Source of the DNA: Longimicrobiales bacterium
GTDB taxonomy: Bacteria; Gemmatimonadota; Gemmatimonadetes; Longimicrobiales; Gaopeijiaceae
Length of the DNA stretch: 64,000 bases
Direction of reading: 5' to 3'
NCBI GenBank assembly: GCA_965198065.1
Contig: CBDAON010000004.1
Location: 224,001 to 288,000 of the forward strand
Part shown: positions 1 through 64,000 of the stretch, piece after piece
How positions within the stretch are numbered: position 1 is the stretch's first letter
Layout: every line of letters starts with the position of its first letter
The notes under the pieces: model-generated
Databases searched by the model: none
What the model saw: only the letters and a program-made list of their open reading frames with translations
What the model was told of the DNA's origin: nothing
Program-made: the position numbers and the translations under genes

Positions 1-1236
1 CCGGAGCTCGTCGCCCAGAGCAAGCAAGGTTCCCTCGTGCTCCTCCCAGCCGTCCAGCCCACCCGTGCCGTCGTCCGCCCCGACCCGCTCGAGCCCCAGG
101 ATCTCTGCCCCCTGCCGGTTCGGCACGAGATCCCGGCGACGGGTGAGCTCGGAGAAGCCCGGTAGAGGAATCTCCCTCTCGGCACGCGGGGACCGGAACA
201 CCAGCTCTCCACCGCCAAGGGCCCGGACGAGCAGCACGAGAGCGGCCAGGTCTTCGTTCGAGGCTCCCGCCCATGCCACCGCCCGCACGGGACCCGAAGT
301 TTCGACGAGACGCTCGGCGATCCGGTCAAGAGCCCGTCCCCACTCGGTCGCACCGGCCTCCCGACCCTCCCTGATCAGGGGGACCTCGATCCGGTCCCGC
401 CGGTTCATCCACCCGTAGCGGTGCCGGCCGTAATCGCACATCCAGTGGTGGTTGACGTCTAGGTTGGGACGCGGCCGGAGGCGCTGGACCACGTCGTCAC
501 GGACGTGGAGCTCGATGTTGCATCCCTGGGAGCAATTCGGACACACGGAGGGCGTGTGATCCAGGTCCCACGCCCGCGCCTTGTGGAGGAAGTCCTTCGA
601 TACCAGCGCGCCCACCGGACAGATGTCCACGATGTTGCCCGCGAACGGCGAGCCTTCGACACCCTCCTCGAAGAACGTGTCGATGATGGATCGGTTCCCC
701 CGCTCGACTACCGTGAGCAGAGGATCCTGCGCCACCTCGTTCATGAAGCGGACGCACCGGGTGCACATGACGCAGCGATCGCCGTAGAACAGGACGTCGC
801 CCCCGAAGTCGTCCCGCCCGAAGACCCGTTTGGGCTCTCGGCTCCGGCCGTGCATGCGCCCCTCGGCGAACACATAGTCCTGGAGCTTGCACTCTCCGGA
901 CTGGTCGCAGATCGGACAGTCGAGCGGGTGGTTGGCCAGGTAGAACTCGAGAACGCCCCGGCGCATCGCCTTCGCCTCGTCACTCTCGGTGCGGACCACC
1001 TGCCCGTCCTGAGTCTCCGTGACGCACGAGGCCACCAGCTTCGGCGCACCCTCGACCTCGACCAGACAGAGCCGACACTGTGCCGGGGACGAGAGCCCCG
1101 GATGGTAGCAGTAGTGGGGAACCCGGATCCCGACGGTCTCGGCCGCCTCGAGGATCGTGGTGCCCTTGGGCACGCGGACCGCTCGCCCATCCACGGTCGC
1201 GCTGACCATGGGCTTGGCGTCGACGGTCTCGCTCAT
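1..1236 (-). CDS. nuoG: NADH-quinone oxidoreductase subunit G (3' end beyond window)
   Basis: Manual translation from ATG 1236: MSETVDAKP...CYHPGLSSPAQCRLCLVE...KLVASC...NHPLDCPICDQSGECKLQD...RCVMCTRCVRF...DICPVGAL; Fe-S motifs of NuoG; follows nuoF. Confidence 0.93.
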   Translation of the reverse strand, partial: MSETVDAKPMVSATVDGRAVRVPKGTTILEAAETVGIRVPHYCYHPGLSSPAQCRLCLVEVEGAPKLVASCVTETQDGQVVRTESDEAKAMRRGVLEFYLANHPLDCPICDQSGECKLQDYVFAEGRMHGRSREPKRVFGRDDFGGDVLFYGDRCVMCTRCVRFMNEVAQDPLLTVVERGNRSIIDTFFEEGVEGSPFAGNIVDICPVGALVSKDFLHKARAWDLDHTPSVCPNCSQGCNIELHVRDDVVQRLRPRPNLDVNHHWMCDYGRHRYGWMNRRDRIEVPLIREGREAGATEWGRALDRIAERLVETSGPVRAVAWAGASNEDLAALVLLVRALGGGELVFRSPRAEREIPLPGFSELTRRRDLVPNRQGAEILGLERVGADDGTGGLDGWEEHEGTLLALGDELR

Positions 1237-1288
1237 CGGGCCACTCCCCTCCAGTCGGTCACCGAGCCGCGCTCGCTCGCGCCCCCCG

Positions 1289-2581
1289 TCATCCAACCCC
1301 CACGGCTTCGCCGCGTCGGATCAAGGCCAGGTAATCCTCCCGGAACTTCTGGATCGAAGACGCGACGGGAACCGCGGCCGAGTCCGAAAGCACGCAGATC
1401 GTCGTCGCGGTCATCTGCGCGCCCAGCGACAGCAGCGTGTCCAGATCCTCCTCGGTGCCCCTCCCGTTCTCGATACGGGTGAGGATCCTGGCCAGCCAGG
1501 TGGTTCCCTCGCGGCAGGGCGTGCACTGCCCGCACGACTCGTGCGAGAAGAACTCGACCATCCGCCGAACCTGCTTCACGATGTTCGTCCGATCGTCCAT
1601 GACGATGACCGACGCGCACCCGAGCATCGACCCCTGCTTCGCGACCCCCTCGTAGTCCAGTGCGCAGGCATCGCACTCCTCGGCGGACATGATCGGCACC
1701 GAGGCGCCACCCGGGATCACCGCCTTGAGCTTCCTCCCCTCCTCGAACCCGCCGCAGACGTCGTAAATGAGATCCCACATGGGGAATCCGAGCGGAAGCT
1801 CATAGTTCCCCGGCCGACGCACGTGCCCGCTCACGCAGAACAACTTGGTCCCCGGGCTCTTCTCCGTGCCCCACTGCCGGTACCACTCCGCGCCGCTTCG
1901 AACGATGTGCGGGACGGCACACAGGGTCTCGACGTTGTTGATCGTCGTCGGCTGCCCGAACGCACCGACCGCCGCCGGAAAGGGGGGCTTCACCCGGGGA
2001 AGGCCGCGTCGCCCCTCGAGGGAGCTCATCAGGGCCGTTTCCTCCCCGCAGATGTAGGCCCCCGCCCCCTGATGCACTGTCACTTCGATCGTGGTCCCGG
2101 TGCCCAGGATGTCCGAGCCGGCGAGACCCGCTCCGTACGCCTCCTCCACGGCCCGCGCCAGCACCTGATTCGCCTCGAAGAACTCGCCCCTGCAGTAGAT
2201 GTAGACGTGGTCTGCCTGGATCGCGAAGGCTGCGATGAGGCATCCTTCCACGACCTGGTGGGGCGTCCACCGCATCAGCTCCCGGTCCTTGAACGTGCCG
2301 GGCTCGGATTCGTCCGCGTTGCAGCAGAGGTAGTGCGGGCCCTTCTTGTCCTTCGGCATGAAGGACCACTTGAGCCCCGTGGGAAATCCGGCGCCTCCCC
2401 TGCCCCGTAGCCCGCTCCCCTTCACCTCTTCGATGACTGCGGCGGGGCCCATCTCGAGGGCCTTCCGGAGCCCCTCGTACCCGCCCAGCGCCTGCCAGCC
2501 CTCGAGGGTTCGGGCACGCGGGTCGCCCCACCCCCGGCTGAGGACGGTGACCTCCTTCTCGTGAACGTAAGGGTACGCCAT
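1289..2581 (-). CDS. nuoF: NADH-quinone oxidoreductase subunit F
   Basis: GLRGRGGAGFPTG, NADESEPGTFKDR, GAGAYICGEETAL, ESCGQCTPCREG motifs. Confidence 0.97.
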   Translation of the reverse strand: MAYPYVHEKEVTVLSRGWGDPRARTLEGWQALGGYEGLRKALEMGPAAVIEEVKGSGLRGRGGAGFPTGLKWSFMPKDKKGPHYLCCNADESEPGTFKDRELMRWTPHQVVEGCLIAAFAIQADHVYIYCRGEFFEANQVLARAVEEAYGAGLAGSDILGTGTTIEVTVHQGAGAYICGEETALMSSLEGRRGLPRVKPPFPAAVGAFGQPTTINNVETLCAVPHIVRSGAEWYRQWGTEKSPGTKLFCVSGHVRRPGNYELPLGFPMWDLIYDVCGGFEEGRKLKAVIPGGASVPIMSAEECDACALDYEGVAKQGSMLGCASVIVMDDRTNIVKQVRRMVEFFSHESCGQCTPCREGTTWLARILTRIENGRGTEEDLDTLLSLGAQMTATTICVLSDSAAVPVASSIQKFREDYLALIRRGEAVGVG

Positions 2582-2635
2582 CCTACCTAGCCCGCGAGGC
2601 CGTCGTGCGCCCGCGCATCACCCGCGCCCCCTCCG

Positions 2636-3313
2636 TCATCGGCGCTCCTCCCTCAGGCGCTCGAGGAGCGCCGGAACGCCCGTGGGCGTCACGTTCTCGT
2701 AGTAGCGCGAGTTGATCTGGACGGCGGTGGGAAAGCCGCACGCCGCGAGACACTCGACCTCCGTCACCGTGAAGAGGCCATCCTCCGAGGTCTCCCCGAG
2801 CTCGGTGCCGGCATGCTCGAGGAACGCCTCCAGGACCTCGTCACCGCCGCACAAGTTGCACGAGATGTTCGTGCAGACCTGAATGAGGAAGCGGCCGACC
2901 GGCCGCTTGTTGAACATGGTGTAGAAGGTCGCCACCCCCCTCACGTCCGCCTCCGGAATCCCCGTGAGCTCAGCCACCTCCTGCATGGTTTCGGGCGAAA
3001 CGTGTCCACGGACCTCCTGCGCCAGGGCGAGGACCGGGAGCAGCGCTCCCCGCACATCGGGGTAGCGCGCGAGGATCTTCTCGTAACGCAGCCGATACGG
3101 ACCCTCGAAGAGCGGGGCGTCGGGATTCTTGTCGGCCAGCATGAACGGGTAGGCGGGCGCTCCCGACGCGTGACCGCCGTCCAGGGGTCGGGAGCCGAAG
3201 TAGTCGTCCCCCCGCACCTGGGACTCCGTCAGCTCGAACTCTCCTGTGTTCCCGGCCCACCCCGGATTTCGAAAGGGAGCCTGAGGGTAGGATGGGGTCT
3301 CGGAGTCGCTCAC
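2636..3313 (-). CDS. nuoE: NADH-quinone oxidoreductase subunit E with N-terminal extension
   Basis: VATFYTMF, CTNISCNLCG, VECLAACG 2Fe-2S motifs; GTG start at 3313 overlaps the nuoD stop (start inferred). Confidence 0.9.
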   Translation of the reverse strand: MSDSETPSYPQAPFRNPGWAGNTGEFELTESQVRGDDYFGSRPLDGGHASGAPAYPFMLADKNPDAPLFEGPYRLRYEKILARYPDVRGALLPVLALAQEVRGHVSPETMQEVAELTGIPEADVRGVATFYTMFNKRPVGRFLIQVCTNISCNLCGGDEVLEAFLEHAGTELGETSEDGLFTVTEVECLAACGFPTAVQINSRYYENVTPTGVPALLERLREERR

Positions 3314-4587
3314 CGGTCGATCTCTCCCAGGACGATGTCCAGGCTTGCGTTCACGACGATGACGTCCGCGAGCAGGCCTCCCTCGACGAGCCGGGGAATC
3401 GCCGAGAGATTGACGAACGACGGGGGCCGGATTCTCCAGCGCACGGGCTTGGAGCCGCCGTCGCTCACCACGTACATGCCGAGCTCCCCCTTCGACCCCT
3501 CGATGGGGCAATACGACTCGCCCGGCGGTGACTTGACGCCCTCCATCACCAGCTTGAAGTGGTGGATCATGGACTCCATATCGTTCATGCAGTCGGTCTT
3601 GTCGGGAAGCACGACCCTCGGGTCGTCGACGTTGATCGGGCCGTCCGGAAGCCGGTCTAGCACCTGGAGCAGGATCCGGCAGCTCTGGCGCATCTCCTCC
3701 ATACGGACCATGTAGCGGTCGTAGCAATCCCCGTGCTCCCCGATGGGTACCTCGAAATCGTAGCTGTCGTAGTCGTAATACGGCCGATCCTTTCTGAGAT
3801 CGTACGGAATGCCGGACGCCCTCAGGTTGGGACCCGAGAGCCCGGCGTCGATCGCGTCCTCGCCCGATATCACTCCGACGCCCTGCGCCCTCCCGATGTG
3901 GATTCCGTTCCTCGCGAGGAGCAGATCGATCTCGTCCAGCGTCTTCGGGACCGTGCTCGCGAACCGCCGCACGCCCTCGGCCCACCCCTCCGGAATGTCC
4001 GCCATCATCCCGCCCACCCGCGTGGCGGACGTGGTGATCCGAGCCCCCGTGAAGGCCTCGTGGAGCTCGTAGACCCGTTCCCGCTCCTGGAACGCGTAGA
4101 GAAACGGCGTGAACGCCCCCACATCGATCGCCCACGTGCCCAGCCAGAGCAGGTGGGAGAAGATCCGGTCCAGCTCCATGCAGATCACGCGAACCACCTT
4201 GCAGCGCTCGGTCACCTCGAGTCCCATCATCTTCTCCACGGCCATTACGTGGGCGCAGTTGTATATGAGGGGCGCCAGGTAATCCATGCGGTCGGTGAGC
4301 GTGACGATCTGATTCCACGTCCGGTACTCACCGAGCTTCTCGAAAGAGGAGTGCAGATATCCGATGTGCGGAATGCAACGGACCACGGTCTCCCCGTCCA
4401 GCTCGAGCACCAAGCGGAGCACTCCGTGCGTGGCGGGGTGCTGGGGCCCGATGTTGATGAGCATGTTCCGCGAATCGAGCTCAGGCGAGGGAGCGTCCGC
4501 CGGGAGCACCGGCCCCCGCGCCGGGCGAAAGTCCATCCCCGCTTCCGGCGTACGGGATACCTCGAGCTCGACCGTCCGCCTCGACAT
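3310..4587 (-). CDS. nuoD: NADH-quinone oxidoreductase subunit D
   Basis: NIGPQHPATHGVLRL, GYLHSSFEK, DRMDY, C-terminal DIVLGEIDR. Confidence 0.97.
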   Translation of the reverse strand: MSRRTVELEVSRTPEAGMDFRPARGPVLPADAPSPELDSRNMLINIGPQHPATHGVLRLVLELDGETVVRCIPHIGYLHSSFEKLGEYRTWNQIVTLTDRMDYLAPLIYNCAHVMAVEKMMGLEVTERCKVVRVICMELDRIFSHLLWLGTWAIDVGAFTPFLYAFQERERVYELHEAFTGARITTSATRVGGMMADIPEGWAEGVRRFASTVPKTLDEIDLLLARNGIHIGRAQGVGVISGEDAIDAGLSGPNLRASGIPYDLRKDRPYYDYDSYDFEVPIGEHGDCYDRYMVRMEEMRQSCRILLQVLDRLPDGPINVDDPRVVLPDKTDCMNDMESMIHHFKLVMEGVKSPPGESYCPIEGSKGELGMYVVSDGGSKPVRWRIRPPSFVNLSAIPRLVEGGLLADVIVVNASLDIVLGEIDR

Positions 4588-4589
4588 GT

Positions 4590-5345
4590 TCAGGTCTCCT
4601 CGCTCCCGTTGCTCACTCGCCGACCGGGCTCATCCTCAGCCGGATTGCTCGGCTGCTCGCTCGAATCCTTGGGAACGGCCTCTCCCCCCGTTTCGCGCCA
4701 GGGGACGACCTGCGGCTGTCCTCCCAGCTCGAGCTCCAGGGGGATGTAGTGGTCCTCCGGGTCGTGCGAGAGCGCACGCTGGGTCTGCTCTTCGCGGGAG
4801 AACCGGCCCCTCAGCGGGAAGTCCTTCCGGAGGGGGTGCCCCTCCGCGTAGTTCTGAGGCATGAGGATGCGCCGGAGATCGGGGTGACCCTCGAAGTGGA
4901 CGCCGAACATGTCGTAGACCTCCCGCTCCAACCAGTTCGCGGCTCCCCAGAGCCGCGTGGCCGATTCGATTCGCAGGTCGGACACGGGGAGCTCCGCCTT
5001 CACCCGAAGCGCGCGCCGATGAGGGAGGGAGAAGAGCTGGTACACGACCTGAACCGGCCGCCCGCCCCCGTAGTCGACTGCCGTGATGTCGGAGAGGAAG
5101 TTGTACGCCTCTCCTTGCTCGTCCCGGAGCCATTCCAGGATCTCCACGACTCGGGAGGCTTCCACGAAGATCACGTGCTCGTCCCCCGCCACGACCTCGT
5201 GACGGAGGATCGTAGCGCCGAAGCGCTCGCGGAGGGCGTCCTCCGTGGGGGTCGCCACGGGGGTACCGCGAGCCTCCGGGGACGCGGCAGCGCCGGGCGA
5301 CGCGTCCGCGGAGTCGGAGCGGTCCGGCGTCACGCCCTCAGACAC
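4590..5345 (-). CDS. nuoC: NADH-quinone oxidoreductase subunit C
   Basis: ANWLEREVYDMFGVHFEGHPDLRRIL...GHPLRKDFPL signature. Confidence 0.95.
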   Translation of the reverse strand: MSEGVTPDRSDSADASPGAAASPEARGTPVATPTEDALRERFGATILRHEVVAGDEHVIFVEASRVVEILEWLRDEQGEAYNFLSDITAVDYGGGRPVQVVYQLFSLPHRRALRVKAELPVSDLRIESATRLWGAANWLEREVYDMFGVHFEGHPDLRRILMPQNYAEGHPLRKDFPLRGRFSREEQTQRALSHDPEDHYIPLELELGGQPQVVPWRETGGEAVPKDSSEQPSNPAEDEPGRRVSNGSEET

Positions 5346-5382
5346 GCCGGGGCCTCCAGGACATGCTTGGGGAACGCGGGGG

Positions 5383-6072
5383 TCAAGGAGTCCGGTCTCC
5401 CGGGCGGTCCTGAGGAGCTCCCCTGACCATACCGCTCACACGGTTTTGATCGGTGGAGTTGCCGAACGGACCCGAAAGGGCACGGATCTCCGCCGCCTCC
5501 GCCCTGGGAGCGCCGGCCTCCTCCGCACGCTCGATCCGATGCTCCGAGTGCCGCGCGAGTGTCTCGCCTCGGACCTTCTCCTGGATCATCATGAGCCCAT
5601 AAATCAGCCCCTCGGGGCGCGGGGGGCAGCCGGGGACGTAGACGTCCACGGGGATGACCGTGTCGATCCCCTGAACCATCGAATAGACGTCGAACACACC
5701 CCCCGACGACGCACAAGCTCCCATGGAGACGCACCACTTCGGCTGGGGCATCTGGTCCCACACCCGCCGCAGGACCGGCGCCAGTTTGTACGGAACCCGC
5801 CCGGCGCAGATGAGGACGTCCGCCTGCCTCGGCGAAAACGCCATCCGCTCCATCCCGAAGCGCGCCAGATCCTGATTCGAGGCCGCGGAGGCCATCATCT
5901 CGATGGCGCAGCACGCCGTCCCGAACGGCATGGGCCATAACGAGTTGCGCCGGGCCCAGTTGACCACGAAGTCCACCTTGGTGGTCAGGAACGTAGGCGT
6001 CCCCGACCTGAATATCCCCCCGGTGAGCCCGCGCTTCGCGGGAGCGGGCACCACGGTCCTCGGTTCGCTCAT
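5383..6072 (-). CDS. nuoB: NADH-quinone oxidoreductase subunit B
   Basis: [42 protein letters not shown] 6072 overlaps the nuoA stop. Confidence 0.96.
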
Positions 6073-6425
6073 TCCCAGTCTAGCACTCCTTTTCGCCACT
6101 CGTAGATCAACCCGACGACCAGCACGGCCGTGAAGATCACCACCGCCACGAACGCCTCCCAACCGAGTGCACGGGCCGCCACAGCCCACGGGATGAGGAA
6201 GACGGCCTCGAGGTCGAAGATGATGAAGCTAAGCGCGACCATGTAGAACTTGACCGAGAAGCGGGCCCGCGTGTCCCCGAGGGGGATCATCCCGGACTCG
6301 TACGGCATCTCCTTCTCGGGGGTCGGCCTCCGAGGGTTCAGCACATGCGAGGCCACGAGCATACCCACCGCGTTCGCCACCGATACGCCGAGCAGGATGA
6401 GAATCGGCAGGTAACTGGAGGACAT
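6069..6425 (-). CDS. nuoA: NADH-quinone oxidoreductase subunit A
   Basis: [36 protein letters not shown]. Confidence 0.96.
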
Positions 6426-6446
6426 GTCTCGGGGAGAGCACTACGC

Positions 6447-6464
6447 TTGTGAAATTATTCACTA
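6447..6464. promoter_or_regulatory. Putative Rex (NADH/NAD+ sensor) operator upstream of nuoA
   Basis: TTGTGAAATTATTCACTA, one mismatch to the Rex consensus TTGTGAA-N4-TTCACAA; lies between the predicted promoter and the nuoA start. Confidence 0.7.
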
Positions 6465-6476
6465 GCAAGTCGCACA

Positions 6477-6506
6477 AATCTACCCGGAAAACGGCGGGGG
6501 TGTCAA
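6477..6506 (-). promoter_or_regulatory. Putative sigma70-type promoter of the nuo operon
   Basis: TTGACA (6506-6501) - N18 - TAGATT (6482-6477) on the minus strand. Confidence 0.55.
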
Positions 6507-6798
6507 CCCGACCCAGGCGGTCTATTTATTTACTGTATTTTCAAGGGATTTCGGGGGTTGGCGGCCCGGGGCGACGAGGGTCTTCCCTCGGGGCCGCTGG
6601 CCAACCCGATACTCCTCGACGTCATGGCTCGCTATGCCGCGGCTCGCCGATGGACCCCCTCGGTACGGCCCGATCGCTCCAGTCTCCGCATTTCCTTTCT
6701 TTGCCCACTGCCCCACCCCCCGGTATACTCTCCCGCGTTCGCCGCAGCTTCCTGTTAAGACGACCCCCTCAACGGATGCCCCCGCGGCCCAGAAACCC

Positions 6799-7353
6799 AT
6801 GACGATTAAGAGTGACCGATGGATCCGGCGGATGGCCGAGGAGCACGGCATGATCGAGCCGTTCGAGCCAGGCCAAGTGCGGAAGGGGACGATATCATAC
6901 GGCCTCTCCTCCTACGGATACGACATCCGAGTCGCTCCTGAGTTCAAGGTCTTCACGAACGTCCACAGCGTTGTCGTGGATCCGAAGGTCTTCGACGAGC
7001 GGTCCTTCGTAGACGTGCCCGCGTCCGAGTGCATCATCCCCCCAAACTCGTTCGCGCTCGCGCGGACCGTAGAGTTCTTCCGCGTCCCCCGCGACACGCT
7101 GGTGCTCTGCGTGGGGAAGAGTACGTACGCGCGTTGCGGGATCATCGTGAACGTGACCCCACTCGAGCCGACCTGGCGGGGCTACCTCACCCTCGAGATT
7201 TCGAACACGACGCCGCTTCCCGCGAAGATCTACGCGAACGAGGGGATCGCTCAGCTCCTCTTCTTCCAGGGTGACGAGGAGCCGGAGATCGCGTACGAGG
7301 ACCGGGGGGGGAAGTACCAAGACCAGAAGGGGGTCACGCTGCCGAAGCTCTAG
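6799..7353 (+). CDS. dcd: dCTP deaminase
   Basis: [65 protein letters not shown]. Confidence 0.97.
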
Positions 7354-7387
7354 CGTGCCCTGAACCAGCGAGCTAAAGCTCCCAGCA

Positions 7388-7534
7388 TTGTACAACAACA
7401 ACTTAGGGGATTCTAGGCATCCGGCCGGATGCTAGGTAGGGCACTCCTAGGGCACAATCTTTTCACCACTGTATCCGCCCCCCGAATTCGAGGGGCGTCC
7501 GCGGCGAAAAACGCTAGGTCGCTGGATGGACACC
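7388..7534. repeat. ~147-bp direct repeat, copy 1 (att-like module)
   Basis: TTGTACAACAACAACTTAG...GCATCCGGCCGGATGC palindrome...TAGGGCAC-N3-TAGGGCAC...GGATGGACACC; near-identical to 10275-10419. Confidence 0.92.
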
Positions 7535-7746
7535 TCACCACGTAATCCTCGCCTCGTCGAACGTCTCCGATCATGGCAGCCTGCCTCCTCGTCGGGGGCG
7601 GCTTTACCCGCTAAGCTACAGGGGCGTGACGGATGACGAATCCGAGGAGTCAGCCTAGAAGGGTCAACGGAAACCCGCCCGCATGTGTCCCCGCCAGTAG
7701 CACGGCTGCCCGTCTCCGCGTTGGTTCCCCCGACTAGAGGTCCTCC

Positions 7747-10092
7747 TTGCTGCGCACTTCCGGCCTTACAGCGGCCCTCGGCATCATGGTGCTCGTGATT
7801 CAGTTTCCGACACGGCTCATCGCCCAGGACCCGCAAAGCCGCGCCGACCAGGACCAACAGGACACGACTCCGGCCGCCCCGTCAACGCCAGAACCACTGG
7901 TGCCGGCGGCCGACCGAAGCGGCTCACCACTCCCGTCCCTGCTGGCCCATCGCATGGATGGGGGCACCGAGATCACCCTGGACGGGAGAGTCGAGGAGGA
8001 CGCCTGGCAGGGCGCGATACCCATCACGGACTTCACGCAGCAGGAGCCCGTGGAAGGGGCAGGCCCCAGTCAACCCACGGAGATTCGGGTCGTCTACGAC
8101 GAGGACAACCTCTACATCGGGGCGGTCATTTACGACGATCCGGAAGGGATCCTCGCCTATCAGCGTCAGAGGGACGCGGGGCTCGGGACGGATGACCGGT
8201 TCATGTGGATCCTGGACACGTTCCATGACGGGCGGACGGGCTACTTCTTCGAGATCAACGCCGCGGGCCTCATGGGAGACGGCATCCTCGGCGGAGGCGG
8301 GGGTCTGAACAAGTCGTGGGACGGGATCTGGGAAGCGCGGACGGCCCGTCGCCCGGACGGATGGTCGGCCGAGATCCAGATCCCCTTCCGCACTCTCAAT
8401 TTCGATCCTGCCCAGGATACGTGGGGCATCAACTTCCAGCGGACGATCCGACGACGGCAGGAGGAGATTCTCTGGAGGGGCTGGCTCCGGAACCAGGGGC
8501 TGTTCAGCCCCGTGTACGCCGGAGACCTGACCGGCTTGGAGGGACTCTCCCAGGGCGTGGGGTTGGAGGCCGTACCCTCCACCATCGTGAGCTGGAAGAG
8601 GACTCCGGACGACGAGGATCCTTCGACCTTCCCCCGGGACCTCAGCCTCGATATCAACTACAGCATCACGTCGAGCCTCCGGGCTTCGCTCTCGGTAAAC
8701 ACGGACTTCGCCGAGGTGGAAGCGGACCAGCGCCAGGTCAATCTCACCCGATTTCCTCTGTTCTTCCCCGAGCGGAGGGACTTCTTCCTGGAGGGATCGG
8801 GAGTCTTCTCCTTCGCGCCGAGGAGCGGCCCCGATCCATTCTTCTCTCGGCGGATCGGGCTCAGGAACCGCCAGGAGGTGCCCATCGACTTCGGAGCCCG
8901 CATGACCGGCCAGGCGGGCATCTACGAGCTGGGCTTCTATCAGATCCGTACCGGACGGGCCACCCCGGATCCGGCGGAGGAGGGAGGGTCGCCAGTGCGA
9001 GGTCCCGTCGAGGACTTTACCGTGGCCCGTGTGAAGCGCCGGATCCTCGAGCAGTCCAGCATCGGAGCCGTTTACACGCGGCGAGCCACCGGGAAGGACG
9101 AGGAAGGATTCGCTCCACCGGACCGCCACACGGTCGGCGTGGACCTGGAGCTCGCTACACGGAGCTTCCTCGGGCAAAACAACGCCGAGATGGAGGCGTT
9201 CCTCCTGTGGAACTCGGACCCCGAGCGGGGCACGGACCGCTCCTTCAACGACCTTTCCGCCCGGGGTTTCCGGCTGAACTTCCCGAACGATATCTGGTCC
9301 GGCCATCTCTCGTACCGGGAATTCGGCGACCACTACAATCCAGAGGTGGGATTCGTGACCCGCAACGACTTCCGCCGGGTCGAGCCCAACATTGGATGGT
9401 CACCGCGACCGGAGAGCGTCCCCTGGCTACGGCGGCTCAACTTCGAGGTCCAGTTCCGCTACCTGACGGAGCTGGGCACGGAGATTCTGGAGGAGCGAGA
9501 GTGGTCGCTCGGGGTCCTGGGGCTGGATTTCGAGAGCGGCGACAACGTGAATATCGGCGTTACCAACACGTACGAATACCTGGACCGACCCTTCGAGATC
9601 TCGGATGGAATCGACATCGGCGCGGGCGGCTATTCCACGTGGAATTACGGAATCCAGGCAGGCACGACGGGAAGGCGGACGGTTTCCGTCCGCGGCTCCC
9701 TCGACCTCGGGGACTTCTGGAACGGTGAGCGGACACGGGTCCAGGGGCGCGTCACGGTGCGGCCCGGGCCCGGCGTCAGCCTGTCTACGGACGTCGAGCA
9801 CAATGACGTGACGCTCCCTCAGGGAAGTTTCGAGGCGAGCGTTTACGGTGTGGACGCCGAGTGGACCCCCTCGCCCTGGGTCAGCGCCATCGGTGAGCTG
9901 CAGTACGACGACCAGAGCAAGATCGTTGGTCTCTACTCCCGACTCCGATGGATCGTAAGTCCCGGAAACGAGGTGTTCCTCGTGTATACACACAACTGGG
10001 AGAATTACGGGACCGGGCTCCTGGAGGGACGGGATCTCGCGACCCGCTCCCAAGGCGCATCCCTCAAGGCGAACTATACGTATCGCTTCTGA
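7747..10092 (+). CDS. Secreted/outer-membrane CBM9-like plus DUF5916-type protein
   Basis: Signal peptide; LDG.VEEDAW, WDGIWEART, WSAEIQIPFRTLNF, NTDFAEVEAD...NLTRFPLFFPERRDFFLEG; ends in YTYRF. Confidence 0.8.
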   Translation: MLRTSGLTAALGIMVLVIQFPTRLIAQDPQSRADQDQQDTTPAAPSTPEPLVPAADRSGSPLPSLLAHRMDGGTEITLDGRVEEDAWQGAIPITDFTQQEPVEGAGPSQPTEIRVVYDEDNLYIGAVIYDDPEGILAYQRQRDAGLGTDDRFMWILDTFHDGRTGYFFEINAAGLMGDGILGGGGGLNKSWDGIWEARTARRPDGWSAEIQIPFRTLNFDPAQDTWGINFQRTIRRRQEEILWRGWLRNQGLFSPVYAGDLTGLEGLSQGVGLEAVPSTIVSWKRTPDDEDPSTFPRDLSLDINYSITSSLRASLSVNTDFAEVEADQRQVNLTRFPLFFPERRDFFLEGSGVFSFAPRSGPDPFFSRRIGLRNRQEVPIDFGARMTGQAGIYELGFYQIRTGRATPDPAEEGGSPVRGPVEDFTVARVKRRILEQSSIGAVYTRRATGKDEEGFAPPDRHTVGVDLELATRSFLGQNNAEMEAFLLWNSDPERGTDRSFNDLSARGFRLNFPNDIWSGHLSYREFGDHYNPEVGFVTRNDFRRVEPNIGWSPRPESVPWLRRLNFEVQFRYLTELGTEILEEREWSLGVLGLDFESGDNVNIGVTNTYEYLDRPFEISDGIDIGAGGYSTWNYGIQAGTTGRRTVSVRGSLDLGDFWNGERTRVQGRVTVRPGPGVSLSTDVEHNDVTLPQGSFEASVYGVDAEWTPSPWVSAIGELQYDDQSKIVGLYSRLRWIVSPGNEVFLVYTHNWENYGTGLLEGRDLATRSQGASLKANYTYRF

Positions 10093-10274
10093 ACTGCCGG
10101 GGGTGCGTCAAGCATACTACTGCCCTTGTCGGTATTCGCTGACGATTGATGCCCTTACCGCCTTCTCGGGTGAGTCCACCGGGCCGAAAATCGCACTTCC
10201 AAGATTGACCTCTCGGTGGGCTGTCGCTAGTCTCACTCCAGGTGCTTTGAGCCAGCGGGGCCAAGCGTACGGCT

Positions 10275-10419
10275 TTGTACAACAACAACTTAGTGGATTC
10301 TAGGCATCCGGCCGGATGCTGGGTAGGGCACTCCTAGGGCACAATCTTTTGACTACTGTATCCGCCCCCGAATCGAGGGGCGTCCGCGCCGAAAAACGCT
10401 AGGTCGCTGGATGGACACC
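10275..10419. repeat. ~145-bp direct repeat, copy 2
   Basis: Near-identical to 7388-7534 with a few substitutions and indels. Confidence 0.92.
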
Positions 10420-10468
10420 GCGCTAAGGGAATCTCTGGAGAGGTAAAGCGCGTCGATGACCGCTTGAG

Positions 10469-10885
10469 TCACCGTACGAAATCAGGCGACCCGACGCTCA
10501 CCCTGAAGTCTACCCCGCGCGTTAGCGTGTTCACCATGATGCAGCCGTTCTCCGCGATTCTCACGAGGCGCTCAAAGAGGTCGCTGTCGGCGCAGTCGCC
10601 GGTTACCTCCAGGGAGACGGAAGTGAATCGTGAGGGGCTATCGGCGAGAGTTCCCGTCACGAGGGTCTCTACGTCCGAAACGTCGGCCTCGCGCGCCCTG
10701 ATCGCTGCGAGCATGGTGCTCATGAAGCAACCTGCGACCGCTGCCAAGAAATACTCGCCGCCCATGGGACCTTCGTCGGCGCCGCCTTTGGCCTCGGGCC
10801 GGTCGACGAGCACTTTGTGCTCTCGAATGGTCGCCTCGCTCGTCGACGGGCCAACCTGACGGACTCGGACCTTCATCTCTGCCAC
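10469..10885 (-). CDS. OsmC/Ohr-family protein
   Basis: VDRPEAKGGADEGPMGGEYFLAAVAGC...GCIMVNTL two-cysteine pattern. Confidence 0.85.
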   Translation of the reverse strand: MAEMKVRVRQVGPSTSEATIREHKVLVDRPEAKGGADEGPMGGEYFLAAVAGCFMSTMLAAIRAREADVSDVETLVTGTLADSPSRFTSVSLEVTGDCADSDLFERLVRIAENGCIMVNTLTRGVDFRVSVGSPDFVR

Positions 10886-10988
10886 GGTCCGCTCATTCTC
10901 CGGGCGGCATCAAATCGAGTCGCAACGCGCTCCAGCCGCACGTCCGCTCCCGCCTGACGGAGCCGCTCGGCCATCCAGGTCGTGGAGC

Positions 10989-11052
10989 GCGTCCGCGGCG
11001 GAAAACGCTAGGTGGCCGGATGGACACCTCACCACGTAACCCCCGCCTCTTC
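10989..11052. repeat. Partial third copy of the repeat's right part, including the TPR gene 3' end
   Basis: GCGTCCGCGGCGGAAAACGCTAGGTGGCCGGATGGACACCTCACCACGTAA matches 7495-7545. Confidence 0.8.
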
Positions 11053-14000
11053 GAGTAACGCCTGGTATCTGGGGTCGTCGCGGAGGAGGTCCGGATGGTT
11101 CGAGCGTGCGTCGGCAACGGCCGCGCGTCCGTATAATCCCGCTCGAACGATCTCTTCGAACAGCGCGAGGGCGCGCTCAGATTGCCCGGTCTCAGTGGAC
11201 ATCCAAAACGAACCCCCGGAGACCGTTGGCGGCTGACCAGTTTGGTGGTAGCGTATCGCCGCTTCATACGCGTCTCTCCCGGCTTGAACGTCAACATTGG
11301 CGATTTCCAGATACCTACCAAATGCTTCCAGCCCCTCCTCGTATTCGCCGACCTCCAACAGCGCCTTAGATAGCTCAAACCAGCCATTTTGCCACTCTGG
11401 GGCCAAGGCTATGGTTTCGTAGTGTTGTTCGATCGCCTCGTCAATACGCCCAGCTACCGACAAGGCCCAACCCAGAACCATAGAATGCGCCTGGGAGACC
11501 GGATCGAGTTCAAAAGCCCGCTCTGCATGAATTACTGCCTCGATCGCGCTTCCAGTGCTGTAAGAGTGACCAGCGTACCATTGGTGCGCTTGGGCATATC
11601 CTGGGTTCAGATCGATCGCCAACTCGAACTCCTGTTCAGCTCTTTCCCATTCGCCAAGGTTCTGCAACCCGTAGGCCAGAGAAGCGCGAGCCATGCCGAG
11701 GGAGGGGTCCAGTTCCACGGCTCTGCGGGCTGCGATGAGTCCCTGGTCAACATTCGGCCGCTCATCTTGGCGGGTATCGGTCAAATCGTATAAGCTCACC
11801 AAGAAATAGGGGTCCGCGAGCCCGGAGTACGCTTCTGCGTACTCCGAATCCAGCTCTATCGCAAGCTCGAACTCGGTGATCGCATCGCGAAGTCTCTGCA
11901 CGGTGCGTTGGCTAAAGAAAAACCGGAGTGAGTCCCATCTTTAGTTGAAATTGAAGCGGCCTCCAACCTCAGGTAACGTGGGTGTGCGACCACACCACGG
12001 GATCACAAGAGAGGAAGGAGGGCCACCGATGGGAAGGATGCCAAGGCTCGTCGAGCGGGGGCAAGAAGGACCGGCGGCTCGGGGAACCGAGGGAGGTGAG
12101 TTGGGAGGAGATCGAGGCGCTGGAGCTGGACCCTCGGGTGGAGCTGATCCGGCAGCTGATTCCGCTGGGACTGGCGGAGGTGGGCCGGATGCTCGAGGAG
12201 GAAGTGGAGCAACTGGCGGGGCAACGTCACGCCAGGAAGACCGAGGACGATCGACATTGCCGGCATGGGCATAACCCAGGGTCGGTGCGGTTGGGCGGCC
12301 AGCGGCATCCGGTGCGAGTACCGCGGGTGCGAGGCCCGGCCGGAGAGTCGAGGCTGGCGGCGTATGAGCAGCTGCATGGCTCGCCCGGCGAGATGGACGA
12401 GGGGCTGTTTCGGAAGGTGCTGCTCGGGATCTCGTGCCGGGACTACGAGGCAGCGGTCGAGGCGGTGCCTGGAGCCATCGGGCTGTCGAAGTCGACGGTC
12501 TCGCGGGAGTTCAAGAAGGCCACGGCCGCGAAGCTGAAGGAGTTTCAGGAGCGGGACCTCTCGGGTTACGACGTGGGGTGGCACTCGTCCTGGACGGCAA
12601 GAGCTTTGCCGAGGACGAGATGGTCGTCGCGCTCGGGGTGACGACCAAGGGGGACAAGGTCTTCCTCGGGTTCGTCCAGACCGACACGGAGAACGCCGTG
12701 GTGATCCGATCCTTCCTTCGGAGTCTGAAGGACCGAGGTCTCGACCTGTCGGCCGGAGCGCTCGTGGTGATCGATGGAGCCCGCGGTCTCCGGAGCGGCG
12801 TCCTGGCGGTCTTCAAGGGACAGGTGCTCATCCAGCGGTGCCAGTGGCACAAGCGGAAGAACGTGATCTCGTATCTGCCGAGAGCGGAGCAGAAGGGCTG
12901 GCGCCAGCGTCTGCAGCGCGCCTACCAGCGGCCCACGTACGAAGAGGCCGTCAAGGACCTCAAGGCCCTGCGCCAGGAGCTCGCGGGGGTGAACCAGTCC
13001 GCGGCGGCCAGTCTCGATGAGGGGTTCGAGGAGACCCTCACCCTCCACCGGTTGGGAGTCTTCCCCCTGGTCGGCCAGTCGCTCAAGACCACCAACGTGC
13101 TCGAGTCCGTGAACGCCCTGGCCGAGCAGAGGTGCGGACGCGTGGACCACTGGAAGAACTCGAGCCAGAAGCACCGATGGCTCGCGACCACGCTCCTGGA
13201 GATCTAGTCACGGCTCCGGAGGTTGCTCGGGTACCGACACCTCCCGCTCCTCAGGGCCGCGATCCAGAAGGACCTCGGGATCACCCTTCCCGAGAGCCGT
13301 TCACATGCTGTCGCCTGAGACGGAGGCCGCTCCAGTTTCAACTAACTTTGGGATTGACTCAAAAAACGGCCTCGCTGATACGCCTGGAACGCCTCAGGAA
13401 CGGTGGTCCCCTGTGCCACGAGCGGCGTCTCTGCCCCTCCGGCCAGCGCGACCTGAAGTTCGTCCGTAACTGCGCGGGCTAATGCGTCCTGAATCGCGAA
13501 GATGTTCGAAGCTGGGCCGTCGATTGCCTCCGACCACAGAACAGCCCCAGTTGCAGCCTCTACAAGCCGAGGCCGGACACGAACCGTCTCACCCACCTGC
13601 TGAAGGTCGCATTCCAGCACTGTCGCAACATCCAACGTCTCCGCGATTTCCTCGATGTCGGCGTTCAACTCAAGCGCGATGACTGAGGTAATGCCAATGA
13701 CCTTGAGGCCGGGCAGCTGCGTCAGGCCACCAATGATCCCTTCGGCGAAACCTTGAGTGAGAGGGGTCTGATCTCCTGGCGCGCTCGCATCGGTGCATGG
13801 CATCACCGCGACCGACGGCTCAATGGACGCGGGAGCCTCAGCGGTCGTGGATCCCGTTCCATCGCCGAACATGACCCAGCCCACCCCTACGCCGATCAAC
13901 ACGAAGAAAGCCCCGACTCCCCCCAGGGTGGCTTTCTTCCACGTAAAGAGACGGGACGGGACCGTGGACTCCACTTGATCCCCCGTTTCCTGTGCCGGGG

Positions 14001-14265
14001 CTGTGCTCTTGGCGCGTTGGGCCTCGTGTCCCGGACCGCCTTCCTGCACGAACGCGGTCGCGAGCACGATCGGGAGCCCAACGATTAGCAGACCCAGCGC
14101 AAGCGTAGGGAACCACTCCGGTAGTGCCGTGGTGTCAGTTAGCTCCCCTGCCACCTGCAGCACGACCCAACTAGCCACAGCATAGATCCCCAGCACCTGC
14201 CAGAGACTACGGCGGTGGATCTCGCCGATGAAACGCTTGAGAGGATTGTCGGAGGGGTCAGCCAT
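11029..14265 (-). pseudogene. Membrane-anchored TolB-N/FlgO-like plus TPR protein, split by IS copy 1
   Basis: N-part 14265-13361 (EIHRRSLWQVLGIY...SVAVMP...AFQAYQRGRF) and C-part 11925-11029 (RFFFSQRTVQRLRDAI...LEEAGVTW) rejoin in frame across the IS. Confidence 0.85.
11926..13360 (+). mobile_element. IS256-family insertion sequence, copy 1 (transposase 12029-13318 interrupted)
   Basis: 39-bp imperfect terminal IRs (32/39); DDE-type segments LVLDG, VVIDG, IQRCQWHK, TTNVLES; 8-bp target duplication AAAAACCG/AAAAAACG. Confidence 0.92.
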
Positions 14266-14321
14266 ACGTCCCGCCGGTTAACGGCCTTTGAGGGCTCTGC
14301 TCAGTCGGGTGGTAGGGTCGG

Positions 14322-15912
14322 TCACTGATCCGGCACCACCTGCCTCAACTCCTCGAAGAAGTTCTGGACCAGGATAAGGCGCTGTGGCTCGGCAGCGCCC
14401 TCCTCGGCGCAACCTCCGAAGGGACGCACCATTAAGAACCGCTCGCCGTCTGAGCTGACATCGTAGAAATAGTTGCTCGGGCCGACCGGGTATCCAATTG
14501 GGATGGTGAACAGCATCTCTGGGGTCCGGGCCTGACCCGATGCAGGATCGAACCGGGCGGACAGCAGCCTACGCTCATCATCCACGAAGAACAACTCGTC
14601 GCCACTCTTCGCCCAAAGCGGCTCGAATCCCCCGTCGGTCGAGACACGCACTCTGGTCGAGTCCACGTTGGGAAACGGACGAATGAACACTTCGTCACGA
14701 CCTGTCTCGTTCGAGCTATACGCGAGCCAGCGACCGTCTGGAGACAGGGCCGGTCCCTGCTCCGCAAACTCGGCTGAGGCGACCAGGGATACTGCGGAGC
14801 TGTCCACCCCGGGACAGAAGCCGAGAATGTCTCGCAGGCCCAGACCCTCCGATGCTGTCGCGGCGCTGCGGAACACCAACCACTCGCCATCAGAACTCCA
14901 CGATCCCTGGGTGACGCCACGTTCGTCATCGAGTATGAGCACCGCGTCTCCAGTCCCGTCCGCACGCCTGGACCAAATGTTCGACGCCGAGAAGTACGTT
15001 ACGCTTTGCCCATCGGGCATCCAGAATGGCCTGACGTCCGGGTCCTCCGAGAAGGTGATTCTCTCTTCCGGGCCATCGGGCAACTGCTTGATACGAACAT
15101 CAATGTTCCCATCGACTATGCTATTGAAGACGATCTTCGTTTCATCCGGGGACAGCCTCCATCCGTAGTTGCCTACTGTAGGGGCAAACGCGTACCCCGG
15201 ATCGACGGGCGTAGCCTGGCCGGAGCGAGTGACCCATACGAACTCGTTCAATGACGCTGAGGCGGACCCTTCCACGTAGAGGAGCGTCCCGTCGGAACCA
15301 AGGACCATGTCTGCCATACCTGAGTTGCCGAGATTTGCCGTTCTAACACCCTCGAGGAGTGGGACTGAGGAGCCCGCAAGCTGCAACGCAGTGATGTCGA
15401 AAGGTTGGGCCAAGACAGCGCCGTCGGCGCGGACGTAGACGATGTGTCCGGTGGGGACGTACCAAGCTCGTGCGACTCCTGAGAAGAGGACTTCTGATGA
15501 TAGATCCTCCAGATCCACGATGTGGAGCTGGTTGGTATCAAGCGTACAGCCCACTCCTGGGCAAGCGACAACAAGTGCCCCTCGTGCGCCTGGGAGACCG
15601 TGAACCCAAGTGATCGACACCTCTTGCTCGCTAGCCCCAAAGACCACGTTGAGCGGCGCTCCTCCGTCTTCTGAGATCCGCGCAATCCGACGGGTGGACA
15701 CACCCTCCCCAGTACCAAACTGCTCATAGAGAATCGTACCGTCGTCGAGCCAAGAGAGACCTACGAGGCCAGCCGTGCTCGGTGCGTCCTCCGCGATCCT
15801 GATGGGAGAGCCCCCAACGAGTGGACGCTTGAAGAGTTCTGTTCCGATCGAATAGGCGATCCAGTCACCGTCGGGCGAGTACACGACGTCCCTGGCCCCC
15901 TCCGTTCCCTGG
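14322..15912 (-). pseudogene. TolB-like PD40 beta-propeller (probable C-terminus of a kinase-propeller protein), 5'-truncated by IS copy 2
   Basis: YSPDGDWIAY, LSPDETKI, WSSDGEWL, LSPDGRWLAYSSNETGRDEVF, LVQNFFEELR; ORF start lies inside the IS. Confidence 0.8.
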
Positions 15913-17346
15913 GAGTCAATCCCAAAGTTAGTTGAAACTGGAGCGGCCTCCGTCTCAGGCGACAGCATGTGAACGGCTCTCGGGAAGGGTGATCCCGAGG
16001 TCCTTCTGGATCGCGGCCCTGAGGAGCGGGAGGTGTCGGTACCCGAGCAACCTCCGGAGCCGTGACTAGATCTCCAGGAGCGTGGTCGCGAGCCATCGGT
16101 GCTTCTGGCTCGAGTTCTTCCAGTGGTCCACGCGTCCGCACCTCTGCTCGGCCAGGGCGTTCACGGACTCGAGCACGTTGGTGGTCTTGAGCGACTGGCC
16201 GACCAGGGGGAAGACTCCCAACCGGTGGAGGGTGAGGGTCTCCTCGAACCCCTCATCGAGACTGGCCGCCGCGGACTGGTTCACCCCCGCGAGCTCCTGG
16301 CGCAGGGCCTTGAGGTCCTTGACGGCCTCTTCGTACGTGGGCCGCTGGTAGGCGCGCTGCAGACGCTGGCGCCAGCCCTTCTGCTCCGCTCTCGGCAGAT
16401 ACGAGATCACGTTCTCCCGCTTGTGCCACTGGCACCGCTGGATGAGCACCTGTCCCTTGAAGACCGCCAGGACGCCGCTCCGGAGACCGCGGGCTCCATC
16501 GATCACCACGAGCGCTCCGGCCGACAGGTCGAGACCTCGGTCCTTCAGACTCCGAAGGAAGGATCGGATCACCACGGCGTTCTCCGTGTCGGTCTGGACG
16601 AACCCGAGGAAGACCTTGTCCCCCTTGGTCGTCACCCCGAGCGCGACGACCATCTCGTCCTCGGCAAAGCTCTTGCCGTCCAGGACGAGTGCCACCCCAC
16701 GTCGTAACCCGAGAGGTCCCGCTCCTGAAACTCCTTCAGCTTCGCGGCCGTGGCCTTCTTGAACTCCCGCGAGACCGTCGACTTCGACAGCCCGATGGCT
16801 CCAGGCACCGCCTCGACCGCTGCCTCGTAGTCCCGGCACGAGATCCCGAGCAGCACCTTCCGAAACAGCCCCTCGTCCATCTCGCCGGGCGAGCCATGCA
16901 GCTGCTCATACGCCGCCAGCCTCGACTCTCCGGCCGGGCCTCGCACCCGCGGTACTCGCACCGGATGCCGCTGGCCGCCCAACCGCACCGACCCTGGGTT
17001 ATGCCCATGCCGGCAATGTCGATCGTCCTCGGTCTTCCTGGCGTGACGTTGCCCCGCCAGTTGCTCCACTTCCTCCTCGAGCATCCGGCCCACCTCCGCC
17101 AGTCCCAGCGGAATCAGCTGCCGGATCAGCTCCACCCGAGGGTCCAGCTCCAGCGCCTCGATCTCCTCCCAACTCACCTCCCTCGGTTCCCCGAGCCGCC
17201 GGTCCTTCTTGCCCCCGCTCGACGAGCCTTGGCATCCTTCCCATCGGTGGCCTCCTTCCTCTCTTGTGATCCCGTGGTGTGGTCGCACACCCACGTTACC
17301 TGAGGTTGGAGGCCGCTTCAATTTCAACTAAAGATGGGACTCACTC
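15913..17346 (-). mobile_element. IS256-family insertion sequence, copy 2
   Basis: Reverse complement of copies 1 and 3 with the same IRs; no target duplication (TTCCCTGG vs TGGTTGGG). Confidence 0.92.
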
Positions 17347-17842
17347 TGGTTGGGGCCTCGTCAAAGCGTTCGCTCCGCCTTTCGGCCTGCCGGTAGTAGT
17401 TCACGAGGTCCCTCCGAAGCTCAACATCTTCGATAAGGGTCAACCGGCCTGAACTGACCAGCTCGTCAAACGTCGCCTACGTGAGAGGCACATTCCGCAT
17501 CAAGGCCGCGAACGCGACCGCATTCAGGACCGCCATCGTATCGATGGACTGTCCTCTAGGAGCGTCGAGAAACGCGAGAACCTTGTGCGCCGCATCCATC
17601 ATCTCGCGACTCTCGGACAGGATCGTTCGGAGGGCCCGCCCGTTCGCTTCAAAGTCCTGAGCTAGGCGCTCGAGATAAAGTGCCTCAAGGCGCTGTTCTT
17701 CATTGCCTTGTCGCCAGCCCTCGGCCCAAAGGGCGGCTGATACGCCGAGCATGATCACCAGCAACTCTCCAGCCAAACGGAGTCCGAGTGAGGCCCACGC
17801 CCTGGTTCGCCCCGGCATGGACTTAGCGCCCCCGTCCGACAT
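17347..17842 (-). pseudogene. Integron cassette 2 gene (N-terminal TM plus coiled coil, DUF6090-like), in-frame TAG and IS-truncated
   Basis: GELLVIMLGVSAALWAEGWRQ..YLERLAQDF; frame continues past TAG 17479-17477 as ATFDELVSSGRLTLIEDVELRRDLVNYY up to the IS end. Confidence 0.65.
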
Positions 17843-17898
17843 GCCTGTCCCCCTTCGCCTCGTTGCTCAGCCTTCGATCCGAACGATCATGAGATGCC

Positions 17899-17960
17899 GT
17901 CTAACGTCTCGCCGCTCAGCTGCCGCGCACAGCGCGGGCAGCTGCAGCGGCTTGTTAGCT
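17899..17960 (-). mobile_element. Integron attC site
   Basis: Minus strand AGCTAAC-AAGCCGCTGCAGCTGCCCGCGCTGTGCGCGGCAGCTGAGCGGCGAGAC-GTTAGAC: R''/R' boxes, long imperfect hairpin with unpaired bases; upstream gene TAA lies in R''. Confidence 0.88.
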
Positions 17961-18296
17961 GTCGTCGCCCCGCGAGTCGTCTAGCGCGACGTCGTATAGC
18001 GGTTGGACGTCCACTCGATCCCCGAGGCACTCGCCCATGACCTCTTTGTGCTCCTCATCGATCGCGTGCGTCGACCGAGCGAATGCCTCTCTCCCGCGGT
18101 CGAAGTCGGCCGCCTCCATCGCGTACACGAGGATGGGCCCGTCGACCGTCTGGAGAACGAACGCTTGCTCGTGGCTAATCGTCTCCTCAACGAACGTTGC
18201 CCGGACTTCGTCGGCCCGCGTCGAAAGTTCAGCTAGCCATGCTCGCAACCGGGCCTCTTTGCTCGGCTTTATTCGTCGCAAACTCACGCGCAGCAT
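17955..18296 (-). CDS. Integron cassette 1 gene, small DUF6176-like protein
   Basis: MLRVSLRRIKPSKEARLRAWLAEL..RADEVRATF..E.AFVL..DGPILVYAMEA..S.HAIDEEHK; RBS-like GGGAGAG upstream. Confidence 0.7.
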   Translation of the reverse strand: MLRVSLRRIKPSKEARLRAWLAELSTRADEVRATFVEETISHEQAFVLQTVDGPILVYAMEAADFDRGREAFARSTHAIDEEHKEVMGECLGDRVDVQPLYDVALDDSRGDDS

Positions 18297-18332
18297 GTGC
18301 TTGCTCTCCCTGTTCCGCGCCAGCTTTCGTAC

Positions 18333-18365
18333 AGCTAACAAGAAATCGACTGAACTGCGTAATAG
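18333..18365 (-). mobile_element. Putative attI site
   Basis: Minus strand CTATTACGCAGTTCAGTCGATTTCTT-GTTAGCT; the GTTAGCT core is exactly complementary to R'' (AGCTAAC) of the attC closing cassette 1; no attC hairpin upstream of it. Confidence 0.65.
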
Positions 18366-18546
18366 GGGCAACGCTGCAGATGCCCGCAACGTTTTGACCG
18401 CGCCGGACGTTGCTTCGCCCGTCGCAACTTCTGGGCCGGCAGGTACTTTCCGCCGGCACGCACGCCGTCGCACGTCCGATTATGCCGTGGGGAGAGGCAG
18501 CCTATCACCGTGTGTTCGCGTCGGGCATGGCCGGTCTTCGTGACGC

Positions 18547-18729
18547 TCAGAGTAGGATTCGGTCCGCGGGGCTGCGGACGGCACTGGGTCCACGGTTCAG
18601 GACGTGCGTATAGATCATGGTGGTGCTCACGTCGCGGTGGCCGAGCAATTCCTGGACGGTGCGAATGTCGTGGCCATCCTCGAGTAGATGGGTCGCGAAG
18701 GAGTGACGGAACGTGTGACAGCTCGCCCG
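18547..18729 (-). pseudogene. intI: Integron integrase C-terminal remnant
   Basis: [56 protein letters not shown]; tyrosine recombinase box II with the IntI-typical tail; N-terminal part absent. Confidence 0.88.
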
Positions 18730-18776
18730 ATGATCTGGGTGCTGGAGTGCTCGACCTACGGGGTGGTCGATTACCC

Positions 18777-19163
18777 TCACGCCATCAACCTGCTGGCGAG
18801 CACGGGCACCCACGCCTTCTTGATCTTGTGGATCACAGCCGAATCGGCCTGGGGTAACGCACCTTCGGTCGCGTCCCATAGCTCGTCGATGAGGTCCTGG
18901 TCGTAGGGCTCTTTGGGTAGCCCGAACTTGGCCGCGATGTCGATGGCTTTGAGTTGGTCTGCTGGCCTGGCTTCCTTCCTGCCGGTCGCGAACTCCTCAA
19001 GATGCGGTAGGCCCTTCTCTAGGATGTCGCGCATCGAGCCGCGGAGTTCGTTCGGGGGACGGCCTGGACGAGCATGGTTGCCGCCCTGTTTCAGCGCCCC
19101 ACCGTGCTTCTGCTTGACGAGCTTGTCCCCGGACTTGCTCCCGGACTTCCCATTGTCTCTCAC
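18777..19163 (-). CDS. Hypothetical protein resembling a phage terminase small subunit
   Basis: Basic N-terminus with [10 protein letters not shown] motif followed by helical segments. Confidence 0.4.
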
Positions 19164-19239
19164 GCTACCGAAGATGCTGCAGCAATCGCTTGTTAGGCCG
19201 CGCGGCGCCCGCTAAGGGTACGGTGTTCTGGGTCACGAC

Positions 19240-19296
19240 GTGCCCTACCTGTGCCCTAGACATGCGGGCACCGCTGGATAGTCGTTGTGCCACAAC
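19240..19296 (+). repeat. att-like module, inverted relative to those at 7388 and 10275
   Basis: GTGCCCTA-N3-GTGCCCTA (19240, 19251) followed by TAGTCGTTGTGCCACAAC; same order as the reverse complement of 7388-7455. Confidence 0.6.
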
Positions 19297-19303
19297 GGTT
19301 ATT

Positions 19304-19337
19304 GCTCATAGAGCGTCTGCTTCCGTAGCAGGTGGCC
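19304..19337 (+). pseudogene. Possible tRNA-Arg(CCG)-like remnant (partial D arm plus anticodon arm)
   Basis: GCTCA-TAGAGC-G-TCTGC-TTCCGTA-GCAGG-TGGCC; no acceptor stem or T arm. Confidence 0.35.
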
Positions 19338-19533
19338 GGTCGCCAGATCCCGCTTCCGGGTCGGTGGCGGTCGGCTCGGGGGCGCCTCTGTGGTAGCACG
19401 GATCAGGTAACGAGGAATCGGGGTGGCACCGGGCCGCGAGTCTTCCCATGTTGCCCCGGCCCGGTCTTGAAGCTGGCGCGTTAGTCTTCGCCCCGTCGCC
19501 GCTACCCACCTGCCCCCGGGCCCGGAGGAAGCA

Positions 19534-19975
19534 ATGGCGCGCCCAAGGCTACTTCGTGTTCCACTTGCCCTCGTGCTCGTCTCCTCGGCTACCGTTGCCT
19601 GCGCCGATGCCGGTACCGGAACCCAGGACGGCAGCATCACCGGGACGTACTCGTTGGTCATGGTCAACGGCTCCCCGCTGCCCGGCGTCGTGTACGAGGA
19701 GCCGGGGTACACAGAGGAGGTACTCGAGGGCTCCCCTCACGTTGCTCTCCGACAACACCTACCTGTCCCGATTCGTGTGGCGAGAGACCGAGGGCGGTGC
19801 TACGAGCACCGAAGAAGAAGTCGATGAGGGGACCTATGTCGTGTCCGGTAGTCAGATCACGTTCATAGACACGGAGGACCCGGACGATCCCATCCAGGGG
19901 GTGATCAGCGGGAACACGATTACGGTGACCTTCGAGGAGGACAGGGACCCGCAGGTCTGGGTCTTCGAGAAGTAG
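19534..19975 (+). CDS. Lipocalin-like lipoprotein with one frameshift (~19735)
   Basis: Lipobox TVAC, ITGTYSLVMVNGSPLP (19534 frame) continuing as LTLLSDNTY...DEGTYVVSGSQITF...VFEK (19448 frame); shift at a C4 run. Confidence 0.65.
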
Positions 19976-20527
19976 GGGCCCGATCTTCACGACTCCCCCT
20001 CGTTCTGGATGGCCCAGCGTTCGACCCGCGGCTCATTCTGAGTCACGGCCACCTCGTGCGCGTTCTCCAGTACGGCTATCGGCGTGGTCATGGGTCTGTA
20101 CTCGCTGGTTTCGGCGGCGCGATTTTTTCGCTTTGCTTGGTGGGGGGGCTCGTACCGTTCGACGCCACCTCCACGGCAGCGGCTTCCACTTCAACAGCAC
20201 ACGCCAACGACGGGTCACACCCACCGCTCTTTTTTTCTTCGTCCTCCCCCCTGGTAAAACCCCTCCCCTCGTGGCTCATTTTGAGTCGTGGACTCATTTT
20301 GGGTCGCGGCTTGTTTTTCGCGGCCAGGATGCGCGAGCGCCGTTCAAACGCCTCCAGTCTCGTGACGGCCCGGTGTAACCAGCGGCCGTCTTGTCCGTCC
20401 TCTTCGGCGATCCTGGCGAGACCAGAGCGGCGGGCTCCCGTAGTTGGACACCGTTTTGTGCCATCGCGGCGTGCGAGCTGTGGTTCGGTTAAGCCAGGTA
20501 CAACTCAAGAGAGGTGAGATACCAACG

Positions 20528-21943
20528 ATGAAGGCAACCGCGATTGATGGACGCGAGATCGAACTTGACCAAGACGCACTCGACGCGTTGAGGCTGCGAC
20601 TCCGGGGGCCGGTGGCATTGCCTGGTGACGGCAGTTACGAGGAATCGCGCACGGTGTGGAACGAAATGATCGGCCGCAGGCCCGCCGTGGTAGTGCGGTG
20701 CCTCGGGGTTGCGGATGTGATCGCATGTGTGCAGTTCACGCGCGAACGGGATCGTTGCTCTGCATCAAGGGCGGAGGCCACAACATCGCAGGCCTAGCCA
20801 CGGCCGATGGTGCGCTGATGTTGGATATGTCGCTCATGCGCAGCGTGTGGGTGGACCCGAAGGGGCGAGTAGCTCATGCCCAGGCGGGCTGTCTGCTCGG
20901 CGACGTAGATCGCGAAACGCAGGTGCACGGACTTGCTGCGGTTCTCGGGTTCGTATCACTCACAGGCATCACAGGCCTCACGATGGGTGGCGGATTCGGC
21001 TACCTGACGAGGCGGTGGGGTTGGACGTCCGATAACGTAGTTGGCATGAACCTGGTGACGGCTGACGCGACGGTGGTGCGTGCGAGCAGTGAAGAGAACG
21101 CCGACCTCTTTTGGGGGCTGCGAGGTGGTGGCGGGAACTTCGGTGTTGTCACCGGCATCGACTACGCGCTTCACTCGGTCGGTCCAGAGGTCGTTGGAGG
21201 CGTGGTAGCCTGGCCCGCAAGTGAGGCTCCCGCCGTTCTGGAGCTTTACCGGACTCTCGCCAAGCAGGCTCCGGCCGAGCTCACCCTCGTCGCTTTGATC
21301 CGACCGGCACCGCCAGCGCCGTGGCTCCCGAAGGAAACTCACGGAAAACCGATCGTGGCTGTGTTGGCCTGCCACAGCGGGAGCATCGCGGACGGAGAGA
21401 ACGCCGTTGCTCCCATTAAGTCGTTCGGCAAACCGATCGGTGATGTGCTGGTCCGCCGGCCATACCTGCAGATGCAGTCGTTGTTAGATGCGACGCAACC
21501 CAAGGGACGGCGCTATTACTGGAAGAGCGAGTACCTTTCGCGCATTGAGCCGGAACTGTGCGGAAAGCTCGCGGAGCATGCTGCGAGAATCCGATCCCCG
21601 CACTCCGCCGTCATTCTGTTTCAGCTCGACGGCGCTCTGAACCAGTTTGGGAGCGATCACTACCCAGTTGGAAACCGGGACGCCCGCTACGTGGCTCAAC
21701 ATCGCAGGGTCGTGGGAGCACGCTGGCGAGGATGAGGCCAACATCCAGTGGGCGCGCGACGCATGGAACGACATGAGAGTGTTCTCCACTGGCGGCACCT
21801 ACATCAACTTCTTGACGGAAGACGAGGGTCCTGAGCGAACCCAGGCCGCGCTCGGCGGGGCAATCCAACGGCTTGCCGAGGTCAAGGCAAAGTGGGATCC
21901 AGAAAACGTGTTTCGCACGAACCGAAACATCAGGCCAGTGTGA
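20528..21943 (+). pseudogene. FAD-binding (BBE-like) oxidoreductase with two frameshifts (~20750, ~21695)
   Basis: YEESRTVWNEMIGRRPA / GGGHNIAG..DLFWGLRGGGGNFGVVT / YINF..RLAEVKAKWDPENVFRTNRNI across three frames. Confidence 0.85.
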
Positions 21944-22022
21944 GGGACTGCAGATCGTGCGACGATCATGAGCTCGCGTACACCGGGAAGAGGTCTAACC
22001 AAGCAAGGCGCACGGAGGTGGT

Positions 22023-22427
22023 ATGAAGGAACCTTTTCCGCCAAGCGAATCGGAGGTTACCCAGCTTCTTGTTGTTAGCGACCCCAAACGGTCGAAGACC
22101 TTTTATATAGACGTATTGGGGGCCGAACTGTACCGGGAGTACGGAGGTGACTCGTTAGTCCTTCGGTTCCTCGGCATGTGGCTTCTTCTGGTGAGCGGGG
22201 GTCCTCCGACTGAGGACAAGCCTGGAGTGACGTTCGCCCCGCCTGCGGACGGAAATCGGGTTGATCATCAACTGACGATCCGAGTGCCCGATTGCCGTGC
22301 CGCGTACGCTGCACTGAAATCCAAAGGAGCGCCGTTCCTCACACCTCCCTTTGATCGTGGAGGTGAGGTCCGATGTTTCTTCCGGGATCCAGACGGTCAC
22401 TTGTTGGAGATCAGTGAAGTGACCTAG
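22023..22427 (+). CDS. VOC/glyoxalase-family protein
   Basis: LVVSDPKRSKTFYIDVLG...CFFRDPDGHLLEI; GGAGG RBS. Confidence 0.88.
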   Translation: MKEPFPPSESEVTQLLVVSDPKRSKTFYIDVLGAELYREYGGDSLVLRFLGMWLLLVSGGPPTEDKPGVTFAPPADGNRVDHQLTIRVPDCRAAYAALKSKGAPFLTPPFDRGGEVRCFFRDPDGHLLEISEVT

Positions 22428-22496
22428 GACGGAGCGATACTTGGACGAAGACGACTAGCACATCATGGATGTTCGTGTGAAGCGGGCCCCGGGGCC

Positions 22497-23420
22497 TCAG
22501 CCCAGGGTCGCGATCGTGGAGCGGACCGCGACCGCGCTTCTCTCCAGCTCCGAGCGCTCTTCAGCCGTCAGCTCGACCTCGACGATCTGCTCGAGCCCGC
22601 CCGCCCCGAGCTTGCAGGGTACGCCGAAGAAGATTCCGCTCTGGCCGTACTCGCCCTCGAGGTACGCTGCACAGGGCAGGATCCGCTTCTTGTCCTTCGC
22701 GATCGCTTCGGCCATCTGAACGGCGGCGGACGAAGGCGCGTAGTACGCGCTCCCGGTCTTCAGGAAGGCGACGATCTCGGCCCCGCCGCCGCGCGTGCGA
22801 TCGATCAGGGCCTCGATTCTGTCCTCCGACAGCAGCTGTCGGATCGGGATGCCGCTGATGGTCGTGTAGCTCACCAGGGGCACCATCGTGTCCCCGTGCC
22901 CCCCGAGAACCAGAGCCTGGATGTCTTCGACGCTTACCCCGAGCTCCGCCGCGATGAAGGTCCGATAGCGCGCTGTGTCGAGGACGCCGGCCATCCCGAT
23001 CACCCGCTCACGGGGAAAGCCCGTCGTCTTCATCGCCACGTAGGCCATCGCGTCGAGCGGATTCGACACCATGATGATGATTGAATCGGGCGCCACCCGT
23101 GCGATCTGCTCCGAGACGGACCGGACGATCTCAGCGTTCGTCTTGAGGAGGTCGTCCCGACTCATCCCCGGCTTCCGCGCAATCCCGGCCGTCATGATGA
23201 AGAGGTCCGAGCCCTCGGCGGCTCCGTATTCCGTAGCCCCCACGATGCGCGTGTCGAATCCCTCGACCGGCCCGCTCTGCCACTGATCGAGCGCTTTCCC
23301 CTGGGGAACGCCGTCCACCACATCGATGAGGACGACCTCACGGGCCAGCTCCGCCTCGGCCAGGCGCTGCGCACAGGTGGCGCCGACGTGCCCCGCGCCC
23401 ACGACGGTTATCTTCCTCAT
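22497..23420 (-). CDS. mdh: Malate dehydrogenase
   Basis: [43 protein letters not shown]. Confidence 0.96.
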
Positions 23421-23471
23421 CCGCTCCTTTCGTCCTCTTGAAAGAGGCCCGTCCCTGGAAAAGTCCGCCGC

Positions 23472-23500
23472 AAGCTACCGGGGGCCCCTAGAGGTGTCAA
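23472..23500 (-). promoter_or_regulatory. Putative sigma70-type promoter of mdh
   Basis: TTGACA - N17 - TAGCTT on the minus strand. Confidence 0.55.
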
Positions 23501-23562
23501 CGGCGCCCCGAGGACGGACCGACACCAGTGCAGGACAGGGGCTTTCGCCAGCCGGGATTCCG

Positions 23563-23590
23563 AAAAAAAACGGGACCCGCAGGGGCCCCG
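23563..23590 (-). terminator. Rho-independent terminator after the ECF sigma locus
   Basis: CGGGGCCC-CTGC-GGGTCCCG followed by T8. Confidence 0.8.
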
Positions 23591-23622
23591 GCTCGATTCT
23601 CGTCGGCTCAGCGTGATGCCTT

Positions 23623-24144
23623 TCAGGGACCCCCGGGGGGGGCTCCCCCGCGGAGGCGTAGCTGGACGGGACCGTCCTCGGCACCGAGCCTCCGGATCCG
23701 GTTTCCGAACTGGTCTCTGAGATACTGGAGGAGAAGGACCTGCGAGGGCTGGAGGAACTCGAGCAGCCGCTCCTCCTCCTGGACCATCAGCGCCTCTTCC
23801 CGCTCCCGAAGGGCCCGCACCTCGTCGATCAGCCGACGCGCCTCCTGCTGCGAGCCCCCCTGCGTGAGGTTCCGCCGGATCTCACGCTGAAGCTCCATGC
23901 GGCGAGGAAGGATGTCCGCGCGGGTCTCGGCATAGCCGCGAAGCACCTCAGCTAGAAGTGACCTCTCGTCGGGCGCGAGGGCGAGCTCGCGCGCGAGCTG
24001 CTCCTGGAACTGCGTCTGGATGCGGCTCAGCATCTCCTGCCGCGAAACGGGACCCCGGCCGCCGGGGCCTCGCTGCGCCCAGGTCGGACCTGGATGGACG
24101 AGTACCTGCGTGGCGACGGCCAAGACGACGGCGAGGCGTCTCAT
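23623..24144 (-). CDS. Periplasmic Spy/CpxP-like helical protein
   Basis: Signal peptide, LALAPDER and LQPSQ (LTxxQ-like) motifs; downstream of an anti-sigma gene. Confidence 0.6.
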   Translation of the reverse strand: MRRLAVVLAVATQVLVHPGPTWAQRGPGGRGPVSRQEMLSRIQTQFQEQLARELALAPDERSLLAEVLRGYAETRADILPRRMELQREIRRNLTQGGSQQEARRLIDEVRALREREEALMVQEEERLLEFLQPSQVLLLQYLRDQFGNRIRRLGAEDGPVQLRLRGGAPPGGP

Positions 24145-24647
24145 GGTTCCATCTCCTCCATCAGCTGCGCGAGTAAATCGTCCGGGAGAGCATCGAGCAG
24201 CGGCTCACCGGCCACCATCCAGTCATGGCCGTACCAGTCCACCATGGGCTGCGATTCGAGCGCCACCGTCCACACTGGCTCGGGCGCCGGGGCGTCGTCT
24301 CGCCACAGCACTCCGATGCCGACGGCGAGGATCGCGATCGCGGCCGCCCTGAGGAGCCACGGAACGATGGTCCTTTCGGGGCGACGCGGCCGCCGCGAGG
24401 CTTCGATGATGGACGGCGCGAGGGAGTCCGGAGGCTCCGGCCGAGCGAGCTGGAGCCTCTCCACGAGCCGCGCCTCGTCTCGACATTCGGCGCAGGTCGC
24501 CAGATGCTTCACGAGCTCGGCCACCTCCCCACTCGTCGCCGCGCCGGACACGTGCAGGGGAAGCAGGTCTCTCGTCCGGGCACACTCCCCGGCGAGATCT
24601 TCCGTGCGATCGCCCGTCACGAAGTCCTCCTCATCCGTCCCTTTCAT
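24141..24647 (-). CDS. Zinc-finger (zf-HC2) anti-sigma factor
   Basis: HLATCAEC motif plus one TM helix. Confidence 0.85.
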   Translation of the reverse strand: MKGTDEEDFVTGDRTEDLAGECARTRDLLPLHVSGAATSGEVAELVKHLATCAECRDEARLVERLQLARPEPPDSLAPSIIEASRRPRRPERTIVPWLLRAAAIAILAVGIGVLWRDDAPAPEPVWTVALESQPMVDWYGHDWMVAGEPLLDALPDDLLAQLMEEMEP

Positions 24648-25206
24648 GCAACCACTCCCGCAGCCTGCCGATGCCGTAGTGGTAGTTTACCCGGGCCGCA
24701 CCCTCTGAGGACCCGATCGCCTCCCCAACCTCGCGAAAGCTCAGCCCATCGAACAGCCTCAGCGAAACGCTCAGCCGCTGCTTCTCCGGCAACCGATCCA
24801 GCGCCGCCCGTATCCGCGAGACCTCGTCCGCCCTCATGGCCTCGGCGTCGGGGCCCTCCCTTCCCTCCTCGAAGTTCTCGGTCGCGTGAAGCGGTTCCTC
24901 ACGCCTCCGACTGCGGCTTCGAATGAAACCCAGGGCCTCGTTCCGCGCGATCGCGAGCAACCAGGTGCGGAACGCCGCATCGCCACGGAATCCGTCCAGG
25001 CGGTCCAGGGCCTTCACAAACGTGTCCTGCGTGACGTCCGCCGCCTGATCCTCGTCCTTGAGAAAACCCAGCACGAACCGGTACACGACGCCCTGATGGC
25101 GCACCACCAGCTTCTCGAGCGCCCCCGCCTCACCCCGAACGGCAAGCTTCACCAGCTCGGCATCCGAAGGATCCTGGGACCGACCTGGCTCGCGCACCGA
25201 ACTCAC
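24631..25206 (-). CDS. ECF RNA polymerase sigma factor
   Basis: AADVTQDTF, FRTWLLAIARN, LPEKQR, GLSFREVG. Confidence 0.92.
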   Translation of the reverse strand: MSSVREPGRSQDPSDAELVKLAVRGEAGALEKLVVRHQGVVYRFVLGFLKDEDQAADVTQDTFVKALDRLDGFRGDAAFRTWLLAIARNEALGFIRSRSRRREEPLHATENFEEGREGPDAEAMRADEVSRIRAALDRLPEKQRLSVSLRLFDGLSFREVGEAIGSSEGAARVNYHYGIGRLREWLHERDG

Positions 25207-25295
25207 CGGATAGACGCAGGAGAAGGGGTTTCCGTTAAAGAGGGCGACTCGCCCCCCGGGGCCCTGCTACGGATGAGACCCCTCCCTCGAGGGGA

Positions 25296-25598
25296 TCAGG
25301 ACCGAAGGCCCTTTCCCCGCCGGGCGACCCGCGTGCGAAGCTGCCTCGACGGCTTGAAGACGGGAACGAGCCGCGCGGCGACCCGTACCGTGTCTCCCGT
25401 GCGAGGGTTTCGCGCCTTACGGGCCTTGCGCGCTCGCACCCTGAAGGTCCCGAACCCTCGGATCTCTATGCTCTCCCCGTTGGTGAGGGCCTTCTTCACG
25501 GCGTTGAGGAACCCGTCCACGACCAGAGCGCAGTCCTTCTTCGTGACCCCGGGGCCGATCGCCCCGGAGACTTCCTCGACGAGGTCTGCTTTCGTCAT
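25296..25598 (-). CDS. HU/IHF-family DNA-binding protein
   Basis: MTKADLV, IEIRGFGTF, ARNPRTG, PVFKPS. Confidence 0.93.
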   Translation of the reverse strand: MTKADLVEEVSGAIGPGVTKKDCALVVDGFLNAVKKALTNGESIEIRGFGTFRVRARKARKARNPRTGDTVRVAARLVPVFKPSRQLRTRVARRGKGLRS

Positions 25599-25617
25599 CC
25601 CTGCCTCCTCGAATGGT

Positions 25618-26835
25618 TCAGTCCGCCGCCGTCCGTCGTTCCTCCATCAGCTCCGTGAACCTCCGGAAGAGGTGGCGAGAGTCGTGCGGTCCGGGTGCGG
25701 ACTCGGGGTGGTATTGGACGCAAAAGACCGGGCGCGAACGGTGCTCGAGCCCCTCCAGCGTGCCATCGTACAGGTTGATGTGTGTGGCGCGAAGGTCCGG
25801 GGCGCCCGGGATAGCCCCGCCGGGGTCGGCTTCGACGGCAAAGCCGTGGTTCTGCGACGTGATCTCGACCCGGTTCCGATCCATGGCTCGCACCGGGTGG
25901 TTCACCCCGTGGTGGCCGAAGGGGAGCTTGTACGTCCGGGCCCCGAAGGCACGCGCGATGAGCTGATGTCCCAGGCAGATCCCGAACACGGGGATGCCTC
26001 GCTCGGAGAGGCGGACGATCGTGTCGGCCACTCCGGGGACAGCCGCGGGGTCGCCCGGCCCGTTCGAGACGAACACGCCGTCCGGGTTCGCTTCGATAAT
26101 CTCCTCGAAGGTCGTCGTCGAGGGAACGACGGTCACTCGGCATCCCGCCTCGGAAAGGAGTCGCGGAGAGTTGGCCTTGACCCCGAAGTCGAATGCGATC
26201 ACGTGGAAGCGCGCCTCGCCCTGGGCCGGCACGTCATAGCGGGCGGTCGTGGACACCCCGCACGCCAACTCCAGCCCCTCCATGCGGGGATGCGCCTCGA
26301 TCCTGGCGGCTAGCTCCTCGGCGGAGACCGATGCCGGAGCGATCCCGCCGCGCATCGCCCCCCGGTCCCGCAGATGCCTGGTCAGGGCCCGCGTGTCCAC
26401 CTCCTCGATCCCGATCACGCCGTGCCGCGCGAGGTAGGGGCCAAGCCCCTCCTTCGCGCGCCAGGAGGAGGCTCTCCGCGCAGCCTCCCTCACGATGAAG
26501 CCCGCCACAGTGGGCGCGCCGGACTCTCCGTCCTCCTCGTTCAGCCCGTAATTGCCGATTAGCGGATAGGTCATCGCCACGAGCTGGCCGGCGTACGAGG
26601 GGTCCGTGAGGACCTCCTGGTACCCGGTCATGCCCGTGTTGAAGACGACCTCACCGAGGGCGACGCCGGCGTCGCCCAGCTGGCTGCCCTCGAAACGGCG
26701 ACCGTCTTCGAGGAGGAGGTAGGCCCGCGTGGCCGTACCAGAGTCGAACAACTGCAGTCCCGGGGCGGCAGGAACGGGGAAGCTCGGCAAACCGAGCACC
26801 CGGGAGCGCGACGATCGCGGCCCCGGTTCGGGCAA
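25618..26835 (-). CDS. carA: Carbamoyl-phosphate synthase small subunit (start uncertain, may be ~26752)
   Basis: GEVVFNTGMTGYQEVLTDPSY, SNGPGDP, GICLGHQ, SQNHGF, QYHPE. Confidence 0.95.
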   Translation of the reverse strand: MPEPGPRSSRSRVLGLPSFPVPAAPGLQLFDSGTATRAYLLLEDGRRFEGSQLGDAGVALGEVVFNTGMTGYQEVLTDPSYAGQLVAMTYPLIGNYGLNEEDGESGAPTVAGFIVREAARRASSWRAKEGLGPYLARHGVIGIEEVDTRALTRHLRDRGAMRGGIAPASVSAEELAARIEAHPRMEGLELACGVSTTARYDVPAQGEARFHVIAFDFGVKANSPRLLSEAGCRVTVVPSTTTFEEIIEANPDGVFVSNGPGDPAAVPGVADTIVRLSERGIPVFGICLGHQLIARAFGARTYKLPFGHHGVNHPVRAMDRNRVEITSQNHGFAVEADPGGAIPGAPDLRATHINLYDGTLEGLEHRSRPVFCVQYHPESAPGPHDSRHLFRRFTELMEERRTAAD

Positions 26836-26989
26836 TGTAGAGTGGGCCGAACCCGCGTCAAGGAGCGAACTTACCGCCTTCCCTCCAGGGCACGCTCAAT
26901 CCTATCTTCTGATCCGATCTTCCTGGCCCGGCCGCCTCGTCACTCCAGCCGACCCCCGCGCCCGAGCGAAACGTGGTGCCCAGCCCAGC

Positions 26990-27598
26990 ATGAACGAACG
27001 GCCGCGACCAAGCTCCCACGCGCCCTCCCGACCCCTGGTCTTGATCTATGCGGACGAATCGTGCCTCGGGAATCAGTTTCGGGACCGCGAGAATCCCGGG
27101 GGCGCCGGAGGGCTCGTCGAATTCTGGACCGGGGACGGTTGGGTCCGACGGGACTACTGGGTGTCCGAGCCAGCCACGACGAACAATCGAATGGCGCTTC
27201 GGAGCGCCATCGAAGGACTCCGGGCGCTTACACAACCGTGCCGGGTCGGGTTCGTATCCGACTCTCAATACGTGGTGAAGGGAATGCGGGAATGGCTCCC
27301 CGTGTGGAAGGCCCGCGGCTGGAAGCGGAAGGGGGGGCCGATCGAGAACTTGAAGCTCTGGAAGGATCTGGACCTGGCGGCGGACACGCACCAGATGCGA
27401 TGGGAGTGGGTGCGGGGACACAGCGGGATGCCCCGCAACGAGTATGCGAACCACCTGGCCGTGGAGGCCGCCAGGAGCCAGGAGCCCTCGAACGGGCTCG
27501 TGGACTCGCGCTTCGAGGAGTGGCTGGACGCCGAGCGTGCGAAGAGCGGCCGCTACCTCGACTTCGAGGAGTCGGCCCCTCCTCCACCGCCGTTCTAG
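26990..27598 (+). CDS. rnhA: Ribonuclease HI
   Basis: IYADESCLGN..NPGG, TTNNRMAL, SDSQYV, WKARGWK, WVRGHSG..NE.AN.LA. Confidence 0.88.
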   Translation: MNERPRPSSHAPSRPLVLIYADESCLGNQFRDRENPGGAGGLVEFWTGDGWVRRDYWVSEPATTNNRMALRSAIEGLRALTQPCRVGFVSDSQYVVKGMREWLPVWKARGWKRKGGPIENLKLWKDLDLAADTHQMRWEWVRGHSGMPRNEYANHLAVEAARSQEPSNGLVDSRFEEWLDAERAKSGRYLDFEESAPPPPPF

Positions 27599-28389
27599 GG
27601 AAGTTCCGTTCGAGTACCGCGCGCGGGGTCTGCGCGGCTCGGAGCGGGAATGGCGGGGCAGCCCACCCGCCGGGGGTGCTGCCGACCGGTCTCCGCCCGA
27701 AGCGACCGCCTGAACACGCTCGCGAAAACCGCCGCCGTGCGCCCGGCCACCTCCTCCATTGGTGGGGCCGTTCCGAGAAGGCGCTCCATCGAGGTCACCG
27801 AGCTACTCTCGATTCCGCACGGGACGATCGTCTCGAAGTAGCTGAGATCGGTCCCGACATTCAACGCGAACCCGTGGGACGTGATCCAGCCGGACGACAC
27901 CCGGATCCCGATCGCCGCCACCTTGCCGGATGCCGTCCACACCCCCGTCCTTCCGTCAACGCGGCCGGACTCGACACCGTATTCGGCCAGCACGCGGATC
28001 AGGACTCCCTCGAGGTCACGGAGGTAGCGATGCACGTCCTTCCGGTCTGGCCTCAGATCGAGGATCGGGTACCCGACGAGCTGTCCGGGTCCGTGATAGG
28101 TGACGTCGCCGCCGCGACCCGTCTCCTGGAGCTCGATCCCGAGGGCCTCCCGACGTCCGGGGTCCGCGAGCACATGCTCCGGGTGCGACCCGGAGCCGAG
28201 CGTGATCACGTGCGGGTGCTCGAGCAGAACGAGTTGGTCGGGGATCTCGCCCGCGCGACGACGCGAAACGAGGTCCTGCTGGAGGGCGACCCCGTCCCCA
28301 TAAGGAACCGTCCCGAGGCGCCGGACCTCGAGAACCCTACCCGGGGGCCGAAACGTGGAGGCCTCGGACGCAGTCGAGTGGGCGGTCAT
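27595..28389 (-). CDS. lipB: Octanoyltransferase
   Basis: LLEHPHVITLG, RGGDVTYHGPGQLVGYPI, KVAAIG, HGFALN, IVPCGI. Confidence 0.95.
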   Translation of the reverse strand: MTAHSTASEASTFRPPGRVLEVRRLGTVPYGDGVALQQDLVSRRRAGEIPDQLVLLEHPHVITLGSGSHPEHVLADPGRREALGIELQETGRGGDVTYHGPGQLVGYPILDLRPDRKDVHRYLRDLEGVLIRVLAEYGVESGRVDGRTGVWTASGKVAAIGIRVSSGWITSHGFALNVGTDLSYFETIVPCGIESSSVTSMERLLGTAPPMEEVAGRTAAVFASVFRRSLRAETGRQHPRRVGCPAIPAPSRADPARGTRTELP

Positions 28390-28424
28390 GACATCTCTGC
28401 GCGCCGTCCGGCACACTATCCGGC

Positions 28425-29897
28425 CTACGCGTCGTCCGGGAAGTCCTCCAGGAGCTGCTTGAGGCGAGCCATGAAGCGCGCGGCGTCCGCACCGTCCACG
28501 ATCCGGTGATCGTATCCCAGGGAGAAGATCGACCGCTTGCGGATCGCCATCGAGTCCTGTCCCGTGATGGGATCTCCCACCACCACGACCCGCTTCTCGA
28601 TAGAGCCCGTGCCCAGAATGGCGGCTGTTCCCTTGGGGATGATGGGGAGCCCGACCAGGGTTCCGAGGACCCCCGGATTGGTAACGGAGAACGTAGCTCC
28701 CTGGATCTCCTCGGGCGCCAGCGCCCGCTTCCGGGCCCGCTCGGCCAGGTCCACGACCTTCTTTCCGATCCCGACGAGGGAGAGGTCGTCCGCATCCCGG
28801 ATCACCGGCACGATCAGACCGGGGTCCAGGTCTACGGCAATCCCGATGTTCACGCTCCCGCGATAGATGACGTTGTTGCCCGAGACCGTCGCGTTCACGA
28901 TCGGGAACTCCCGGAGGACACGGGACACGGCCCATGTCACGAAGGCCGTGAAGCTCACCCGCGCCCCCTGCTCCTGCCACTTCTTCGCGTTCGCCTTCCG
29001 AAGCGCGTCCACGCTCGTGAAGTCCATCTCGATCGAAGTGTGGACGTGCGGGGCAATTCGCTTGGCCAGAACCATGTGCTCGGCGGTGAGACGGCGGATC
29101 TTGTCCATCATCACCACCTCGTCTCCCTCCCGCACGGGAAACTCCGGGTGCTGCACCTGTGTGTAAAAGGTCCCCCAGAGCTCGGACGCAGGGACGGGGG
29201 GGCCGAGAGGGGCCGAGCGCGGAGCCGGGGCGGCGGGCCGCTCGGCTGCGGGCGTCGCGGGCACGCCCTCGGCCCTCTCCGGCGGCGCGGGAGCCGGCCT
29301 GGCGGGAGGAGGCGGCGCGGGCACCTCCACGGTGGCATCCTCTTTCCCGAGGTACGCAAGCAGGTCTTGCTTGGTCACGCGCCCCGCGTGTCCGCTTCCC
29401 TTACCCTCCAGGCTGGTCAGATCGACTCCGTGCTCCTCCGCCATCCTGCGCACGAGGGGGGTGGAGCGCTGCCGGAGCCGCTGCTCCTCCGACAGCTCGC
29501 CGTCCGATCGGAGCGAGCCGTCGGTTGGAGGCGGGGGAGCCGCCGCCGAGGGGACGGGTTTCGGGGTGGGCTCGGGCGGCGCCGACGGCGCGGCCGCCTG
29601 ACTCCGGGCGGCCTCCGGCTTCGGGGATTCCGCCGCACCCGCGGGCGCGGCGGCCGGCTCCGTATCGATGTACGCAACGACCGTGCCCACCTCCACGGTC
29701 TCGCCCTCCCCCACCACCACCTCCATCAGAGTACCGGCCTGGGGCGCCGGGATCTCGGCGTCCACCTTGTCCGTGGAAATCTCAAGGATGGGCTCGTCCC
29801 GCTCGATCGCATCCCCGACCTTCTTCAGCCACTTGGACACGGTCCCCTCGGCGATGGACTCACCCATCTGAGGCATCGCCACTTCGATTCGGGCCAC
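28425..29897 (-). CDS. 2-oxoacid dehydrogenase E2 (dihydrolipoamide acyltransferase)
   Basis: Lipoyl domain ISTDKVDAE, E3-binding domain, catalytic YDHRIVDG. Confidence 0.93.
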   Translation of the reverse strand: MARIEVAMPQMGESIAEGTVSKWLKKVGDAIERDEPILEISTDKVDAEIPAPQAGTLMEVVVGEGETVEVGTVVAYIDTEPAAAPAGAAESPKPEAARSQAAAPSAPPEPTPKPVPSAAAPPPPTDGSLRSDGELSEEQRLRQRSTPLVRRMAEEHGVDLTSLEGKGSGHAGRVTKQDLLAYLGKEDATVEVPAPPPPARPAPAPPERAEGVPATPAAERPAAPAPRSAPLGPPVPASELWGTFYTQVQHPEFPVREGDEVVMMDKIRRLTAEHMVLAKRIAPHVHTSIEMDFTSVDALRKANAKKWQEQGARVSFTAFVTWAVSRVLREFPIVNATVSGNNVIYRGSVNIGIAVDLDPGLIVPVIRDADDLSLVGIGKKVVDLAERARKRALAPEEIQGATFSVTNPGVLGTLVGLPIIPKGTAAILGTGSIEKRVVVVGDPITGQDSMAIRKRSIFSLGYDHRIVDGADAARFMARLKQLLEDFPDDA

Positions 29898-29925
29898 GGT
29901 CGCGGTTCCTAGGGCGCGAGAATCG

Positions 29926-30303
29926 TCAGGGCTGGCTAGGCGGAGTCGCGTCGGGGCCGCCGCCCGGGGCGGCGGGGATCTCGGTGGACGGCTGGGCCTG
30001 GGGAACGACCGGAGTCGGGGTCACGGGCACTTGGAGGGCGTCCTGCAAGACGGAGCCCGGCTGCTGCTGCTGCGAGGACCTGATTGATAGCACGAGAGCC
30101 AAGACCATGAAGATGGCGCCCGTCGTCCACGTTGTCCGGGTCAGGAACGTGGCCGCCTGACGCCCGCCCAGGACCCCTTCCGTGGCCCCCGGCATACCGC
30201 CGCCCATGGCCGCGAGCCCCCCTCCCTTTCCCGCCTGAAGGAGGACGGCGACCGTCAGGACGATCCCGTCGAGGACGAGGAGAGCGAGAAGGAATCCGTA
30301 CAT
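29926..30303 (-). CDS. secG: Preprotein translocase SecG
   Basis: VLLQAGKGGGLAAMGG, FLTRTT; follows tpiA. Confidence 0.92.
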   Translation of the reverse strand: MYGFLLALLVLDGIVLTVAVLLQAGKGGGLAAMGGGMPGATEGVLGGRQAATFLTRTTWTTGAIFMVLALVLSIRSSQQQQPGSVLQDALQVPVTPTPVVPQAQPSTEIPAAPGGGPDATPPSQP

Positions 30304-30366
30304 GGAAGAACCATCGGGAGCGGGTTCGGCCCTGGCGAGAAAAGGTCGTCGGAGGGAACAGCAGTG

Positions 30367-31140
30367 TCAACACAGAGCGCGGCCTGCGTCCACGATCCTG
30401 GAAAAGGATCCAGGATCGAGCGAAGCCCCCCCCACGAGCACCCCGTCTACCCCCTCCGCCTGGAGCAGGTCGGGGGCGTTCTCCGGGGTCACAGATCCCC
30501 CGTAGAGAATCGGGAGGCCGCGCGCTCGACCGTCCCCCAGGTGTCTCCCCGCCGCCTCCCGCAGGATCGCGTGAGCCTGGGCGGCGTCCTGCGGGGTGGC
30601 CGTTTCCCCCGTCCCGATGGCCCAGACCGGCTCGTAGGCCAGGACGAGGGGGGCCCCGTCCCGCACGGCCCCACCCGCGCCTTCCGCTCCCAGCACGGCG
30701 TCGAGCTGACCCACGATCACGTCCTCGAGCCGACCCACCTTTCGCTCCTCGATTCGCTCCCCCACACAGAGGACGGGAATGAGTCCTGCGCGGAGCGCGG
30801 CCTCTACCTTGTCGGCGGCGTCCTCGTCGGTCTCTTGGAAGAGCCACCGCCGCTCCGAGTGACCGACGAGCGCGTAGGCCGCTCCAGCCTCCATGGCCAT
30901 CTCCGCGGCCACCTCACCGGTGAACGCCCCAGACGGGTGCGCGTGCACGTTCTGGACTCCGAGCGAGATTGGAGCGCCCGGTCCCAGAGCCCCGCGGGCA
31001 GCCGAGAGTGAAACGGCGGGAGGAAATAGGACGACCGTCACGCAGCGCAGGTTGCCTAGCGGCAGAAGCTCCTTCACGAAACGCACCGTGGCGCCCGGGC
31101 CGTGGTTCATCTTCCAGTTACCGGCCACGAACCGCTTCAT
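30367..31140 (-). CDS. tpiA: Triosephosphate isomerase
   Basis: AGNWKMN, GHSERR, AYEPVWAIGTG, LVGGASL. Confidence 0.97.
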   Translation of the reverse strand: MKRFVAGNWKMNHGPGATVRFVKELLPLGNLRCVTVVLFPPAVSLSAARGALGPGAPISLGVQNVHAHPSGAFTGEVAAEMAMEAGAAYALVGHSERRWLFQETDEDAADKVEAALRAGLIPVLCVGERIEERKVGRLEDVIVGQLDAVLGAEGAGGAVRDGAPLVLAYEPVWAIGTGETATPQDAAQAHAILREAAGRHLGDGRARGLPILYGGSVTPENAPDLLQAEGVDGVLVGGASLDPGSFSRIVDAGRALC

Positions 31141-32402
31141 CCGCCGATCGCCCCCTCGCGCGGGACGCCGTCGTCCTCCTCCGGAGCCTCCACGGTGTCG
31201 AGCACCTGGACCCCCGGGAGCTCCTTTCCCGCCAGGAACTCGAGCGACGCGCCCCCTCCGGTGGAGATATGCGTCATTCGCCTCGCCACACCGGCTCTCT
31301 CGGCCGCGGCGGCCAAGTCGCCCCCCCCGACGACGACCACCGCTCCCCGGTCCGCCGCCTCCGCGAGCGCGCGAGCAACATCGAACGTGCCTTCGGAGAA
31401 CGGTCCGATCTCGAACTTCCCGAGCGGCCCGTTCCAGAACACGGTCGCGGCCTGGGCCACCTCGCTGCAGAAAATCTCCCGGGAACGGGGACCGATGTCA
31501 CCGATCTTCACACCCGGCGGGATCTCGGTCCGGTCCACGGGACGGGTCCGGGCCGCCATAGTCAGGTCCTCGGCTACGACGCTGTCCACGGGAAGGACGA
31601 GCTTGTCCCCCGCCTCTTCCAGGAGCTCGCGCGCCAGCTCGACCCGATCGTCCCCCTCAAACGGGTCCCCGGTGTCCACGCCGAGCGCGCGGAGGAACGT
31701 GTTCGCCACGATACCGCCGACGAGCAGGCGATCGACTCGGGAAAGGATCGCCCGGATGAGGTCTATTTTCCCCGAAATCTTGGCTCCCCCCATGATCGCC
31801 ACGAAGGGTCGGCTCGGGCTCCGGAGCGCGTCGTCGAGGACGTGAAGCTCCCGAGCCATGAGAGCGCCCGCCACGACGGGCCCGCCCCGCTCGCGAATCA
31901 GGCGCGGCGCCCCCACCGTCGATGCGTGGGTCCGATGGGCTGCGCCGAACGCGTCATTGACGAAGACGTCCGCGAGGTCCGCGAGCGACCTTGAGAGATC
32001 CGGATCGTTTCGGGTCTCCCCCGGGTGGAACCGGATGTTTTCAAGAAGCGCGACGCCCCCCGGGTCGAGCGACTCCACAGCCCTCCCGATCCCGGGATCG
32101 TCGGGCGGATCCTCGAGGAAGGGCACGGAACACCCCAGCCTCTTCTCCAACAGCCCGGCGGCCGGGCGGAGCGAGGCCGCGGGATCCCGCTTCCCACCGG
32201 GTCGGCCCAGGTGAGACACCAGAAGCGTACGGGCGCCCGCTCGACGCAGGCGCTCGAGGGACGGGATTGTGGCGTCGATCCTCGTCAGATCCGAGACCGC
32301 GCCACTCCCGTCCAGCGGAACGTTGTAATCCACCCGGAGAAGAAGACGGCGCGCCCGGAGCTCGGGGTCGGTCAGGTCCGATAACGTACGGATCCGGGGC
32401 AC
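31137..32402 (-). CDS. pgk: Phosphoglycerate kinase
   Basis: RVDYNVP, SHLGRP, NDAFGAAHR, GGAKISGK, HISTGGGASLE. Confidence 0.97.
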   Translation of the reverse strand: MPRIRTLSDLTDPELRARRLLLRVDYNVPLDGSGAVSDLTRIDATIPSLERLRRAGARTLLVSHLGRPGGKRDPAASLRPAAGLLEKRLGCSVPFLEDPPDDPGIGRAVESLDPGGVALLENIRFHPGETRNDPDLSRSLADLADVFVNDAFGAAHRTHASTVGAPRLIRERGGPVVAGALMARELHVLDDALRSPSRPFVAIMGGAKISGKIDLIRAILSRVDRLLVGGIVANTFLRALGVDTGDPFEGDDRVELARELLEEAGDKLVLPVDSVVAEDLTMAARTRPVDRTEIPPGVKIGDIGPRSREIFCSEVAQAATVFWNGPLGKFEIGPFSEGTFDVARALAEAADRGAVVVVGGGDLAAAAERAGVARRMTHISTGGGASLEFLAGKELPGVQVLDTVEAPEEDDGVPREGAIGG

Positions 32403-32409
32403 CGGGAGG

Positions 32410-33438
32410 TCACCCTCGCGCCACCGAGGGCAACCGTTGACCGACATACCGAACGAGGTCGCGGACGCGACACGAGTACCCCCACTCGTTGTCGTACCAC
32501 GCCAGTACTTTCACGAGCCGGTCCTCGACCGCCGCCGTCGAGAGGAGGTCCACGACGGCGGACGAGTCGGTTCCCGTGAAGTCCACGGATACGAGGGGCT
32601 CGGTGGTGACCGAGAGGATCCCATCGAGGGCACCGGCCGCCGCCGCCGTGTACGCCGCGTTCACCTCCTCGACGGAGGCCGGTCGCTCCAGCTCGGCGGT
32701 GAGGTCCACCAGCGAAACGTTAGGTATGGGCACCCGAATCGACATGCCCTCCAGCTTTCCCTCCAGCTCCGGGAGGACGAGCGCGGTCGCGCGCGCTGCT
32801 CCGGTGGTCGTCGGGATCATGGCCAGGCCGGCCGCTCTCGCGCGACGGAGATCCTTGTGCGGAGCGTCGAGGACCGTCTGGTCGTTCGTGTACGCGTGAA
32901 TGGTGGTCATGAGGCCGCGTGCGAGGCCGAACGCGTCCAGGAGAACCTTGGCGACCGGCGCGATGCAGTTCGTGGTGCACGAAGCGTTCGAGATTACGTG
33001 GTGCTCCGCGGGGTCATAGCTGTCCTCGTTGACCCCGAGGACGACCGTGATGTCCTCTCCCTTCGCGGGGGCCGAGATGATCACCTTTTGGGCCCCGGCC
33101 GCGAGGTGCTTCGATGCGTCCTCCCGCTTCGTGAACCTCCCGGTGGCTTCGACCACGACGTCCACGCCCAAGTCCCCCCACGGAAGAGCCGCGGGATCCC
33201 TCTCCGACAGGACCCGGATCTCTTCTCCGTCTACGCGGAGCCCGCCCTCCACGGCGTCCACGGCGCCAGGGAAGGTACGATGCACCGAGTCGTACTTGAG
33301 GAGGTGCGCGAGCGTCTTCGAGTCCGTCACGTCGTTGACGGCCACGAACTCGACATCCCGGAAGCCTCCCTGCTTCGCGGACCTGAGCACCAGCCTGCCG
33401 ATCCGCCCAAACCCGTTTATGGCAACTCGAGTCGCCAC
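32410..33438 (-). CDS. gap: Glyceraldehyde-3-phosphate dehydrogenase (type I)
   Basis: VAINGFGRIGR, SNASCTTNC, AWYDNEWGYS; GTG start with GGAG RBS. Confidence 0.97.
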   Translation of the reverse strand: MATRVAINGFGRIGRLVLRSAKQGGFRDVEFVAVNDVTDSKTLAHLLKYDSVHRTFPGAVDAVEGGLRVDGEEIRVLSERDPAALPWGDLGVDVVVEATGRFTKREDASKHLAAGAQKVIISAPAKGEDITVVLGVNEDSYDPAEHHVISNASCTTNCIAPVAKVLLDAFGLARGLMTTIHAYTNDQTVLDAPHKDLRRARAAGLAMIPTTTGAARATALVLPELEGKLEGMSIRVPIPNVSLVDLTAELERPASVEEVNAAYTAAAAGALDGILSVTTEPLVSVDFTGTDSSAVVDLLSTAAVEDRLVKVLAWYDNEWGYSCRVRDLVRYVGQRLPSVARG

Positions 33439-33479
33439 TGCCCGGTCTCCTCTGTCCTCGTGGATGTCGTTCGAGCCGG

Positions 33480-34254
33480 CTACGCCGGGAGCGCCCGTGC
33501 AAACGTGAGGACGACCACACTCCGCGCACCCCCGCTTCCGAGCGCCTCCGCGGCGGACCCCGCGGTCGCACCCGTCGTGAGCACGTCGTCCACCAGGAGC
33601 ACGTCCCTGTCCCGGATCGCCTGCGAAACCTCGCGTCGGGAAGAGAGAGAACGCCCCGAGGACGTTAGCCCGGCGCTCTCCCGGGTGCAAGGCAATTTGG
33701 CTCCCCCCTCCCTCGCGCCGCACGAGGGCATCGACGAGGGTCCCGTCGATGCCCCGGCGGACGGCCTCGGCCAGCACCCGCGCCTGGTTGTAGCCGCGGG
33801 CCCGAACGCGCGCCCGAGCGGTGGGGACCGGTACGATCGCTCGCCCCCTGAACAGGCGCGGCTCCGCGTGGACGAGCCGTACCATCCAGGTCGCGAGCTC
33901 ATCCGCCAGCTCCGGCCATCCCCCGTACTTGAGCGCGTGCACCAGCGCGTCCGCCGGACTCCGCATCAGAGACGCCGACCGGGCTGCAACCAAGACGTCG
34001 GGCCACTCCAGGCACTCAGAACAGGGCCGGCCCTCTGCGATCCCGGTTCCGATGGGTGCGTGGCACCGCGCACACCTCGGGTGAGACGGGGGGCGGAGCC
34101 GGGACCGGCACTCCGGACAAATGCGGGGCGCCGGGGCGGGCGGCCCGACCGACGGCAGGTAGCCCCCGCACCCCGCGCACGCGGACGGAAGAACGAAGTC
34201 GAAGAGTCGTCTTCCCCAGGCGAGCCCGAGCCTCCCGTCAGTCCTCCCGGACAT
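33480..34254 (-). CDS. comF: ComF-family PRTase-like protein, frameshifted at a (TC)n tract ~33641-33651
   Basis: Double zinc ribbon CxxC pairs, LKYGG, RGYNQA in one frame; LLVDDVLTTGAT in the 33480 frame. Confidence 0.85.
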
Positions 34255-35092
34255 CGGAGAGCTCACGCCGCGCCTCGGCCAGGGCCTCGCGCATCGCCGA
34301 CACGGGTGCCGGGCACCCCCACCAGATCTCGAACGCCTCCGCTCCCTGGAGGACCAGCATCTCTCCACCGTCCGCCGCGGGAACGCCGAGCTCCCGGGCC
34401 CGCCTCACCAGCGCGGTTTCCTCGGGACGGTAGACCAGGTCCAGCACGGCTCCCGCTCGCTCGAATCGTTCGGCGTCCAGGGGGAGGGGATCGCCGTCCC
34501 CTAGCCCGAGCGAGGTCGCGTTCACCACGAGATCGAACGAGCGGTCACCGAAGTCGTCGGGAGAGCGGGCAGCCCGGGCCCTTCCCGCCTGGGCCCCAGC
34601 GGCCAGGTGCTCCGCACGGCCGTAGGTCCGGTTCCACACCACGACTTCACCGACGTCGTCCTGAGCGAGCGCCACGAGCGCACCGTGCGCCGCGCCGCCC
34701 GCGCCCAGGAGGAGCACACGTAGCCCCGCGGCGCTTCGCCCCGTCAGGGACCGGACCGCGCCTCGAAATCCGGCCACATCCGTATTCTCTCCCCGAACCC
34801 GTCCCTCGTCGAGCCAGAACGTGTTGCAGGCGCCCGTGGCGCGGACCGTCTCGCTCGGCTCGTCGACGAGCTTCGCCACCTCCTCCTTGTGCGGGACGGT
34901 CACGTTCCCTCCGCCGCCGGCCCGCGCGATCCCGACGAGAAGACCGGTCAGCTCAGCAGTGGAGCATCGAAGGGCCACGTAAACCCCGTCCACGCCCGCC
35001 TCCCGAATGGCTGCGTTTTGGATCCGCGGGGACAGGGAGTGTGAGACCGGATCCCCCAAGAGCGCGACGACCCGGCTCTCGGCCCCGATCAT
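34238..35092 (-). CDS. aroE: Shikimate dehydrogenase
   Basis: GDPVSHSLSP, NVTVPHK, NTDVAGF, GAGGAA, MLVLQG. Confidence 0.95.
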   Translation of the reverse strand: MIGAESRVVALLGDPVSHSLSPRIQNAAIREAGVDGVYVALRCSTAELTGLLVGIARAGGGGNVTVPHKEEVAKLVDEPSETVRATGACNTFWLDEGRVRGENTDVAGFRGAVRSLTGRSAAGLRVLLLGAGGAAHGALVALAQDDVGEVVVWNRTYGRAEHLAAGAQAGRARAARSPDDFGDRSFDLVVNATSLGLGDGDPLPLDAERFERAGAVLDLVYRPEETALVRRARELGVPAADGGEMLVLQGAEAFEIWWGCPAPVSAMREALAEARRELSDVRED

Positions 35093-35589
35093 GGCGCCAC
35101 CAGCGGCGCCAGTCGCACCAGGACGCGGTCCACGAGGTCGGTGAGCTGCCGGTACGTACCCTCGTACTCCTCGTCGCCCCCTCCCAATGGGTCGGGCACC
35201 CCACCCCACACAGACTCGTCTCGCCCTTCCGACCCCCGTACGAAGTCCGTGATTACGGAGGCCTTGCTCGCGCCCTCGGCCACCTGGACGGAGGAGAGCT
35301 GGCCCGGGGACATCGTGAGGATCAGGTCGGCCCACTCGACGAGCGGGAGGCTCAACCGCGCGCTCCGGTGACCCGAGAGATCGAGCCCGTGCCGCTCCGC
35401 GACACGGAGAGACCCCGGACTCGCGGGAGCGTCGTCCGCGGCCGCGACTCCCGCTGAGCTGACCTCTACGTGGTCCCACCCGATCCGTTCGACGGCCCGT
35501 CGGGTGAGCACCTCCGCCAGGGGGCTCCGGCACGTGTTGCCCGTGCAAACGAACAGGATCTTGAAGGGTTCGCCGCTCTTGCTGGTCAT
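35089..35589 (-). CDS. Low-molecular-weight protein Tyr/Arg phosphatase
   Basis: FVCTGNTCRSPLAE, VPDPLGG. Confidence 0.92.
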   Translation of the reverse strand: MTSKSGEPFKILFVCTGNTCRSPLAEVLTRRAVERIGWDHVEVSSAGVAAADDAPASPGSLRVAERHGLDLSGHRSARLSLPLVEWADLILTMSPGQLSSVQVAEGASKASVITDFVRGSEGRDESVWGGVPDPLGGGDEEYEGTYRQLTDLVDRVLVRLAPLVAP

Positions 35590-36269
35590 TCCGCCTCGAT
35601 CCTGGGCACGAGCGCGCGGATACGCTCGAGCGGGACCGCTCCCTCGCGAAGCACGCGGCACCCGTTCCCGGCGCAGTCGATCAAGGTGGACGGACGGGAC
35701 GGCTCGAGCCGTCCCGCATCCACGATCCAGAGCCGGTCCGCATGGGGCCGGGCGGAGAGCCGCTCTGCGAGCCCGATAGCCGTAACCGCGGGAGACTCGC
35801 CCGGAGGGTTCGCGCTCGTCGAGAGGAGGGGGCGCTTCCAGCGTCCGAGCAGGGCACGGACGAAGGGGTGGGAGCACACCCGAACGGCCACCCCGCCGGC
35901 CGGTCCCCGAACTCCCTCCGGAAACCTTCCCGCCGGGTCTGAAACTACCAGGGTGAGCGGGCCCGGCCAAAGGGCCCTGGCGAGCGGGAGCGCGTCGGCC
36001 GACAGCTCGAGCCCCCATGACCGGAGCTCCTCGTCCCAAGCCCCCTGGTCGCCCGTAAGCTCGGGCAGGAGTACGAGGAAGGGCTTTCCGGGAGGCCTCA
36101 CCTTGAACTCCGAGAGCCTCCCCACCCCCTCCTCGTCCACGGCGGCCCCGAGCCCATAGACAGTATCAGTCGGACAGGCCAGGAGGCCCCCGTCCTCCAG
36201 GTGGTCGACGATCCGCGGCAGGAGGCGGTCGGCACCCGCCGTCGCGTCGAGAGTCGTCGGACCCGTCAT
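35586..36269 (-). CDS. tsaC: L-threonylcarbamoyladenylate synthase (Sua5/YrdC)
   Basis: PTDTVYGL, WPGPLTLV, STSAN, PSTLID, LREGA. Confidence 0.9.
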   Translation of the reverse strand: MTGPTTLDATAGADRLLPRIVDHLEDGGLLACPTDTVYGLGAAVDEEGVGRLSEFKVRPPGKPFLVLLPELTGDQGAWDEELRSWGLELSADALPLARALWPGPLTLVVSDPAGRFPEGVRGPAGGVAVRVCSHPFVRALLGRWKRPLLSTSANPPGESPAVTAIGLAERLSARPHADRLWIVDAGRLEPSRPSTLIDCAGNGCRVLREGAVPLERIRALVPRIEAE

Positions 36270-37003
36270 GGGCCCGCGGACGTTCCCCGATGCTCTTCGA
36301 GAAGGAATTCCGCGATTCCCACGTCGTCCGGGTAAGTGATCTTCAGGTTCCTGGGCGACCCCTCTACCATCCGCACGCGGCCGCCGAACCGAACGAAAAT
36401 CTGCGCGTCGTCGGTGGCGGGGAGGCCTTCGGCCGCGGCACGCCGATAGGCCGTCAGGAAAGGGCCCCGGGGGAACGCTTGCGGCGTCTGCGCGCTCCAG
36501 AGACGCGCGCGGTCCGGGGTCGCGAGCACGCTCCCCCTCGAGTCGGTTTCCTTCAGCGTATCCACGACGGGCCAGCCGGCGACGGCGCCTTCCCCGTCCG
36601 ACACACCCGCGACGCACCGATCGATGACCTCGCGCGTCACCAGGGGACGGGCGGCGTCGTGCACCACGACGACGTCCACCTCGGGATCGAGCGCCTCGAG
36701 GGCCGCCAGGACCGAGCGAATCCGGGTCTTCGCACCGGGCACGACCTGGACCCGCGAGCCGAGCGCGACGAGCCAGCCGGGGGGCGGAAACGCGATCCTG
36801 GGCGCGAGGGCGACCACGATCGAGAACACCCGCGGGTGCTCCATGAACGGACGGAGCGCATGGAGGAGAACGGGCTCCCCCCGAAGCTCCACCAGCGCCT
36901 TGTCCCTTCCCCCGAGACGCTTACCGCCTCCCGCGGCCGGGATCGCCACGCCGACGCGCGGGCCGGGGGACGCCTGCCCACCTTCCCTAGAACGCTCACT
37001 CAA
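36266..37003 (-). CDS. ispD: 2-C-methyl-D-erythritol 4-phosphate cytidylyltransferase
   Basis: AAGGGKRLG, VHDAARP, AQTPQAF, TDDA, NLKITYPDD. Confidence 0.95.
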   Translation of the reverse strand: MSERSREGGQASPGPRVGVAIPAAGGGKRLGGRDKALVELRGEPVLLHALRPFMEHPRVFSIVVALAPRIAFPPPGWLVALGSRVQVVPGAKTRIRSVLAALEALDPEVDVVVVHDAARPLVTREVIDRCVAGVSDGEGAVAGWPVVDTLKETDSRGSVLATPDRARLWSAQTPQAFPRGPFLTAYRRAAAEGLPATDDAQIFVRFGGRVRMVEGSPRNLKITYPDDVGIAEFLLEEHRGTSAGP

Positions 37004-38439
37004 AAGGGCATGTCCTCGGTCCCGCTCTCCCGGCCCGCTTGGGGAGCCTCCCGGGGCTCGGGCGCCACCTCGTCGAAGCGCGTGTACGTCTTGTGGAAGT
37101 AGAGGTCGATCAGGCCCGTGGGCCCGTTCCTCTGCTTGCTCACGTGCAGCTCGGTCCTCCCCTCGAGAGAGTTTCCCTCCTCATCCAGGCCCGTTGAACT
37201 GTAGTACTCGGGCCGGTACAGGAACATGACGAGATCGGCATCCTGTTCGATCGATCCCGAGTCGCGGAGATCCGAGAGCTGGGGGCGATGGTCCGTCCTC
37301 TGCTCGGGGCCACGCGATAGCTGGGAGAGCGCGATCACCGGGATCTCGAGCTCGCGGGCGAGGGATTTGAGCCCGCGCGAGATCTGGCTCACCTCCTGCT
37401 GACGGCTTTCCGCCCGGTCGGTGGACGGCATGAGCTGCAGGTAGTCGATCACGAGGAGCCGAAGACCCGCTTCCGCCTTGAGCCGCCTCGCCTTCGCGCG
37501 CATCTCGAGCACCGTCGCTCCGGGAGAGTCGTCGATCCAGATGGGAGCCGTGTTGAGCTTCGCGCCCGCCGTGCCAACCCTCTGATAGTCCGAGGAAGAG
37601 AGTGTTCCGGTGCGAAGCCTGTGCGCATCCACGCGCGCCTCGGAGCAGAGCAGCCGTTGCACCAGCTGCTCCTTCGACATCTCGAGCGAGAAGAGCGCCA
37701 CCGGAACCTTGTGGTCGATCGCGGCGTTTTGCGCCACATTCAGCACCCACGACGTCTTCCCCATGGCGGGGCGCCCCGCCACGATGATCAGGTCCCCCTT
37801 CTGGAAGCCCGTCGTCATGCGATCGAGCGTTCGGAAGCCGGACGCCACCCCGATGAGGCCGCCCTTCGACTGCTGGAGCCGCTCGATCGTCTCGAAAGCC
37901 TCCCAGAGCAGATCCTTGATCCAGACGAAGCCGCCCCGATCGTGGCTTTCGGCGACTTGAAAGATCCGCCGTTCCGCTTCGTCCACGAGCTCCTCGATCG
38001 AGCGGCCGCCGGGCTCGTACACGTCCTGGATGATGTGGGTCGAGGCCTCGATCAGGCGGCGGAGCAGGGCCTTCTCGCGTACGATGCGGGCGTGATACTG
38101 AATGTTGGCGGCCGTGGGGACGGCGTCGAGGAGCTCGGCTAGGTACTCCATCCCGCCCGCCCGTTCGAGCTCTCCCGTGTCTCGAAGGTGGTCGCCAACC
38201 GTAACCACATCCACCGCCGTGCGGCGCTCGTGAAGCTGGCGAATCGCGCGGAAGAGGATCCGGTGCGCCTCCCGGAAGAACATCGAGTCGGAAAGCGTGT
38301 CCTCCACTCGCACGACGGACTGCGAGTCGATGAGAAGGCCGCCAAGCACCGAGACCTCGGCCTCGAGCGAGTAGGGCGCCTCCCGATCTGTGCGGAGCTC
38401 GGTCCGCACCGGGTCGGCCTCGCGAACGCGGCGGCTCAC
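37000..38439 (-). CDS. dnaB: Replicative DNA helicase
   Basis: GRPAMGKT, IDYLQL, LSQLSR, SDLRDSGSIEQDAD, KQRNGPTG; no intein. Confidence 0.97.
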   Translation of the reverse strand: MSRRVREADPVRTELRTDREAPYSLEAEVSVLGGLLIDSQSVVRVEDTLSDSMFFREAHRILFRAIRQLHERRTAVDVVTVGDHLRDTGELERAGGMEYLAELLDAVPTAANIQYHARIVREKALLRRLIEASTHIIQDVYEPGGRSIEELVDEAERRIFQVAESHDRGGFVWIKDLLWEAFETIERLQQSKGGLIGVASGFRTLDRMTTGFQKGDLIIVAGRPAMGKTSWVLNVAQNAAIDHKVPVALFSLEMSKEQLVQRLLCSEARVDAHRLRTGTLSSSDYQRVGTAGAKLNTAPIWIDDSPGATVLEMRAKARRLKAEAGLRLLVIDYLQLMPSTDRAESRQQEVSQISRGLKSLARELEIPVIALSQLSRGPEQRTDHRPQLSDLRDSGSIEQDADLVMFLYRPEYYSSTGLDEEGNSLEGRTELHVSKQRNGPTGLIDLYFHKTYTRFDEVAPEPREAPQAGRESGTEDMPF

Positions 38440-39236
38440 CGCCGACCTCCCGTGTCAAGCACCCGACGGAGGACCTGCAGGTCCTCCCACATCGAGCGGG
38501 TCCAGCCGGGGTTTCTGAGCAACGCAGCCGGGTGGTACGTCACCACGAGTGGCGTGCCCTCATAGCTGTGGACCGTACGCCGGAGCTCGCCGATCGGTCG
38601 ATCCGAGCCGGACAGGAACTGCGCCGCGAAGGTGCCCACCGCCAGGATGACTTCGGGCCGCACGAGCTCGATCTGGCGACGGAGGTAGGGCGAACACGCC
38701 GCGATTTCGTCCGCCCGCGGGTTGCGATTCCCCGGCGGGCGACACTTGATCACGTTGCAGATGTAGACCGACGTGCGCCGGGACAGGTCGACCGAGGCGA
38801 GGAGGAGGTCGAGGAGCTGCCCCGCGGCGCCCACGAACGGGAGCCCCGTCCGGTCCTCGTTCGCGCCCGGGGCCTCCCCGACCACCATGACGCTCCCCTC
38901 GGGGGTTCCGTCGGAGAACACGACCTGCGTTCGACCTTCGGCCAGCCGGCAGCGCGAACACGCCAACGCCGTCGCGCGAAGCGCGTCGTACTCCGCCCCG
39001 GCGTCCTCCACCGGAGGGCGAGACTCGCGCGGCCCGACTGGTCGCTCGCTCGGGCCCTCCTCCGCCGAGGCCGTCTTCGCCGGATCCACCGTACCGCTCG
39101 GCCGGGCCGCCGCGGCGCCGAGGGCCCCCTTCCTAGACCAGTTCTCGAACACCAGCTCGGGAGCCCCGAGCTCCGCACGCTGGACGAGAAATCGGGCCAC
39201 TGCCCCCGGATCCGGCCTTCCCGTTCCCTCGCTCAA
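38436..39236 (-). CDS. Uracil-DNA glycosylase family 4
   Basis: CSRCRL, VGEAPG, PFVGAAG, KCRPPGNR, TYHPAALLR. Confidence 0.93.
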   Translation of the reverse strand: MSEGTGRPDPGAVARFLVQRAELGAPELVFENWSRKGALGAAAARPSGTVDPAKTASAEEGPSERPVGPRESRPPVEDAGAEYDALRATALACSRCRLAEGRTQVVFSDGTPEGSVMVVGEAPGANEDRTGLPFVGAAGQLLDLLLASVDLSRRTSVYICNVIKCRPPGNRNPRADEIAACSPYLRRQIELVRPEVILAVGTFAAQFLSGSDRPIGELRRTVHSYEGTPLVVTYHPAALLRNPGWTRSMWEDLQVLRRVLDTGGRR

Positions 39237-40474
39237 CGGGCGTGCAGCCGCTCGGCCACGCGGTCCAGGAGGATGCCCGCGAGGTCTCCCTTGGAGAGGA
39301 GCGGCAGCTCTTCCGTACCACCCTCGCGATCCAGGAGCGTCACGCGGTTTGTCGCCACGTCGAACCCCGCCCCCGGTTCTCCCGGGTCGTTCGCCACGAT
39401 GAGGTCGAACCCCTTCTCCTCCAGCTTCCGTTTCGCTCGCGCGCGGAGCTCCTCCGTCTCGAGCGCGAAGCCGACGGTCACGACCCCGTTCAGACGAGCT
39501 GCGCGCGTCTCGAGGCTGATGTCGGGATTGCTCACGAGCTCGATCGTGAGGCGGCCCTCCGGGCTTCGCTTCAACTTGTGCGCGCTGGGCTCGAGCGGCC
39601 GGAAGTCGGAGATGGCGGCGCCGTATATCACCACATATGCGTTGTGGATAGCCCCAGTTACTTCAGAGAGCATCTCACTCGCGGTCTCTACTCGCACGGT
39701 GCGTACCCCGGTCGGATCGGGGAGCGCGGAAGGGCCGGTGACCAGGGTCACTTCGGCCCCTCGGAGCCAGGCCTCCCGGGCGAGGGCGAAGCCCATGCGG
39801 CCCGACGAGCGGTTCCCCAGATAGCGTACCGGATCCAGCGCCTCCCGCGTGGGCCCCGCGGTAACGAGCACGGATCTGCCGAGGAAGGCCGGTCCCTCCG
39901 CGAGGGCCCGGCCCGCGTGGTCGAGGAGCGCGCCGGGCTCGAGCATGCGGCCCGGACCCTCACCTTCGCCCGCCGCCAGGGGGCCGACCGCGGGACCCAC
40001 GAGCCGGTAGCCGAGAGCGTCCCGGCAGCGCGCCAGATTGGCCTGCGTCTGCGGATGGGCATACATGCGGTCGTTCATCGCCGGGGCCAGAACGACGGGG
40101 GCCCTCGTGGCAAGGAGGATCGCGGCCAAGAGGTCGTCGGCCCGACCCTGAGCGGCCCTGGCGATGAAATCCGCGGTCGCGGGCGCAACCATGACCAGAT
40201 CGGCCTCGTCGGCCAGATCGATGTGGGGAGCCAGGCCGTCGGCCGTGAGCAGACGGGTATAGACCCGCTCTCCCGTCACGCCGGCGAAGCTGAGGGGGCC
40301 GACGAACCGCCGCGCCGATCGCGAGAGCACGGCGCTCACGCGGGCACCCGAGCGCGTCAGATCACGCGCCAGCTGAACCGCCTTGTATGCGGCGATTCCG
40401 CCGGTCACTCCGAGCACGATCCGCCGGCCCGCCCAGGGAGCGCGGGGAACAAGAGGGCCCGCCGTCAGGGGCAT
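39233..40474 (-). CDS. coaBC: Phosphopantothenoylcysteine decarboxylase/ligase
   Basis: GVTGGIAAYK, APAMNDRM, TAGPTREALDPVRYLGNRSSGRMG, GFALET. Confidence 0.96.
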   Translation of the reverse strand: MPLTAGPLVPRAPWAGRRIVLGVTGGIAAYKAVQLARDLTRSGARVSAVLSRSARRFVGPLSFAGVTGERVYTRLLTADGLAPHIDLADEADLVMVAPATADFIARAAQGRADDLLAAILLATRAPVVLAPAMNDRMYAHPQTQANLARCRDALGYRLVGPAVGPLAAGEGEGPGRMLEPGALLDHAGRALAEGPAFLGRSVLVTAGPTREALDPVRYLGNRSSGRMGFALAREAWLRGAEVTLVTGPSALPDPTGVRTVRVETASEMLSEVTGAIHNAYVVIYGAAISDFRPLEPSAHKLKRSPEGRLTIELVSNPDISLETRAARLNGVVTVGFALETEELRARAKRKLEEKGFDLIVANDPGEPGAGFDVATNRVTLLDREGGTEELPLLSKGDLAGILLDRVAERLHAR

Positions 40475-40544
40475 GGGGGAGCTCCGCACTAGCGTCCCGT
40501 ACGAGAGATTTGGTGAACACCGAGGGCGGCGCTGGCGCGCGCCG

Positions 40545-40763
40545 CTACGTCTGTTCGACCCGGCGGCGCTCGACGAGGCGGAACTCGATCTGGCCCGAGG
40601 TGAGCGCTCCGAGGGCACGCGTCGTGAGCTTCTCCTCCTGGCCGAGCGGCTTCAGGTCCCTCGGCAGTGAATTCAGCTCTCGTGCGTATTTCGCAGCCAC
40701 GAGAACCCCCAGGTACTTGGTCCCGGTCTGCTGCGCCATTTGATCCGGCGTGAAAACGTACAT
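40545..40763 (-). CDS. rpoZ: RNA polymerase omega subunit
   Basis: KYLGVLVAAKYAREL; position between gmk and coaBC. Confidence 0.88.
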   Translation of the reverse strand: MYVFTPDQMAQQTGTKYLGVLVAAKYARELNSLPRDLKPLGQEEKLTTRALGALTSGQIEFRLVERRRVEQT

Positions 40764-40806
40764 TCTCGCTCCCGATGTCCGGTTCCTCTGATTTGGCGCG
40801 AGTGCT

Positions 40807-41466
40807 TCAGTCGGTCTCCAACTCTAGCACTCGGTCGATCTCGCTACGAATTCGCGCTATCTCGCCCTCGAGATCGAGGGCTCGCTTTCTTCGATGCCCC
40901 TCCGTCTCCACCACGGCTCTCACACGGGCCACCGCGCTCTCCAGGTCCTCGTTCACGACGACGTAGTCGAAGTGCCGCGCGTCGTCCAACTCCCGACGGG
41001 CCGTGAGGAGGCGCCGGCGGACCTGTTCCGTGGGCTCCGTGCCCCTCGCGGAGAGCCGGTCCCGGAGGGCCTCCGCGGAGGGCGGTAGGATAAAGATAAG
41101 CACGGCCTCGGGAACTCGCTCACGGATCTGTCGGGCGCCCTGCACGTCGATGTCCATGATCGGATGCTTCCCGAGATCGCGTGCCAGCTCCAGGCTCTTC
41201 GCTGGCGTGCCGTACAGGCTGCCATGTACCTCGGCCCACTCCACGAGATCGCCCGACTGGATCATCTGCCGGAACTCTTCCTCGGACACGAAGCGGTACG
41301 ACTCGCCGTCTCGTTCCCCCGCTCGGGGTGCACGAGTTGTCGCGGAGACCGAGAACAGGAAGTCCTTCGAGCCCTTCACCAGGGCCCGGGCAATCGTGGT
41401 CTTCCCGGCACCGCTCGGCGCCGCGAGCACTACCGGGACCGGCCGGTACGGGAGTACGGTGCTCAC
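40807..41466 (-). CDS. gmk: Guanylate kinase
   Basis: APSGAGKTT, SVSATTRAPR.GE.DG..Y.F, YGT, DIDVQGA. Confidence 0.96.
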   Translation of the reverse strand: MSTVLPYRPVPVVLAAPSGAGKTTIARALVKGSKDFLFSVSATTRAPRAGERDGESYRFVSEEEFRQMIQSGDLVEWAEVHGSLYGTPAKSLELARDLGKHPIMDIDVQGARQIRERVPEAVLIFILPPSAEALRDRLSARGTEPTEQVRRRLLTARRELDDARHFDYVVVNEDLESAVARVRAVVETEGHRRKRALDLEGEIARIRSEIDRVLELETD

Positions 41467-42404
41467 TCCACGTTCTCCAGCTGCTCCCGGAGCCTCTCGA
41501 TCTCCTCCTTGAGCGTGACGACCGACGCCGCGATCTCGGCATCGTTCGCCTTGGATCCCATCGTGTTCGCCTCCCGGAGAAGCTCCTGAGCGATGAACCC
41601 CAAGCGCTTCCCGACGCCGCTCGAATCCCCACGGACGAGGGCTTCCCGAAACATCGTCAGGTGGGACCGGAACCGCACGACCTCCTCGTGGATGTCCCAC
41701 CGCTCGGCCAGATGCGCGATCTCGCGCGCGATCCTCTCCTCCTCGACCGGTGTCTCCCCTTCGAGGAGCGCCCGCACCGCCTCCCTCAGTCGGTCACGCT
41801 CCTCGACGAGACGCTCGGGGGCCCGGCGCTCGATCGACGCCGTCACCTGCTCCATGACGTCCGCCCGAGCCGCGAGGTCGAGAGCCAGCCGCGCGCCTTC
41901 CTCTTCCCGGGTCTCGAGCGCTCGCCGAGCCGCCTCCGCTACCGAAGCCACGAGCTCCTCCTCGGAGACCACCGCCTGGGATCGGCCCGGCTCGGACGAC
42001 TGAAACACGTCCCGGAACCGGGCGAGCGTGGCGATTTCGATCGTGCCCCCCACGCCGAGCTCCTCCTGCAGGGCCCTCAGCGCCTCCACGTAACCGCGGG
42101 CCCGAGCGAGATCGATGGGCACCCCACCCGTCCCGCCTTCGAGACTCCCCTCCACGACGACGCTCACCTTCACGTGCCCACGGACGAAGAAGTCGCGGAG
42201 TCGCCGCTCCAGAGCCGCCTCGTGCCGCTCGAGACCCGGGGGCGTGCGAACCTGGATGTTCAGGAACCGGTGGTTCACCGTGCGGACCTCGACCCGGAGG
42301 CGAGCGGAAGGGAGCACCCGCTCGTCCTCCCCGAAGCCCGTCATGCTGCGGAGGCGCGCCCCCTCACCCGAGGGAGTCGGTGCCGCGGACGAGGTCTCGT
42401 TCAT
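41463..42404 (-). CDS. yicC: YicC/YloC-family endoribonuclease
   Basis: RSMTGFG, TVNHRFL, GKRLGFIAQELLREANTMGSK, REQLENVE. Confidence 0.95.
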   Translation of the reverse strand: MNETSSAAPTPSGEGARLRSMTGFGEDERVLPSARLRVEVRTVNHRFLNIQVRTPPGLERHEAALERRLRDFFVRGHVKVSVVVEGSLEGGTGGVPIDLARARGYVEALRALQEELGVGGTIEIATLARFRDVFQSSEPGRSQAVVSEEELVASVAEAARRALETREEEGARLALDLAARADVMEQVTASIERRAPERLVEERDRLREAVRALLEGETPVEEERIAREIAHLAERWDIHEEVVRFRSHLTMFREALVRGDSSGVGKRLGFIAQELLREANTMGSKANDAEIAASVVTLKEEIERLREQLENVE

Positions 42405-42470
42405 CCCGGGAGCAATCTAGCGGCCTCTAACCGATGAGGGTTGGTATCCGCCCGTCCGGAGGGTCGAGCG

Positions 42471-44360
42471 TCAGTCCCACAGCGTCCATCGAATTCCGTA
42501 GAGGGCCCGGGTCGGGGGAAGGATGCGACCCGGGTAGTCCTGATTGCGCTCGCGCACCGTGAAATTCTCCCAGAGCACGAACACTCGGACCGATACGACG
42601 CGGACCTGGACCCGGGCGAACCAGCTCTGCTGGAACGGAACGGACACCGGTGCCGGCGAACCGGTCGTCCCCGGCAAGGGAACCTGCATGGGATCGCGCC
42701 CTCTCACCGCCACGTCCGACCAGACCTCGAGGTTCCCCGTCTCCAGGAAGACGTCGTGGAAGCGAAGTCCGAGCTGATAGATCCGCTTGGGGAGGTACCG
42801 CCACTCGGCGGCGGCGTCCCAGCGCTGCGCGCTTCCCTGGAGCTCCAGGCCGTCCAGGATCGCGCTTAGTGGAACGCGGGCCGTCGCCTCGAGCCCCCAT
42901 CTCCGGCCTCCCGCGAGGACGATCCCGCCGCTGTCGAAAGGAAGGCCTATAGGGTGCAGCGAATCCGCCTGTGTCCGGACGGCGGCCACGCCCAGCTCCC
43001 AGTCCGCGGCCCGAAGATGAGCACCCACGCGGTAGCCGGTGCGATCCGTGACCGAGGGAGGAGCCGTCGGGGGATCGGGATCCTCGGAACCGTCCGGCTC
43101 CGCCTCCGGCGGGACGAAGGCGACGGGCACGTGGCGCCGGCCGGCGTCCACCTCCCCGAAGATCGAGACCCCGAGTACGCGCTCGGTCCACACTCGCGCG
43201 TGAGCGCGGGACAGTGTCACGCCCGCGCGCGTCTCCCGCTCGACGAAACCGGACGCGCCGCCGATCCCGGGCCACTCGGCACCGCCCGCGAGTGACTGCG
43301 CTGAGGAGGCCGTCTCCCGTCCCCACCCCCTTCGAAGCTCGATCCGCGCCCAGAGGCTCCGCCAGGCACCCGAAACCTGGACCCCAGCGGCCGTCTTGCG
43401 CTCCTCGTCCACCGGCAATGCCTCCAGAAGGCCGGTCATGACCCCGCCCTCCTCCTCGACCCGGAGCGAGGAACGCTGAACGAAGACCCCCGCCAAGATC
43501 CACGGCGCCGGGGCATAACGGCCGTGGAGCGCCAGCTCCCGTCGGTCCACCCGGGCCGGGGCCCACAGGTCGGAAGGACGGCTCGAGGCCCGCTGGCGCA
43601 GCTCCCAGGCGAGTCCCGCCCGCGCGCCGGCGAAGAGCGTGTGGCGAAGATGGGCGCCGAACGAAACCCCGGGCTCCTTGCCGAACGGACCCTCCGTGTC
43701 AATTCGATCGAGCGAGACCGTGAGGCCGCTCCCCAGGAGGAACGGATGGGCGAACGTTCCCCGGAAGAGGTTCGTGTTCAGGTCCCCGGTCCCGACCTCG
43801 ATGAGGCTGAGCGGTCTGGCGTCCGAGAACCGCAGGGGGAAGAGCTCGACGCGAAGCTCGCCGGGACGGCGCTCGACGCGAACGGTACCGATCCCGCCGA
43901 GCCCGACCCTGGACAAATCCACGGCTCCGCCGTCCACGGGCGGCATCTCGACCCCGTCCAGGAAGACTCGTACCCGACCACCCCCCAGCCCGAACGCGGT
44001 GACCGTGGACGGCTGCCCGTAGTCCCCCCCGCGGAGCGGCACGACGCCCGGTATCTCCTCCAGGAGCTCGAGGAGGGTGAGGGCACGCGCGGAGAGGAGA
44101 CCCTCCTCGTTCCACTCCCAGACACCGGTCACGAAACCCGGTGACGGCGGGCGAGGGTGCTCCATGAGATTCCGCACCTCGCGCGGCGCCGCCGGCAGCG
44201 TGTCCGCCGTCAGCAGCGTGTCTATGGGCGGGAGAGTCGGCGGCACGTCCTGCGCTCCGAGCGCCGATGCCCCTAGCATCCCGCCACCGGCCAGGAGCTG
44301 CGCAAGGAGGAGCCACCCCGCTGCGGCCCGGGCGACGCCAGCCCCCACCGAGAACCTCAC
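42471..44360 (-). CDS. Outer-membrane protein with TonB-dependent-receptor plug-like domain
   Basis: Signal peptide, TLLELLEEIPGV...VRVFLDGV plug-like segment, beta-strand-rich C-terminus ending YGIRWTLWD; GTG start overlaps the pepA stop. Confidence 0.6.
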   Translation of the reverse strand: MRFSVGAGVARAAAGWLLLAQLLAGGGMLGASALGAQDVPPTLPPIDTLLTADTLPAAPREVRNLMEHPRPPSPGFVTGVWEWNEEGLLSARALTLLELLEEIPGVVPLRGGDYGQPSTVTAFGLGGGRVRVFLDGVEMPPVDGGAVDLSRVGLGGIGTVRVERRPGELRVELFPLRFSDARPLSLIEVGTGDLNTNLFRGTFAHPFLLGSGLTVSLDRIDTEGPFGKEPGVSFGAHLRHTLFAGARAGLAWELRQRASSRPSDLWAPARVDRRELALHGRYAPAPWILAGVFVQRSSLRVEEEGGVMTGLLEALPVDEERKTAAGVQVSGAWRSLWARIELRRGWGRETASSAQSLAGGAEWPGIGGASGFVERETRAGVTLSRAHARVWTERVLGVSIFGEVDAGRRHVPVAFVPPEAEPDGSEDPDPPTAPPSVTDRTGYRVGAHLRAADWELGVAAVRTQADSLHPIGLPFDSGGIVLAGGRRWGLEATARVPLSAILDGLELQGSAQRWDAAAEWRYLPKRIYQLGLRFHDVFLETGNLEVWSDVAVRGRDPMQVPLPGTTGSPAPVSVPFQQSWFARVQVRVVSVRVFVLWENFTVRERNQDYPGRILPPTRALYGIRWTLWD

Positions 44361-45877
44361 TCCGCGTGGCCCTTGACCCACTCTAGGAGGAGACGCGTCG
44401 GAAAGCCGAATCCTCCCTCTCGGTGGTAAGGAGCCCGAGGCTCTCCGTAGGCCGTCCCGGCGATGTCGAGATGGGCCCAGCGAGTCTTCCCGACGAACTC
44501 CGAGAGGAAGCATGCGGCGGTTATCGTCCCACCCGGCCTCCCGCCGACGTTCTTCAGATCCGCCACCGGGCTCTCGAGCTGCTTTCGGTACTCCTTCCAC
44601 AGAGGGAGGGGCCAGCAACGCTCTCCAGCGCGGTCGCCAGCCTCCCTGAGCTCGCCCACCAGAGCTTCGTCGGTCCCCAGCACAGCCGCCGCATGGTGCC
44701 CGAGGGCCACGACGCAGGCCCCCGTGAGTGTCGCGCAGTCGATCAGGGCCCTCGGCGCATAGTGGTCCACGGCATAGGAGAGCGCGTCGGCGAGAATCAG
44801 CCGCCCCTCCGCATCGGTGTTGACGACCTCGACCGTCTTTCCCGCCCGAGTGCGGATCACGTCCCCCGGTTTCATCGCCCGGCCGGAAAGGAGGTTCTCG
44901 GACGAGGGCACGATCCCCACCACGTTCAGCGCCAATTCGAGCGCTCCGATCGCCTTCATGGCCCCCAGCACCGCCGCGCCTCCCGACATGTCGTACTTCA
45001 TGTCCTCCATACCCTGGGCCGGCTTGATCGAGATCCCTCCGGCGTCGAACGTCAGGCCCTTGCCGACCAGCACCAGTGGCGGATCCTCCGACGCGCCCCC
45101 GCCGTGCTCGAGCACGATCAGGTACGGCTCCTCTTCCGACCCCGTAGACACGGCTAGAAGGGCCTCCATCCCCTCGGCACGGATCTCCCTCCGACCCAGG
45201 ATCGTGGACGCGAAGCCGTGCTGCTCGGCGAGGTCTCCGGCCACCGACGCGAGGTGAGAGGGGGTGGCCACGTTTCCCGGTCTCCACTGGAGGGTGCGAG
45301 CGAGGTTCTCGCCCTCGGCAAACGCTACTCCGGTGCGGAGTCCCGCTTCCGCATCGGTTGTGGTTCCCGACGAGCAGAGGAGGACATCCTCGACGAGTGG
45401 TTTCAGCTCGGCCGCGGAGGCGCGGGCCGACTCGGCTTCGCTCCGCAGCTCGCGGAAATCCCACGCCGCGAGAAGGGCGCCCTCGGTCGCCGCCTGTACC
45501 GTCCGCCCGCCCCCTCCCGGCCACTCCTCCGGCACGTGAACTGCGACTTCGGTAACGGACAGGGACTCGGCCCTTCGCACCGCCCGGGCGGCGAATCTCC
45601 TCAGCGTCTCCGTGTCCGCCTCGGCCCGCTGGCCCGCCCCCACGAAGAGGATCCTGCGAGGGCCGGGCGTTCCTCCCTCGGGAAGGTAGAAGAGCGCAGA
45701 CTCGTCCTCCCTGCCCCGGAAGTCACCGGCGGCGCGCGAACACGCAAACGCGCCGCCCACCCGCTCTGCGGCCGCTCGGGCAGCCGAGAAGAGGGGATCC
45801 CCGTCCTGGAAGACCGGGAGGGCCAGTAGCGGCGTGTCGCAGCCGAGCGGGTCGTCTCGAAAGAGCCGGGCGGACAT
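44357..45877 (-). CDS. pepA: Leucyl aminopeptidase (M17)
   Basis: VGKGLTFDAGG, MKYDMSG, NTDAEGRL, ATLTGA, HLDIAG. Confidence 0.95.
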   Translation of the reverse strand: MSARLFRDDPLGCDTPLLALPVFQDGDPLFSAARAAAERVGGAFACSRAAGDFRGREDESALFYLPEGGTPGPRRILFVGAGQRAEADTETLRRFAARAVRRAESLSVTEVAVHVPEEWPGGGGRTVQAATEGALLAAWDFRELRSEAESARASAAELKPLVEDVLLCSSGTTTDAEAGLRTGVAFAEGENLARTLQWRPGNVATPSHLASVAGDLAEQHGFASTILGRREIRAEGMEALLAVSTGSEEEPYLIVLEHGGGASEDPPLVLVGKGLTFDAGGISIKPAQGMEDMKYDMSGGAAVLGAMKAIGALELALNVVGIVPSSENLLSGRAMKPGDVIRTRAGKTVEVVNTDAEGRLILADALSYAVDHYAPRALIDCATLTGACVVALGHHAAAVLGTDEALVGELREAGDRAGERCWPLPLWKEYRKQLESPVADLKNVGGRPGGTITAACFLSEFVGKTRWAHLDIAGTAYGEPRAPYHREGGFGFPTRLLLEWVKGHAE

Positions 45878-45906
45878 TCGCTGGTCGCTGGAGGAGGTGG
45901 GGTGCC

Positions 45907-47142
45907 TCACATGTGCCGAACGATCTCTTCCCCGAACTTGAAGGTGCCGACCATGGTGGCTCCCTCCATCTGGCGCTCGAGGTCGTACGTGACGGTCTTC
46001 GCCCGTACGGCCCCCTCAAGACCCCTGTTGATCGCCCGCGCCGCCTCGTCCCAGCCGAGGTGCTCGAGCATCATGACCGCCGACAGGATCAGGGATCCCG
46101 GGTTCACCTTGTCCTGTCCCGCGTATTTCGGCGCCGTGCCGTGGGTCGCCTCGAATATGGCCACCTCATCCCCGATGTTGGCCCCGGGAGCCATCCCGAG
46201 GCCCCCGACCTGGGCCGCGCACGCGTCCGACAGGTAATCCCCGTTCAGGTTCGGCGTGACCAGAACCTCGTATTCGTCGGGACGGAGGAGAACCTGCTGG
46301 AACATAGCATCCGCGATCCGGTCCCCGATGACGACTCGCCCGTCGGGGTCCTCCCCCTCCCACACACGTGACTCCGGAATGGTCCGATCCGCGAACTTCT
46401 CCCGCGCGACCTCGTATCCCCAGTCGCAGAAGGCGCCCTCGGTGAACTTCATGATGTTGCCCTTGTGGACGAGCGTGACGCGCGTGCGCCCGCGGTCCAG
46501 GGCGTAGCGGATCGCCGCCGCGACGTGCCGCTTGGTTCCAAAGGGCGAGATCGGCTTGATCCCGATCCCGCTTTCCTCCCGTACCTGCGCCCCCATCTCC
46601 TCGACCAGGAACCGGCGCACCCGCTCGGCTTCCCGCGTCCCCGAGGCCCATTCGATCCCCGCGTACACGTCCTCCGTGTTCTCGCGGTAGATCACTACGT
46701 CCAGACGTCCGGGGTCTCTCACCGGGGAGGGCACGCCCTCGATCCAGCGAACCGGACGGGCGCAGGAGTAAAGGTCCAGAACATTCCGGATCGTGACGTT
46801 CAGGGAGCGGATCCCGCCCCCGACCGGAGTCGTGAGCGGACCCTTGAGCGCCACCTTGAACTCCCGTAGCGCCCGGAGCGTCTCCTCGGGGAGCCACTCC
46901 CCGCACTCGTGATGGGCCTTCTCTCCCGCGAGGACCTCCATCCAGCTGATGGCCCGCTTTCCGTTGTACGCCTTCTGCACCGCGGAATCCACCACGTGCC
47001 GGGTGGCTCTCCAGATGTCGGGCCCGATCCCATCCCCTTCCACGAACGGGATGATCGGTACGTCGGGGACCTCGATGACCCCCTCCACGTAGGTGACCGG
47101 GTTCCCCGTCGCCGGGATGCGGGCGTACTGGTAGTCGCTCAT
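45907..47142 (-). CDS. icd: NADP-dependent isocitrate dehydrogenase
   Basis: [56 protein letters not shown]. Confidence 0.97.
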
Positions 47143-47412
47143 CCTGACCGTGGTCGTGTAGGTTCACTTAGAGGAGGAGGCAGGAGAACGGCCGGGGTCG
47201 GAGAAAGCCATCGAACTTATCCTCGCGCGGACCGGAGGGGCAAGGAACAGCCGTCGGCAAGCGTAATGGCTCATCCGTGACGGCGGAAGGCACCCCCGAG
47301 GCCGCTCCGGGTAGGCTCCCCGCACTCGCAGATGGCCGGGTTTTCGCGGAGCGCTCGGGCCAGCCGACTTCCTTCCGACGCCGGTCGCCGGCGTGAGTTT
47401 GGAGACCCCACG

Positions 47413-48138
47413 ATGCCCTCCCCTTCCCCGACCCGGGTCGCCCTCGTCGCCGGAGGCGCCGGTAACCTGGGGCGCGCGGTCGTTCGGCGCCTTCTTCGCG
47501 ACGGAGCGGAGGTCTACGTGCCCGTTTTCGACGAGCGCGAGGCGGCGCGTCTTCGGAGCGCTCTGGAAGGCGAGGCCGACCGCGTGGTAATCGTGCCCGA
47601 GGCGGACCTGACTGCCCCCCACCACGTGGACCGCGTGATCCAGGCGGTCCGAAGCGGCGGGGGGCGCGGACCGGACATCCTCTTGAACCTCGCGGGCGGG
47701 TTTGCAATGAGCCCGATCCACGAAACCGATCCTGAGGTCTGGGACCGCATGTGGAGGATGAACGCCACCACTGCCTTCCTCTGCTCCCGTGCCGTCTTCC
47801 CGGAAATGATCGAGCGACGGTGGGGCCGCATCGTGAACGTCTCCGCATTCCCGGCCCTGGAGCGCGGAAAAGCCAGCCTGTCGGCCTACGGCGCGGCAAA
47901 GGCAGCGGTCCTGAACCTCGCGCACACGCTGGCCCGGGAAGGGGCGCCGTACGGAATCACGGCGAACGCCGTCCTCCCCTCGATCATCGACACTCCGGAT
48001 AACCGCAGGGCCATGCCGGACGTCGACACCTCCACCTGGCTCCCCGTGAACGAGATTGCCGAGGTCCTCGCGTTCCTTGCCTCGGACAGCGCGCGCATCG
48101 TGAACGGAGCCGCCATCCCGCTGACCCTATCGGGGTGA
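47413..48138 (+). CDS. SDR-family oxidoreductase
   Basis: AGGAGNLG, NLAGG, YGAAK, NAVLPSIIDT. Confidence 0.92.
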   Translation: MPSPSPTRVALVAGGAGNLGRAVVRRLLRDGAEVYVPVFDEREAARLRSALEGEADRVVIVPEADLTAPHHVDRVIQAVRSGGGRGPDILLNLAGGFAMSPIHETDPEVWDRMWRMNATTAFLCSRAVFPEMIERRWGRIVNVSAFPALERGKASLSAYGAAKAAVLNLAHTLAREGAPYGITANAVLPSIIDTPDNRRAMPDVDTSTWLPVNEIAEVLAFLASDSARIVNGAAIPLTLSG

Positions 48139-48165
48139 AGCGCCTTGACCCACCGTGGGAAACTG

Positions 48166-48188
48166 ATGAGGTTGGTTCTCAATCTCAT
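48166..48188. promoter_or_regulatory. Candidate Fur-family box upstream of the Fe3+ ABC genes
   Basis: Inverted repeat ATGAGGTTG-N5-CAATCTCAT containing TGAG-N7-CTCA; TTGACC at 48145. Confidence 0.4.
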
Positions 48189-48213
48189 GTCTCTCGCCAG
48201 GAGCACCGTCCCA

Positions 48214-49275
48214 ATGGCAATCCCCGGCCCGGTCACACGATCGCCTTCGCTCGCCGCCTTTCCGGCTACCTTCGCTTTGGCGGCCGCCTTCGCCCTTCTC
48301 CAGGGGTGCGAGGCCGAGCCCGCCGAGGTCGTGAACGTTTACAGCCACCGGCACTACGAGACGGACCAGCGGCTCTTCGAGCGATTCACCGAGTTCACCG
48401 GTATCCAAGTTCGAGTGGTGACCGCATCGGCGGACGACCTCATCACGCGCCTTGAGACCGAGGGGGAGGCGTCGCCCGCCGACGTGCTCATCACGGTCGA
48501 TGCGGGGCGCCTGCACCGCGCCAAGGAGCGAGGGCTTCTCCGCCCCACTCGATCGCAGGTGCTCGAGAGCGTCATTCCGGCTCATCTGCGCGACCCCGAA
48601 GGGTACTGGTTTGGCCTCACGGTGCGCGCGCGGGTCCTGGCGTATTCTCGTGAGCGTGTGGATCCCTCCGAGCTCTCGACGTACGAGGCGCTCGCGGATC
48701 CCATCTGGCGAGGGCGTGTGCTCAGCCGAAGCTCGGAAAACGTCTACAACATCTCTCTCCTCGCCTCGCTCATTGCCGCGAACGGAGCCGAGGCGGCCGA
48801 GGCTTGGGCGCGGGCGGTCGTCGAGAACTTCGGCCGCGCCCCGCAGGGAGGCGATCGCGACCAGGTTCTGGACGTCGCCGCGGGCGTCGGCGACATCGCG
48901 ATCGTGAACACCTACTACGTGGGTCAGCTCCTGAACGACCCGGATCCGGCCGTCCGAGAGCTGGCATCTCAGGTCGGTGTCTTCTTCCCGAATCAAGGGG
49001 GCCGGGGCGCACACGCAAACGTGAGCGGAGCAGGCGTGACGGCGCACGCGCCGAACCCCGTGAACGCGACCCGGCTGATCGAGTTCCTCGTGAGCGAGGA
49101 GGCCCAGCGGTCGTTCGCGGAGACGGTGTACGAGTATCCCATACGCGAGGGGGTCCCGACCGCGGCCACGCTCGAGGCGTGGGGAGACTTTCGTAGAGAC
49201 GGCCTGGGCCTCGAGCGGCTAGGGGAGCTGGGGAGCCAGGCCGTCGAGATCTTCGACCGCGCCGGATGGCGGTAG
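48214..49275 (+). CDS. Fe(III) ABC transporter substrate-binding lipoprotein (FutA/FbpA-like)
   Basis: Lipobox LLQGC, VNVYSHRHY, SPADVLITVDAGRL, WFGLTVRAR, NTYY; AGGAG RBS. Confidence 0.92.
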   Translation: MAIPGPVTRSPSLAAFPATFALAAAFALLQGCEAEPAEVVNVYSHRHYETDQRLFERFTEFTGIQVRVVTASADDLITRLETEGEASPADVLITVDAGRLHRAKERGLLRPTRSQVLESVIPAHLRDPEGYWFGLTVRARVLAYSRERVDPSELSTYEALADPIWRGRVLSRSSENVYNISLLASLIAANGAEAAEAWARAVVENFGRAPQGGDRDQVLDVAAGVGDIAIVNTYYVGQLLNDPDPAVRELASQVGVFFPNQGGRGAHANVSGAGVTAHAPNPVNATRLIEFLVSEEAQRSFAETVYEYPIREGVPTAATLEAWGDFRRDGLGLERLGELGSQAVEIFDRAGWR

Positions 49276-50966
49276 ACGACCGGCGGTCCGGGCCCCGGGT
49301 CCGGGCCACGCGGCCGTGGGCGCGCCCGCGTGCCCGCGCCTCCTCCATCCTCACACCATGGACCGTCGCGACGGCCGCCCTGGTCGCCATGGTCCTGCTT
49401 CCCCTGTTCGCGATCTTCGCCGGCGTCTTCGGGGGGCCGAGCGACACCTGGGGCCACCTCGCCTCCACCGTCCTTCCGGACTACCTGGTCCACTCCGCGC
49501 TCCTCGTCGTGGGGGTGGGGGCCCTGACGCTCGCGATCGGTGTGGCCACCGCGTGGCTGGTCACGACGTGCGAGTTCCCGGGACGGTCCTGGCTGGAGTG
49601 GGCCCTCGTGCTCCCTCTCTCGGTGCCGACCTACATCATCGCGTACGTGTACGTCGCGCTCCTCGCGCATACGGGGCCGGTTCAGCGAGCGCTCCAGCTA
49701 TTCCTCGAGCCGGCGACCACGGCGGCCCTTCGCACGTCGCTCATGTCGCTCCCCGGCGCCGGGGTCCTCATGGCTCTCGTGCTCTATCCGTACGTCTATC
49801 TGATCACGCGCGCCTCGTTCAGCGAGCAGTCCGGAGGGATCCTCGAGAGCGCGAGGATCCTCGGCAAATCTCCGTGGCAGACGTTCGCGGGCGTCGCGCT
49901 CCCGCTGTCGCGCCCCGCCGTGGTCGCCGGGGTCACCCTCGTCCTGATGGAGGTGCTGAACGAGTACGGAGCCGTCCGCTACTTCGGGGTGCCTACGTTC
50001 ACGACCGGGATCTTCCGCTCTTGGTTCGCCCTCGGAGACCCCAGCGCGGCGTTCCGCCTCTCCGGATGCCTTCTCCTGTTCGTGTTCGTCGTGATCCTCC
50101 TCGAGCGGGCGCAGCGGGGCCGGGCCCGATTCGACGACCTGACCGGAAGGGCGCGGCCCGTGGCGCGCTACGACCTGAGCGGGTGGAAACGGTGGGGCGC
50201 GCTTGCAGCGTGTCTCGCTCCGGTGGTGTTCGGCTTCCTGGTGCCGGTGTGGCAGCTCCTCATGTGGGCCGTTCAGGTCGCGCCCGAAGCCCTCGATGCA
50301 CGGTTCGGCCGGCTGGCGGTGAACTCGTTCGGGCTTGGGCTAGGGGGAGCGGCCGCGACGGTCACCGCGGCCCTCCTCATCGCTTACTCGGTACGCCTCG
50401 CTCCTACCCGAACCCTCCAGCTGCTCCAGAGAGCCGCCTCGCTGGGCTACTCGATCCCCGGCGCCGTGATTGCCGTGGGGATTCTGGTCCCGTTTGTCTG
50501 GATGGACCGGCAGATCGCGTCCGTGGTCCGGGCCACCGCAGGCACCTCCGTGGGGCTCGTCCTCACGGGAACGGTCGTGGCGCTCGTCTTCGCCTACGTC
50601 GTGCGATTCCTCGCGGTCGCCCTGAACCCCATCGACTCCGGCTTCGAACGGACGTGCAAGGACCTGGACGAGAGCGCGCGCTCGTTGGGCTCCCCACCCC
50701 TGAAGACGCTCCTCAAAGTGGACGTCCCCCTCCTCAAGGGGACGCTCGCATCGGCCGCCCTGCTCGTATTCGTGGACGTTCTGAAGGAGCTTCCGTTGAC
50801 CCTGATCCTTAGGCCCTTCGACTTCGACACGCTTGCCACCCGCGCCTTTCAGTTGGCAATGGACGAGCAGGTGGCCCGCTCCTCGCTGCCGGCCCTCCTC
50901 ATCATCGCCACCGGCGTGATTCCGGTCCTCTTGCTCTCGCGGATCACCCGGCGAGGCCGAAGCTGA
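49266..50966 (+). CDS. Fe(III) ABC transporter permease (FutB/FbpB-like)
   Basis: Duplicated permease with ESARILG and ESARSLG EAA-like loops, KELPLTLILRPFDFDTLA. Confidence 0.92.
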   Translation: MAVDDRRSGPRVRATRPWARPRARASSILTPWTVATAALVAMVLLPLFAIFAGVFGGPSDTWGHLASTVLPDYLVHSALLVVGVGALTLAIGVATAWLVTTCEFPGRSWLEWALVLPLSVPTYIIAYVYVALLAHTGPVQRALQLFLEPATTAALRTSLMSLPGAGVLMALVLYPYVYLITRASFSEQSGGILESARILGKSPWQTFAGVALPLSRPAVVAGVTLVLMEVLNEYGAVRYFGVPTFTTGIFRSWFALGDPSAAFRLSGCLLLFVFVVILLERAQRGRARFDDLTGRARPVARYDLSGWKRWGALAACLAPVVFGFLVPVWQLLMWAVQVAPEALDARFGRLAVNSFGLGLGGAAATVTAALLIAYSVRLAPTRTLQLLQRAASLGYSIPGAVIAVGILVPFVWMDRQIASVVRATAGTSVGLVLTGTVVALVFAYVVRFLAVALNPIDSGFERTCKDLDESARSLGSPPLKTLLKVDVPLLKGTLASAALLVFVDVLKELPLTLILRPFDFDTLATRAFQLAMDEQVARSSLPALLIIATGVIPVLLLSRITRRGRS

Positions 50967-51076
50967 CCGGTCCGGCGGAGGCGGGCCCGGGGGACCTAGC
51001 AGGCGGCACGGGGCCATCTCCGTCGTTAGCGCTCCCGTAGCGCTCGTAACGCGGCCCGCCCCCCTTCAGCGACCTG

Positions 51077-53074
51077 CTAGTGCGCGATGCTTCCTCCGCC
51101 CACCCCAACCGAGCCCTCGGGCGGCAGATCTGGAGGTCCGGGATCGGGATCACGACCGGCGCGGCGGCGATGGCCGAGCGCTTCGCGCACGCGAGCCAGC
51201 ACGTCGGCAGGCTCGAAGGGTCGGGTGAGCACAGGCTCTCCCTCTGGGGTCCGCGCCGGAGACCCCGACGGAGCGTGTCGGTCCAGAACGATGAGCCGGA
51301 GCCCCGGCACCTCCCGCCGCCAGCGCGTCACCGCATCGACCCCGGACCGGCCCCCGGCCAGCGTGCGCTCCGCGACCACCAGATCCACGTCGTGGTCCAA
51401 CCGGTGCCAGCGGCGCTCCGCCTCCATGGGCGCGGCCGCCACCTCGACCAGGTAGCCGCTCCTGGAGAGCGTGCTTTCGAGCAGCCGAGCTAGCAGGGGC
51501 TCGTCCTCGAGGACGAGGATCCGGGCCGGGGCGGCTGCTGCCTCCAGATCCCGTTCGGCCTCCTGGGCCACCGGCGCTCGCCCAGCGTCCGCGGATATCG
51601 GAGGAACAGTGAGCGGAAGGACGATCTCGACGGTGGTTCCCTCGCCGACCGCGGAGCTCACCTCCACCCAACCACCGTAGCCCTCGACTACCGCCTGGAC
51701 GACAGAGAGGCCGATCCCCCTGGCGATCACCACGGCGGCTCGAGAAGAAGGGCTCGAAGAGCCACGGCAGATCCTCCGCGGGAACCCCCTCGCCCCGATC
51801 CTCCACCCGGATACGCGCCAGCCCCGGCTCCGAGGCCGGCTGGTCCCGCTCTGCCGCGGGAACGGGGCCCCAGGAGATGCGAGCGTCCGTCCCAGGCTCC
51901 GATGCCTCCCGCGCGTTCCGAACCAGATGGAGGAGCGCTCGCTCGAGCAGCCCGGGATCGACCTCGACCGGAAGCGACTCCGCGCTTGGCGCGACCCTGA
52001 GCCGGAGGCCGTCCCCCGCCTCCTTCGCGAGCGCGGGGACGAGCGCCGCGATCGTGCGATTCAGATCCACGGCCTCGCCCCTTGGAATCCCCTTCCTCAG
52101 GTGCGTCAGGAAGTCCCGGACACCTTCCTCCACACGAGTCCCGGCGTCGCGGGCCTCGCCGACGAGCGCGGCATCCTCCCCGCTGGTGGACAGCGACTCT
52201 TCCAAAAGCGCGAGGTATCCGCGCTGGATCTCCAGCACCGCCAGGAGCTCCTCGGCCCGCTCTCCGGCGAGGAGCGCGGCCCCCTCCAGGGGGGGAGCCT
52301 GCGCAGCAGCGTCTTCGATCTCGCCCGACCCTCGGGCGTGAGCGTCGGGGCCGACGCACCTCTCCGGCGCTCCCCCGCGGTGACTCGGGTGTCCGAGACC
52401 GGCGCCTCGGGGGCGAGGGGCGGCGGAGCGAGTCTCGCGGAAGAGTCGGAGAGGGCGCTGCGTACCTGGTGCGCGAGGGCGGCCGCGAGATCCCTCTCCT
52501 GCGCGGTCCAGCTCCTCGGGCTCCGCCCTTCCTCGAAGGTGACGAGGCCCGCGAGATCGCCCTCCTCCCTCACCGGGAGGACCAGCACAGAGCGGATACC
52601 TTCCGAGGCGGCCCACTCGTCCAGGACGGGCGCGGTACCGGTGGGGCGGTGGGTGTCATCTACCGCGACCGCCGTGACCCGATCGAGGGCGAGCCGGAAA
52701 CCGGCCGCGAGCTCCTGAGAAAACAGGCGATCTTCGAGGAGCGAACCCTCACCGCGGTCGAAACGCACCAGGCATCGCACGCCGCCGGTCCCGCTATCGA
52801 ACTGCCAGATCCCCACGCGAGAAACCCGGAGCGCCCGTGCGGCTTCCCGCGCCAGGTGACGGAGCAGGAGACTCGGATCCGCCCCCGCGATCGGCGAAGC
52901 CTTCGCGGCCGTTCCGATCCGCCTCGCGCCGGTCGGAGACCTCGCCGCGGCCCGCGGATCAGGGGACGGCCGCTCGAGGAGCCCCCCACCCCCCAGTCCC
53001 TCGACGAACACGGGAGCCGACGGAAATGTCCACCCGCCAGGGGCGAAGTGCGTGCTCATCGGGAGTGGCTTCAA
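51077..53074 (-). CDS. GAF-HisKA-HATPase-receiver hybrid protein, degenerate, two homopolymer frameshifts (~52292, ~51718)
   Basis: GAF (52106 ORF); N/G1/F boxes LVRNAREA, EDRGEG, LFEPFFS (51150 ORF); GIGLS and receiver domain (51077 ORF). Confidence 0.75.
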
Positions 53075-53185
53075 CCCTCGTTCGGAATCCGGTTACCGTG
53101 CCAGCCCGATATTATCTGCTCGGGCCGGTGAACTGCAAGACTGGGGCCTTGACCAGGGCGGTTGCCCCCAGTCACAGTTCCGCTC

Positions 53186-53806
53186 ATGGCCGATTCCTCC
53201 TTCCGCGACCGTGCCGTGACCCCTGGACCCGTGCAGGAGAAGCTGTTGACCGTGGCGCTCCGTCTCGTGTCGCGGAGTGGGTTCGATTCGGTGCCCGTTT
53301 CCGAGATCGCGAGCGCGGCAGGCGTCGCCAAGGGAACCTTCTTTAACCACTTCCCGACGAAGGAGCACCTCCTCACGGAGGCGCTACATCGGATGGTAAG
53401 CGAAGCGCTGGGCGAGATCGCGGGGCGGAGGGGTTCCGGGACGGAAGCGATCCTGGCTTTCGGAGAGGCGGTGGCCGAGCGGCTCGCCAGAGACCGGAGC
53501 CTGGCCGAGGCTCTGGTCCCCCGTTTCGTCGGGCTCCCCCGACTCCGCGCGGACGAGCCACGGGAAACGGAGCGGATCCGCCGGTGGATCGAAGACCGTT
53601 TGGAGGAGGCCCTCCCCGTCCGGGTTCCCATTCGCGAGATCGATCCGGCGTCCCTCTCTTCGCTCCTCGTGTGGACGATTCGGGGAAGCCTCGAGGAGTG
53701 GGTCGAGGAGGGAGGCACTCTTCGACAACTCCGCCAGTCCATGTCCGGGAAACTCGGCTTCCTTCTTGAGTCCGCGGGCTTCCCAGCCTCCCTGGAGAAG
53801 GGCTGA
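53186..53806 (+). CDS. TetR/AcrR-family regulator
   Basis: GFDSVPVSEIASAAGVAKGTFFNHFPTKE HTH. Confidence 0.92.
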   Translation: MADSSFRDRAVTPGPVQEKLLTVALRLVSRSGFDSVPVSEIASAAGVAKGTFFNHFPTKEHLLTEALHRMVSEALGEIAGRRGSGTEAILAFGEAVAERLARDRSLAEALVPRFVGLPRLRADEPRETERIRRWIEDRLEEALPVRVPIREIDPASLSSLLVWTIRGSLEEWVEEGGTLRQLRQSMSGKLGFLLESAGFPASLEKG

Positions 53807-53858
53807 CCCGCCGGGAAACGGAAGATCCTTCCGGAAAAATCTGTTTTCTCCGGTGTCG

Positions 53859-53892
53859 TTGCCTCCTCTACATTTTCGGTTTATCTTCGGTT
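53859..53892 (+). promoter_or_regulatory. Promoter of the imuB-like gene with an overlapping direct repeat
   Basis: TTGCCT-N17-TATCTT; TTCGGTT at 53875 and 53886 (11-bp period). Confidence 0.55.
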
Positions 53893-53941
53893 GTTTTGTG
53901 CCCCACCGTATCTCCTCAAGCGCCCTTCGCCCTCACGGATC

Positions 53942-56731
53942 GTGCGACTCCCCTCCTCCCGCACTTCCCTCTGTCTCTGGCTCCCAACCTTCGAGCTCCG
54001 CCTCGAGCTGGTCCGGACCCCGGAGCTGGACTCCACCTCGGTGGCCCTGCTCCATCCCGGGACGCCGGGGGGACGGGGGGAGATCTGGCAGGTCTCGGAG
54101 CGCGCGGCCCAGTCAGGAGTGCGGCCGGGAATGCGCGTATCCCAGGCGATCTCCCTGTGCACGTCCCTCACTCTCCTCGAGCCCGACCCGGCCCACTACA
54201 GGGCCGCCGCCAGAGTGAGTCCCATCTTTAGTTGAAATTGAAGCGGCCTCCAACCTCAGGTAACGTGGGTGTGCGACCACACCACGGGATCACAAGAGAG
54301 GAAGGAGGCCACCGATGGGAAGGATGCCAAGGCTCGTCGAGCGGGGGCAAGAAGGACCGGCGGCTCGGGGAACCGAGGGAGGTGAGTTGGGAGGAGATCG
54401 AGGCGCTGGAGCTGGACCCTCGGGTGGAGCTGATCCGGCAGCTGATTCCGCTGGGACTGGCGGAGGTGGGCCGGATGCTCGAGGAGGAAGTGGAGCAACT
54501 GGCGGGGCAACGTCACGCCAGGAAGACCGAGGACGATCGACATTGCCGGCATGGGCATAACCCAGGGTCGGTGCGGTTGGGCGGCCAGCGGCATCCGGTG
54601 CGAGTACCGCGGGTGCGAGGCCCGGCCGGAGAGTCGAGGCTGGCGGCGTATGAGCAGCTGCATGGCTCGCCCGGCGAGATGGACGAGGGGCTGTTTCGGA
54701 AGGTGCTGCTCGGGATCTCGTGCCGGGACTACGAGGCAGCGGTCGAGGCGGTGCCTGGAGCCATCGGGCTGTCGAAGTCGACGGTCTCGCGGGAGTTCAA
54801 GAAGGCCACGGCCGCGAAGCTGAAGGAGTTTCAGGAGCGGGACCTCTCGGGTTACGACGTGGGGTGGCACTCGTCCTGGACGGCAAGAGCTTTGCCGAGG
54901 ACGAGATGGTCGTCGCGCTCGGGGTGACGACCAAGGGGGACAAGGTCTTCCTCGGGTTCGTCCAGACCGACACGGAGAACGCCGTGGTGATCCGATCCTT
55001 CCTTCGGAGTCTGAAGGACCGAGGTCTCGACCTGTCGGCCGGAGCGCTCGTGGTGATCGATGGAGCCCGCGGTCTCCGGAGCGGCGTCCTGGCGGTCTTC
55101 AAGGGACAGGTGCTCATCCAGCGGTGCCAGTGGCACAAGCGGAAGAACGTGATCTCGTATCTGCCGAGAGCGGAGCAGAAGGGCTGGCGCCAGCGTCTGC
55201 AGCGCGCCTACCAGCGGCCCACGTACGAAGAGGCCGTCAAGGACCTCAAGGCCCTGCGCCAGGAGCTCGCGGGGGTGAACCAGTCCGCGGCGGCCAGTCT
55301 CGATGAGGGGTTCGAGGAGACCCTCACCCTCCACCGGTTGGGAGTCTTCCCCCTGGTCGGCCAGTCGCTCAAGACCACCAACGTGCTCGAGTCCGTGAAC
55401 GCCCTGGCCGAGCAGAGGTGCGGACGCGTGGACCACTGGAAGAACTCGAGCCAGAAGCACCGATGGCTCGCGACCACGCTCCTGGAGATCTAGTCACGGC
55501 TCCGGAGGTTGCTCGGGTACCGACACCTCCCGCTCCTCAGGGCCGCGATCCAGAAGGACCTCGGGATCACCCTTCCCGAGAGCCGTTCACATGCTGTCGC
55601 CTGAGACGGAGGCCGCTCCAGTTTCAACTAACTTTGGGATTGACTCGGCCGCCACCAGGGAGATCTTGGAGGTGCTGGAGGGAGTGAGCCCAATCGTGCA
55701 GCCGGGTGAGGATGGGCTGCCAGGCAGGGGAGGTGGGTCGTTCGCGGGGTCGGCGGCGGCAGGGGCCGGTGGAACGTCGAGCGAAGGAGGCGTCTTTCAC
55801 GTGGAGTGGACGGGCTGGATCGCCTTTATGGTCCTCCTCGGGCTCAGGTGGACCGGGTCCTCTACGCGCTGCTCGAGATCCTCCCCCCTCCCCTCGTGGC
55901 CGCCGTTCGGGCCGGGCGGGCTCCGGGGCTCTTCGGGGCCTGGGTAGCCGCCGCCTCGACGCGTCCGGGAAGCCCGGTCCTCGTAGCGGAAGAGGGGCTC
56001 GTCTCCTTTCTGGCTCCCTGCCCAATCTCGGTTCTGCGACTCCCGGACGAGATGCGGGAGCGGCTGGAGCGGTTGGACGTGAACACCCTGGAAGCGCTGG
56101 GCGAGCTCCCAGCTTCGGCGCTTCTCCGTCAATTCGGAAAGCTGGGAGAGGAGGCCAGGGCGCTGGCGCGTGGAGAGCGAATCGACCCGGTGCGTCCCCT
56201 CCACCGCCCCCGGCCGATCCGGGTCACCCTCGACTTCCCCGCTCCCGTGGGGGAGCGGGAGTCCCTCCAGCGGAGGGCTCGAGCGACTCCTCGAGCGGGG
56301 GCTCGCGCGGCCGGAGCGGCGGGACAGGAGCGTCCGGGGGATCCGGGCCGGAGGTCGGCTCGAGGATGGAGGCTCCTGGGAGGTGGAGGCCACTGAGAGA
56401 GCCCTCGGCCCGGCGGGAGGTCCTCGCCTTCTCGCTCCGGAACCGGGCCTCCCTCTTCCCTCCCCCTCGAGCTCTCGAATCCCTCTTCGTGGAGCTCTTC
56501 GACTTCGGCACGCCCGTGCTCCAGAGCGACCTCTTCCAGCGCAAGGAGGAGGGAGGCCGACCGGTGGGAGGTACGTCCCTGGCCGCGGGACGGATCTCAC
56601 GGACACTGAAGGAAGCGGTCCGTGAGCTCACCCTGAGGCTCGGGCACTCTCCCCTCTACCGAGTGGTGGAGGTGGATCCCTGGTCCCGGATCCCCGAGCG
56701 GCGTCATGCGCTGCTGGGGTTGGAGCCATGA
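53942..56731 (+). pseudogene. Y-family polymerase-like (ImuB-type) gene disrupted by IS copy 3, plus further frameshifts
   Basis: CLWLPTF..VSERAAQSGVRPGMRVSQAISLC..DPAHYRAA | ATREILEVLEGVSPIVQ..GLDRLYG..LAPCPISVL..LERLDVNTLEALGELP..RQFG..DPWSRIPERR. Confidence 0.8.
54213..55646 (+). mobile_element. IS256-family insertion sequence, copy 3
   Basis: 1434 bp, near-identical to copies 1 and 2; 8-bp target duplication CGCCGCCA/GGCCGCCA. Confidence 0.93.
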
Positions 56732-57021
56732 ACCCCGAGGCGCCCATCAGGCCACTCGATTCTCCCTCACCGATCCAGGTACGGACGGACGCGGAGGGAC
56801 GACCGGTAGAGGTGCGGTTCGGGGCAGGGGTGAGCGGACGGGGCGGAACGAAAGGACGAGCGGGAACGAGGCCCGAACGGGTCGCCGCGATTCGGGAAGT
56901 CTGGCGGATCGATGACGAGTGGTGGAGGCGTCCGATCTCGCGTCTCTATCACGAGGTCGTCCTGGAGAACGGGAAGCTCCTGACCCTCGATCTCGTCGAC
57001 GGAGGATGGTGGGAGCAGTAA
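56728..57021 (+). CDS. Small protein (DUF6504-like) of ImuB-type mutagenesis cassettes
   Basis: IRPL..P.PI.V..D..G.P, VAAIREVWRIDDEWWRRPISRLYHEVVLENG; ATGA overlap with the imuB-like stop. Confidence 0.65.
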   Translation: MNPEAPIRPLDSPSPIQVRTDAEGRPVEVRFGAGVSGRGGTKGRAGTRPERVAAIREVWRIDDEWWRRPISRLYHEVVLENGKLLTLDLVDGGWWEQ

Positions 57022-57519
57022 CCAGCGCCTCTCGTTCCGGTGGGAGGCGCTCAGTCCAGGACGAGACCTTGTGCGCCGAACCCGCCCCTGCGGATGGGGA
57101 TGGCAGCGCTCACAGGCATGCACGAGCGCGTGGTTTCTCGCGCCGGCGAAGAGGATGACCGCAGCTCCGATGACTGAAGCCGACGCGTGCAGGAACTCCG
57201 ACTCCTCCAGAAACAAGTGCGTGGCGGCGAGCAACGCGACTCCGGCAGCGAACGTGACACTTGGCCACGGGTCGTCGTGAACGTCCGCGTGCGACATCCC
57301 GAGCCCCAGACCGCCGAGGAGCGCCCCGATCCCCAACGCCGCCCACTCGAACCACGACGCCGCGAAGACGCCCAACCCGATCAACGGAAGCACCCCCGCA
57401 AAGGGAGTGAGGAGGCAGTGGACGGCACAGGCCGACACGGCCCAGCCCGCTATCGTGCTCAGCCGGTGGAAGGCGTCCTCGGGACCGGCGAGCGCGTGGT
57501 CGTGTGAGCGAGACGACAT
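56767..57519 (-). CDS. MerC-domain membrane protein (conserved part ends ~57090; long tail doubtful)
   Basis: SACAVHCLLTP, four TM helices, NH.LVHACERCHPH His/Cys tail. Confidence 0.75.
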   Translation of the reverse strand: MSSRSHDHALAGPEDAFHRLSTIAGWAVSACAVHCLLTPFAGVLPLIGLGVFAASWFEWAALGIGALLGGLGLGMSHADVHDDPWPSVTFAAGVALLAATHLFLEESEFLHASASVIGAAVILFAGARNHALVHACERCHPHPQGRVRRTRSRPGLSASHRNERRWLLLPPSSVDEIEGQELPVLQDDLVIETRDRTPPPLVIDPPDFPNRGDPFGPRSRSSFRSAPSAHPCPEPHLYRSSLRVRPYLDR

Positions 57520-57537
57520 GCCTGAAAAGCTAGCCAG

Positions 57538-57558
57538 ATGATAAGTGGTTTTCAATAA
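57538..57558. promoter_or_regulatory. Candidate Zur/Fur-family operator of the MerC-domain gene
   Basis: Minus strand TTATTGAAAACCACTTATCAT, an AT-rich imperfect palindrome next to TTGACT. Confidence 0.55.
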
Positions 57559-57745
57559 GTCAAAGGTGTCCTCTGGTCTTGGGGGGCCTCCAGTCGGGGG
57601 AATCCGCTCTTCCGACTCGACGGCCGTCGCCGGGCCCGCTGGGTGCGCGCTCCATGGCGCCCGCAGTCCCGTCCCGTATCTTCCCCCTGTCCCTCGACCT
57701 CTCTCCACGCGGAGGGCCTCCGCGCCTAACCCTCGCGCCTGACCC

Positions 57746-58516
57746 ATGGACACGACCGGGGCCCACGGGGGCCCGCATGCATCGAAGGCCAGCCGAGCAT
57801 GGCGGGTCGCCGCCGGCCTCGCCTGGATCCTGGCGACACCGCTCCGTCCTCTGGCCCAGGAGCCGGATTCGGTCCGCGTCTTCGTGGGTGGTGACCTCCT
57901 CCTGGCCTCGCCCACGGGCGAGTTCGCGGAAAACGTCCGCAGGGGCCTCGGGATAGAGGGTCACGCGGGCGTCTTCGTAACCTCCGGGGGCGAAGTCGCC
58001 CTCAGGGCCAATCTGGGATTCATCAATTACGGCCACGAGACCATCGGGATCTGCGTCACCCAGCCGTGCCGGGTCACGGGTGAGCTCACCACCTCGAACA
58101 ACATCTTATTCGGCGGGATCGGCCCCGAGGTGGGTTTGAGCTCGGGAGCCCTCCGACTCTATGGGAACGCGACCGTGGGCTTCGCGTACTTCGCCACGAC
58201 GTCTTCGGCCGAAGGGTCAGGCAACCAGGGCGACCCGTTCGCGTCCTCGACTAACTTCGACGACTTCACGTTTGCGTGGACCGGCGGCGGCGGGGCCCAG
58301 CTCCTCGTCTACCGTGGGCCGAACCCGGTGCGCGTCAACCTGGGCCTGCGCTACCACGGCAATGGTGAGGCTCGCTACCTCCGGAAGGGGGACATCCAGG
58401 ACCTACCTGACGGGAGTGTGGCCCTGAATCCCAGGAGGAGCGACACGAACCTCGTCACGTTCCACCTAGGCGTCTCCGTTGAGCTCGGCCTCGACGAGGC
58501 GGAAGGGAGCCCCTGA
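57746..58516 (+). CDS. Small outer-membrane beta-barrel protein
   Basis: Signal peptide, alternating Gly/aromatic beta-strands, C-terminal LVTFHLGVSV. Confidence 0.65.
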   Translation: MDTTGAHGGPHASKASRAWRVAAGLAWILATPLRPLAQEPDSVRVFVGGDLLLASPTGEFAENVRRGLGIEGHAGVFVTSGGEVALRANLGFINYGHETIGICVTQPCRVTGELTTSNNILFGGIGPEVGLSSGALRLYGNATVGFAYFATTSSAEGSGNQGDPFASSTNFDDFTFAWTGGGGAQLLVYRGPNPVRVNLGLRYHGNGEARYLRKGDIQDLPDGSVALNPRRSDTNLVTFHLGVSVELGLDEAEGSP

Positions 58517-58848
58517 TGACGCTCGATCTTCTCTCGCTCCACTGCACGCCGCCTCCAAGGGGTACGGCGCCCCTCCGGGGAGACGCGATCGCACCGTACC
58601 GTGCGGCCCTCTCGGACCGATGGACCGTCGTGGAGGAACACCACCTGGAAGGCACGTTCAAGTTCGACGACTTCCTCGGTGCCCTCGCCTTCACGAACCG
58701 GGCGGGAGGCGCCGCCGAGGCCGAGGGGCACCATCCGGACATAGCGCTAACCTGGGGAGAGGCGACCGTGCGGATCTGGACCCATTCCATCGGTGGCCTG
58801 AGCGCGAACGACTTCATCCTCGCCGCACGGCTGGACAGCCTGGCGTGA
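58516..58848 (+). CDS. phhB: Pterin-4-alpha-carbinolamine dehydratase
   Basis: FKFDDF..ALAF.N..AEAEGHHPDI..WTHSIGGLSANDFILAA. Confidence 0.92.
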   Translation: MTLDLLSLHCTPPPRGTAPLRGDAIAPYRAALSDRWTVVEEHHLEGTFKFDDFLGALAFTNRAGGAAEAEGHHPDIALTWGEATVRIWTHSIGGLSANDFILAARLDSLA

Positions 58849-58852
58849 GCCC

Positions 58853-59938
58853 TTGGCCCGGCCGCTCCGCATCGTCTTCCTCGACTCCTGGCGGACCGCT
58901 CCCCACGACGGCTCCGGGACCGCGGTGGGCATCGCGAGCCTGGCCGAGGCACTTCGAATCCTGGGCCACGAGGTCGCGGTACTCCGTCCGAAGACGGACT
59001 CTGGGAGCTTTTCGAGCCGGATCCTGTTCAACCTGAGACTGCCGGGGCGGTTTCGAGACCGGCCGGTACCCGATCTGGTCGTTGGATTCGATCTGGACGG
59101 GCTCTTCCTGCGCTTCGGGTCGGCCCTGCCCCGCTATGTCGTCGCTCTGAAAGGAATCGCGTGGGACGAGGCTCGTTTCGCTCGCTCCGCCTCCGAGCGA
59201 CGGCTCCTACGGACGCTGGGCCGCCTCGAACGGAGGAACGCCCGTAGGGCGGATCGCGTGATCGTGCCCAGCGAGTATTCCGTGGGCGTGGTCCAGCGGG
59301 AGTACCGCATCCCAAGAAACCGGATCGGCGTGGTGCCCGAGGGGATCGATCTGGCCCCGTTCGACCGGCTCCGCACGGCGGACCGGGTTCCTCGCGAGCC
59401 CGCTACGATCCTCAGCGTGGCTCGCCAGTATCCTCGGAAGGACACGGCCACCCTCCTCCGGGCGCTCCCGGACGTCCGCCGGGCCGTTCCAGGGGCACGA
59501 CTCCGGATCGTGGGGGGCGGGCCGGAGCTGCCCGAGCTCCGTGCCCTGGCGTCCACGCTCGGCCTCGGAGATGCCGCCCGGTTCGAGGGCGCGGTGCCGG
59601 ACGACGACGCGGTGCGACGGGCGTTCTTCGAGGCGGACGTCTTCTGTCTTCCGTCCCGTCAGGAGGGGTTCGGGATCGCCTTCCTAGAGGCTATGGCCGC
59701 CGGGCTCCCGGTCGTAGCCGCGCGCGCCGGCGCGGTGCCCGAGCTGGTCCAAGACGGTGAAACGGGGCTACTCGTGCCCCCCGGGAACCCAGGGGCCCTC
59801 TCCGAGGCGCTCGTTTTGCTCCTGCAGGACCGGGAGCTTGGAGCCCGCCTTGGACGGGCGGGACTTCGACGCGCGCGGGAGTACGATCTGGAAAGCGTCG
59901 GACGCGCGTTCGTCGCGGAGAGCGGCGTGCAGAGATGA
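58853..59938 (+). CDS. Glycosyltransferase family 4
   Basis: ADVFCLPSRQEGFGIAFLEAMAAGLPVV, DGETGLLV. Confidence 0.92.
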   Translation: MARPLRIVFLDSWRTAPHDGSGTAVGIASLAEALRILGHEVAVLRPKTDSGSFSSRILFNLRLPGRFRDRPVPDLVVGFDLDGLFLRFGSALPRYVVALKGIAWDEARFARSASERRLLRTLGRLERRNARRADRVIVPSEYSVGVVQREYRIPRNRIGVVPEGIDLAPFDRLRTADRVPREPATILSVARQYPRKDTATLLRALPDVRRAVPGARLRIVGGGPELPELRALASTLGLGDAARFEGAVPDDDAVRRAFFEADVFCLPSRQEGFGIAFLEAMAAGLPVVAARAGAVPELVQDGETGLLVPPGNPGALSEALVLLLQDRELGARLGRAGLRRAREYDLESVGRAFVAESGVQR

Positions 59939-60411
59939 ACATCGCGATCCTCTCCGATACGCACGGGAGCCTTCCGCCCGAGGTCTTCCCGCGTCTCGAG
60001 GGCGTGGACCAGATCGTTCATGCCGGAGACATCGGACCGCTCGACATTCTCCGCGATCTGGAGGCGGTCGCTCCCGTCACCGCCGTCTGGGGCAATACGG
60101 ACGGATTCAACTTGAGGAGCGAAGTGCCCGAGGTGGCGCACCGACTCTGGGAGGGCCAGGCGGTCGTGGTCCTCCACGGCCATCAGGTGGGCACGCCGAC
60201 TCCGGAGGCGATGGCCGAGTTCCATCCGGACGCCGACCTGGTCATATTCGGCCACACGCATGAGCCCGTCACCCGCCGTGTGGGAAGCGTCCTCGCGGTA
60301 AACCCTGGTAGCCTGGGCGCGCCGCCCGCGGACCTCGGCGCCACGCTCGTTGTCGCCCACCTAGACGGGAGCGGGATCCGGACGCGGTTGGTCGAGCTCG
60401 GAAACGGCTGA
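59935..60411 (+). CDS. YfcE-like metallophosphoesterase
   Basis: SDTHG, HAGD, WGNTD, LHGH, FGHTH, NPGS. Confidence 0.92.
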   Translation: MNIAILSDTHGSLPPEVFPRLEGVDQIVHAGDIGPLDILRDLEAVAPVTAVWGNTDGFNLRSEVPEVAHRLWEGQAVVVLHGHQVGTPTPEAMAEFHPDADLVIFGHTHEPVTRRVGSVLAVNPGSLGAPPADLGATLVVAHLDGSGIRTRLVELGNG

Positions 60412-60493
60412 GGGGAATGGGCTGCCCCCGCCGGGCCCGAGTCGCCGGAGCACACCGGGTCCGCCTTCCACGAGCTGCGCAGGGAAGGAGCCT

Positions 60494-61861
60494 TCAGGCC
60501 ACCCAGACCGTCTTCACGTTCACGAACTCGCGGATCCCGAAGATCCCGAGCTCCCGTCCGAACCCGGACTCTTTCACCCCCCCGAACGGGACGCGGGGAT
60601 CCGAGCGCACGTAGTCGTTCACGAAGGCGCACCCGACCTCAAGCTCGTTGGCTGCGATCCGTTCGCCTCGGTCCCTGTCGGCGGTGAAGACCGCACCGCC
60701 CAACCCGAACGCGGAGTCGTTCGCCACTCGCACGGCCTCCTCCTCGTCGGCCACCCGGATGACGGCCGCCACAGGACCGAAGAGCTCCTCCTCGTATGCC
60801 GGCATGCCGGGCCCCACGCCCGTGAGGACGGTGGGCGGATAGAACCACCCGGGCCCGGGATGGACGGATCCCCCCAACGCGAGCCCCGCGCCCGCCGCGA
60901 TGCTGTCCGTGACCTGCCGGTGGAGTGTGTCGCGAAGGTCTTCTCGGGCGAGCGGCCCCACATCGGTCCCGCCCGCCATCGGATCGCCCACGCGCACGGA
61001 TCCCATTCGGGCAACGAGCCGCTGGCAAAATTCCTCGTGAAGCTCCTCGACGACTATGAGCCGCTTCGCCGCGATGCAGCTCTGGCCCGAGTTGTTCAGC
61101 CGGCTCGTGGCCGCGGCCTCCACCGCACGCTCGAGGTCGGCGTCGGAGAGGATCAGATAGGCGTCGCTCCCGCCCAGCTCCAGCACCACCTTCTTCAGGG
61201 CCGCCCCCGCCCGGGCTCCTACCGCCCGCCCCGCGCGCGTGCTCCCCGTGAGCGTGACGGCCCGGATCTCCGGTCGATCGATCAGCGCTTCGGTCTCCTC
61301 GTTCCCCAGATATAGCGCACACAGCACGCCCTCCGGGAGGCCGGCTTCGAGGAGGAGGCCCTCGATCGCCGCCGCGCACCCGGGCACGTTCGGCGCGTGC
61401 TTGAGGAGCACCACATTCCCCGCCATGAGGGCCGGGGCCACGAACCGGAAGACCTGCCAGAACGGGAAGTTCCAGGGCATGATGGAGAGGACGACCCCGA
61501 GTGGCTCGAACGTCACGTAGCTTCGCGCGGCACTCGTCTCGGCGATCTCCGGCGCGAGATGGCGCCCGGCGTTGTCGGCGTAGTAGTCGCAGACCCACGC
61601 GCACTTCTCGGCCTCCGCGCGCCCCTGCCAGATGGGCTTCCCCATCTCCTCTGCCATGAGCGCCCCCCATGTATCCGCCCGTTCGCGGAGGAGCGCGCCG
61701 GCTCTCAGGAGCACTCCGCCTCGGGAACCGTCGTCGGACGCGCGCCACGCCCCGAACGCGGTCAGCGCCTTCTCGATCGCCTGATCGACGTCCTTCGGCG
61801 TGGAGAGCCGAACCTCGCGGATCAGCTCTCCGGTCGAGGGGTTCACGACCTGTAGCGGCAT
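60494..61861 (-). CDS. NAD(P)-dependent succinate-semialdehyde dehydrogenase-like ALDH
   Basis: [49 protein letters not shown]. Confidence 0.92.
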
Positions 61862-62003
61862 CGGTCTCGTTGGTTTCGCGTGCGGTCCGGCCCCCGCGGC
61901 CCGGTCGAAGGCGTCGTCCCCTCGCGCCCCCGAGAGACACGCGCACCTTGATCACCCGCAAGCGGTCCGGAAGTTCAGGAAATACTGAAGGCATGAGTGA
62001 CCC

Positions 62004-62840
62004 ATGAGCGACCGCAGAGCGAGCGTGGAGGACGGCCGAACGCTGGACGCGCTCCAGAGTCGTGTCACGAAGTGCCGGGCGTGCCCGCGACTCGTGCGAT
62101 GGAGAGAGAAGGTCGCATGCGACAAGCGGTCCGGCTTCGCCGACGAGGAGTACTGGGGTCGGCCGGTGCCGGGCTTCGGGGACCCGGAGGCTCGGCTCCT
62201 GATCGTGGGCCTCGCGCCGGCCGCCCATGGCGCGAATCGGACCGGCCGCATGTTCACGGGGGATCGCTCGGGAGAGTGGCTCTATGAAGCCCTCCACCGC
62301 GCCGGCTTCGCGTCGGCGCCCGAGTCGGTCTCTCGCAACGACGGACTCCGACTCGAGGGCGCGTTCGTCACGGCCACGGTTCGATGCGCTCCGCCGGGAA
62401 ACCGACCGAGTCCGGACGAGCGGGCACGCTGCCGCCCCTTTCTCGAAGCGGAGCTCGACCACTTCCTGCCCGACCTCCGGTGCATCGTGGCGCTGGGTGG
62501 GTACGCGTTCGACCACGTCGTGCGCGTGCTCCGGGATCGTGGGCTCCCCGTGCCGTCCCCGCGTACGCGATTCGGGCACGGCACGGAGGTCGTCGTCGGA
62601 GGGACGCTGACGCTCCTGGCGTCCTACCACCCCAGCCAGCGGAACACCTTCACCGGCACGCTCATGCGTGAGGCGTTCGACGGGATTTGGTCCCGGGCAC
62701 GCATGCTGGTGGAGGAAGCAGTGAGGCCGGGAAGCTCGGCGCCGCGGGCGCGGAAGCTCGGCCGGAGGCCGGCCGGCCCCCCGCCAGCGGGAGTGCGGAC
62801 GACGACGACGCCCGGATCGAGCTCGGCGGGCGACCCTTGA
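62004..62840 (+). CDS. Uracil-DNA glycosylase family 5 (UdgB-like)
   Basis: CRACPRL, GLAPAAHGANRTGRMFTGDRSG, RCAPPGNRP, YHPSQRNTFTG. Confidence 0.92.
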   Translation: MSDRRASVEDGRTLDALQSRVTKCRACPRLVRWREKVACDKRSGFADEEYWGRPVPGFGDPEARLLIVGLAPAAHGANRTGRMFTGDRSGEWLYEALHRAGFASAPESVSRNDGLRLEGAFVTATVRCAPPGNRPSPDERARCRPFLEAELDHFLPDLRCIVALGGYAFDHVVRVLRDRGLPVPSPRTRFGHGTEVVVGGTLTLLASYHPSQRNTFTGTLMREAFDGIWSRARMLVEEAVRPGSSAPRARKLGRRPAGPPPAGVRTTTTPGSSSAGDP

Positions 62841-62881
62841 GCCGCGCACCGGCCCGTCGGTAACTTGCTTCTCAGCTACGA

Positions 62882-64000
<1,119 letters not shown>

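What the first reader, a model, noticed from the sequence alone, without database searches (positions are those of the whole stretch)
7355..19337. Three att-like modules (paired octamer, IHF-like tract, tRNA-like remnant) bracketing the accessory region
Seen: the same ordered architecture occurs at 7455-7355 (minus), ~10342-10227 (minus) and 19240-19337 (plus). Each has GTGCCCTA twice at an 11-bp period, a spacer (palindrome GCATCCGGCCGGATGC in two copies), a TA(A)GT(T/C)GTTGT...ACAA tract, and then tRNA-like sequence: GGAGCTT-TAGCTCGCTGGTTCAGGGCAC, a more decayed equivalent, and an Arg(CCG)-like anticodon arm. Known: lambda-type tyrosine integrases use tandem arm sites plus IHF sites and often target tRNA genes. 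Inference: these are stacked ends of a tRNA-targeting integrative element family, or a small non-autonomous element, stranded at a locus without an intact tRNA. The outer two are inverted around ~12 kb of cargo that includes the integron. No cognate integrase is in the window.
Basis: partly seen in the sequence, partly recalled or inferred. Interest (0 to 1): 0.7.

Follow-up and report, generated by a model that had tools for sequence, protein, structure and literature searches.

The report
Orphan integrase docking-site scars
The three modules match the right-hand attachment ends of a family of mobile DNA islands that, in related bacteria, sit just in front of certain tRNA genes, and here they were likely left by insertions at look-alike non-tRNA sites; this is a known kind of scar, with one unexplained oddity, a tRNA-derived stretch that varies far more than its flanks.

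Summary
The modules are real. A fourth copy in the same assembly sits directly 5' of an intact tRNA-Arg(CCT). In relatives the same octamer pair marks both ends of 5-18 kb islands on the 5' side of tRNA genes: a tRNA 5' fragment, a pair, then a P4/IntSXT-type integrase at one end; a pair then the rebuilt tRNA at the other. The targets (Pro-TGG, Arg-CCT, Ala-TGC, Val-TAC) share the anticodon stem CTGC-N7-GCAG. All three window modules have the right-end (attR) layout, an in-phase core-like dyad, and tRNA-like parts best matching Val(TAC) (two) and Arg (one). They are not the paired ends of one 12-kb element, and the cognate integrase was not found in the assembly. Best reading: attR scars of insertions at secondary sites; M1's site is the last codons of dcd. 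Younger orphans of the same kind occur in relatives. Unexplained: the Val-like 30 bp differ much more than their flanks, both between M1 and M2 and between strains. Known kind of feature, apparently undescribed integrase clade.

The parts
7437..7455 (-). M1 arm-type pair, GTGCCCTA x2 at an 11-bp period (arm function inferred)
   Evidence: same motif at both ends of complete islands in relatives
7388..7432 (-). M1 spacer with the 16-bp palindrome (7417-7432) and the TAAGTTGTTG tract (7388-7405), a putative DNA-bending-protein site
   Evidence: a profile of relatives' arm+spacer+tract alone hits it at E 1e-6
7354..7383 (-). M1 degenerate 5' half of tRNA-Val(TAC)
   Evidence: best of 48 tRNAs; 9 of 1000 shuffles
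7339..7353 (-). M1 core-like dyad, 6 of 8 match to CTGC-N7-GCAG, 83 bp from the pair; it is the last codons and stop of dcd (inferred secondary attB)
6802..7353 (+). dcd (dCTP deaminase), intact host gene at the left border
   Evidence: PF22769
7355..7560 (-). M1 repeat unit; its upstream end holds the last codons of a TPR-family gene and a hairpin
7747..10092 (+). DUF5916/CBM9-like gene lying between the M1 and M2 repeats
10324..10342 (-). M2 arm-type pair
10275..10319 (-). M2 palindrome (10304-10319) and tract (10275-10292)
   Evidence: E 7e-7
10239..10274 (-). M2 degenerate tRNA-Val(TAC) 5' half with 4-bp leader; the segment that differs between strains
   Evidence: 26 of 1000 shuffles
10227..10241 (-). 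M2 core-like dyad, 5 of 8 (weak), 82 bp from the pair
19240..19258 (+). M3 arm-type pair; homology with a diverged copy in related strains starts here
19279..19296 (+). M3 tract
19300..19337 (+). M3 shortened tRNA-Arg-like remnant with a perfect core dyad (19317-19331, 8 of 8) 58 bp from the pair

Best explanation
The three modules have the layout of the right-hand junction (attR) of islands that carry a P4/IntSXT-type tyrosine integrase in related genomes, and they were likely left when such elements inserted at non-tRNA secondary sites and then lost their other end. Shown by comparison: these islands lie on the 5' side of tRNA genes; the left end is a tRNA 5' fragment ending at the anticodon loop, then a co-oriented pair 130-134 bp further, then the integrase; the right end is a pair, a tract and the rebuilt tRNA. 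Inferred mechanism: the integrase's N-terminal domain binds the octamer pairs, a host bending protein binds the tract, and the core-binding domains grip the anticodon stem (CTGC-N7-GCAG) with the 7-nt loop as the strand-exchange region. The element carries a replacement 5' half of the tRNA. Insertion at a chromosomal look-alike of the stem (for M1, the end of dcd) would leave pair + tract + tRNA 5' half + foreign loop + host DNA, which is what M1-M3 show. The stranded half, no longer part of a tRNA, then decayed. M1 and M2 come from a Val(TAC)-type element (two sibling insertions, or one plus a duplication); M3 comes from an Arg-type element.
For: (1) Fourth copy at C4:164387 abuts intact tRNA-Arg(CCT). 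(2) 14 of 15 exact-pair hits in other family genomes lie beside a tRNA gene or fragment, as do 5 of 6 further hits. (3) A 56-64%-identical integrase clade (PF13356+PF22022+PF00589) occurs at 17 loci in 16 of 314 genomes; 14 of 17 have a tRNA 5' fragment just upstream, one of them Val(TAC), and a 15th has a reversed Val(TAC) 3' fragment. (4) Five complete 5'-side islands of 4.7-18.1 kb (L056, L057, L106, L108, L112). (5) Exactly 4 of 48 tRNAs of this assembly have CTGC-N7-GCAG, and they are Pro-TGG, Arg-CCT, Ala-TGC and Val-TAC. (6) Pair-to-core distances in 17 attR sites are phased at about 11 bp (p 0.003, kin not independent); M1 83, M2 82 and M3 58 are in phase. (7) A profile built only from relatives' arm+spacer+tract ranks M4, M2, M1, M3 as its top four hits in the assembly. 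(8) Younger orphans cut off in the anticodon loop with no second pair or integrase in the DNA fetched: L015/L061, L116, L120, and L118, a Val(TAC) one differing by 1 base from its host's intact tRNA. (9) The dcd end scores 7 of 8 on the dyad in 4 of 26 uninterrupted relatives, against 0.07% of positions genome-wide.
Against: No binding or recombination was tested. No empty site from a close strain was seen, so no crossover point is mapped. No matching attL was found in the accessory region (no further arm match 7000-23500). M2's dyad (5 of 8) is reached at 4.7% of positions by chance, and M1's is one base out of register with the Val half. M1's left half-site includes dcd's native-type stop, so it may be host DNA rather than element DNA. 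Rfam finds no tRNA signal. Plain neutral decay does not explain why the tRNA half differs at 12 of 33 positions between M1 and M2 while the 147 bp upstream differ at 7 (Fisher p 5e-6), nor the cluster of strain differences in M2.
Confidence: 0.62

Rival explanations
1. Same integrase family and same attR identity, but the ends arose at real tRNA genes (or as middle junctions of tandem arrays) and were later moved here and truncated by IS-driven rearrangement.
For: The assembly has about 20 BLAST hits to one IS256-type element, three in the window, and 34 rows of tRNA fragments, many far from their parent genes. Window 10410-10985 is 98% identical to C4:2444326-2444901, about 260 bp from a near-perfect Val(TAC) 5' fragment. 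M3's alignment to tRNA-Arg runs on weakly into the T arm.
Against: 0 of 3 modules have the co-oriented pair expected 130-134 bp past the loop in a tandem junction. All three loops differ from tRNA loops while a stem-like dyad is kept in register. M1's right side is the intact, in-frame end of a conserved host gene, with no IS at the junction.
Confidence: 0.18
2. The modules are still-functional att sites of a sub-lineage that has stopped rebuilding tRNAs: arms, spacing and core dyad are kept by selection while the vestigial tRNA half drifts or is actively diversified, and an integrase acting in trans would use them.
For: M3 and an unrelated metagenome orphan (L077) both have a perfect dyad exactly 58 bp from the pair, two helical turns shorter than the 80-85 class, with the tract at the same offset. 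A 91%-identical M3-like copy in runs X18-X20 starts at the arm pair, shows no listed change in arms or core, and its listed indels between them net to zero. Strain differences in M2 fall only on the element side of the core.
Against: No cognate integrase in the assembly (88% complete). No partner attL. The M1 and M2 dyads are degenerate and the three loops differ, which by the usual homology rule blocks recombination among them. Unchanged arms and core at 9% divergence has a chance of about 0.05, and 49 rows were not shown. L077 is a single 1.3-kb contig.
Confidence: 0.14
3. One reading: M1 and M3 are the inverted ends of one ~12-kb element, or the module is a MITE-like unit.
For: M1 is at the exact left border of the accessory region, and M1 and M3 are inverted.
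Against: Complete islands have co-oriented pairs and unlike ends (5 of 5). M1 and M3 share only the octamers and tract and derive from different tRNAs. The region extends 3 kb beyond M3. The 180-bp unit has no long homologue in 200 family genomes.
Confidence: 0.03
4. The 11-bp-period repeats are binding sites of a host transcription factor (OmpR/PhoB-type direct repeats, recalled) at tRNA or pseudo-tRNA promoters.
For: An 11-bp period fits such factors; many copies lie just upstream of tRNA genes.
Against: The pair is present in only 11 of 201 family genomes, although the Arg(CCT) arm is detected in 153 of 216. The same pair and tract also occur 3' of tRNAs (L012, L074) and between tRNA fragments and integrase starts. 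No sigma-70 consensus site at M1 or M4.
Confidence: 0.03

Closest known systems
att sites of DUF4102/Arm-DNA-bind_3 (IntSXT subgroup, P4 cluster) tyrosine integrases, e.g. KplE1 IntS (PMC8138268, PMC2951348; passages read)
   Same: Integrase domain order PF13356-PF22022-PF00589; arm pairs, core dyad and integrase promoter region inside attL; tRNA targets.
   Different: The P4 cluster is described as inserting downstream of tRNA genes; 14 of 17 loci here carry the displaced 5' fragment, so the island lies upstream. Only about 30% identical to the P4-like integrases of this assembly and far below the PRK09692 cut-off (67.8 vs 434 bits).
Doubled attP motif of HE-PICIs (PMC10111431; passages read)
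   Same: A doubled motif on each side of the crossover, co-oriented, 81+/-2 bp upstream and 132+/-2 bp downstream; here 80-106 bp (phased) and 130-134 bp.
   Different: Different motif and hosts; HE-PICIs target prophage late genes. No phage-satellite genes were tested here.
Islander tDNA islands with a 5' fragment and anticodon (A) site (PMC4383910; parts 1-2 of 3 read)
   Same: tRNA split at the anticodon loop and restored by the island; 159 of 3919 islands have a 5' fragment.
   Different: The window modules lack the tRNA, the integrase and the second end, so Islander would not call them.
Secondary-site integration by tRNA-targeting phage integrases (Fionnbharth, PMC10865867; lambda as summarised in bioRxiv 10.1101/2023.11.06.565760; passages read)
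   Same: Off-target junctions keep the dyad or a few bases at the edge of the overlap and lie in ordinary genes.
   Different: Those were selected in the laboratory at under 1e-5 frequency; here they are inferred from sequence only and seem recurrent (4 young orphans among 21 pair hits examined in other family genomes).
Tycheposon island remnants with scattered partial tRNAs (bioRxiv 10.1101/2020.12.28.424599; passages read)
   Same: Degenerate element ends and partial tRNAs accumulating in an accessory region.
   Different: Those islands stay anchored at a proximal tRNA; this region has none.

Membership tests
attR of an arm-domain tyrosine integrase island | Tandem arm-type repeats at fixed, helically phased distance from the core, co-oriented at both island ends | tested here: met
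   13 of 13 left ends at 130-134 bp; 17 right ends phased; M1-M3 in phase.
attR of an arm-domain tyrosine integrase island | Inverted core sites around a 7-bp overlap | tested here: inconclusive
   M3 8 of 8, M1 6 of 8 (1 bp out of register), M2 5 of 8.
attR of an arm-domain tyrosine integrase island | Cognate integrase with an N-terminal arm-binding domain linked to the motif | tested here: met
   In relatives. Not found in this assembly (best about 30% identity).
attR of an arm-domain tyrosine integrase island | Integrase binds the repeats and recombines the sites | not testable with these tools
   Needs binding and recombination assays.
attR of an arm-domain tyrosine integrase island | IHF site between arm and core | tested here: inconclusive
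   The reverse strand of the M1/M2 tract fits the CAA-N4-TTR part of the recalled IHF consensus but not its first three bases; M3 fits less well. The assembly has 3 HU/IHF-family matches.
Complete tDNA-integrated genomic island (Islander definition) | Intact tRNA, its displaced fragment and an integrase in between | tested here: not met
   No tRNA in the window, no cognate integrase or attL. Met by five islands in relatives.
tRNA gene or pseudo-tRNA | Cloverleaf / covariance-model match | tested here: not met
   ARAGORN 0 genes; Rfam no tRNA hit at E<=10; only 5'-half sequence similarity.
MITE / element with terminal inverted repeats | Two inverted ends of one unit with target duplication and many copies | tested here: not met
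   M1 and M3 share only octamers and tract; 2 copies of the 180-bp unit; no long homologue in relatives. Target duplications were not searched for systematically.
P4 cluster of IntSXT integrases | Phylogenetic placement in the P4 cluster | not tested
   No tree with reference integrases was built; only the domain order and sub-threshold profile hits.

The most novel reading that the evidence does not exclude
An undescribed integrase clade reads only the anticodon-stem dyad CTGC-N7-GCAG, hops among four or five tRNA types and into look-alike chromosomal sites, and these modules are live intermediates of that switch: arms, helical spacing and core are kept, while the vestigial tRNA 5' half is being erased faster than neutral, by selection against a stranded tRNA half or by error-prone repair after abortive integrase cleavage.
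Probability: 0.15. Interest if true: 0.68.

Novelty: new member of a known kind. Interest (0 to 1): 0.36.

Why it matters
As a class the feature is ordinary: leftover attachment ends of tRNA-targeting islands. The added value is a defined integrase clade with inferred arm sites, core and target rule in a little-studied phylum, using the rarer 5'-side configuration (about 4% in Islander), and a set of natural off-target junctions. That makes a question on how integrases change target directly testable, and a dyad-reading integrase with a free 7-bp overlap could be of use as an integration tool. If the excess variation in the tRNA half is confirmed in raw reads from more strains, it would point to a localized mutational or selective process at stranded att sites that my searches did not find described.

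Tried and rejected
Rfam scans and ARAGORN: no tRNA signal in the modules. Antisense (tRNA 3'-end) reading of M1/M2: scores 22-24 against 34-36 for sense Val(TAC). Module as tRNA promoter: no consensus site at M1 or M4, the same tract occurs 3' of tRNAs, and a -10-like hexamer in M1 would put the start inside the tRNA. A lost tRNA at the dcd-mdh locus: none of 29 dcd flanks has one beside the gene, apart from one doubtful ARAGORN Val(GAC) call in L033. The integrase remnant at C4:2286760 with one octamer downstream was first suspected as cognate; the relatives point to a different clade. DNA search with the 180-bp unit in 200 family genomes: only short matches, in 4 genomes. Viral contigs: no relative of the integrase; 0 of 15 pair hits had a detected tRNA or fragment within 200 bp, one (L141) shows a reversed T-arm-like string by eye. 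Right ends were not found within about 38 kb for G103, G108, G152, G185 and G112, and contigs ended for G187, G016, G097, G218 and G059. Mosaic conversion from other tRNAs as the cause of variation: loss of the conserved D-arm A is not templated by the tRNAs listed (checked by eye). Excision of the DUF5916 gene between M1 and M2: both are attR-type and their loops differ. 14 of 20 sequencing runs held under 8% of words and were not used; the X18-X20 gap at 19110-19235 is not taken as absence. Literature: no paper held with all of Gemmatimonadota / tyrosine integrase / tRNA gene / attP; searches also returned 0; one search returned only papers without Gemmatimonadota among the 15 listed. Williams 2002 and Rutkai 2006 were not available, so a prior description of this clade there or in subscription journals is not excluded. 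Supplements were not read.
Full report
Observation. The three modules (M1 7455-7339 minus, M2 10342-10227 minus, M3 19240-19337 plus) are in the sequence as described. The exact octamer pair occurs 4 times in the 3.05-Mb assembly against about 1e-4 expected. The fourth copy (M4, C4:164387, about 60 kb before the window) is followed by a tract and then an intact tRNA-Arg(CCT). M1 and M2 belong to a 180-bp direct repeat, 89% identical, that flanks a DUF5916 gene. Aligned to all 48 credible tRNAs of the assembly in both orientations (2 doubtful ARAGORN calls left out), M1 and M2 each best match the 5' half of tRNA-Val(TAC) and M3 best matches tRNA-Arg(CCT); 9, 26 and 0 of 1000 shuffles reached those scores. 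M3's loop is CCG-like; among 216 family genomes nearly all listed matches with this stem are Arg(CCT) and one is CCG, and M3 is about equally far from both. ARAGORN and Rfam see no tRNA in the modules.

Setting. The region is an insertion of about 15 kb between dcd and mdh, which are 75 bp apart in same-genus G070; other relatives have mdh or an FKBP-like gene after dcd and no tRNA. M1 abuts the dcd stop codon; M3 is 3 kb inside the other edge. The cargo is a mosaic of paralogous pieces, two IS256-type copies and an IntI remnant. The named records that carry the motif are titled Gemmatimonadetes, so the host group is probably Gemmatimonadota.

What the motif marks in relatives. The exact pair was found 19 times in 11 of 201 family genomes, with 1 hit for the reversed control. 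Of the 15 hits outside this assembly, 8 lie just 5' of an intact tRNA (5 Pro-TGG, 3 Arg-CCT), 1 precedes an Arg 5' fragment, 1 lies beside the 3' end of a reversed Lys(CTT), 4 lie between a tRNA fragment and an integrase start, and 1 has no tRNA. A wider search (314 genomes, one mismatch, 25 hits, 8 control hits) added 6 loci, 5 beside tRNA sequence. Of 5 metagenome hits, 2 precede intact tRNAs, 2 (one sequence) follow one, and 1 is an orphan.

The cognate integrase. The integrases next to the pairs carry PF13356, PF22022 and PF00589; four of the five first examined are 55-60% identical to one another and the fifth about 31%. With one as query, 17 loci in 16 of 314 genomes passed E 1e-90, none in this assembly (best hits here about 30%; completeness 88%). 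Upstream of 14 of 17 lies a tRNA 5' fragment ending at or just past the anticodon loop (Arg-CCT 5, Pro-TGG 4, Lys-CTT 3, Ala-TGC 1, Val-TAC 1); one has a reversed Val(TAC) 3' fragment; two truncated genes have none. Five islands are complete: L056, L057, L106, L108 and L112, 4.7-18.1 kb, each on the 5' side of the rebuilt tRNA with co-oriented pairs at both ends. Four of the targets share the anticodon stem CTGC-N7-GCAG, and these are the only 4 of 48 tRNAs in this assembly with that stem; Lys(CTT) has a related stem. At left ends the pair lies 130-134 bp past the loop in 13 of 13 measured. At right ends the pair lies 80-85, 94-96 or 103-106 bp before the core in 17 sites, phased at about 11 bp (p 0.003; kin are not independent). 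This matches the doubled, co-oriented motif at 81 and 132 bp described for HE-PICI attP (PMC10111431, passages), and the domain order is that of the DUF4102/IntSXT subgroup (PMC8138268, passages). Islands with a 5' fragment are known but uncommon, 159 of 3919 in Islander (PMC4383910, parts 1-2 of 3).

Back to the window. A profile built only from 12 relatives' arm+spacer+tract, with no tRNA letters and no sequence of this assembly, returned M4, M2, M1 and M3 as its top four hits (E 2e-8, 7e-7, 1e-6, 0.03). All three modules have the right-end layout. Core-like dyads lie 83, 82 and 58 bp from the pairs, in phase, scoring 6, 5 and 8 of 8; such scores occur at 0.75%, 4.7% and 0.002% of positions. 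None is followed by the left-end pair expected in a tandem junction. M1's dyad is the last codons and stop of dcd, which scores 7 of 8 in 4 of 26 uninterrupted relatives. Relatives hold younger orphans that stop in the anticodon loop: L015/L061 and L116 (Arg), L120 (Lys, dyad kept, loop foreign) and L118 (Val-TAC, 1 change from its host's intact gene). Secondary-site insertion by tRNA-targeting integrases is documented (PMC10865867 and bioRxiv 10.1101/2023.11.06.565760, passages). I therefore read M1-M3 as attR junctions (about 0.9 for that much), most likely formed at secondary sites (0.62). Arm binding, the bending-protein site, the crossover position and the loss of the left ends are inferred, not shown.

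What does not fit. M1 and M2 differ at 7 of 147 positions upstream but 12 of 33 in the tRNA-like part (Fisher p 5e-6). In a related strain, a contig spanning 8025-10304 has 16 substitutions and 1 gap, of which 6 and the gap fall in 10246-10274; a run from another study shows 5 of the same changes among 20 events. Binomial p is 9e-10 and 2e-6 against a uniform spread, and 2e-4 and 2e-3 at an assumed 3% neutral rate. That strain's version is closer to tRNA-Val. These are contigs, two samples, at depths of 11 and 3, with many table rows not shown; runs X15 and X17 match the window and may be the source strain. M3 has a 91%-identical copy in runs X18-X20 whose similarity starts at the arm pair, with no listed change in arms or core; it is probably a paralogue. 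An unrelated metagenome orphan, L077, has the same 58-bp spacing and a perfect dyad. The young orphans show no such excess. Selection against a stranded tRNA half, error-prone repair after abortive cleavage, and short conversions from unseen paralogues all remain open. An earlier unchecked note in this scan (e1-760222) mentions local hypermutation beside a tRNA fragment, but with a one-strand cytosine pattern that I do not see here.

Verdict. Observation confirmed; the att reading is supported and traced to a definite integrase clade; the 'two ends of one element' reading is not supported. It is a new member of a known kind. I found no paper on this clade in the searches, but two key papers were unavailable and no supplements were read. 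Interest 0.36; the bolder reading (live, tRNA-independent sites with an actively eroded tRNA half) has a probability of about 0.15.

Noticed in passing
window 18547-18879 (-), and about 17950, 18330, 19190: Only the C-terminal ~60 residues of an integron integrase (TIGR02249, E 3e-30, below cut-off) remain, directly behind a small unrelated ORF; three attC-like ends lie nearby.
   Followed up: partly
window 11921-13360 (+) and 15912-17346 (-): Two inverted copies of a 1435-bp IS256-type element with the transposase split in two frames; the first interrupts a TPR-family gene (14265 to 11029). About 20 hits in the assembly.
   Followed up: partly
G000:C4:2707500-2813270, 678133, 19004: A second family of ends with GTGCCGTA x2 at an 11-bp period, followed about 135 bp later by 3' fragments of tRNA-Cys or tRNA-Leu(TAA), far from the parent tRNAs.
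   Followed up: partly
G000 whole assembly: 34 PF00589 matches and 34 rows of tRNA fragments, including near-perfect 5' fragments of Ala(TGC) x3, Val(TAC) x2 and Gln(TTG) that are followed by other arm motifs, so several 5'-side families are present.
   Followed up: partly
G000:C4:163440-164458: About 1 kb between divergent tRNA-Arg(TCG) and tRNA-Arg(CCT) holds M4, a piece of the Cys-family end and one 141-aa ORF, probably a collapsed island.
   Followed up: partly
G000:C4:2712114-2712290 and C3:57400-57510: Degenerate or unusual tRNA-like sequences: an odd second Gly(TCC) followed by another tRNA-like stretch, and a long-variable-arm tRNA-like sequence missed by ARAGORN.
   Followed up: no
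L048 / G070:C59:18171-19706: In the same-genus genome dcd is split by an insertion of about 960 bp.
   Followed up: no
L082-L087, L106: A sub-branch of the integrase clade uses a different arm motif (GTGGACCCCA x2) with the same geometry and overlapping targets, Lys(CTT), Pro(TGG), Val(TAC).
   Followed up: partly
L057:10338-10356, L060:104-122, L056 upstream of attR: Extra inverted octamer pairs inside islands, not followed by tRNA-like sequence; role unknown.
   Followed up: no
window about 19520-19975 (+): A small lipoprotein-like gene downstream of M3 with a 79%-identical paralogue at C4:1871606-1872194 that lacks the module; homology begins near 19393.
   Followed up: partly

Follow-up and report, generated by a model that had tools for sequence, protein, structure and literature searches.

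Does a short run of integron parts on the minus strand of this genome represent an integron whose integrase gene points towards its own cassettes, and could such a locus still exchange them? The parts lie in a 64-kb stretch of DNA, C4:224001-288000, hereafter the window, from a 3.05-Mb genome assembled in 4 contigs and 87.6% complete. An earlier note had read them as the C-terminal remnant of an integron integrase about 200 bp before a GTTAGCT, followed by a complete cassette whose start pairs with its own R'' and by a second, broken cassette, with most of intI gone. All of these elements were recovered. On the minus strand, the order is half attC, phage-like open reading frame (ORF), intI stub, spacer, attI, cassette 1 with its attC, cassette 2 and IS256; the stub, attI and both cassettes share one strand, with attI lying 3' of intI. 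The features, in window coordinates, are as follows.

19177..19198, minus: isolated attC left arm (R''-L''), 22 bp, of the family type; 32.4 bits, second in the genome; nhmmer E 0.074
18777..19163, minus: phage-like ORF, 128 aa, now in place of the 5' part of intI
18547..18729, minus: intI 3' remnant, 60 codons plus stop, matching TIGR02249; its junction is also present in independent contigs
18479..18508, minus: candidate Pc promoter, sigma-70-like GTGATA-18-CATAAT; 1 found versus 0.3 +/- 0.5 in shuffles
18340..18546, minus: intI-attI spacer, 207 bp, between the stub stop and the G of GTTAGCT
18333..18362, minus: attI, with TTACGCAG at 18362-18355, L box GTCGATT at 18350-18344, a 4-nt spacer and core GTTAGCT
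18339/18338, minus: attI crossover G|TT, in core GTTAGCT 18339-18333
17905..18338, minus: cassette 1, complete, 434 bp, with a DUF6176 ORF at 18296-17955 (E 4.9e-20)
17899..17960, minus: attC, 62 bp, of a short type unlike the host family's own ~100-bp attC
17347..17904, minus: cassette 2, broken, with an ORF from 17842, an in-frame TAG at 17479-17477, a cut by IS256 at 17347 and no attC
15913..17346, minus: IS256-family element ending the array; its flanks form no target duplication

We conclude that the locus is, with high probability, a decayed chromosomal integron of the co-oriented (inverted or reverse) layout, and likely a frozen one, as its intI has been shortened by about four fifths and a search of the genome yielded no intact integrase. 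The structure is not an assembly artefact, because 1,505-nt Logan contigs from two studies (one of the two runs may be the source sample) repeat it. A single contig in each covers 17318-18822, with 0 and 2 differences, spanning the array, attI, the stub and the stub's 5' junction and carrying the cassette 2 TAG unchanged; on the IS side they reach only 29 nt, short of a bridge. Further Logan contigs join the half attC to the locus.

The region is absent from the only other genome of the genus (1.6 Mb). Look-alikes (Atlas) of one window protein were most commonly from Gemmatimonadota, and the IntIs of order-level relatives were placed among Gemmatimonadota rows in the 75-row tree described below. 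An Rfam scan of 10000-22000 gave no match, and a tRNA search of the 64-kb window found none.

The integrase remnant belongs with IntI

Homology of the stub begins at 18729 (RASCHTFRH...), equivalent to position 262 of the 319-aa Gemmatirosa IntI, and runs to a TGA at 18549-18547. It retains HxxR, H and Y motifs, which we take to be those of a tyrosine recombinase with Y as the catalytic residue, and is without the N-terminal domain and the IntI-specific insertion. The absence of this defining insertion would fit an origin from XerC, XerD or an insertion-less sister recombinase, yet the stub scored 107 bits against TIGR02249 (positions 259-315 of 315) versus 75.8 for XerD and 74.8 for XerC, bearing out the earlier note's choice of IntI over XerC/D. 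Host XerD (C4:192 kb) and XerC (C4:1,086 kb) are intact, separate genes, only 67% and 58% identical to the stub over 43 aa. Identity to the nearest IntIs reached 85-89%, compared with only 54.5% to the insertion-less recombinase of one relative (G010), and the insertion was spanned in 66 of the 68 nearest loci that reach far enough to show it. A Xer or sister origin is thus extremely improbable, and the stub, judged from these C-terminal 60 aa, is best assigned to the IntI family of tyrosine recombinases.

The 80 best loci in GTDB were 75-89% identical over the stub; 54 were full length, 9 in pieces, 10 truncated at the 5' end, and 7 lay at the edge of a contig. The breakpoints of the 10 truncated loci scatter over residues 70-263 (window, 262), and we therefore rejected the idea that intI is cut at a programmed point. 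At one locus (L043, G021:C13:314-2172), two intI genes stand in tandem on the same strand. The locus itself lacks the intact intI of a complete integron and, in line with the loss proposed in the earlier note, we found none elsewhere in the 87.6%-complete genome, nor any TIGR02249 match above the cut-off; given that completeness, an intact copy may be unassembled.

Two cassettes and one full attC

Cassette 1 comprises an ORF and an attC, with a core site matching its own R'': the TAA of the DUF6176 ORF falls inside R'' (17960-17954), whose sequence AGCTAAC is exactly complementary to GTTAGCT. Among 26 metagenome loci with a homologue, 6 have an attC directly next to it. The attC folds at -23.7/-24.0 kcal/mol (z -4.8/-5.0), with none of 200 shuffles as stable. 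We scored it with a covariance model of our own (R1), distinct from that of IntegronFinder and built from 31 attC of other loci with strands chosen by hand. Of the 21 pairs in the R1 structure, which was present in 85.9% of cells, 17 had two-sided changes; both controls fell well short of this. Under R1, the segment that the earlier note had put forward as attC (17899-17960) scored 55.0 bits on the minus strand, compared with 20.4 bits on the plus strand, and showed R''/L''/L'/R' boxes, extrahelical bases and strand asymmetry.

Cassette 2 is 70% identical to residues 29-165 of a 261-aa homologue that itself has a weak DUF6090 match. The in-frame TAG occupies the position of a Ser in the homologue and IS256 cuts at homologue residue 165; the missing rest of the cassette was not found in the genome.

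An attI site downstream of intI

We sought attI in 34 co-oriented loci as the complement of the first attC's R'' downstream of intI and found an exact 7-mer in 22. A matrix trained on the 30 bases preceding each of these 22 cores, all from other loci, placed the window attI first among 15,987 genomic GTT cores, at 15.8 with the runner-up at 11.5; leave-one-out scores of the training sites ran from -9.6 to 18.9. The distance from the stop codon to attI is 210 nt in the window and 64-281 nt in 23 verified co-oriented spacers. The L box of the co-oriented set fits a 4-nt spacer best (mean 5.13/7, versus 3.78/7 at 5 nt), and attI1 and attI2 fit a 5-nt L-R spacer; an L-R spacer of 4-5 bp is given for attI in PMC12614218.

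Since the GTTAGCT region at attI does not fold (z -0.15 and +0.97) and is not a hairpin, we ruled out that the site is a decayed attC. It has a G|TT core beside intI and an inverted L box, as expected of attI. By blastn, the window spacer had no similarity to other spacers. A -10-like motif was present in 1 of 10 family spacers, and the candidate Pc of the window is not conserved.

Separately, an attI-like site (10.1, third in the genome) lies on the minus strand at C4:2554358 (L136:6358), reading TTAGGCGG...GTAGAAT CATA GTTAGAC. Its neighbours are an IS256 copy on one side and an IS3 piece on the other, and a tRNA-Val lies about 1.2 kb away; there is no R1 attC match and no intI piece nearby.

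IntI recombines the folded bottom strand of attC with double-stranded attI at G|TT, and the intact enzyme of this locus would have joined the two in that way. The attI core and the R'' of cassette 1 match exactly, which is the trace of the last insertion. Transcription of the cassettes would probably have started in the spacer or come by read-through from intI.

Decay of the locus

The decay probably took place in separate steps. A deletion or rearrangement may have put phage-derived DNA in place of intI codons 1-261, at a junction that is present in the sequence. Cassette 2 gained its stop codon, and the IS256 copy that cuts it may have removed the rest of the array by an adjacent deletion, a step we infer because the target duplication is missing. 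The genome holds 17 full-length IS256 copies plus fragments, several others of which have a target duplication; no partner copy with a target duplication matching the array side was found in the genome.

A second copy, at 11926-13360, is inverted and near-identical to that at 15913-17346; it splits a TolB/TPR-type gene (14265-13342, 11901-11029) and has a near-perfect 8-bp duplication. All 17 full copies carry the same apparent transposase frameshift (...GTGGGGTGG...), and in the copy at C4:1521822 a second indel gives a 420-codon open frame with an off-frame middle.

Look-alikes (Atlas) of the 128-aa ORF are viral. Two paralogous pieces of it lie elsewhere in the genome, at C4:2442277 and C4:2443434; a search of 40 relatives gave no match. 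Three partial copies of this small phage-like ORF were seen (window 18777-19340; L034:8143-8418; 9432-9836), one beside a partial tRNA-Val. The direct repeat TAGGGCAC at 19238-19259 presumably resembles an integrase arm site. Among neighbouring genes, that for OsmC is duplicated (window 10469-10885 and L034:10386-10802), and a lipocalin-like gene at 19534-19975 is split over two frames relative to a paralogue at C4:1872 kb.

Alternatively, the locus could still serve as a usable dock, its intact attI and spacer being loaded and emptied in trans by an IntI that is unassembled or carried on mobile DNA. The attI score is near the top of the verified sites, cassette 1 keeps an intact ORF and attC, one relative has integrase-less arrays with attI stubs (G117) and, according to PMC9668308, exogenous IntI can capture the cassettes of CALIN elements. 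Against this, the assembly holds no intI, the array has the same layout in both studies, and no joint indicating cassette gain or loss appeared among the matches listed, from contigs that drop rare variants. We therefore regard a working dock as unlikely and continue to favour a frozen integron.

attC scraps elsewhere in the genome

The half attC at 19198-19177, which the earlier note did not mention, lies 470 bp upstream of the stub, so that one full attC and one half site fall within 2 kb of it. At first the window attC appeared to be the only one in the genome: a genome-wide scan with R1, a short model, found no other among the best 150 of 5,045 candidates scored. This was overturned by profiles of the host family's ~100-bp attC (R2 and nhmmer), which revealed further scraps, also beyond the earlier note; the window's full attC is of a different type from these. 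A full family-type attC lies at C4:1213232, with a cut one 625 bp further on and a 130-aa ORF between them. The 3' part of an attC, with a cassette-like ORF after it, was found at each of C4:2552827, 1726594 and 849806; weaker arms lie at C4:2093543, C4:849196, C3:44000, C3:30537, C4:1755192 and C4:1764190. The five strongest matches, at four other loci, had nhmmer E <= 6e-7; in the reversed genome, no match was better than E 2.6.

At the first of these loci (L145, C4:1212544-1213232), a whole membrane-protein cassette of 130 aa stands between two family-type attC, with a GYD-domain gene before it and no intI; the same foreign sequence follows its cut attC and the piece at C3:44000. Right arms at C4:1755155 and C4:1726535 are followed by ORFs that we take to be dodecin-like and DUF5671-like (215 aa), apparently domesticated single cassettes.

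These scraps are likely what is left of the window array or of sister arrays after disruption by the genome's many insertion sequences. Six of the 13 attC sites, which are not independent of one another, lie <1 kb from a repeat, compared with 16% of random positions. The pattern fits a breakup driven by insertion sequences, which has been put forward before as a source of CALIN elements. It does not tie the scraps to the window array, because the search for an IS256 partner carrying the corresponding target duplication found none.

Layout tracks the integrase phylogeny

The earlier note had assigned the locus to a known group of co-oriented integrons, and its neighbours agree: among the 80 nearest loci, scored with R1, 30 are co-oriented, 14 divergent and 3 ambiguous, and 33 had no attC match. 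Within the host family, attC was found in 61 of 120 genomes (R2, 30 candidates scored per genome) and an IntI C terminus in 25 of 120 at E <= 1e-18. The layout was co-oriented in all 13 host-family genomes with intI and attC on one contig among the matches listed (G010, G017, G033, G064, G070, G077, G085, G092, G103, G117, G131, G140 and G144). The order-level relative G055 has the divergent layout. In Gemmatirosa kalamazoonensis, 11 co-oriented attC within 6 kb come after an intact IntI of 319 aa.

We built two trees from rows chosen by likeness to the window stub. In a quick tree of 75 rows, which left out loci under 300 aa, L050 and intI2, a single change (support 98) accounts for the labelled rows, 23 co-oriented and 14 divergent, compared with a mean of 11.5 changes when labels are shuffled. 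The stub, aligned over 55 columns, fell on the co-oriented side within no starred set, nearest by path to L053, L061, L064, L074 and L056. A more careful tree had 44 rows, with L092, L082 and the stub dropped and 7 unlabelled rows given their quick-tree side. Here, 15 of the 16 divergent rows form one starred clade (98/95), with the co-oriented rows and the Xer outgroup outside it. Orientation thus tracks IntI phylogeny, a result that also goes beyond the earlier note. By the AU test, a single co-oriented clade is not rejected (p 0.642), the tree that contains it being favoured by 5.44 log units; either layout may therefore have come first. The divergent locus L101, the one divergent row outside the starred clade, has an IntI among the co-oriented rows of the careful tree, possibly an independent inversion.

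A further signal comes from attI. An attI-like site scoring >= 3 was found downstream of intI in 20 of 43 co-side loci (20 of the 43 being attI training loci, scored leave-one-out) versus 0 of 28 divergent-side loci; the window scores 12.1. A weak C-terminal orientation classifier, correct in 31 of 40 and 21 of 27 cases, gave the window +4.2. These data bear on whether co-orientation is secondary, the insertion sequences having moved the intI fragment of a divergent integron in front of an unrelated array. The region is indeed a mosaic beside IS256 and phage scraps, and some close C-terminal matches (L044 and L047, 87%) belong to the divergent side. However, the window attI carries the pattern of the co-side loci, its distance from the stub is typical with no junction or insertion sequence between them, and the host-family layout is co-oriented. 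Such a rearrangement is therefore very unlikely and already largely refuted.

Relatives carry several arrays per genome, and 10 of the 12 array regions fetched had no recombinase match. In G117, two integrase-less satellite arrays (L216:5827 and L218:9601) open with the same 40-bp attI-like stub, one of them right after an IS end. At two loci of G010 (L212:9141-9965 and L038:10399-10563), an insertion-less tyrosine recombinase and an IS91-like transposase, which we presume to be IS91-type, lie between the attI regions and the arrays; a similar recombinase and IS91-like unit follows intI in G086 (L172). We did not take the G010 recombinase for the enzyme of the array, because the IS91-like transposase follows it and further copies occur elsewhere in that genome.

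Comparison with known integrons

Three integron groups, among them an inverted integron-integrase group, have been described (PMC3575428), the inverted group being paraphyletic (PMC4889954). Reverse integrons have been reported in three taxa, namely the Treponema denticola type, Chlorobium phaeobacteroides and Blastopirellula marina (10.1101/427781), and the reverse orientation in Spirochaetota, with archaeal attI downstream of intI (PMC9668308). For Treponema, both the co-oriented layout and its loss are documented, with a static remnant in T. phagedenis and a GTTAGGT 215 bp after intI in T. brennaborense (PMC3607928). Like these integrons, the window has intI directed towards attI and the cassettes, an attI core about 200 bp after intI, and a standard attC with a core-site match. 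Unlike them, its intI is reduced to 60 codons, it has two cassettes only, and its host is probably a member of the Gemmatimonadota and not of the Spirochaetota.

Decay of this kind has precedents. About one third of intI genes are pseudogenes (PMC2426708), intI pseudogenes lie near 15 of 279 CALIN elements and 38% of CALIN adjoin an insertion sequence (PMC4889954). The origins of CALIN are discussed, and Gemmatimonadota listed among integron hosts, in PMC8618304. The window resembles CALIN and pseudo-integrons in having attC and cassettes without a working integrase beside an insertion sequence; it differs from CALIN in having one full attC, below the usual cluster size, a retained attI and scraps at other loci.

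The closest cultured counterpart is the integron of Gemmatirosa kalamazoonensis KBS708 (NZ_CP007129.1), credited with >10 attC (PMC9024848). It is co-oriented, has the same attI pattern with a 4-nt spacer (GACGCAG-ACCT-GTCTAAT-CCGC-GTT) and encodes an IntI 86% identical to the stub over 56 aa; unlike the window, it has an intact intI (319 aa) and at least 11 attC. Class 1 and class 2 integrons (attI1 and attI2) share with the window the G|TT crossover and inverted L and R boxes, and attI1 and the window attI both have TTACGCAG upstream. They differ in their divergent intI and in a 5-nt L-R spacer, compared with the 4 nt that fits the co-oriented set best; class 1 IntI (IntI1) falls in a separate starred clade from the co-oriented rows, and intI2 was left out. 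The window element is thus an ordinary example of a known co-oriented layout and not a new system, since co-orientation is normal in the host family and intI decay is common.

Implications

A broader reading goes further. The co-oriented layout could be ancestral across phyla, with its own attI grammar (the 4-nt L-R spacer), and the divergent layout of class 1 and Vibrio integrons could derive from one inversion of intI; arrays of the host family would then have spread as integrase-less attI docks, with the window locus and the scraps as an end stage. In its favour, 15 of the 16 divergent rows form one starred clade with the co-oriented rows and Xer outside, and we hold this reading only tentatively, as a doubtful one. 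We found no paper arguing that co-orientation is ancestral, nor any on integron orientation or attI in Gemmatimonadota, in a search of mostly open-access papers; fig. S2 of PMC9668308 and of PMC4889954 may already show the attI pattern or the orientation split.

The locus itself carries little weight, being one more dead integron of a described layout. Of wider use is an attI consensus for co-oriented integrons, which is testable, derives from 22 sites located by the core-site rule and singles out the window site genome-wide. The host family, itself poorly known, commonly carries integrons, and the cultured Gemmatirosa kalamazoonensis, whose co-oriented integron is intact, offers a model for the study of Pc position, regulation and attI use. 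If the orientation split turns out to have its root on the co-oriented side, it would inform ideas about the origin of integrons.
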